A stretch of 31,849 nucleotides of DNA from Oscillospiraceae bacterium (GTDB lineage Bacteria > Bacillota > Clostridia > Christensenellales > Aristaeellaceae). The notes beneath the pieces were generated by a model that was given only the letters and a program-made list of their open reading frames with translations, did not search any database and was not told the origin of the DNA. Numbering within the stretch: position 1 is the first letter of the stretch; every line of letters starts with the position of its first letter. The DNA is taken from positions 1 to 31,849 of the forward strand of contig JAITDK010000267.1 of NCBI GenBank assembly GCA_031282605.1, in the 5' to 3' direction. Shown one piece after another: positions 1 to 31,849 of this stretch. Both the position numbers and the translations under genes were made by a program.

Positions 1-464
1 GGGAAGCGTTCCGCCGCGTACTTGCAAAGCATCGCGTCTATGGTCAGCCGGATGTTGTCGCCGCGCCTCGGTTCGTCGCTGAACAGCTGTCCCAGCCGTT
101 CCGCCCAGCCGGCGCGATAGCCCAGCAGGTACGCGGCCATGAATGATTCAACCCCGTTGGCGACCTGTCCCTCCGTGTCGCCCAGTAGCTGAGACACCGC
201 CCGTCGTACAGACGGATTCTCGGCGTACACGCGTTCGTAATCGCCTTGAGCGTTTTCGACACTCTTGGCCAGCGCCATGCCGTTCTTGTCGTATACGGTA
301 CCCGGGATCACGCCGTCGGTGTGGATTATGTTGGGGTTGGCCGGATCCGCAAACCAACGGTCTGAATACACCGTCACGTTGTATGCGAAGAACCCGCCCA
401 GGCAGAGGAACATCGCCGCGAATATGCCTGTGATGAGTCCCGCTGTACGGCGAATACGCTTCAT
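1..464 (-). CDS. Class B penicillin-binding protein (PbpA-like), N-terminal part; runs off the window start
   Basis: Not in the ORF track because it is truncated. Manual translation from ATG 464: MKRIRRTAGLITGIFAAMFLCLGGFFAYNVTVYSDRWFADPANP...IPGTVYDKNGMALAKS...ERVY...LLGD...GVESF...GDNIRLTIDAML. This has an N-terminal TM, the G-x-I/V-x-D-x-N-G motif and the G-x-N/D-x-x-L-T-I-D motif of class B PBPs. It lies 4 nt downstream of the ftsW/rodA stop. Confidence 0.8.
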   Translation of the reverse strand, partial: MKRIRRTAGLITGIFAAMFLCLGGFFAYNVTVYSDRWFADPANPNIIHTDGVIPGTVYDKNGMALAKSVENAQGDYERVYAENPSVRRAVSQLLGDTEGQVANGVESFMAAYLLGYRAGWAERLGQLFSDEPRRGDNIRLTIDAMLCKYAAERF

Positions 465-468
465 GCCT

Positions 469-1836
469 CTACCCCCCGACTTCGCGCGTCGTCCAGATGA
501 AGGTCGAACGCATCGCAGAATACTGTCCTAAAATGGCGCGCGCGTCCCGCTCGTCCTGATCGGCGCACGCGTAAACCCCGTTGAGCACGCCCATCAGCGC
601 CATGCACGAGAGCATCGACGATCCGCCTTGGCTGATAAAGGGCATCGTAACGCCGGTCAGCGGGAACATATTGACGACGCCGCCGACGATTACGAACGTC
701 TGAAAACCAATCAGCGCGGTAACGCCGATGGCCAGCAGCGCGTGAAATCTGCGGCGCGCGCGCTGGGCGATCCGCATCCCTCTAAACAGTATTACCACAT
801 ACACGGCCAGCACGGCCAGAGCGAACACAGCACCGAACTGAGAGCAGACGACCGAGAACACAAAATCGTTGGAGTATTCAGGCACCCAACGGAACGTATC
901 GCGAATACCGTAACCCAGGCCGTGCACCCCTCCGGCGGCCAGCGCCATCAGCGACTCCGCGATTTGATAACCTTTTAGGCCTACGCCGCCCTTGTCGTCC
1001 ATAACGCGCATGAACGGATTCAGCCACTGCTCAACGCGCGTACGGAACTTGCCGGTGTTCTGGTATACCAGCCACGCGGAGCCAGCGCCTCCGGCCACGC
1101 CCGTGAACAATAGCGTGAAACTGCCAGTCGCCGCGAAGAACATCAGCAGCGCCGTCATCGCGTACAGCACGCATGTGCCCAGATCGTCCTCCGCGATCAG
1201 CAGCCCGACGCACATCGCCGCTACACCCATCGCCCACACCGAGTCCGGCCGCCAGCTATGCCCGGACAGCATGTCGGCCAGCAAGACTATAAGCAGTATC
1301 TTCACGCCCTCGCTGGGTTGGATAGACAGCGTTATCATGGATCTCCCCGTAACCGCGTCCGTTACGCGCTGTATTGGGATATGCGCGTGCGCGCCATTCA
1401 CGGTATTGAACAGCGGCGCGATCAGAAGCACGGCGGCGAGTACGGCGAGATGCGGCCACCACCGGCGAAGCGTCTTGACGCGCCTTACCGCCAGACTAGC
1501 GACAACCATTAGGATTGAGCCGATGGCATACCACAGCGCATGATACAATCCGCCGCTGCGGCTGATGCTGTACTGAACGAGCACCCCCAGCGCGCATAGG
1601 AAATTCATCATCGTCATAAGCAGTGGGTCCGCGCCAAACCATTTGGGGAACAGGTACGCGCCCATAAATATCATAATGAGTAAACCAATGGTGATCAACA
1701 ACGCGGTGAAGTCGGCGGTATACACAGCGGACGCGCCGGAAACAGGCGCGCCATGGAGCATCGCGAGCATCCCGAGCGCGAATGTGAACAACATTACCAG
1801 CATAACGAGGCGTTGACGAAGATCCCAGCGCGCCAT
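469..1836 (-). CDS. FtsW/RodA/SpoVE family SEDS peptidoglycan glycosyltransferase
   Basis: Multi-TM protein with SIQPSEGVK, DLGT, R...WLNPF, GYQIAES...GG..G.G, PEYSNDFVFS, P.TGVTMPFISQGGSS. Start moved to ATG 1836, which has the RBS GAAAGGAG. Confidence 0.93.
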   Translation of the reverse strand: MARWDLRQRLVMLVMLFTFALGMLAMLHGAPVSGASAVYTADFTALLITIGLLIMIFMGAYLFPKWFGADPLLMTMMNFLCALGVLVQYSISRSGGLYHALWYAIGSILMVVASLAVRRVKTLRRWWPHLAVLAAVLLIAPLFNTVNGAHAHIPIQRVTDAVTGRSMITLSIQPSEGVKILLIVLLADMLSGHSWRPDSVWAMGVAAMCVGLLIAEDDLGTCVLYAMTALLMFFAATGSFTLLFTGVAGGAGSAWLVYQNTGKFRTRVEQWLNPFMRVMDDKGGVGLKGYQIAESLMALAAGGVHGLGYGIRDTFRWVPEYSNDFVFSVVCSQFGAVFALAVLAVYVVILFRGMRIAQRARRRFHALLAIGVTALIGFQTFVIVGGVVNMFPLTGVTMPFISQGGSSMLSCMALMGVLNGVYACADQDERDARAILGQYSAMRSTFIWTTREVGG

Positions 1837-1861
1837 GGGTCGCTCCTTTCGTAAACGGAGT

Positions 1862-2563
1862 CTATTCCGCATCCGTCGCGGCGGATTCCGTCAGTTCATC
1901 AGAATCGTCCGTATCAACTGGATAGTCGGTTTCGTCGGTTTCGTCGGTTCCGTCGGTTCCGTCAGAGTCGTCAGCCTCCGTCGGTTCGTCGGACTCGACC
2001 GCGCCCAGCGGCAAACCCCGGCGCAGTCGGGACGACCAGCGCGCGGGAGGCTCTTCTTCGACTGTCGAGCCGTCGCTGAGAGGCGGCGTGATCCGCGCGG
2101 CGGCCAGATCCCGCGCCCCGTCGAGCAGATTCAGCTGAAACGACAGCGAGCCCCATTCGACGCGGCTGTCCTCGTCCAGCAGCACGGGTACGCGGTACGC
2201 CATGCCGTTGACGGATACGCTGCCGCCGACGACGGGCGATAATAACATGCCTGCCTGTGTCAGCGTAAACCTCCCCGCCTTGCCGGGTATTTCGGCGGAG
2301 GGTATATATACGTCGCACGCGCGCGCGCTGCCCACCGTGCCTTCGACCGGGACGGGGAACCGCTGTTTCGGCGACACGCGTTTGCTTGTCCCGCCCGTCA
2401 GTTTCAGATAGCCCACCGCCTCCGCGCCAGGTTCGGCAGCGGCCTTGCGCGCCCTGCGATCCGCGCGCGCCCAGGCCGCGCCGCACAATACTATCGCTAC
2501 GCCTAGCGCCATGAACAGGTAGCTGAGCGATAATGACAGCGCGTCATAGACCGATTTGGTCAT
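1862..2563 (-). CDS. Membrane-anchored FHA-domain protein (FhaB-like) with degenerate phosphothreonine-binding motifs and an acidic tail
   Basis: N-terminal TM; FHA-like core GTVGSARACDVYIPSAEIP...VSVNG...LDEDSRVEWGSLSFQL; position upstream of rodA-pbp is typical; RBS GGAGG. Confidence 0.7.
   Translation of the reverse strand: MTKSVYDALSLSLSYLFMALGVAIVLCGAAWARADRRARKAAAEPGAEAVGYLKLTGGTSKRVSPKQRFPVPVEGTVGSARACDVYIPSAEIPGKAGRFTLTQAGMLLSPVVGGSVSVNGMAYRVPVLLDEDSRVEWGSLSFQLNLLDGARDLAAARITPPLSDGSTVEEEPPARWSSRLRRGLPLGAVESDEPTEADDSDGTDGTDETDETDYPVDTDDSDELTESAATDAE
1925..1978. repeat. Imperfect 9-bp tandem repeat encoding D-[G/E]-T in the FHA protein tail
   Basis: gtcggtttc x2, gtcggttcc x2, then gtcagagtc and gtcagcctc; protein reads DDSDGTDGTDETDETD. 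Confidence 0.8.
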
Positions 2564-2619
2564 TCGCCGCCTCCAAGTGTTACTGTAACCGCGCCGCGTG
2601 AACGACGTGTCTGTGCATA

Positions 2620-3648
2620 CTATAACAAACCGGCCACATCGGCGGCGCGCGCGCCCAGTTCAGCGCGCAGAGCGTCCCGATCCGGCACGTACGCCTTGAT
2701 TACATCCAGCTTGCCGACAATGTCAAACGCAGGAGCGTCCGCCGGAACAAACACGCTCTGGCCTGGTCTTACCGGCAGATTGAACCCGCCGCCCGCCAGC
2801 CGCCCTGCGCCCAACGCCGTCAGCATCGCAAACGAACCCTCATCCCCTACCTGGGGCATCACGCCGCGCACCGCCAGCCGCTCCAGCGCGAAGCATTCGT
2901 CCGCAACGTAGATTGTCCGAGCGTTTACGCCGTCCAGCAGCGTCACGCCGGACAGCGACTCTCCCATGGCGTCCGGCTTGATCACGTTAAGAGCGTCGTC
3001 GATGTGCAGTTCGCGCAGATTCCCTTTCGCGTCGCGGCGCATACCGTCCCATAGCCGGTACGTAACGTCGCTGGACTGCTGTATCTCATATAGCACGATA
3101 CCCGCGCCAATGGCGTGCACAGTCCCCGCCGGGATGTAGAACACCTCGCCAGGCTGGACGAATACGCTGTTGAAGCACGCCTCGACACGATCGGCCACGT
3201 CCGGCTCGAACATGCGCGATAGCTCGCGTCGCAGCGTCTCAACCCCGACGCCGGGAAGCAGCCCATATACCAGCTTCGCGCCCGGCTCGGCCTTGAGTAT
3301 CAGCCACGCCTCGGTTTTGCCCAACTTACCTTCGTTCGCCGCCGCATAGGCGTTGTCCGGATGAACCTGCACGCTTAAGCGGTCGCGAGCGTCTATCAGT
3401 TTCAACAACAGCGGAAACGTACCCGCGGCGCGCGTTCCAGTCAGCGACGCGCCGAAACGCTCGATCAATTCGGTCAGGGGCGCACCGCTGATATCGCGGC
3501 TTTCCAGACCGGGCAGCGCGGAGATCTCCAGGCTTTCGCCCGTGCGCTCGTCCGGAGTATCCTTGCCGAACATAGAGCGCAAAGCGCCGCCCCCCCACGG
3601 GGTTTGCGCGCCGTGCCTGTACGCGGGATTCATTATGAACGGTATCAC
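2620..3648 (-). CDS. manA: Mannose-6-phosphate isomerase, class I
   Basis: PWGG, GESLEIS, FPLLLKLIDARDRLSVQVHP, GKTEAW, IPAGTVHA and EIQQSSDVTYRLWD motifs; GTG start with GGAGG. Confidence 0.93.
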   Translation of the reverse strand: MIPFIMNPAYRHGAQTPWGGGALRSMFGKDTPDERTGESLEISALPGLESRDISGAPLTELIERFGASLTGTRAAGTFPLLLKLIDARDRLSVQVHPDNAYAAANEGKLGKTEAWLILKAEPGAKLVYGLLPGVGVETLRRELSRMFEPDVADRVEACFNSVFVQPGEVFYIPAGTVHAIGAGIVLYEIQQSSDVTYRLWDGMRRDAKGNLRELHIDDALNVIKPDAMGESLSGVTLLDGVNARTIYVADECFALERLAVRGVMPQVGDEGSFAMLTALGAGRLAGGGFNLPVRPGQSVFVPADAPAFDIVGKLDVIKAYVPDRDALRAELGARAADVAGLL

Positions 3649-3680
3649 TAAGGCCTCCAGTTTCCTTTAACCAACTTTAT

Positions 3681-4397
3681 TTAGTTCGCATCATCCGCGA
3701 CGCGCCAGCGTTCCTCGTTGCAGGTTAGATTTACCCGGTATGTGCCAAGCGACTCGCCGTTCTCCAACGATATGAACTCTATCGCCAGCTGCGCCACAGC
3801 ATCCGGAGCCGCGTCGTCGTACCAATACAGCGTTTGATCCGAACCGATCCACTCCGAGCCGACGGACTTGGCAGCCTCGCTTATTCGGTCCCATACCTTC
3901 AGCACGCCGCCCGCCGCGGTCCAGCGGTATATGCACGCTATAGGTTCGCCGGTTTCCGTTTCCAGCGCAACCTCGAGCGGAAGCCCGGGCAGGTTGTTCG
4001 CGCCGGGCGTGAACGCGCGCAGCGTATCCAGGTGCATCACTCCAGCGCCTATTGACGCCGTCAGTCGCAGCGCGAGCGAATCGGAATCGGTGTTCATCAA
4101 CAGGTCCGGGTTGTACATGATCGCGATCGTGCCGTATCCGCCGTTCTGGATGAAATCGGCCAGATGAAACGCAATCCAGTTTTCCTTATCATCCTGGGCC
4201 AACAGCCCGTTTTCAATCAGTGTATCAGACATGGATTCGAGAAACAACTCGTAATCCGGGCGCAGTTCCTTCAGCGCCTCAGGGGACAAGAACGCCGAGC
4301 TGCGCGCCGAAGCGGCGGTCGCGCCCAACAGCAGACACAGCGCGCACGTCGAACATACAGCCAGCAGCGAAGCGATAAAACGTTTCAACAGCAACAT
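3681..4397 (-). CDS. Hypothetical secreted protein
   Basis: 238-aa ORF with RBS AGGAG and an N-terminal signal peptide (MLLLKRFIASLLAVCSTCALCLLLGATAASA); no family recognised. Confidence 0.72.
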   Translation of the reverse strand: MLLLKRFIASLLAVCSTCALCLLLGATAASARSSAFLSPEALKELRPDYELFLESMSDTLIENGLLAQDDKENWIAFHLADFIQNGGYGTIAIMYNPDLLMNTDSDSLALRLTASIGAGVMHLDTLRAFTPGANNLPGLPLEVALETETGEPIACIYRWTAAGGVLKVWDRISEAAKSVGSEWIGSDQTLYWYDDAAPDAVAQLAIEFISLENGESLGTYRVNLTCNEERWRVADDAN

Positions 4398-4575
4398 ACC
4401 GATCTCCTAACATAAAGGGAAGCCTATCTCTAGAACGAACAGGCAATACAACTTCTTCCCAGTCATATATTTTACATGATTCCGTAACATTCTTATTGTG
4501 GAGCGTCGTCGAATGCCAAACGCCCGTTTTTTTTGTCAAAATGGAGCAAGCTTACCGCGCGAATCAGGGATGGTG

Positions 4576-4603
4576 TTGACAAGTGGCGATGATAGTATAG
4601 AAT
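4576..4603 (+). promoter_or_regulatory. Sigma-A-like promoter with no assigned transcript
   Basis: TTGACA (4576-4581), 16-nt spacer, TAGAAT (4598-4603). Confidence 0.4.
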
Positions 4604-4817
4604 TCCGGCTTTTGCCCCTTCCAGCCGATTGATTGGGAATCCGCTTCATTATGCCATAAACAGCCGGAATAATCTATATAATAATACATCGAAACCGGAA
4701 AATAATCGCGTTCGCCTTATAAGCCTTCTCTTTCCCTTTCTCATTGAGACCTGCGGTTGAAAAGAAGCGAGGCGGCGCATATATATTCTAACAAAAACTC
4801 TCCGATCGCGCAATCAG

Positions 4818-4846
4818 TGGTCAAGCGCCGCCGAGTATTGTATAAT
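4818..4846 (+). promoter_or_regulatory. Probable promoter of the lipid kinase gene
   Basis: TGGTCA, 17-nt spacer, TATAAT (4841-4846), 40 nt upstream of the start codon. Confidence 0.5.
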
Positions 4847-4886
4847 ATAGAAAGCGGATTGCATGACAATACAAGGAGGCATATCA

Positions 4887-5765
4887 GTGGATCTGTTTCT
4901 TTACAACCCTGTCGCAGGGAGCGGCCTCGCGGCGCGGATCGCGCCAAAGGCGGAGGAGCTGCTCAAACGGCGCGGCGTCAAGATACGGACGGTCGCCAGC
5001 GAGCGTCCAGGCCACGCGGAGGAGATATCGCGCGGTGCGGCTGACGCGGGTGTGGAAACGATATATGTACTGGGCGGCGACGGCACTGTGAAAGAGGCCG
5101 CTCGCGGGGTGTTCCGCAGCCAAACGGCGCTGGCCCTGCTGCCGGCTGGCACGGGCAACGACTTCGTCAAGAGTTTGGGCATACCGCCGCGCTGGGAGAA
5201 CGCGCTGGACTATGCGCTGGAACACGATCCGATAGAGGTCGACGCGGGGCTGGTCAATGATCGGCTGTTCGTTAACGAGTGCGGCGCGGGTTTTGACACG
5301 GCTACGCTGGAATACACGCTGCTTTCAAAGAAATTCATGCGGGGTAAACCCGCGTATCTGTACGGCGTCATTCGCGCTATATTGGATAACAAGCCCGTTG
5401 AACTCACGATCGTCCGCGGGAACGGCGAAACCGAGACGCGCAGCCTCACGCTGTTCGGCGCCGCAAACGGCGGTGTAATCGGCGGAGGTATACCGGTGGC
5501 GCCGTCAGCCGACGTGCGCGACGGACTGCTGGACGTTGTGACTATACCCGCCATGACGCGGCGCCAAATGATCCCCGCTTTGACGCTGCTGCTGAAAGGG
5601 AGGGTGATGGACGTGCGGGGCGCTGAGATGTTCAGATGCAGGGAGATAACGATACATGGCAAGGGGCTGCGGTTGAACATAGATGGGGAGATCGTGTCGC
5701 AGGATACCGCGGCATTCAAGATTGTACCGAAAGCGCTGAGGATCCGCGCGCAGCCCGCGCAATAA
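4887..5765 (+). CDS. Diacylglycerol kinase family lipid kinase (YegS/BmrU/DagK-like)
   Basis: NPVAG, GGDGT, LPAGTGNDF, GAGFD, NG..IGGG, DGLLDV and NIDGE motifs; start moved to GTG 4887 behind AAGGAGG. Confidence 0.93.
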   Translation: MDLFLYNPVAGSGLAARIAPKAEELLKRRGVKIRTVASERPGHAEEISRGAADAGVETIYVLGGDGTVKEAARGVFRSQTALALLPAGTGNDFVKSLGIPPRWENALDYALEHDPIEVDAGLVNDRLFVNECGAGFDTATLEYTLLSKKFMRGKPAYLYGVIRAILDNKPVELTIVRGNGETETRSLTLFGAANGGVIGGGIPVAPSADVRDGLLDVVTIPAMTRRQMIPALTLLLKGRVMDVRGAEMFRCREITIHGKGLRLNIDGEIVSQDTAAFKIVPKALRIRAQPAQ

Positions 5766-5767
5766 TA

Positions 5768-5798
5768 CAGGAAAGAATCCCTGCGGGATTCTTTCCTG
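5768..5798. terminator. Stem-loop between convergent genes, probable bidirectional terminator
   Basis: caggaaagaatccc-tgc-gggattctttcctg, a perfect 14-bp stem. Confidence 0.75.
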
Positions 5799-5805
5799 CC
5801 GCGTG

Positions 5806-6960
5806 TTATCCCCAATATTCCTTGGCGATTCTTATGCCCTGATCAATTTTCGCCCACTGCTCGTCCTCGGTCAACTCATTACCCCCGTCGCACGAGGCGA
5901 AACCGCATTGATGCGACAGCAACAGGCGTTCTTTGGGGATAATGCGGGAGGCTTCGTCAAGCAGGCGGATAACGCGTTCCTCGTCGTCGAGCGTGTTGGT
6001 CTTGCTTGACAGCAATCCTATAACAATCTCCGTATCCGGCCTGTCTTTGAACACCGCGAGGGCTTCCATTGAACCCGCGCGATCGTCGTCCCATTCCAGG
6101 AAGAAGCGATCATACTTCAGCTGCTTCAGGAATAGGTTCGCAATCTTGACGTACGAGCCGCCGCCCATGTTGCGGGAGTCGTAGTTGCCGCGGCAGTTAT
6201 GCGTCCATATCTTCAAACCGAGCGAGTGGCCGAAGTCGATGATCGTGTTGTTGATATCGATAAATTCCTCCGCGAGCGCGTTGACCGCGTCGTGGTCGAT
6301 GTTTTGCCCGGTGTACGGGGAGTTGGGGTTGTCGTCGGCGAATATCTCCCACAGGCAGTCGTCGAACTGCAGGATCTCGCCGCCCGCCTGCGCATACTCC
6401 TCGACAAATTCTTTGTACGCTTTGACGAGACCCGCCTTAAGGTCGGCGGTCGAGGAATACACTCCCCCGTTCTTTATATTATCCGACCATGACAGTTCGC
6501 CGAATATATGCGACGGCGACGGCACGCACAGCTTGGTCGGGCGGCCTTCGACGATGCCCTTTAACCGCTTGAAAACGCTGATGAAATGGTGCCCTCCGCC
6601 GGAAAGCGGCGCGGTGATGCGCAGCCCGATGTCGCGTCGGGTTTCATATTTCCGCGTCTCGTCTTTATCGCGGAAAAAATACCCGTGCTCCGCGATGTAT
6701 CTGGATATACCGCGCAGCCCCCAGACAAAGTCCAAATGCCACAATGACTTTGAAAACTCGCCGTCGGTGATAATGGTCAGCCCATGCTGGATCTGCTTTG
6801 CGACGACCGCTCTCGTCGCGTCGGCTTCGGCTTGTTCGTATCCTTCGAAGTCGTCGTAGAACGGATAGGTAATATCGTCGCGGTTTTCAATCCGCCGCTT
6901 GAACGACAGCAGCGATTCCGGACGCAGCAGGCTGCCGACTGTCTGAAACTTCCCGCTCAT
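5806..6960 (-). CDS. Cobalamin-independent methionine synthase II family protein (YxjG/YxjH-type, single-barrel MetE-like)
   Basis: VGSLLRP, ITDGEF, LQFDD, zinc ligands THNCRGN, FLEWDDDRAG and SHQCGFAS; start at ATG 6960 behind AGGAGG. Confidence 0.92.
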   Translation of the reverse strand: MSGKFQTVGSLLRPESLLSFKRRIENRDDITYPFYDDFEGYEQAEADATRAVVAKQIQHGLTIITDGEFSKSLWHLDFVWGLRGISRYIAEHGYFFRDKDETRKYETRRDIGLRITAPLSGGGHHFISVFKRLKGIVEGRPTKLCVPSPSHIFGELSWSDNIKNGGVYSSTADLKAGLVKAYKEFVEEYAQAGGEILQFDDCLWEIFADDNPNSPYTGQNIDHDAVNALAEEFIDINNTIIDFGHSLGLKIWTHNCRGNYDSRNMGGGSYVKIANLFLKQLKYDRFFLEWDDDRAGSMEALAVFKDRPDTEIVIGLLSSKTNTLDDEERVIRLLDEASRIIPKERLLLSHQCGFASCDGGNELTEDEQWAKIDQGIRIAKEYWG

Positions 6961-7034
6961 AGCGTAAGTCCTCCTAATGTTTGATACCTTGCCTCGTTTG
7001 ATCCCCCGGCAACAAGAATCATAACAGAAAGAGG

Positions 7035-7085
7035 GATTATAGGGTAACACCGAAAACCTATGCGTGGTTATATTCAAAGACTATT
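7035..7085 (-). promoter_or_regulatory. Promoter of the MetE-like gene with candidate LysR (MET-box-like) sites
   Basis: Minus strand: TATAAT at 7035-7040 with no good -35; AATAGTCTTTGAATATA (7069-7085, T-N11-A core) and a second ATAG half-site 23 bp downstream at the -35 position. Confidence 0.45.
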
Positions 7086-7086
7086 A

Positions 7087-8010
7087 CTATGCCTCGTGAT
7101 ACACGCCGTAACGCTTTATCGCCTTATCCAGCTCGTCGATATACAGCTCCGCCTGGGCTGTCAGTCTGATCGAATCGTGGGCGATCCAGCCCACCTCAAT
7201 ATAGTCGTCGACTTGCAGCGGAACGGCCGCGATTCCATTCCCGTTGAGATCCGCGCTTATCACGCCCGACGAGATGGTGTATCCGTTCAATCCTATCATC
7301 AGGTTGAACATTGTCGCCCTGTCTGTCACCTTAATACTCTTTTTATGGGATTCGGCGCTTAATATCTCCTCTGAAAAATAGAAGGAATTGTTTTCTCCCT
7401 GTTCATATGACAGGCATGGGTAATCCTCCAAATCCTCAAGCGTAACATACTCATACCGCGCCAGCGGGCTGAATGCACCCGTGAAAATGTGGGGCTTCGC
7501 GATAAACAGGGTGTGAAACGCAAGCCTGTTATCCCGAAGCAGTTTTTCCATCACCTTTCTGTTGAATGGATTCAGGTAGAGAACGCCTATCTCGCTGCGC
7601 AGCGTCTTAACGGATTCCACGATATCATGCGTCTCCGTTTCCCTAAGCGTTAACTCATATTCATCGATATTGGTCTTTTTAACCATATTGACAAACGCGT
7701 TTACCGCAAAAGCATAATGCTGGGCGGATACGGAAAAAACGCGCCTTGCGGGCTTTTTGCTGATATAGCGCTGTTCCAGCAGACTGAACTGTTCGTTTAC
7801 CTGGCGTGCGTATCCCAGAAACTCCACACCATCCTGAGTGAGCGCGACGCCCTTTGGCGTGCGGGTGAACAGCTCCACCTCAAGCTCGGCCTCTAAATCC
7901 TTAAGCGAGTTCGACAGACTCGGCTGGGAGATAAACAATCCTTCCGCAGCCTTATTAATCGAGCCTCGGTTTACGGTCTCGATGAAATACTTGATCTGTT
8001 GCAGCGTCAT
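7087..8010 (-). CDS. LysR-family transcriptional regulator, streptococcal MtaR/MetR/CysR-like subgroup
   Basis: HTH MTLQQIKYF...SINKAAEGLFISQPSLSNSLKDLE; effector-domain motifs FSVSAQHYAF, YFSEE and VTDRAT, which I associate with that subgroup. Confidence 0.93.
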   Translation of the reverse strand: MTLQQIKYFIETVNRGSINKAAEGLFISQPSLSNSLKDLEAELEVELFTRTPKGVALTQDGVEFLGYARQVNEQFSLLEQRYISKKPARRVFSVSAQHYAFAVNAFVNMVKKTNIDEYELTLRETETHDIVESVKTLRSEIGVLYLNPFNRKVMEKLLRDNRLAFHTLFIAKPHIFTGAFSPLARYEYVTLEDLEDYPCLSYEQGENNSFYFSEEILSAESHKKSIKVTDRATMFNLMIGLNGYTISSGVISADLNGNGIAAVPLQVDDYIEVGWIAHDSIRLTAQAELYIDELDKAIKRYGVYHEA

Positions 8011-8033
8011 CGCGCGTCCTCCTTATTATACTG

Positions 8034-9314
8034 TTACTCCTCGTGTCCCGGCAGGAGCGCGCCGTCCGCCTCCGGTATCGTCTGTACATCCGCCAAGCGC
8101 TTCTGGATCGCCTTGGATCGCTTCGCCGCGCCCTCAATAGACGTCGCCGCCTGCTGCAGCTGTGACTGCGTCTTATCCAGCAGTACGCTGAATCTCTCAA
8201 ACTCGGCGCGCACCGTCCCCAGCAATCGCCATACCTCGTTGGAACGTTTCTCTATAGCCAGCGTGCGAAAGCCCATCTGCAGGCTCTGCAGCAGCGCGAA
8301 CAGTGTCGTGGGGCCCGTGAGTACGATTTGATAGTCGCGCCGCAGCCGTTCGATTGTGTCGGCGTGGCGCAGCGCCTCCGCGTAAAGCCCTTCGACCGGG
8401 ACGAACAGTATCGCGAAGTCTGTCGTAACAGGAGGATTTACATACTTGGCGCGGATGCGCTTGCCCTCGCGCAGCAACGCTTGATCCAGCGCGCGCGCAG
8501 CCTCGTCGATCGACGTAATATCGCCCGCCTCGCTGGCGTCGACCAATCGGCGGTAATCCTCCAATGGGAATTTGGAATCTATGGGCAGCAGCACGCTTGA
8601 GCCGTCATGGCCGGGCATCTTCACCGCAAATTCGACACGCTCCGCCGTGCCCGGCTTTACCGTCGTGTTCACCTCATACTGTCCCGGCGCGAACACCTGC
8701 TCCAGCAGCGCGCCCAGCTGCACCTCTCCCCATATGCCGCGCGCCTTGACGTTTGACATAACCTTCTTAAGGTCGCCTACGCCTTGCGCCAATTGCTGCA
8801 TCTCGCCTAGACCTCTATGTACCTGTTCCAACCGTTCGCTGACCCGCTGAAACGACGCGTCCAGCCGCGTAGTCAGTGTCGCGTCCAGCTTCTCGCCGAC
8901 CGTGCGCCGCATCTCATCCAGTTTGCTGTCCAGCGTGCGCGCGACCCGCTCCATCTGGCGGTCATATGCGCCCAGCCGCTCCTCAACACTTAGGCTCAAT
9001 CGCTCCATGCGTCTCTCGTCGCCCTCGCGCATCGTGCGCAGCGTCGTTCCGAACGAGTCAAGACCCGTCTGCGACGACTGACTGAGCGCGCCGAAGCCTA
9101 CCGCCATCCGTTCCTGCAGCAACGAAAATCCGTCGGCAATCCCTCCCGCCTGCTCGAACCGCGCCTGCCTCGCGTCGACGGCCTGCCGCTCTCCAATAAC
9201 GCGCATCGTCTCGGAGAGATGGCGCACAGCAGCCTCCGCCTTAATTACACGCCAGACCGAGACCGCAACGGCCGACGCGGCCAGGACGATGATCACCCAC
9301 ACGATCGCTTCCAC
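8034..9314 (-). CDS. rmuC: DNA recombination protein RmuC
   Basis: N-terminal TM, coiled coil, then NVKARGIWGEVQL, VEFAVKMP, LPIDSKFPLEDY, KYVNPPVTTDFAILFVPVEGLYAE and GPTTL..LL.SL.MGF. Confidence 0.93.
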   Translation of the reverse strand: MEAIVWVIIVLAASAVAVSVWRVIKAEAAVRHLSETMRVIGERQAVDARQARFEQAGGIADGFSLLQERMAVGFGALSQSSQTGLDSFGTTLRTMREGDERRMERLSLSVEERLGAYDRQMERVARTLDSKLDEMRRTVGEKLDATLTTRLDASFQRVSERLEQVHRGLGEMQQLAQGVGDLKKVMSNVKARGIWGEVQLGALLEQVFAPGQYEVNTTVKPGTAERVEFAVKMPGHDGSSVLLPIDSKFPLEDYRRLVDASEAGDITSIDEAARALDQALLREGKRIRAKYVNPPVTTDFAILFVPVEGLYAEALRHADTIERLRRDYQIVLTGPTTLFALLQSLQMGFRTLAIEKRSNEVWRLLGTVRAEFERFSVLLDKTQSQLQQAATSIEGAAKRSKAIQKRLADVQTIPEADGALLPGHEE

Positions 9315-9317
9315 CGC

Positions 9318-10097
9318 TCACACCTCAAATATACTTCTCAAGTAATCAAGGGACGCGCGCAGCGCGCCCTCGTCGCGCGTCAGGGCGCTGTACGGCTCCA
9401 GTATAACGTCTCCGCGATAATCCATCGACCGCAGAGCGTCCGCTAGCCTACGGAAATCGTACACCCCTTGCCCCGGCAGCGTCGAGCGGCCATGCTCGTC
9501 CTTATCCAGCACGTGTACGTGGCGCAGCCGCGAACCCATAGCCTTAACATACTCAACGGGATCCCACTGCGTCTCGAGCGCCTGCTTCGCGTCCATGACA
9601 AAGCCCAACGACGGGCAGACCTCGGCGGCCTCTATCGCGCGATCCGGCGCGTTTACAATGCACCAGCTAACGTTCTCCCAACATAATTGAATACCTCGCT
9701 TGGCGGCCATGCCAACGGCGTACACCAGCGCATCCGCCCATTGGGCGATCGGCCTGCGCTCGCCGCGTATCGACATCGGACCGTGGTACACATACAGTTT
9801 GGCGCCCAGTTCCGCGCCGGCGTCGAGCGCGCGCGCGAAGTTGTCTATGCCGTCCGCCACCTGATGCTTCGATTGCCCCAGCAGATCTGTTTCAAAGTGC
9901 TGCACGCGCGTATGCATCGATACCGGATCCATGCCGCCCAGGCGCGACTTGAGTTCGCGCCCAAACGCAGTCGAGTATTCGCAAAACGACTCTAAGAACA
10001 CCTCGCAGCATGGCACGTCGAATCTATGCATATAGCTGAGCGCGTCCTCTGTCTCCATTACACCGTAGTACATCCCGGTCGTCAGTCCAACACGCAT
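9318..10097 (-). CDS. Sugar-phosphate isomerase/epimerase (xylose-isomerase-like TIM barrel, AP endonuclease 2 family)
   Basis: CEVF, SMH, VYHG, WENV, MDAKQ, HVHVLD, LPGQG and ILE metal-site pattern; start at ATG 10097 behind GGAGG; 3 nt from the rmuC start. Confidence 0.85.
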   Translation of the reverse strand: MRVGLTTGMYYGVMETEDALSYMHRFDVPCCEVFLESFCEYSTAFGRELKSRLGGMDPVSMHTRVQHFETDLLGQSKHQVADGIDNFARALDAGAELGAKLYVYHGPMSIRGERRPIAQWADALVYAVGMAAKRGIQLCWENVSWCIVNAPDRAIEAAEVCPSLGFVMDAKQALETQWDPVEYVKAMGSRLRHVHVLDKDEHGRSTLPGQGVYDFRRLADALRSMDYRGDVILEPYSALTRDEGALRASLDYLRSIFEV

Positions 10098-10180
10098 ACA
10101 ATATCCTCCATAGTTGCGTTCATACCTGCCAATTATTATCAGCAATCCATAGTGATTATTTGTTTATCCTCAATCGTTCT

Positions 10181-11290
10181 ATGTATATGATACCATATAT
10201 GCTAGGCCTTTTACCATGGCTAATCGCGGCGCTGGGCGTCAAAATCGCACGCGCTCATCCGGATTGGGTGGACGCGCTGTTTGCCGAGCGCTGGTATCCG
10301 TTCCTGGTCAAGAATATAACGATTATGAAAAACGCTGCACTCCCGGTCGCCCCCATATTGACCGCACTTGCGGCGGCATGGTGCGTCGTCGGGCTGGTTG
10401 CCGCCGCTGCACGCTCGCTGAAATCCGGTCGCTGCGGACCGATACTCAAGGCCATGTATCGACGTGCCGTCGCCGCTGGGTGCGCATACCTGCTGTTATA
10501 CGCGCTGTGGGGCGCGCAGTATTCGCGCTCGCCGATAACCCCCTCAGCCGTTTCCGCCAGCGCGCGCGATACCGCCGTCTCCGCCATGGCGTCGACAGCG
10601 TTCAGCACGGACAATTCACTGGCGCGGCAATGCGAGGAGTGGATCCGGCAGGCGAATTGGCTGTATCCACTGGTGCGCGCATCCAGTGTGAACCGCTCCA
10701 AATCGCCGGAAGACATACTCGCGCGCGTGCCGTCCAACTTCGAGAGGGCGCGATCGGCGCTGCCGCACGCTATCAACGTTGCGATCCCGACGCCTAAACC
10801 GCTGGGCTTCGACGCGCTTTTCTCCAGCCTGCTTATTGAGGGACTGTACTTCCCGTTCACATTCGAGGCGCTGGTAAATACCTCCATACCTGAAATCGAC
10901 CTCCCGTTCGTCGCGTGCCATGAAACCGCGCACGCGCTGGGTTACGCGCGCGAGGAGGAAGCCAACCTGGTCGCCGCCATCGTCTGCGCCGAGTCGCCTG
11001 ATCCTGTGTTCCGCTACAGCGGCGTGATGAGTTCGCTGCGGTACGGCCTGTCGGCGCTTGCGGCTCGGGATATCGGCGCGTACTGGCCTCTGCTTGACCA
11101 AATGGATAGCAATGTACGCGCGGATTTCATCAACCGCCAGCAGTATTGGCAGCAGCGTCAGGCAACACCCTTGGCTAAGCTCGCCGCGCGCGCGAATGAC
11201 CTGTTTTTGATGAAGGCCGGCGGCGAAGCGGATGGAGCGCAGTCGTACGGAAATGTGGTTGAGTTGCTTAAGGGATGGGACAAAGAATAA
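10181..11290 (+). CDS. DUF3810-family membrane protein with a zinc metallopeptidase motif
   Basis: N-terminal TMs, G.Y.PFTFEA.VN, PFVACHETAHALGYAREEEAN (HExxH plus E), FRYSG. The start codon is uncertain (no clear RBS). Confidence 0.8.
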   Translation: MYMIPYMLGLLPWLIAALGVKIARAHPDWVDALFAERWYPFLVKNITIMKNAALPVAPILTALAAAWCVVGLVAAAARSLKSGRCGPILKAMYRRAVAAGCAYLLLYALWGAQYSRSPITPSAVSASARDTAVSAMASTAFSTDNSLARQCEEWIRQANWLYPLVRASSVNRSKSPEDILARVPSNFERARSALPHAINVAIPTPKPLGFDALFSSLLIEGLYFPFTFEALVNTSIPEIDLPFVACHETAHALGYAREEEANLVAAIVCAESPDPVFRYSGVMSSLRYGLSALAARDIGAYWPLLDQMDSNVRADFINRQQYWQQRQATPLAKLAARANDLFLMKAGGEADGAQSYGNVVELLKGWDKE

Positions 11291-11430
11291 TCGCGTATCC
11301 CGTGAATGTGTCTGGGATGCCGTACGAGCCGCTGCGGCGGGACGCTGTTCGGTTTGCGAACCGAATGCGCTTTAAGTTTGTGGCGCCCCGCCACTATGAT
11401 GTGAGCTGACTATTCCATTACAGCGTTTTT

Positions 11431-11675
11431 ACTGGCGGGGCGCAGGGTTGGAACGAGGAAACGAGGAACGCCCCCCGTCCCCCCGAAGGGGGGTGCACGA
11501 GAGTTTCGGGACTCTGTCCCGAACCCTGCGAAGGGCTATCCGCCCTTTCGAAACCTGACCAGGCTTCGCCTGGACCATCGTGATACACATTCTACCGGCT
11601 TCGGATTGCCGGTTTTACCTGGATAGTCTGTTCCGTAACGCAACTCGTTCCTCCAGCCCTCATCGCCCCCGTAGT
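11431..11675. repeat. ~245-bp palindromic element with imperfect terminal inverted repeats and five internal hairpins (MITE/REP-like or structured RNA)
   Basis: Left arm actggcggggcgcagggttggaacgag; reverse complement of right arm actacgggggcgatgagggctggaggaacgag. Hairpins at 11479-11493, 11505-11523, 11529-11550, 11559-11573 and 11594-11613. Confidence 0.55.
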
Positions 11676-11761
11676 GGTAGATGTCGCCGCTGCGACAGAG
11701 GGGGCGTCATTCCCCAAGCCTTCATCATCCCCCCGTATTTGCTGAATATCCAAGCCCGACG

Positions 11762-11790
11762 TTTACAACCTCTCGTCTATGCTGTATAAT
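11762..11790 (+). promoter_or_regulatory. Sigma-A promoter of the zinc-ribbon gene
   Basis: TTTACA, 17-nt spacer, TATAAT. Confidence 0.7.
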
Positions 11791-11807
11791 ATTAAAGGTT
11801 TACTTAA

Positions 11808-11826
11808 CGATCGGTTAAACCGATCG
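11808..11826. promoter_or_regulatory. Perfect palindrome in the 5' leader (operator or 5' stem-loop)
   Basis: CGATCGGTT-A-AACCGATCG. Confidence 0.4.
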
Positions 11827-11848
11827 GCGAAACGCGGGAGGATTCAAG

Positions 11849-12565
11849 GTGAACGAACTTACGATGTTATGGCGGTATCAACAGGCTGACATGGACGCCG
11901 ATCGGTTCGAGCGGGAAATGCGCGGCGCACCCAATCGGCTCAAACTGCTGAAGGATCGCGATTTCCTTCTTGAGCAGCAGAACACGATGCGCAAGATCGA
12001 GTCCGACCTGGCGGCAATGGCAGAGCGCGTAGAGGCGCTGACGGTCGACGTCTCCAAGGTAGAGGAGTCGCTGCACGACCTGCAGGACACACTCGTGGAG
12101 ACCGAACCTGAATCGCTGGACATAGCGCGCAAATCGCTGGACTACTGCCAGAAGCTGATGCATTCAATAGGCCGCATGGAACAGGAACTGCAGAAAATCC
12201 GCAAAGACTCGGACGTGCGCGCCAAACAGCAGCACGAGGTACGCGTGCGCGCGGCCCGCGTGAAGGCGGAATTTGACAAGCTCAAGATCACGTATGACAA
12301 TGAATACAAGGAGCAAAGCGGCGCCCTGGAAGCATTGCGCAAGAAGGCGGCGCAAACGGCTCAAGATGTTCCGGCTTCGCTGCTTGAAAAGTATAAGAGC
12401 ATAAAGAAACACAAAACCCCTCCCATCGCTATACTGACGGACGATCGCTGCGGCGGGTGCAACATGAACCTGCCCGCCGTTGTAATGCGCTCAATCAGGA
12501 TGGGCGCGGAATCTGTCGAATGCGAAAACTGCGGACGAATCGTGCTTGTTAGCGCACCGGATTAA
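11849..12565 (+). CDS. Coiled-coil protein with a C-terminal C4-type zinc ribbon (DUF164 / CT398-HP0958-like)
   Basis: Long coiled coil followed by YKSIK, CGGCNMNLP and CENCGRIVL; GTG start behind GGGAGG. Confidence 0.88.
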   Translation: MNELTMLWRYQQADMDADRFEREMRGAPNRLKLLKDRDFLLEQQNTMRKIESDLAAMAERVEALTVDVSKVEESLHDLQDTLVETEPESLDIARKSLDYCQKLMHSIGRMEQELQKIRKDSDVRAKQQHEVRVRAARVKAEFDKLKITYDNEYKEQSGALEALRKKAAQTAQDVPASLLEKYKSIKKHKTPPIAILTDDRCGGCNMNLPAVVMRSIRMGAESVECENCGRIVLVSAPD

Positions 12566-12642
12566 GCGCCGCAGTCTTTCATGTATTTTGATGAATTAAC
12601 GCCGCGTTCACATGATTTCATGAGGAATCGCGTTCAAATCGG

Positions 12643-12671
12643 TTGCGTTGCCGCGCCTAAGCGGGTACAAT
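12643..12671 (+). promoter_or_regulatory. Probable promoter of tilS-hpt-ftsH
   Basis: TTGCGT, 17-nt spacer, TACAAT, ending 8 nt before the tilS ATG. Confidence 0.5.
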
Positions 12672-12679
12672 AGATAGCG

Positions 12680-14053
12680 ATGGATAAATCGCCAGTGTCA
12701 GGCGGCGTTTTCGCACGGCTGACGGGGATTGTTGAAACCGCGCTGGCCGCGCATTCAATGGCGGTAAACGGCTCGCGCGTATTGGCGGCTGTGTCGGGCG
12801 GAGCGGACTCCGTCGCGTTGCTGCTTGCGTTAAACGCGCTGCATCGGCGCTTGGGGTTCTCTCTGGAGGCGGCGCACATCGAACACGGCATTCGCGGACA
12901 GGATTCGCTTAACGACGCGCGGTTTGTCGAAGAACTTTGCGAGCGGTTGAGTATTCGCTGCAGTGTCGCCTTCGTGGACGCTCCGGAGGCCGCCCGTAGA
13001 TTTGGCGGCGGGCTGGAGGACGGAGCGCGGCGCGTACGGTATGAGGCGCTGGAACGAATAGCAGGGGAACGCGGAATTGACCGCGTCGCGTTGGCGCACC
13101 ATCGGTTGGATCAGGCGGAGACGGTGCTGCTCCACATTGTCAGGGGCAGCGGCGTGTCGGGGCTGGAGGCCATGCGGCACGTGCGCGGGATGTACATACG
13201 CCCGTTGCTGGATGTGGATCCATCGTTGCTGCGCGAAGCCTTGTTTGAAATAGACCAGCCTTGGCGCGAGGATTCGACAAACGCCGACCCGCGTCAACCG
13301 CGTGCATTGTTGCGCCGCCGGGTGCTGCCGCTGTTGGAGCGGATCAATCCAGCCGCGTCAAGCGCGTTGGCTCGCGTTGCTGCGCTGGCCGCTCGGGATA
13401 ACGATTACATGGACGGGCAAGCGTTATCGTTTCTTGGCGAATCCACCGCAATGATGCCATATGGCGCGTTTTTAAACGGGTTGTATGATCTGCGAGAGGC
13501 GATCGCGTCACGAGCGCTGCGGCTGATGCCAGGGCGGTTGGGTGTAGAAGCGTGGGAATCGCGCCACATTGAATCGATGCTTGCGATGGATCCAGGGTCG
13601 TCTGTTAATCTGCCGGAGGATTGGGCGGCCAAACGTGTCGGCGGCAGGCTGCACTTGATTGCTCCGGCGAGCCGGCGCAATCCGATCGACCTTACGGAAC
13701 CGCCGCTGACCATAACCCCGGCGAAGGCGTGTGAGTTCGGCGACGGTAAACTGCGTCAAACCGTTCCGCGCGCGCTGCTGGATCAAGCGTCTTGGCGTGC
13801 GCGGAGCCGCGGCGACTGGTGGACGCCGTTCGGCAAGGCGGGTCGGCAGCGACTAAGCGATACGTTCATCAATCGGAAAATAGACGAGCCGTTCCGCGAT
13901 TGCGTGCCGCTGTTGACGATCTGCGACGAGGTGTTGTGGGCAGTGGGTGTCGGCGCGTCTGAGCGTTTGCGCGTGGAGCCCAACGCCGATATAGACGACT
14001 ATATAATGATTCGATGGCATGGCGTCGCACCATGGATCAATAAGGCGGTATAG
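12680..14053 (+). CDS. tilS: tRNA(Ile)-lysidine synthetase
   Basis: AVSGGADS, AHIEHGIRG, RRVRY, AHHRLDQAET, RGSG, IRPLL, EDSTN and a C-terminal TilS_C region; synteny with hpt-ftsH. Confidence 0.96.
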   Translation: MDKSPVSGGVFARLTGIVETALAAHSMAVNGSRVLAAVSGGADSVALLLALNALHRRLGFSLEAAHIEHGIRGQDSLNDARFVEELCERLSIRCSVAFVDAPEAARRFGGGLEDGARRVRYEALERIAGERGIDRVALAHHRLDQAETVLLHIVRGSGVSGLEAMRHVRGMYIRPLLDVDPSLLREALFEIDQPWREDSTNADPRQPRALLRRRVLPLLERINPAASSALARVAALAARDNDYMDGQALSFLGESTAMMPYGAFLNGLYDLREAIASRALRLMPGRLGVEAWESRHIESMLAMDPGSSVNLPEDWAAKRVGGRLHLIAPASRRNPIDLTEPPLTITPAKACEFGDGKLRQTVPRALLDQASWRARSRGDWWTPFGKAGRQRLSDTFINRKIDEPFRDCVPLLTICDEVLWAVGVGASERLRVEPNADIDDYIMIRWHGVAPWINKAV

Positions 14054-14057
14054 CTAT

Positions 14058-14633
14058 ATGAATGAACCTCTCGCCGCGCATCGGCTGGCGCGCGACCTGG
14101 AAAGTGTGCTGCTCACGCAGGACGCAATCCAGTCGCGTGTGCGGGAACTGGGCGCGCTGATCGACCGCGACTATGCCCCGGACGACGAGCCGCTGTTGAT
14201 CGGTATTTTAAAGGGAGCGTGCATATTCCTGTCAGATTTACTGCGCGCGATACCTCGGCATGTGTCGCTGGATTTCATCGCGACGTCCAGCTACGGCGCC
14301 GCGGTGCATTCGTCCGGCCAGGTGCGGCTGCTCAAGGATCTGGATAAACCCATCGAGGGTCGGCATATATTGATCGTCGAAGACATAATCGATTCGGGGT
14401 TGACGTTGACATACCTTAAGCGGATGCTCTCGGCTCGGCGTCCCGCGTCGATTCGGATCGCGACGCTGCTGGATAAGCCCTCGCGCCGAAAGCAGCCGCT
14501 GACGCCCGACTACGTGGGGTTCGCGATAGACGATCTGTTCGTGGTGGGGTACGGGCTGGATTTTGACGAGCGTTACCGCAATTTGCCTATGATAGGCGTA
14601 TTAAAACCCGCTTGTTATCAAAAAATGATATGA
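14058..14633 (+). CDS. hpt: Hypoxanthine phosphoribosyltransferase
   Basis: GILKGACIFLSDL, SSYG, LIVEDIIDSGLTL, LLDK and FVVGYGLDFDERYRNLP. Confidence 0.96.
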   Translation: MNEPLAAHRLARDLESVLLTQDAIQSRVRELGALIDRDYAPDDEPLLIGILKGACIFLSDLLRAIPRHVSLDFIATSSYGAAVHSSGQVRLLKDLDKPIEGRHILIVEDIIDSGLTLTYLKRMLSARRPASIRIATLLDKPSRRKQPLTPDYVGFAIDDLFVVGYGLDFDERYRNLPMIGVLKPACYQKMI

Positions 14634-14680
14634 GACGCGCAAACGAGCGCTCGGCAAGCGCCGGACGCCAAGGGGGAAGC

Positions 14681-16645
<1,965 letters not shown>

Positions 16646-16670
16646 AGCGACACTCCCCGCAATAACCATC

Positions 16671-16699
16671 AAAGGCTCAGCCAAACGGCTGAGCCTTTT
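16671..16699. terminator. Bidirectional intrinsic terminator
   Basis: aaaggctcagcc-aaac-ggctgagcctttt between the convergent ftsH and 16726 genes. Confidence 0.85.
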
Positions 16700-16725
16700 G
16701 AATTCCGCCGACCGGGGGCTGGCGT

Positions 16726-18279
16726 TTATTCCGTTATAATCATCAGTATCTTCATGATCGGCAGCGAGGCGGGCGCGATCGTTTCATCGCCTGGGATCGA
16801 GTACACCTCGCCCGTCATCTCGCCATACATAGCGACGGCGCTCCCTGCATCAAGCTGCAGTTCTTGGTCGGATATGCAGTATAGCTCCTCCGGATCAGCC
16901 TTGCCCGGCGACGTCGCCATACGTACGGTCGAACTGCCGTCGGCGACCGCAATCTCGACCGCCTCCCCCGACCACTTTACCACCCTGCCCGTATACTTAT
17001 CGGGATCGGCGATGAGATTCGCGTATGATAAGCTCTTTACCTGCGTCTTCAGATACTCTTCATAATCTTCAGTGTGCCAGCGCCGCTCGAATACATACTT
17101 GATGGCGCGCTCGTCGTAACCCTTCTTTTTCAGCGTGACTGTCACCACGCGCGTTCCCGCCGGATCGGGATCCAGCTTGATTGAAAACTCTCCGTCACTG
17201 GTCGTGCGCTTGCTGATGTTGCCGTTGTCCGATACGGTTATCTCCGTCCCGGCCAGCGTCTTGCCCGCCAACCGCGGCTGCGCGTCCCAGATCTCCCCTT
17301 CCAGCGGCGCATTCAGATTGACTGGGATGCGCGATACATTCGCGACCAACGTCGTTTCGAATCTGGTCGTTTCGTACCCTTCCAGCTCAGACTCGATCAG
17401 CAGCGTCCATGTGCCCTCGCGCGGCAGCGTCAGCGTTAGCGTGAACGCGCCGCTGGATTTCGCCTCCGCCTCCCCTACCTTGAACGGCGCGTCCGTGCCT
17501 TGAATCACGCTGCCCGTCACCGTCGCGCCCGGCGCCGTCGATCCTTTGATCCTCACCGTCAAACTATTGGATTCAAACGGGAACGGCTCGTCAAAATTCA
17601 ACTCCGTCGGCAGCATGGGCATCTCCAGCCTCGGCTCGAACGACGTCGCGGCGACCCAGTCGTCGAACATCTTGACCTCCTTCGGGGTAAGCTGCCTCCC
17701 TGTCGCCTCTAACTGCAGCGTAACCTCGCGCCCATTGCGCACGGTATACGCCATCAACCCGCGCGCGACGGTCTCGCCGTCCGAACGCCGCGTGTACGTC
17801 AAGCGCAGATAGCGACCCGACTTTGCGGGATTCTTCCATTCCGCCTCGGAGAAGCGCAGCCCTGTCAGCCTCCACGCGTCAACGTCCAGGTAATCGGCGC
17901 GGATCGCGTTGCGCATGGCCGTCGTATACCGGTCGATATCGAAGTATACGGCGGATCGGCTTGTCTCCTCCATTCGCACGCGCATGGCGATATCCGCGCC
18001 GGTACCGAACGCCGCTATGACCACGCCGTCGGATCGCATGACATCCGCCGCTACATCCGACGAAACGCCCAGCAGCGCGGCATACCTTGCCGCGGTCTCA
18101 GGCGTGACCACCGTCCAACCGTCGGGGAATTCCGTAACCAACTGATACCCCGGCAGCGTCGTCGACAGCGCGAACGCGCCGCCCGACAGCGCCAAGATAC
18201 TCGCAAAACACAGCATAGCAGCGACGATACCCGCGCGCCGCGCCGGTCTTCTGTTCATGCACAGCGTCCCGTTTAACAT
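16726..18279 (-). CDS. Hypothetical secreted protein (PsbP-like N-domain, two Ig-like domains, C-terminal OB-fold-like domain); paralog 2
   Basis: Start moved to ATG 18279 behind GGGAGGTG; signal peptide ending GGAFA; KGSTAPGATV (Ig-like); LSYANLIADPDKYTGRVVKWSG (OB-like). Fold calls are from pattern recognition only. Confidence 0.75.
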   Translation of the reverse strand: MLNGTLCMNRRPARRAGIVAAMLCFASILALSGGAFALSTTLPGYQLVTEFPDGWTVVTPETAARYAALLGVSSDVAADVMRSDGVVIAAFGTGADIAMRVRMEETSRSAVYFDIDRYTTAMRNAIRADYLDVDAWRLTGLRFSEAEWKNPAKSGRYLRLTYTRRSDGETVARGLMAYTVRNGREVTLQLEATGRQLTPKEVKMFDDWVAATSFEPRLEMPMLPTELNFDEPFPFESNSLTVRIKGSTAPGATVTGSVIQGTDAPFKVGEAEAKSSGAFTLTLTLPREGTWTLLIESELEGYETTRFETTLVANVSRIPVNLNAPLEGEIWDAQPRLAGKTLAGTEITVSDNGNISKRTTSDGEFSIKLDPDPAGTRVVTVTLKKKGYDERAIKYVFERRWHTEDYEEYLKTQVKSLSYANLIADPDKYTGRVVKWSGEAVEIAVADGSSTVRMATSPGKADPEELYCISDQELQLDAGSAVAMYGEMTGEVYSIPGDETIAPASLPIMKILMIITE

Positions 18280-18310
18280 GATAACCCACCTCCCTATAAT
18301 ATCATCAAAA

Positions 18311-19813
18311 CTATCTAAGGTAATATTTCCCGTCCACTGCGGGCATTGTCTCCCCGGCGGCCTCCGCCGGATCACCGCGTACAACGCCCAGCACCGTCAG
18401 TATATCGCCGACGGCGAACCGCAGCAGTCTGTCGCAATAGATGAATACCGGCTCCTGCCAGCTGCCCGAACCGGGATTGGATGTATACAGCGCCAACGCG
18501 GGCAGTCCATCCCGCTCCTCGACCGCTCCGACGCGCCCGCGCAGCTCTACATTCACGCCCGCCGCGCCTTCCGGATGGTCAACGAGCTTCCTGTACGTCA
18601 CATTCTGGGTATACAAACGGAAATCTTGAATCTGTTCTATCTCGCTGAGTTCGCGCTCCAGTGTCAGTTCAACCGTGGACGGAGGCAGACCGGCCGCCGT
18701 CGCGGTCGCTTGATACACCGCGCTCTGACCGCGCCGGACGCTAAGCGAGAAATACAGGTAGCCGCTGCCGTTCGCGGGTCCGCGCATCGTCCGGCTGGGT
18801 GTCGTCAGCTCAATAGCAGCGTCGGGCAGCGTATACACGTATAGGTCGAACGGACCCGTGATCCGCTCCATGTTGGGCTGCAGAACGAGCGGCGTGACGC
18901 CGCGCGCCAGCAGAACCGAGTGAACGCGCCTCGCCGACGCGCCGCCATGGCTGGCCGTGAACGTGACGTCATGCCCGCCATTCTCGCCGTCTATAGTAAA
19001 CTCGAACGCGAACGTTCCGTCCACGCCCGCTCTTGCGCGCGCAATCTCTACGCCATCCACGGCCAGCGCCACTTTCGCGCCGGGCTGGGTCGTTCCGCTT
19101 GCGGACATTTGACCATCATCCGTCCATGCCGGCAGTCGCGTCAATGCGAACGCCAGCGCGCCGGACGACTCGACCGTGCGAGCGACGCCCGACAACGGCG
19201 CGGGCTCGTAATCGGACGAGCCGACATCGCCGAGCGGTTGCTTGTCTATGAAATCGACGCGCTGTTTAACGGAATCCAGCGCGGCTTGCGCGGCGTCCGC
19301 CCCCACGTCATATGGCGCGCGCGCGGTCAGCTCGATCAGCGCGCCGTCCAACACAGAGACGTCCTTTAGTTGATATATGGAGTCGTACGCGTTTGTCATA
19401 CGCAGCCACTCGCCGTCCAGCCAGTATGACCAGTCGGCAAACGCGGCGAGCGATTCCGCCGCGTCACGCCGGGAGGATTCGTCAGCCGAATCCGCTTGCG
19501 GCCAATCGCGCGCGGACATCATCACGCGAACGCCGTCGGCGCGGATTATATCGAACAGCGTATGCTCGGCGTAATATGACGCGGCCAGCGCGCTTGGGTC
19601 GATACCGCGCTCCAGCAGCCAATCCGATTGTCCGCCTATCGTCTGGGGCGTTATGACATATTCATCCGGCGCGGCGTCCAGGCGAACGCCCTGTTGAGGG
19701 AACACGATGACCTCGGCGGAAGCGCTTGCAGCCATCGCCGCCAATCCCACCGCTATCAAACCCATCGCCAGCGACGCGGCGCGCTTATACCAATGGCGCA
19801 TAATCCGGAACAT
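18311..19813 (-). CDS. Hypothetical secreted protein with the same architecture; paralog 1
   Basis: Signal peptide ending ASASA; SGTTQPGAKV; VTYRKLVDHPEGAAGVNVELRG; starts 2 nt after the DUF368 stop. Confidence 0.75.
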   Translation of the reverse strand: MFRIMRHWYKRAASLAMGLIAVGLAAMAASASAEVIVFPQQGVRLDAAPDEYVITPQTIGGQSDWLLERGIDPSALAASYYAEHTLFDIIRADGVRVMMSARDWPQADSADESSRRDAAESLAAFADWSYWLDGEWLRMTNAYDSIYQLKDVSVLDGALIELTARAPYDVGADAAQAALDSVKQRVDFIDKQPLGDVGSSDYEPAPLSGVARTVESSGALAFALTRLPAWTDDGQMSASGTTQPGAKVALAVDGVEIARARAGVDGTFAFEFTIDGENGGHDVTFTASHGGASARRVHSVLLARGVTPLVLQPNMERITGPFDLYVYTLPDAAIELTTPSRTMRGPANGSGYLYFSLSVRRGQSAVYQATATAAGLPPSTVELTLERELSEIEQIQDFRLYTQNVTYRKLVDHPEGAAGVNVELRGRVGAVEERDGLPALALYTSNPGSGSWQEPVFIYCDRLLRFAVGDILTVLGVVRGDPAEAAGETMPAVDGKYYLR

Positions 19814-19815
19814 CC

Positions 19816-20715
19816 TTACGAAACGGCCTCCTTAACAGCGTCTTGATCGCCATGGGCAAACGCCCGTTCAAACAGCAGCGCCACCACAACCCCCGCTATC
19901 AGCAGCAGCGTGTGAATCAACCAGTTCGCCGCGAACACCGGCCATGAGAACACGATGTACACCGATCCCAGCACAAACCCCATCACCGTGAATCGACTGG
20001 GCGCGGGGAACCTGCGAAACAGCCACTCCACTACCTTGATGAGTACCGCGGCGCACACCAATCCCCCTGCAAGCGCGAAAAGCAGCGGCTTGATCTGAGC
20101 GAGCGGATGCCCCAGCGCGTTCATCATCGGCTGATATATCCCCAGGTAGAGCAGCAGGAACGACGAACTGACGCCTGGCACAACCGTCGCGAACGCGTAT
20201 ACCGCGCCGCCCATCACGGCCAGCCATCCATTGAACTCACGCGTTCCGGCGCCCGGCTCAGTCACACGATCCAGCAGGCTGAACACGAATATCAACCCAA
20301 AGCCCAGCAGCATCAGCGAGATGTTCAAAACCCACTGGCGGTAAGTCCAACCCGCAGCCATCACGGCGCCCTTGTCATTGACGCGCGGCGCTTTGCCCTC
20401 AGTGGCCTGCGCCCATAACGAACGCAGCCCACCCAGCACCAAGCCGACGAACAGAATGGTAATATTACTCTCCGCGCGCTGGATGATCTCGCTCATCGCG
20501 CGCGCCGTAAGCAGTATCCCTATCCCGCCGCCGATGGCCAGCGGAGCGAGGAACCTGGCGTTTTCCTTCACATCGCGCCTGAAATGAACCAGCGCGGCGA
20601 GTATCGGTTGGTACAGCCCCATCGACAGCGCGATCACCCCGCCGCTCACGCCCGGCAGCACGCACGCGATTCCCAGTATCAGTCCCCGCATTCCGTTAAC
20701 CAGCCATTTGAACAT
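19816..20715 (-). CDS. DUF368-family membrane protein (PopT-type undecaprenyl-phosphate translocase)
   Basis: Duplicated motif LPGVSGG..A...G.Y / VPGVSSS..L...G.Y, P...GG..G and FVGLVLG; RBS AGGAGG. Confidence 0.9.
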   Translation of the reverse strand: MFKWLVNGMRGLILGIACVLPGVSGGVIALSMGLYQPILAALVHFRRDVKENARFLAPLAIGGGIGILLTARAMSEIIQRAESNITILFVGLVLGGLRSLWAQATEGKAPRVNDKGAVMAAGWTYRQWVLNISLMLLGFGLIFVFSLLDRVTEPGAGTREFNGWLAVMGGAVYAFATVVPGVSSSFLLLYLGIYQPMMNALGHPLAQIKPLLFALAGGLVCAAVLIKVVEWLFRRFPAPSRFTVMGFVLGSVYIVFSWPVFAANWLIHTLLLIAGVVVALLFERAFAHGDQDAVKEAVS

Positions 20716-20882
20716 TCGCTACCTCCTGGTTAGTTTGGGTGTCTTTTGTGTGCACCTTGATCCTTTATGCTTGATGCTGGCTTATCGCGCCGAACGCACA
20801 CTTCGTTCCATATCAATCACATTTGTTTGTAACCTATTCATACCGCGCTCCATTCAGTCCCCCGCGAACCCGCTGCATGGCG

Positions 20883-23800
20883 TTAAGGAACGATGATCTC
20901 GCCCCCATCCTGAACCACCCACCCCTTGTCCACCGCGTCCGCCGCCTTGACAAACCCCAAGTCCACATTCCTTACCCGCTTGTTCGACTCGACCAGCACC
21001 AGGTCTGTAACCAACGGATCGTCGGCTCTGAACCGCAGGCTGCTGTTGATCTCCGGCAGTTTATCCGAACGCCGGGTCGGCAGCCAACCTTCCATCGCCG
21101 CCGCCAGTAAGCGGTATGTTCCCGGCCTTACGCCGCTGAACTCATAGTAACCGTTCGCGTCCGTCGTCGTCTCGCCCGCCTTCGTCCACTGTCCGTCCGC
21201 GCCGCGCTCCAGCGTCAGCGCCAGGCCGGCCATGCCGAGTTCGTCGTAGTCCTGCATTCCGTTCATGTTGCTGTCGATCCAGGCGAAATCCCCTATCGAG
21301 CCTGACCGCATCGCTCCCGCGTCGACATCGTAGAGCGCTCCGCCCATCACTAGCGTCAGCGCGCGCGTGCGCGATTGGTTTACATCCGTCGTTTCCGCCA
21401 TGGAACCGCCGTCTTGCCGCCGCGTGAACATCATACCGTCCGGCAATATGAAGCTCACCACGACCGTCCCGGGCGGCAGCCCCTCTATCATGTACGCGCC
21501 GGATTCATCGGTCACGGCGCTGAACGATCCGTGGGCGGTCTCCGCCGTGACGCTCGCGCCCACTACGGGCGGATCGTTCACGCCGCGCATGCCGTCGGCA
21601 TCCATGTCCTCAAATACCATACCCGATACCGACCCTAGTCGCGTGGCCCCCGCGCGGAGACCATCAAGCGCGTCGCCCATCAGCAGCGTCGCGGAATCGG
21701 CCGTCTCACCAGAATCCACATAATCATCAGGCCAGGCGTAAACCAGCGAGTACATACCGGGACGAAGCAGTTCAAATCGGAAGCGTCCGTCCCCGCCCGT
21801 TACCGAGGTTATCGAAACGTCATTTTCGTCGATCAGTGTGACATTAACATTGGACAGCGGCGATTCATCCAGACCGCGCTGACCATCGGCGTTCGAATCG
21901 GCGTATGTCTCGCCGCTGATCGAGCCGGCTTCCACCGCGCCCGCGCCGCAATCCGTCAGCGCCTGTCCCGGCGTCAGCGTAAACGCGTCGCTGAACGTCT
22001 GGCGCGCGCTGGTCAGCGGCATCACGCTGCCACCCTCGAACGGCTTCTCCGGCTTTGTGAAGATCAAGCCATCGGGCAGCGCGGCATGCAGCCGATACTC
22101 TCCGGGCAAGAGTTCCTCGATTATGTATGAACCGTCGTCGGACGTGCGCGATTGACGCACCGCCACGCCCGCCGCATCCAGCAGCGTGATCATCACGCCC
22201 GGCAGCGGAGGTTCGTTCGCTTCGGGCATGCCGTCGTAGACCGTGTCCAGCCATACTCGACCGGCGATGGAAGCCGATTTCACCACGCCGATATCGCGCG
22301 CCGAGACCCTTTCCCCCGAACGAACGCTGACTGTTATAGGCTCTTTATCGTTGGCGTCGATGAACAAATAACCGTCCGGCGGCGACGCGCTCAGCGCATG
22401 CTTCCCCGGCTTAAGGTTACTAAACCTATAAGCGCCATTGTCGTCCGTAACCGCCGAGCCGACCGGCGCGTCTAGACGCGATAACGACAGCCGCGCACCG
22501 GGCGGCGGATCGCCCGTCTCGTCGAGTATCAATCCTCCCAGCGAGGCTGGTTCATATACCCCGATCGGGCCGACCGTCGCAGCCGCGCCCATGCTCAGCT
22601 CGACATGCCACGCGGAATCGCCACCCATAAACGACATACCTTCAGGAAGAACCGCGTTTATGGCGTACGCACCGGGCCGCAGTTCGTCGATTATGAATCC
22701 GCCCCGCTCGTTAGCAACCGCGCTGAACCTCCGTCCGGATCCGCCTAGTATCGTTATCTCAACCCCGGCGACGCCTGGGTCATCGTCGTCTTGTCCGCCG
22801 TCTCCATCCATATCCATGTAGAACGATCCGGCTATGGATCCTAGCGCGGTCAACGGCGGCACGGTTATGGAGCGTGAGTTATCGCCAACCGTCAATGCCC
22901 TCGAGACCGACCGTTCGTCCGTGCCCTCGAACGCCCAACCGATTTCAGGCAATTCGTATACGACGGTATAATTACCAGGCCTCAACCGCCGCAAGGTGAA
23001 CGATCCAGTCTCGTCGGATACAGCCTCCGTGATGGTTCCGCCGTCCGCCGTCTTAAGGCTTACTAGCAAGCCGGGGGTCGTCTCTCCGCTCGCGCGTCGC
23101 GCCGTTCCTGTCAAATCCGTCAGCGGCGTGAGCGGCAGCTGTGCCTGAACGTCGGACGAGTCGAAACCGACCTGTATCGGCCAGAGCGGCTGGCCTTCCC
23201 CTTGCTTGGCTTCCGTCGGCGGCGCGAAGCCCTCCGGCACGTCTGTCTCCAGCGTGTAGGCGCCCGGCCTGACGCGGTCGAACCTCACCACTCCATCAGC
23301 GTTCGACGTTAGTTCGGTCAGCGTCACGCCGTCTTTCGTCAGCCTAACCTTTATACCCATCATAGGCAGGTCGGCTGAATCGCGCAGCCCGTCATCGTCA
23401 CGATCCTGCCAGACGACCGCTTCTATCGAGGCGACGCGCACCATGCCGATATGCGCGCCGATCTCGTCCTGTCCAGGCTTGAGCGTGAATGGCTCGCTGA
23501 TGATCGCGCCGGATTGTCCCGGTTCGGACGGTACGAACTCAAGTAGTGTATCGCGCCGCGGCATCGTCAGCGCCATGCCATCCGGGACGTATGCCAGCAA
23601 GCGCGTTTCCCCTGGCCGTAGCCGTTTGAACGAGTACGCGCCTTCAGAATCCGTTTCGGTTGAAAACAGTTCATTCCCCTGCGCGTCGACCGCCGAGATA
23701 CGAACGCCCGCCAACGGCGACTCGCCTTCGCCGTTGTTCATCCACACCGCGCCGCTCGCCGACGCTGGTATAAACGCCGTCCATTCCGCCTGCGCCGTTT

Positions 23801-26800
23801 CACCGATACGCAGCGTGAACCACGTCTCTCCGCTGTGCAGGATCATGCCGTCCGGCAGCGCCGGCTCCAGCGAATATGAACCCGCCGCCAATCCCGTGAA
23901 GATGAACCCGCCCTCTTCATCCGACGCGCTGGTCTTGACCGATCCGTCCGGCGTGACAAGCCCCACGCTGACGCCGTATATCGGCGCGCCTTCATGATCC
24001 TTTATCGTACCGATGATACTCGCGGCGGGCACGATCGCTATGCCGCGCTCGAGCCGCTCGCCCGACAAGAGCGATACGGTTTCGCTCCTAAGTATACCCG
24101 CTTCAAGCGCGGCGTCGGCAGGCGTAAGCCAGCTCAGCGTATATTCGCCCGGCTCGATCGTATCCAGCGTGAACGAACCATCCGCGCCCACCGACGCTTC
24201 ATAGACCGTTTGGCCGTTCGCGTTGGTCAAGCTGACGGCGGTTCGGCTCGCGTATGACGCGTCGAGTCCTTGGACTTCAACGCGGCCTGACAGCGCCGCC
24301 GCCGTTTGAGCGGCTATGTCAACCGACGCGCTTCCGCCGTATGGCAGCGTAACAACCCTCGGAGGATCGACGGGCAAGTATCCCGGCGGCAGCTCGGCCA
24401 GCAACGCGTATTCGCCCGGCGCGAGTCCGTCTATCCTGAACGAACCGGCCTCGTCGGCGTTGACGCTCGCGGCGAGTTCGCCGTTTCTCCACAGAGATAT
24501 AACTATATCTGCATGACGATCCATCAGCGCCGACGGACCGCTGACCGCGCCTGTCAGTACGCTTTCAGGCAGCACGGCGAATCGCCAGCCCGACTGGCTC
24601 AGCAGCGCGTAGCGAGCTGACGTACGTTGATACAGCTCATCAAACGAGAGTGTCAGCGACGCGTTCGACGGCACCTGCTCGTCGAAGGCGAACGCGCCGT
24701 CAGAGTCGGTGAACGCCTCGGCGATCACGACGCCGGAACTGTTGCTCGCGGTCACTCTCACTAATGGTACCCCGGCGTCGTTCAGACCGCGAACCCTGTC
24801 CATATCGCGATCCTCAAAAACCGAACCTTGAGACGTGCGGTGCGGCGTGATCAGCGTCAACCGCGCGAAAGACGTCGATTGACCGTCGACCGTGCGCCGC
24901 TGATCCTCGCCCACTTGAACAGGCGTCGTGATGTTCATTCGCGCGTTCAGCGTGACGGCCGCGTCCACAGCCAATCGAGGGAGCGCGCGGACTGCGGCTT
25001 CAATCTCAATCCCGTTCAGGGTAAATACCGGCTGCGCCGCGCTGGGAAGCGTTTCATCGCCGCCCAATACAATTCTCACGGATCGTATTGCTTCCCTCAC
25101 ATCGTCCCAGCGCAGCACGGCCGGCAGCGTCGCGCAGCCTTGATCGATCCAGCCGGCGTCATAGCCGACGAACACCCGCGCGGTCTCCGCTCCGTCAACG
25201 TCAGGTATCGTTATGCCTGAGAACGAAACACCCGTCTCGCTGTTCATGTCCAGGATGAACTCGGCGGCGCTTACGGGCAGCTGCTGGCCGGCAAGCGCGA
25301 GCGTCAGGCGGGTTTCGCGTTCCTCATTCAACTCCAATCTGGTCTCGGCAGGGATCCATGCCGGCGCGGGGCGTTGAGCACTTTCGGGTATCGGCGCGCT
25401 GACGAATACTACGCGCGAGGGCGTATCGGAGGGTGTGCCATCGCCGCGCAGGTATGGTTCCAGCGTGAAGTCCCGTGATATTGGCACAAACGCCGGATCG
25501 GCCATGTAACCGTCCGCGGACTCGATCAGCGTCAAGCGATAGCGTCCCGGCGGCAGCGGTTGAGGCGCTTCATAGCCGCTTGAGTCCCCCATCGAGAATC
25601 GCAGCGGCGGCAGCAAATCGTCGTCCAGGCTGACCAGCATGAAAGAGCCGCCGCGCACGCTCGCGCCGTATGTATCTTCATGCGACAGCGCGAACAATCC
25701 ATCCGCGCTGTCGACAAACGCGTCCAGCGTCACGTCGTCCCCCGGATACACCGTAACAGTGTGTGAGATCGGATCAGGCTGGAACCCGCCGACGGGTTCG
25801 GTCTCGCGGAATGTGTATGCCGTACCATCCAACCCGGCGGGCAGTGTGATTGCGGCTGACGCGTTGGTTGCGCCGATTGTGTTTCCGATCGCGTCGGTCG
25901 CTGTGTACGATCCCGGTTGGCTGACGAGGCTCACCGCCCCGGTTCCGTCAATCACTCGAGCCTTACGATTAACGCTAATACGCGCGTTTTTTGTGAACGC
26001 CAGCGTGGCGGAGGTTTCCTCGCCGCCGCGTATCTCAATGGACAACTGGCGCTCGGACGCGGTGTAACCTTGAGGCGCTTCATCCAGCGTAAGCGTGTAT
26101 GATCCCTCCGGCAGATTTGACAGCCACGATACGCCTGCGCCGTCCGTCGTCATTGAGCGTGGCGGCAGCGCACCGTTACCGTCGCTCTTGATAGAGACGC
26201 CCACGCCGCCAAGCGCGGCAACGGAGGATCGTGTTTCATACGCCTGGGCGATCAATCGAACCTGTCCCGTGCCGTCGTGCGTTAGTATGTCCCAATTAAA
26301 GACGTCTCCGGGTTCCAGGGTTATGAGGCGGTCGGGTTCATTTCCGGCGCGCAGCGTGTACTCGCCGGGCAGAATCGTCGGAAGGCCGGAGTCGTCCTGA
26401 TCCGCGCGGCGCGCCAGCCCTACAGCGTCGGTCTGCATACGCAATACCGAACCATCGACGGAGGTCAGCGTTATGATCTCGTCCGCGACGGGAGCGAGAA
26501 CGCGTTCCCCTGCCGGCGTAAACGCCGCCGCTTGGATTCTAACCGACAGTTGCGGCATAGGTTCGCACGCGGCGTTCAGGCGCGCCAGACCGCCGCTCAA
26601 TACCTCAATCCCGTACGATTCAATGGGGATAAACCGGGCAGGGAGGTTCGGCGCGAACAGATAATCTCCGGCGGGGAGCACACCCGCCCATGGCGCTCCA
26701 GGCTCGATCGCGCCGGACGCCGCGACGATCCCGGTTGAATCTATAATTGCAAACGTTATCGATTCATTTGCTGTAATCTCAACCAATCCGCCCGACAGCG

Positions 26801-27335
26801 AGTTTGTTATAGCGAGCGTCTCGCCGAACGACACGGCATTGGTCAGCGGAATGAGGCCGCCTGTCATGGTGTAACCGTCGGACGCGGTCAGCTGCCTCAG
26901 GTAGAGCGTCGGTTCGATAGGTAGGAGAAGGGGCTCGGGGAGCGTATCGACGGTGATGATCCATGGCCGCGCGGGATCGAGGGGATCAGGCCACGGCGTT
27001 TCACCGCCGCTGGCATTGAGCGCCACGACCTCGAACGAAACGCCCGGCAGCGGAGCGCCGTTGATCGGAAGGGTTCGACCGCCGTCCAGGATGATCTGAG
27101 TTGGTTCGCCGTTATTGATGCCGGTGACCGCGCCGATAACGGACAACCAAAGCGTCGCCGGAACCGAGGCGTTCGGGTCGGCGATGATATACGTAGCGTC
27201 GCCGATCCTCGCGGCGCCGCCCGGGGGGATGGGATCCAGATCCGCTAAGGCGGCGGTATGCACAGTGAATATAATTATTATAACAGCGGCTATGACGACC
27301 GCCGTAAGTGACCATCGTGCATATGTAATATCCAT
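20883..27335 (-). CDS. Giant secreted repeat protein (2150 aa) with SdrD-B/Cna-B-like and carboxypeptidase-regulatory-like beta-sandwich repeats; adhesin-like
   Basis: Signal peptide ending TAALA; about seven G-x-V-[WF]-x-D-x-[DN]-x-[DN]-G calcium-loop repeats; many F.F..L.PG.Y.L repeats; E-box-like Y.L.LDEAPQGY. Confidence 0.88.
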   Translation of the reverse strand: MDITYARWSLTAVVIAAVIIIIFTVHTAALADLDPIPPGGAARIGDATYIIADPNASVPATLWLSVIGAVTGINNGEPTQIILDGGRTLPINGAPLPGVSFEVVALNASGGETPWPDPLDPARPWIITVDTLPEPLLLPIEPTLYLRQLTASDGYTMTGGLIPLTNAVSFGETLAITNSLSGGLVEITANESITFAIIDSTGIVAASGAIEPGAPWAGVLPAGDYLFAPNLPARFIPIESYGIEVLSGGLARLNAACEPMPQLSVRIQAAAFTPAGERVLAPVADEIITLTSVDGSVLRMQTDAVGLARRADQDDSGLPTILPGEYTLRAGNEPDRLITLEPGDVFNWDILTHDGTGQVRLIAQAYETRSSVAALGGVGVSIKSDGNGALPPRSMTTDGAGVSWLSNLPEGSYTLTLDEAPQGYTASERQLSIEIRGGEETSATLAFTKNARISVNRKARVIDGTGAVSLVSQPGSYTATDAIGNTIGATNASAAITLPAGLDGTAYTFRETEPVGGFQPDPISHTVTVYPGDDVTLDAFVDSADGLFALSHEDTYGASVRGGSFMLVSLDDDLLPPLRFSMGDSSGYEAPQPLPPGRYRLTLIESADGYMADPAFVPISRDFTLEPYLRGDGTPSDTPSRVVFVSAPIPESAQRPAPAWIPAETRLELNEERETRLTLALAGQQLPVSAAEFILDMNSETGVSFSGITIPDVDGAETARVFVGYDAGWIDQGCATLPAVLRWDDVREAIRSVRIVLGGDETLPSAAQPVFTLNGIEIEAAVRALPRLAVDAAVTLNARMNITTPVQVGEDQRRTVDGQSTSFARLTLITPHRTSQGSVFEDRDMDRVRGLNDAGVPLVRVTASNSSGVVIAEAFTDSDGAFAFDEQVPSNASLTLSFDELYQRTSARYALLSQSGWRFAVLPESVLTGAVSGPSALMDRHADIVISLWRNGELAASVNADEAGSFRIDGLAPGEYALLAELPPGYLPVDPPRVVTLPYGGSASVDIAAQTAAALSGRVEVQGLDASYASRTAVSLTNANGQTVYEASVGADGSFTLDTIEPGEYTLSWLTPADAALEAGILRSETVSLLSGERLERGIAIVPAASIIGTIKDHEGAPIYGVSVGLVTPDGSVKTSASDEEGGFIFTGLAAGSYSLEPALPDGMILHSGETWFTLRIGETAQAEWTAFIPASASGAVWMNNGEGESPLAGVRISAVDAQGNELFSTETDSEGAYSFKRLRPGETRLLAYVPDGMALTMPRRDTLLEFVPSEPGQSGAIISEPFTLKPGQDEIGAHIGMVRVASIEAVVWQDRDDDGLRDSADLPMMGIKVRLTKDGVTLTELTSNADGVVRFDRVRPGAYTLETDVPEGFAPPTEAKQGEGQPLWPIQVGFDSSDVQAQLPLTPLTDLTGTARRASGETTPGLLVSLKTADGGTITEAVSDETGSFTLRRLRPGNYTVVYELPEIGWAFEGTDERSVSRALTVGDNSRSITVPPLTALGSIAGSFYMDMDGDGGQDDDDPGVAGVEITILGGSGRRFSAVANERGGFIIDELRPGAYAINAVLPEGMSFMGGDSAWHVELSMGAAATVGPIGVYEPASLGGLILDETGDPPPGARLSLSRLDAPVGSAVTDDNGAYRFSNLKPGKHALSASPPDGYLFIDANDKEPITVSVRSGERVSARDIGVVKSASIAGRVWLDTVYDGMPEANEPPLPGVMITLLDAAGVAVRQSRTSDDGSYIIEELLPGEYRLHAALPDGLIFTKPEKPFEGGSVMPLTSARQTFSDAFTLTPGQALTDCGAGAVEAGSISGETYADSNADGQRGLDESPLSNVNVTLIDENDVSITSVTGGDGRFRFELLRPGMYSLVYAWPDDYVDSGETADSATLLMGDALDGLRAGATRLGSVSGMVFEDMDADGMRGVNDPPVVGASVTAETAHGSFSAVTDESGAYMIEGLPPGTVVVSFILPDGMMFTRRQDGGSMAETTDVNQSRTRALTLVMGGALYDVDAGAMRSGSIGDFAWIDSNMNGMQDYDELGMAGLALTLERGADGQWTKAGETTTDANGYYEFSGVRPGTYRLLAAAMEGWLPTRRSDKLPEINSSLRFRADDPLVTDLVLVESNKRVRNVDLGFVKAADAVDKGWVVQDGGEIIVP

Positions 27336-27379
27336 AATTCACCGTTTTTCCCATTCATTCCCATACGTTTGCAGTCAGT

Positions 27380-27408
27380 ATTTTATCATGCCTGAGAGAA
27401 ATTTACAA
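27380..27408 (-). promoter_or_regulatory. Sigma-A promoter of the giant surface protein gene (extended -10)
   Basis: Minus strand: TTGTAA, 17-nt spacer, TAAAAT preceded by TGa. Confidence 0.65.
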
Positions 27409-27411
27409 GGT

Positions 27412-27540
27412 TGGATTTTTATGTCTCATCCTGGATTTTTCCTGGAATTTGCTGGGTTTTTTCTGGGAACAGGTGGTAATTTAGTGGCAGGTAATAATTG
27501 GCATTTATGGGATTTTATGGTAATTATGGTATTATATGGT
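27412..27540. repeat. AT-rich, C-depleted array of TGG-W-rich units with ~10-bp periodicity
   Basis: TGG starts at 27412, 27432, 27443, 27453, 27464, 27474, 27485, 27499, 27508, 27518, 27527 and 27537; line 27481-27540 is 30% GC with only 2 C. Confidence 0.65.
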
Positions 27541-27549
27541 TGTTTAAGG

Positions 27550-27578
27550 TTGAATAGGCGGGGTATGTATGGTAATGT
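27550..27578 (+). promoter_or_regulatory. Possible promoter of the thioesterase gene
   Basis: TTGAAT, 17-nt spacer, TAATGT preceded by TGg. Confidence 0.4.
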
Positions 27579-27615
27579 AGCTGATGTGATTTGGGGAGAT
27601 AGGGGGAAGATAGTT

Positions 27616-28023
27616 ATGACGGATATAGAAAGCGCGGCGGCCTTCTTTGGAGCGACGGATAGATTTGCGGTTGATGTGCTCGGCGCGGAGATTGAGCAGG
27701 TAGGGGATGGGTACGCGGCGGTCGGGCTGACGCTTAAGGATAAGCATCGGCGGGTAGAGAACGCGGTGCAGGGCGGGGTGATATTCACGCTAGGGGATTA
27801 CGCGTTCGCGGTCGCCACGAACGACGAGGATACGCGGGTAGTATCGCTGTCAAACACGATCAATTTTCACAAGCAGCCCAAGGGCGGGAGGCTCCGAGCC
27901 GAAGCGCGGCAGGAATCGCGCGGAAACACGGTGCAATCCTATCTGGTGCGGATAACGGACGAGTTGGGCACGCTGGTCGCCACGATGTCGGTAACCGGCT
28001 ACACGATTCACAAGCGAACATAG
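27616..28023 (+). CDS. PaaI-family hotdog-fold thioesterase
   Basis: DRFAVDVLG, VQGGVIFTLGDYAFAVATN and G.L.AEA...G...Y.V.ITDE.G.LVA; true start at ATG 27616 behind GGGGGA. Confidence 0.9.
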   Translation: MTDIESAAAFFGATDRFAVDVLGAEIEQVGDGYAAVGLTLKDKHRRVENAVQGGVIFTLGDYAFAVATNDEDTRVVSLSNTINFHKQPKGGRLRAEARQESRGNTVQSYLVRITDELGTLVATMSVTGYTIHKRT

Positions 28024-28084
28024 CTGGCCAAGCCCGCCGCGACTGTCCGGTTCTAAAACCGGGCAGCGTTTCGCCGCATCGTAT

Positions 28085-28151
28085 AGCGTAAGGGCGCGTA
28101 GGTTTGTGTTGAATGGGGTGCGCATGCACTCAGGCCTTACGCGCTTACGCT
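28085..28151. repeat. Long imperfect hairpin in the intergenic region
   Basis: agcgtaagggcgcgtagg ... ccttacgcgcttacgct. Confidence 0.55.
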
Positions 28152-28197
28152 GTGGGTTAAAGGCGCGCCGCGGTCGTCCCCTTCCGACGCGCCGTCA

Positions 28198-28234
28198 GGA
28201 AAACCCCTCCGCCGCTGCGGCGAAGGGGTTTTCC
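28198..28234. terminator. Probable bidirectional intrinsic terminator
   Basis: ggaaaacccctccgccg-ctg-cggcgaaggggttttcc, with T-runs on both strands, between the convergent paaI and ABC genes. Confidence 0.75.
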
Positions 28235-28249
28235 CAATAGTTTTCGCCT

Positions 28250-30172
28250 TTAGAATGAGGCGGCTTGATCGCGGGAGGACTGTATCAAGTCTACTTGATG
28301 TTGCTTGATCCGGTATATCTTGTCGCAGATCTGGAATACGCTCGGGCGGTGCGTCGTCAGCACTACCGTTTTAATCTTGGAGTCCGTGAATATATTGTTC
28401 AGCACTTCTTTCTCTGTGTAAATGTCCAGCGCGGAGGTCGCTTCATCCAGCAATAGTATCGGCGCGCCGCGCAGCAACGCTCGGGCTATCGCCAGCCGCT
28501 GCGCCTGCCCTTCCGATAACCCTAGACCGCGCTCGCCCAGCTTGCTGTCCAGCTTGTCCGGGCTGCGCTCTATAAAGTCCCACGCGCACGCCTGCTTCAG
28601 CGCGGCGATGATCTCCTCGTCCGACGCGTCCGGATTACCCAGCAGCATATTGTCGCGTATCGTTCCGGAGAACATCGTGTTCCCCTGCGGTACGTACGAG
28701 AAGAACGCGCGCGTCTCCACCGATAACGGCAGCGTCTGCCCGCCCGGCGACGTCAGATACGCTTTACCTGAATTCGGCTCCAGCAGCCCGAGCATCAACC
28801 GCACCATCGTCGTCTAGCCCTCGCCCGACGGCCCTACCAGCGCCACTGACTCGCCTACGTTCACCGCGATGTTCGCGCGATCAAGCACCGTCTTGCCCTC
28901 GATGTATTCAAACGACAAATCCTCCACCATCATCCCCATGCCGCCCTGCTTCTTTGCAAGCTGCTCGAACTGCGACACCGCTTCCGGCTTCTGAGTACGG
29001 TCGCGCGGCAGATCGAACAGCTTGATTACGCGTTCGGCGCTGGCCGTTATCTCGATCGCGCCCATTATGAAACCCATGATCGCGTTTACCGGACCCGCCA
29101 CCTGCCCGTACAGCAACGAATACGCGGCCAGCACGCCGTATGTCAATTCACCTTCAAGTATCCTGTACAGCATGAATACGGTTATGCCATAACCCACTAC
29201 GCGTCCTACCAGCCCCAGCATCAATCCGGTCACTATGCCGTACCTGGTGCGCTCATACGTCAGGTCATACATCTTGTCGTGTATTTTGCGGTAGCGCTTC
29301 AGGAACTCAGGCACCAGCATGAACGACTTGACGACCATTATGTTGTACATAGACTCGTTCAGGAACGAGCTGTTCTCGCTGCCCAGTTCCAGCGAACGCT
29401 TGTTGTAATCGCGCGTGCGTTTCGCCTTTACGCGGATCACGAATAAGGACATCGGCACGCCTATCAGGGCTATTATCATCATCTTCCAGTCGAAGTAGAT
29501 CAGCATGGCGCTGGCCGCTATAAACTGGACGCACTGCACTACCAGCGACGGTATCGTGTTTAGCACAAACCCCGATATGGTGTCGGCGTCGCCCGCGATA
29601 CGGTTGACCAGATCGCCCGAGTGGAACCCGGCCAGGCTCATCCAATCGGCCTCAAGAACCGCCTTGAATACCAGCCTCTTGATCCCCAACCCGCAGTCCA
29701 TCGACAGCCTCAGCGTAAAGAACTTCATGAACAGCGACCAGCAGAACATGACGATCTTGTACAGCACATACCCGACGACGATCCATATCGCCCACGGCGG
29801 AATCAGGTTGAGCGCCCACGTGACGGTTCCCCAGAATCCGCGAGCCATCGCGTTGCCGAATTGCTGCTGAGCGAAGCTGATTAACTCCGGTATCTGCCCG
29901 ACAACCCAGTCCGCCAGCCATTTATACAGGTACGCGTACGCCACGCCCAGCAGCGTGAAGAATATCGACAGCGACAGCAGGAACCCTATCCGACCCTTGT
30001 ACGGCTTGCCGAATGTGGTCATCCACTTCAGCTGCTTCTTCATGTCGGTCCAGTTAATGGGATCGACGTCGTCCTGCTGGAATTGGACGAGGCGGTTGAT
30101 CAGGCCTTGGATGAACCCGTCCGCCTTGCCCTGCTTCTCTTGCTTTTCCTGCTTTTCCTGATTGTCTTGCAT
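28250..30172 (-). pseudogene. Fused TMD-NBD ABC exporter (type IV) interrupted by an in-frame TAG at the Walker A lysine; pseudogene or base-call error
   Basis: ORFs 28814-30172 and 28250-28807 are in the same frame and read GPSGEG-TAG-TTMVRLMLGLL. Downstream motifs YVPQG, LSEGQAQR, LLLDEATSALD and TTHR are intact. Start at ATG 30172 behind AGGAGG. Confidence 0.85.
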
Positions 30173-30180
30173 AAGTCCTC

Positions 30181-30657
30181 CTATATCCGTTTTACCGCGC
30201 GAACCAGCGCGAACAGTATCCTCCGCAGCGGACGCAGCGCCAGCCATACCCGCCCGTACAGTGCGGCCGCGGGCGAGTCGGCCTTTATGAACCGACCGTT
30301 CCTGCGCAGCATTACCACCTTTGCGTATATCCTCTCGCGCGGGATCGGGCCTTCCAGCCATACCTGGCCGTCGCCGCTCAAGATCGCGCCGCCTGACACC
30401 GCCTTGAGTACGCGATGCATTACCTGGCTGCCGTCGGCGCGCTGGGCATAAATAATCTGCCCGCGCTTAGGCGGCCAGTCCACGTCGGTATAGGGCGCGA
30501 GCACGACCGCATCCTTCATGTGATGCAGCGTCGGGATCATGCTGTCGCCGGTTACGGTCAGAGTCACCGAACCCAGCAGCGCCAGCGAGCCGCGCAGAGC
30601 GTCCAGCCCGGGATTACTTGGCGGCGCTTCGGGGAAGTTCAAGGGTGCGGTCAGCAT
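30181..30657 (-). CDS. S24/S26-family peptidase (SipW/Sec11-like Ser-His type) without an N-terminal membrane anchor
   Basis: VTGDSMIPTL (catalytic Ser), VMHRV (His) and SGDG; basic amphipathic C-terminus; RBS GGGAGG. Confidence 0.82.
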   Translation of the reverse strand: MLTAPLNFPEAPPSNPGLDALRGSLALLGSVTLTVTGDSMIPTLHHMKDAVVLAPYTDVDWPPKRGQIIYAQRADGSQVMHRVLKAVSGGAILSGDGQVWLEGPIPRERIYAKVVMLRRNGRFIKADSPAAALYGRVWLALRPLRRILFALVRAVKRI

Positions 30658-30696
30658 ATCGTCACCCTCCCACCGCCGTCACTACTGTCACCACTG

Positions 30697-31578
30697 TCAC
30701 CAATCGAGGTAGGCTTCCAGCGCCTCGACCGCGCGGACATCCGGCGTGCAGCTGAGCAGCGGCATCGGCACGCCGGTCAAAACCCGTTCGACCGTATCCA
30801 TGCCCAGGTTGAACAGCCGCTCGTCCCACAGCGGCAGCGACGTCCCCGCCAGTATGTATTGCAGACCCTCCGTATGACTCAGAGGGCGAACCGTGTTGAC
30901 GGGAGCCTGCGCGAGCGCGACCAGCGCGGCCAGCTTGACGCTGGCGTTTTCGTATATCTCGCTGGAACCAGCCCATGGCGAGCCGTACGCGTATATCCCG
31001 TCGGGATGGGCGCGCAGTATCGCGCGGTCGCCATTAAGGATGCGCGCGCCGCGGTTCTCGCGCCATAGATTCGCTTGAGTGGACTTGCCCGTCTGAGACG
31101 GCGCGGTGAACGCGACGCCGCCGCGTTCGGTCTCGATCAGCGCGCAGTGCAGCATGATCACGCCGTGGCTGAGCAGCATCTTCTCAAACAGGAACGCGTT
31201 GCCGTAATTCTCGTAGTCGAGCCAGTTATCCGGGATGAACACCTCCGCGCGCGTGTAATCGTTCTGAGGCATCAGCGTCCACATACAGCGGGGATCGCCC
31301 TCCCGCATCGCCGTCCGTTTGACGAGACGATCATTCCACAGGTACAGGCGGTTAACCAGATCCTCGCTGATCAAATCCATCGCGTCCTCGGCGGGAACGG
31401 GTGAATGAGCCGGGGCGCCGGGGTCGTATGCCCGCAGCGTGATAGCAAGGTCAGGCTCGCCGTCAAAGGCATGTCCGTCCTTCAACGCGAACGGTTCGAA
31501 TGACGCGAGCGGCTCGATTCCTGGCAATTCGCTTATCGACACATTCAACCCCGCTATGTTGTAACAATGCCGCGCCAC
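30697..31578 (-). CDS. HPr-kinase-like P-loop protein (lasso-peptide-kinase / ScmC-like family)
   Basis: MLHCALI, Walker A APSQTGKST, LNGDRAIL, GSPWAGSS and L.Q...N.V..L; GTG start at 31578 behind GAGGGG. Confidence 0.78.
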   Translation of the reverse strand: MARHCYNIAGLNVSISELPGIEPLASFEPFALKDGHAFDGEPDLAITLRAYDPGAPAHSPVPAEDAMDLISEDLVNRLYLWNDRLVKRTAMREGDPRCMWTLMPQNDYTRAEVFIPDNWLDYENYGNAFLFEKMLLSHGVIMLHCALIETERGGVAFTAPSQTGKSTQANLWRENRGARILNGDRAILRAHPDGIYAYGSPWAGSSEIYENASVKLAALVALAQAPVNTVRPLSHTEGLQYILAGTSLPLWDERLFNLGMDTVERVLTGVPMPLLSCTPDVRAVEALEAYLDW

Positions 31579-31620
31579 CGTATCCCCTCTCAATACAGAC
31601 AGAATAATTCCCTTTACGCG

Positions 31621-31649
31621 ATTATAGCATATCATTCACGTATTGTCGA
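31621..31649 (-). promoter_or_regulatory. Sigma-A promoter of the kinase-peptidase-ABC operon (extended -10)
   Basis: Minus strand: TCGACA, 17-nt spacer, TATAAT preceded by TGc; 42 nt upstream of the kinase start. Confidence 0.7.
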
Positions 31650-31717
31650 TAATTTGCGATATGGTTTTCATTGCCTGTTCATAAATGAGCGGAATCTAAC
31701 GGGCATGGAGGTTGTTT

Positions 31718-31849
31718 TTGAACGCCGGGCGCAGCATAGCAAGAGCGCGTCCGCTTTGCGGCATCGGAACCGACTTCGTTGAACGCCTAATAGCCGCCGT
31801 TCGACGGGGTTCCCCCCGTCGAGTCAGCGATATCTATGGTTATATCAGC
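31718..31849 (+). CDS. Possible 5' end of a divergent gene running off the window
   Basis: GGAGG (31707-31711), 6 nt, TTG; the frame stays open to the end: MNAGRSIARARPLCGIGTDFVERLIAAVRRGSPRRVSDIYGYIS. No family recognised. Confidence 0.3.
   Translation, partial: MNAGRSIARARPLCGIGTDFVERLIAAVRRGSPRRVSDIYGYIS

Follow-up and report, generated by a model that had tools for sequence, protein, structure and literature searches.

The locus studied here raises the question of what a compact operon for an HPr-kinase-like protein, an S24/S26-type peptidase and an ABC exporter might accomplish with neither a substrate nor a modification enzyme encoded beside it. The window, by which we mean the whole analyzed stretch of 31,849 nucleotides, comes from a termite-gut genome (G000) of an Oscillospiraceae bacterium. 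An initial annotation had described the three genes as a RiPP-like maturation module, which would be either a minimal phosphorylate-cleave-export pathway acting on a product encoded elsewhere or what is left of a larger cassette. The features on which the present analysis is built are collected in Table 1.

Table 1. Features of the kinase-like/peptidase/exporter operon, in coordinates of the window
Feature	Position	Strand	Remarks
Promoter, sigma-70-type, TCGACA-N17-(TG)cTATAAT	31621..31649	-	11/12 matches, TG extension
ScmC-like/HPr-kinase-like P-loop protein, 293 aa	30697..31578	-	start GTG 31578
S24/S26-clan peptidase, Ser/His type, 158 aa	30181..30657	-	GDSMIPT Ser39, MHRV His81, GD 95-96
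ABC exporter (ABC_membrane + ABC_tran), 640 codons	28250..30172	-	Pfam domains 99 and 56 bits
In-frame TAG at Walker-A Lys codon of ABC gene (GPSGEG*TT)	28814..28816	-	variant or error of this assembly
20-bp GC-rich hairpin, probable terminator	28195..28237	-	13 nt past ABC stop codon, between convergent genes

The kinase-like gene leads the operon, followed after a 39-nt gap by the peptidase gene and after a further 8 nt by the exporter gene. Both gaps, the common strand and the promoter with its upstream TG in front of the kinase-like gene agree with the initial annotation, as does the lack of any precursor, PqqD or nucleotidyltransferase gene within the window, which has no radical SAM (rSAM) gene either; the promoter is also kept in the closest relative (L018). 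The further claim that the unit is closed at both ends held in part. At the 3′ end, the hairpin is pronounced (−44 kcal/mol for an 86-nt stretch, z −4.96); the transcribed strand shows no U-tract, and for lack of a T-run the terminator scan passed over the site. Closure at the 5′ end cannot be demonstrated, since the window comprises an entire contig and only 200 nt separate the promoter from the contig end. The kinase-like gene most likely starts, judging from sequence, at the GTG preceded by GAGAGGGGA, which we prefer because homologs begin there and the closest relative has an ATG at the same position. An ATG at 31635, which falls inside the promoter, was rejected as the start.

The kinase-like protein carries the motifs LHC(A/S)LIE, APSQTGKST and NGDR, and residues H144, S161, G164, K165, T167 and D184 are invariant across 20 diverse members, with the P-loop, the His and the Asp-Arg all kept. 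We found 645 homologs of the protein and more than 580 genomic loci; precomputed matches to PF27840 (ScmC) are recorded for most homologs, including the 92%-identical P0003. A Pfam search of the protein itself, with a model set that did not contain PF27840, gave no match at E ≤ 0.1, Hpr_kinase_C included, and HprK sequences from the PDB matched only at E 0.2. The ScmC equivalog model TIGR04249 reached 21.2 bits (E 1.5e-4) over 35 P-loop residues only and missed its cut-off of 125. The structure model (pLDDT 92) retrieved PEPCK as the best whole-protein match in Foldseek (E 3e-7) together with the HprK/P structures 1kkl, 1jb1 and 2qmh (E 1e-5), and H144, the P-loop and D184-R185 aligned with the corresponding motifs of L. 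casei HprK/P. By modeled fold and motif order, the protein is a member of the HPr kinase/phosphorylase superfamily, with its PEPCK-like P-loop fold; the HPr-kinase-like identity proposed earlier stands at the fold level, whereas the sequence scores are weak.

Similarly, S39, H81, R82, G95 and D96 were invariant across 19 peptidase sequences, and a putative Ser/His/Asp triad could be recognized. The peptidase model (pLDDT 91) matches the folds of the LexA C-domain, SEC11A/C, SpsB and UmuD, and on this modeled beta-barrel fold, with its Ser and a His as base, the protein is a member of the signal peptidase I / S24-S26 clan. The S26 identity given in the initial annotation is borne out by fold and catalytic motifs but not by the HMM scores, which remained under the Pfam and NCBIfam cut-offs (Peptidase_S24, 17.2 versus 23.3 bits; another model, 13.2 versus 22.9). 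With a maximum 19-residue Kyte-Doolittle hydropathy of 1.25, the peptidase is therefore predicted to have no transmembrane segment, and two amphipathic helices are located at its C-terminus. In the absence of an anchor, its sequence identifies it as something other than a membrane-anchored signal peptidase I.

The ABC exporter exhibits about five clear hydrophobic segments and an N-terminal extension of about 60 aa, and is 87% identical to the ortholog L019 over 640 aa. Both domains of a type I exporter with fused TMD and NBD are present, but the Walker A that such an exporter requires carries a stop codon in the window. No C39 peptidase domain was matched by Pfam on its N-terminal part and, on its domain content, the exporter is not of the bacteriocin type with a C39 domain. 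The in-frame TAG listed in Table 1 had been missed by the earlier sequence-only reading. All 10 ABC orthologs checked have AAG or AAA as the Walker-A Lys codon, and an independent assembly, a Logan contig from run X1, has T at 28816 and thereby the codon AAG; X1 is the likely source run, in which 95% of the words sampled from the window occur. We considered a recoded codon and rejected it in favor of a simple A/T difference because of this AAG. The sequence beyond the TAG is undamaged and still matches ABC_tran.

The three genes proved to be co-conserved. Their order is identical in all nine genomes of the trio clade (checked in L018-L025, L013-L017 and G001-G003), where they are 48-94% identical and lie between unrelated flanks; the trio is therefore not a remnant. 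In the tree, its ScmC clade is monophyletic (100/100), and the sister clade (96/87) carries contiguous PqqD-rSAM-x-ScmC-S26-ABC cassettes.

Searching the whole genome for PqqD and NTP_transf_5, as suggested with the initial annotation, gave matches to both. Contig C211 of the same genome encodes NTP_transf_5 and PqqD (42 bits) as well as the 5′ part of an rSAM gene, which the contig end truncates. All nine trio genomes have an NTP_transf_5 match (E ≤ 1e-100 in eight, E 6e-24 in G044), and the NTP_transf_5-PqqD-rSAM locus was also found in G001-G003 and in G041-G045 (four of the latter five at E ≤ 1e-100), with rSAM adjoining NTP_transf_5 in six of the seven loci checked. Across 26 relatives, ScmC and NTP_transf_5 occurred together in 7 and were both absent from 19. 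A full-length rSAM ortholog scored 70-75 bits against the PqqE and ScmE models, below their cut-offs, and in this genome as in all relatives PqqD has an rSAM/SPASM enzyme as its partner. Taken with the leader-bearing, Cys-containing candidate substrate on C278 described below, these predicted genes supply the parts of an rSAM/SPASM and RRE system of RiPP type, although not all of them are adjacent. Adjacency of the two loci in G000, though still conceivable, gained no support: the terminal 150 nt of the window, compared in a check for joining to C211, had no match elsewhere in the genome or in the rSAM-downstream regions of relatives, the trio and rSAM loci of G002 have different flanks, and the region upstream of the trio in G003 has no rSAM gene.

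On a wider scale, the neighborhoods of 80 relatives' loci contained rSAM/SPASM (58), PqqD (34) and NTP_transf_5 (17) genes, and a precursor of about 85 aa was present near 29 of them (family F6 in 25, F15 in 4). In distant ScmC relatives, a single cassette unites the genes of both loci and adjoins a Cys-rich precursor ending in Ser. Giant VWA adhesin-like genes and Wzz/CpsB capsule genes recur as neighbors of related cassettes.

The expectation that the substrate is encoded elsewhere gained support from a candidate on a further contig (C278, 2431-3072, minus strand), which encodes 214 aa with the common leader, a CC motif and a C-terminal Ser that closes a ...QYAS tail. A profile of the small precursors matches this ORF (E 0.012), and hhalign aligns the leaders of the small precursors and of the large family with a probability of 89% (E 2e-6). 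This putative substrate family comprises 96 clusters of dispersed, often multi-copy members of 150-215 aa, in which conserved termini enclose hypervariable middles. The leader of about 21 residues (MKKFEKPVV.LNEM.M.ESIA) is directly followed by the CC motif, and a conserved Cys/His/Trp-rich block at the C-terminus leads to an almost invariant terminal Ser (78 of 84 full-length members), a residue conserved in the small and large families alike. Expression signals of these genes comprise strong SD sequences together with a promoter that is conserved. Members were present in seven of the nine trio genomes, in 1 of 37 other relatives and in none of five sister-clade genomes; G002 and G003 have the enzymes with no substrate detected, and G022 has substrates with no ScmC detected. 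The link between trio and substrate consists of leader similarity and of phyletic co-occurrence in MAGs that are related and thus not independent of one another, and in no case did a contig with one of the enzyme loci also show a substrate gene.

Searches for a small precursor gave no convincing candidate. No conserved ORF of at least 20 aa lies upstream of ScmC (10 loci) or downstream of rSAM (6 loci), neither a loose genome-wide search for the motif Y.[KRA]P.[ILVMF] nor a filter for small ORFs that contain Cys, end in Ser/Thr and have an SD returned a convincing small precursor, and a leader-only HMM gave nothing below E 0.29. The 2150-aa giant neighbor of the trio was rejected as a substrate, since it is not kept next to the trio in relatives and the VWA giants found with the large cassettes are of another family. 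A predicted complex of PqqD (residues 1-100) with the leader (residues 1-45) scored 0.33, just under the threshold of 0.34, and speaks neither for nor against binding. The ESM Atlas model of the substrate was unreliable (pLDDT 0.27), and its structural neighbors were disregarded for that reason.

Together, these observations make it probable that the operon is the kinase/leader-peptidase/exporter half of a split ScmC-type radical-SAM RiPP-like system, of which C211 would carry the other half and the dispersed 150-215-aa family would supply the substrates. The data cover gene content and its conservation, protein folds with their catalytic motifs, co-occurrence and the homology of the leaders, whereas the chemistry set out next is inferred. 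In such a system, PqqD would bind the substrate leader and the rSAM/SPASM enzyme would cross-link Cys residues of the substrate. The ScmC-like enzyme may then phosphorylate the C-terminal Ser, by analogy with PadeK and PsmK of lasso systems, and NTP_transf_5 may decorate the Ser phosphate as PsmN does. The Ser/His S26-like peptidase would presumably remove the leader by a cut behind the small residues of ES(I/V)A, and the product would be secreted by the ABC exporter, itself devoid of a protease domain.

The alternative closest to the initial annotation is an autonomous minimal phosphorylate-cleave-export pathway, with its own substrate and functionally independent of the NTP_transf_5-PqqD-rSAM locus. 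The trio does have its own promoter and hairpin and forms a separate locus in every clade member, yet ScmC homologs of other lineages lie directly beside rSAM/SPASM and PqqD genes (58 of 80 loci), the sister clade combines ScmC, rSAM and PqqD in one operon, and the trio is without an RRE and hence without a known leader-binding part. Self-sufficiency is, moreover, difficult to reconcile with the locus on C211 and with the NTP_transf_5 match in every trio genome, adjoining rSAM at all but one of the loci checked, and we judge it unlikely. The other earlier proposal, a decaying remnant whose exporter gene is a pseudogene and whose unit no longer works, would account for the TAG at the Walker-A Lys and for the lack of an adjoining maturase or precursor. 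Nevertheless, every exporter ortholog is intact with Lys at this position, the likely source run reads AAG, the portion past the TAG is undamaged and all three genes are conserved across a monophyletic clade in an unchanged order; decay is thus very unlikely.

A low probability is also given to a split system as preferred here in which the ScmC-like protein is no Ser kinase and the terminal Ser serves another purpose; the protein could then act as a phosphorylase or as a scaffold or chaperone that depends on ATP, or its target could be a different residue or a carrier of lipid or sugar type. The marginal HprK sequence similarity, PEPCK as the best fold match and a single Asp (NGDR) where HprK and PsmK carry DD are in line with such a role, and in the literature collection searched, neither ScmC/SynChlorMet nor HPr kinase in combination with radical SAM RiPPs led to a pertinent or experimental paper. 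The catalytic motifs are nonetheless invariant across the 20 diverse members, and a terminal Ser conserved in both substrate families fits the only characterized precedent, in which an HprK-like kinase phosphorylates the C-terminal Ser of a lasso peptide and an uncharacterized NTP transferase then adds hexose (PMC6993621). It would be extremely improbable for the operon to be a tailoring/export module for a lasso peptide of the paeninodin/pseudomycoidin type with its core genes elsewhere. An HprK-like protein and an ABC exporter are present, and the genome also has NTP_transf_5 and PqqD, which are lasso accessories in Firmicutes; however, Transglut_core3 (B2) was not found in this genome (78.5% complete), the only Asn_synthase matches come from contigs that carry neither of the two loci, PqqD is paired with rSAM/SPASM throughout, and the candidate substrates are of protein size.

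If the split-system reading is right, systems of this sort can be divided into separately transcribed enzyme loci, and cluster-based genome mining would therefore miss them or misread them as incomplete; substrates of 150-215 aa encoded in trans would likewise make it harder to tell RiPP biosynthesis apart from the secretion or maturation of proteins. A bolder version, to which we assign only a slight chance, holds that the clade turned a RiPP machine into a dedicated maturation and secretion route for whole proteins, in which the C-terminal Ser would be phosphorylated and then phosphate-linked to a sugar or glycopolymer by NTP_transf_5. This would amount to a sortase-independent decoration of a secreted protein or to its tethering to the cell envelope, and would fit the related cassettes beside adhesin-like and capsule genes. 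The system offers a concrete gene set, with one substrate, six enzyme/transport genes and clear mass-spectrometric predictions.

Compared with known systems, the peptidase resembles the ER/archaeal/SipW-type signal peptidases (S26B; Sec11, SipW), with which it shares the GxSMxP Ser, the GD motif, the S24/S26 fold and an HR His in place of the bacterial Lys. It is, however, much smaller and has no membrane anchor, and the presumed substrate leader is hydrophilic and no signal peptide. The lasso systems of paeninodin (PadeK) and pseudomycoidin (PsmK, PsmN) have in common with the present genes an HprK-like enzyme, an uncharacterized NTP transferase, a PqqD RRE, an ABC exporter and a substrate that ends in Ser (PMC6993621). 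Here, in contrast, no lasso cyclase adjoins the system and B2 was not found in the genome; rSAM/SPASM takes the place of the core modification enzyme, leader removal presumably falls to the S26-like peptidase and the candidate substrates are about 10 times longer. The lasso analogy extends no further than the logic of tailoring by a kinase and a nucleotidyltransferase. Sactipeptide and ranthipeptide systems with an RRE share the Cys-containing, leader-bearing substrates, the rSAM/SPASM enzyme with PqqD and a dedicated ABC exporter, but they usually employ C39-ABC or S8/M16 proteases, have neither kinase nor nucleotidyltransferase and, unlike the system described here, process precursors of <100 aa encoded adjacent to the enzymes. 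A further counterpart is the SynChlorMet (SCM) cassette, catalogued but uncharacterized (ScmC, TIGR04249 and Pfam PF27840; ScmD, TIGR04248; ScmE/ScmF, TIGR04250/04251), which likewise joins a ScmC-type P-loop protein with a PqqD-like protein and rSAM/SPASM. It has two rSAM enzymes against one here, and the window protein is far under the ScmC equivalog cut-off (21 versus 125 bits); an S26-like peptidase, an ABC exporter and NTP_transf_5 are added in the present system, with the genes spread over two loci and large candidate substrates encoded in trans. Cassettes of ScmC/HprK-like, rSAM/SPASM and PqqD genes are widespread and catalogued in TIGRFAMs and Pfam, and it is the split layout and the likely protein-sized substrates that are new here.

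The order of the ScmC-like (HPr-kinase-like) gene, the S24/S26-type peptidase gene, and the ABC exporter gene, all three on the minus strand, was kept in every locus with a ScmC-like gene at least 48% identical (L018–L025, L013–L017, and three same-genus genomes), in flanks that are unrelated among loci (FGGY kinase, LacI, a sigma factor/RsgI region, fucosidase and tRNA). Such co-conservation had been posed beforehand as a test of the initial annotation, and the trio is a unit. The proposal of a minimal phosphorylate–cleave–export pathway is partly supported: the unit is co-conserved, but the trio is not the whole system, as an NTP_transf_5–PqqD–rSAM locus resides on another contig of the source genome G000 (C211).

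The promoter described before the kinase-like gene was recovered and is nearly unchanged in the closest relative (L018), and the intergenic gaps of 39 nt (kinase/peptidase) and 8 nt (peptidase/ABC) agree with those described, whereas two points required correction. The ORF lister's start for the kinase-like gene, ATG 31635, falls within the promoter; its homologues start 19 codons downstream of it and the closest relative has an ATG exactly at the position of the window's GTG, so the gene was taken from this GTG, which is preceded by GAGAGGGGA. The proposed terminator corresponds to a 20-bp hairpin starting 13 nt 3' of the ABC stop codon, but it lacks a U-tract on the transcribed strand and was not called by the terminator scan. 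The second correction concerns a feature overlooked in the initial annotation, an in-frame TAG at the Walker-A lysine codon of the ABC gene. This codon is AAG or AAA in all ten ABC orthologues checked, and AAG amid identical surrounding bases in a 94%-identical relative. Additionally, a contig of Logan, an independent assembly of sequencing run X1, spans 28681–31849 with two differences, one of which, T for A at 28816, restores AAG. Since the orthologues and the Logan contig read a Lys codon, the TAG is not evidence of a dead ABC gene but a variant or an error of this assembly at low depth; as a minority variant it would be invisible in assembled contigs, whose comparison is blind to minority alleles. 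In L018, no long ORF is present in the 1.7 kb preceding the trio (8300–9900), which hold an apparent tRNA gene on the opposite strand (~9380–9455). L018 and the window lose their similarity 90–160 nt 5' of the ScmC start, suggesting that a rearrangement point lies right at the 5' edge of the operon.

Features of the trio, its surroundings, and the loci encoded in trans (window positions unless a contig or locus is named)
Feature	Position	Strand	Remarks
Promoter TCGACA-N17-TATAAT with TG extension	31649..31621	-	11/12 matches
ScmC-like kinase-like gene	30697-31578	-	293 aa; start GTG 31578
In-frame TAG	28814-28816	-	Walker-A lysine codon of ABC gene (GPSGEG*TT)
4HBT-type thioesterase ORF	27115-28023	+	convergent with ABC gene; hairpin 28195-28237 common to both
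2150-aa protein	20883-27335	-	SdrD_B (11), CarboxypepD_reg (14), SpaA-type repeats
NTP_transf_5	C211:803-2050		same strand as PqqD and rSAM genes
PqqD protein	C211:273-788 (L098:273-788)	-	
rSAM gene, first 107 codons	C211, runs off contig start		same strand as NTP_transf_5 and PqqD
Candidate substrate ORF	G000:C278:2431-3072	-	214 aa, MKKFEKPVVALNEMMMSESIASICCY ... QQYAS
Conserved substrate-gene upstream region	L123:1594-1790 (G000:C278)		homologous regions in L130, L134, L141, L142

The window is one complete contig (C178) of a 2.41-Mb MAG (332 contigs, 78.5% complete); the run containing 95% of its sampled words is a termite-gut metagenome, and its nearest homologues come from MAGs called Oscillospiraceae or Clostridia bacterium. 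The remainder holds ordinary chromosomal genes (FtsH, TilS, HPRT, RmuC, FtsW) and the gene of the 2150-aa repeat-rich protein, a probable surface or adhesin protein, which is not conserved beside the trio in the relatives' loci. After this gene come those for a 299-aa VCA0040-like protein, a 500-aa protein without known family, and a 552-aa Big_6 protein. The thioesterase ORF measures 302 aa from its listed TTG start and its 4HBT domain is limited to residues 218–292; the true gene is therefore likely to be shorter. One repeat, translating as ...GLCPRPCEGLSALSNPDQASPGPS, lies at G000 contig ends (C7:132-275, C56:6-272, C150:6-251, C220:8-115) and is probably of the dispersed kind, causing breaks in the assembly.

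The kinase-like protein had no match in the local Pfam copy and weak NCBIfam matches to ScmC, HprK_rel_A, and HprK_rel_B confined to the P-loop, while precomputed Pfam ScmC (PF27840) matches are present on its homologues. Across 20 diverse members there is little or no variation at His144, in the P-loop APSQTGKST, or in N-G-D184-R; a confident model (pLDDT 92) matches PEP carboxykinase and HprK/P in fold, and a profile alignment brings the protein into register with L. casei HprK/P at the His, at the P-loop, and at the second Asp of ADDR. The peptidase scores under Pfam and NCBIfam cut-offs; GxS39MxP, H81-R82, and G95-D96 are invariant in 19 sequences, with the same Ser/His pattern as in ER, archaeal, and SipW-type signal peptidases, and the model (pLDDT 91) matches LexA, SEC11A/C, SpsB, and UmuD. 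Calling it soluble was fair, as its sequence has no transmembrane segment. The ABC protein has the usual architecture of a fused exporter; its N-terminal extension is short, and Pfam gave no match to a C39 domain.

The genome-wide search recommended for PqqD and NTP_transf_5 found both on C211. The order NTP_transf_5–PqqD–rSAM/SPASM is the same in seven relatives (G001, G002, G003, G041, G042, G043, and G045); in another, G044, the NTP_transf_5 match is weaker (30% identity) and no rSAM was found beside it. With both queries searched, ScmC and NTP_transf_5 were both present in 7/26 relatives and both absent from 19/26, a co-occurrence that, the genomes being kin, should be read as a pattern without statistical weight. 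The PqqD proteins of the genus span 171–187 aa (L098, L106, L107), those of large cassettes 86–94 aa; in the former, a C-terminal extension of ~80 aa, acidic and rich in Pro, is conserved, and the latter lack it. As for the alternative that the missing genes directly adjoin the trio on a shared transcript, the G000 contigs of both the MAG and Logan stop at 31849, and the last 150 nt of the window match nothing elsewhere in G000 or in the relatives' rSAM-downstream regions. In G002, the rSAM locus ends in convergent genes and the trio sits on a different contig behind an FGGY kinase gene, and the 5 kb preceding the G003 trio contain a tRNA and a fucosidase gene and no rSAM gene. Judging from these flanks, the relatives do not carry the missing genes immediately past the trio on its transcript.

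Loci carrying more distant ScmC homologues (n = 80) were fetched and their ORFs clustered. A radical SAM/SPASM enzyme accompanies ScmC in 58/80 loci, PqqD in 34, an ABC exporter in 27, NTP_transf_5 in 17, and the same S26-like peptidase in 15, with occasional Wzz/tyrosine-kinase and CpsB genes. A 260-aa protein without Pfam or NCBIfam match (F2, e.g. L035:8868-9647; 39/80) and a giant VWA-domain protein of 2000–2700 aa (F5, e.g. L035:2315-8536; 26/80) travel with precursor and ScmC genes in large cassettes; neither has a counterpart in G000. Usually immediately upstream of ScmC is an ~85-aa ORF with the leader MKKxYxKPEIxFExFxLSxNIAxxC, several Cys, and the tail CYHxP..NLFNS, whose terminal Ser is nearly always present. 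In the ScmC protein tree the trio clade is monophyletic (100/100) and its sister (96/87) comprises exactly the PqqD-rSAM-x-ScmC-S26-ABC cassettes. The simplest reading is that an ancestral operon was severed between the rSAM and ScmC genes, and we regard membership of the trio in the ScmC-type rSAM/PqqD system family as highly probable.

No small precursor was found beside the trio or the rSAM locus in any clade member. The profile of the small precursors matches one ~200–240-aa ORF each in G000, G001, and G041, whose homologues have a common leader, an invariant ES(I/V)A..CC, LNGG, a CxH....C block, and the tail H.GAT..H..G..W..PH.A.Q(Y/F).S; small- and large-family leaders align over 28 columns (hhalign probability 89%, E 2e-6). 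The family has no Pfam match, and its profile search of 1.84 billion representatives gave only 96 clusters. Among 84 full-length members, 78 have a C-terminal Ser and 69 the motif (N/S)E(S/M/T)(I/V)AxxCC. It occurs in 7/9 trio genomes (up to 8 matches per genome), in 1/37 other relatives, and in 0/5 sister-clade genomes. That one relative, G022, in which no ScmC homologue was detected, is the sole exception to the substrate/ScmC co-occurrence. G022 belongs to the same family, is 93% complete, and has three substrate-family genes (C143:16327-16884, C59:44-619, C54:2-64). Upstream of the substrate genes lie an A/T-rich stretch, a conserved promoter composed of TTGACA, 17 nt, and TATCCT or TATTAT, and then the Shine-Dalgarno AGGAGGGG; conservation of this region across genera suggests strong, perhaps co-regulated expression. 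The genes tend to occupy very short contigs (0.8–3.5 kb), which probably leads to under-reporting in binned MAGs and could account for the lack of matches in G002 and G003. On balance, the C278 family is rather likely to be the substrate of the trio-containing system.

We advance the specific chemistry more tentatively. PqqD would bind the substrate leader, the rSAM/SPASM enzyme would modify the Cys-containing core, and the ScmC-like enzyme would phosphorylate the terminal Ser. A complex prediction for PqqD and the leader scored 0.33 against a mark of 0.34 and carries no weight here in either direction. To our knowledge, PadeK and PsmK are the only characterised precedents for such C-terminal Ser phosphorylation. 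Both act on the C-terminal Ser of lasso precursors, and NTP_transf_5 might add to the phosphate in the manner of PsmN, an uncharacterised NTP transferase that adds hexose (PMC6993621). The Ser/His peptidase may then cleave after ES(I/V)A of the leader, a site with small residues at -1 and -3, and the ABC exporter would secrete the product. Small residues at -1 and -3 are also preferred by signal peptidases (S26).

Among known systems, a lasso pathway was ruled out: B2, a feature of lasso pathways, was searched for and not found in G000 (78.5% complete), and the Asn_synthase search did return matches, but on contigs other than those of the two enzyme loci. Membership in the SCM equivalogs was likewise rejected, with scores far under the cut-offs. 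The system falls within the wider ScmC-type rSAM/PqqD cassette family, catalogued but uncharacterised, for which our literature search found no paper; what is new here is that its genes are divided between loci transcribed separately and that its substrates are dispersed and protein-sized.
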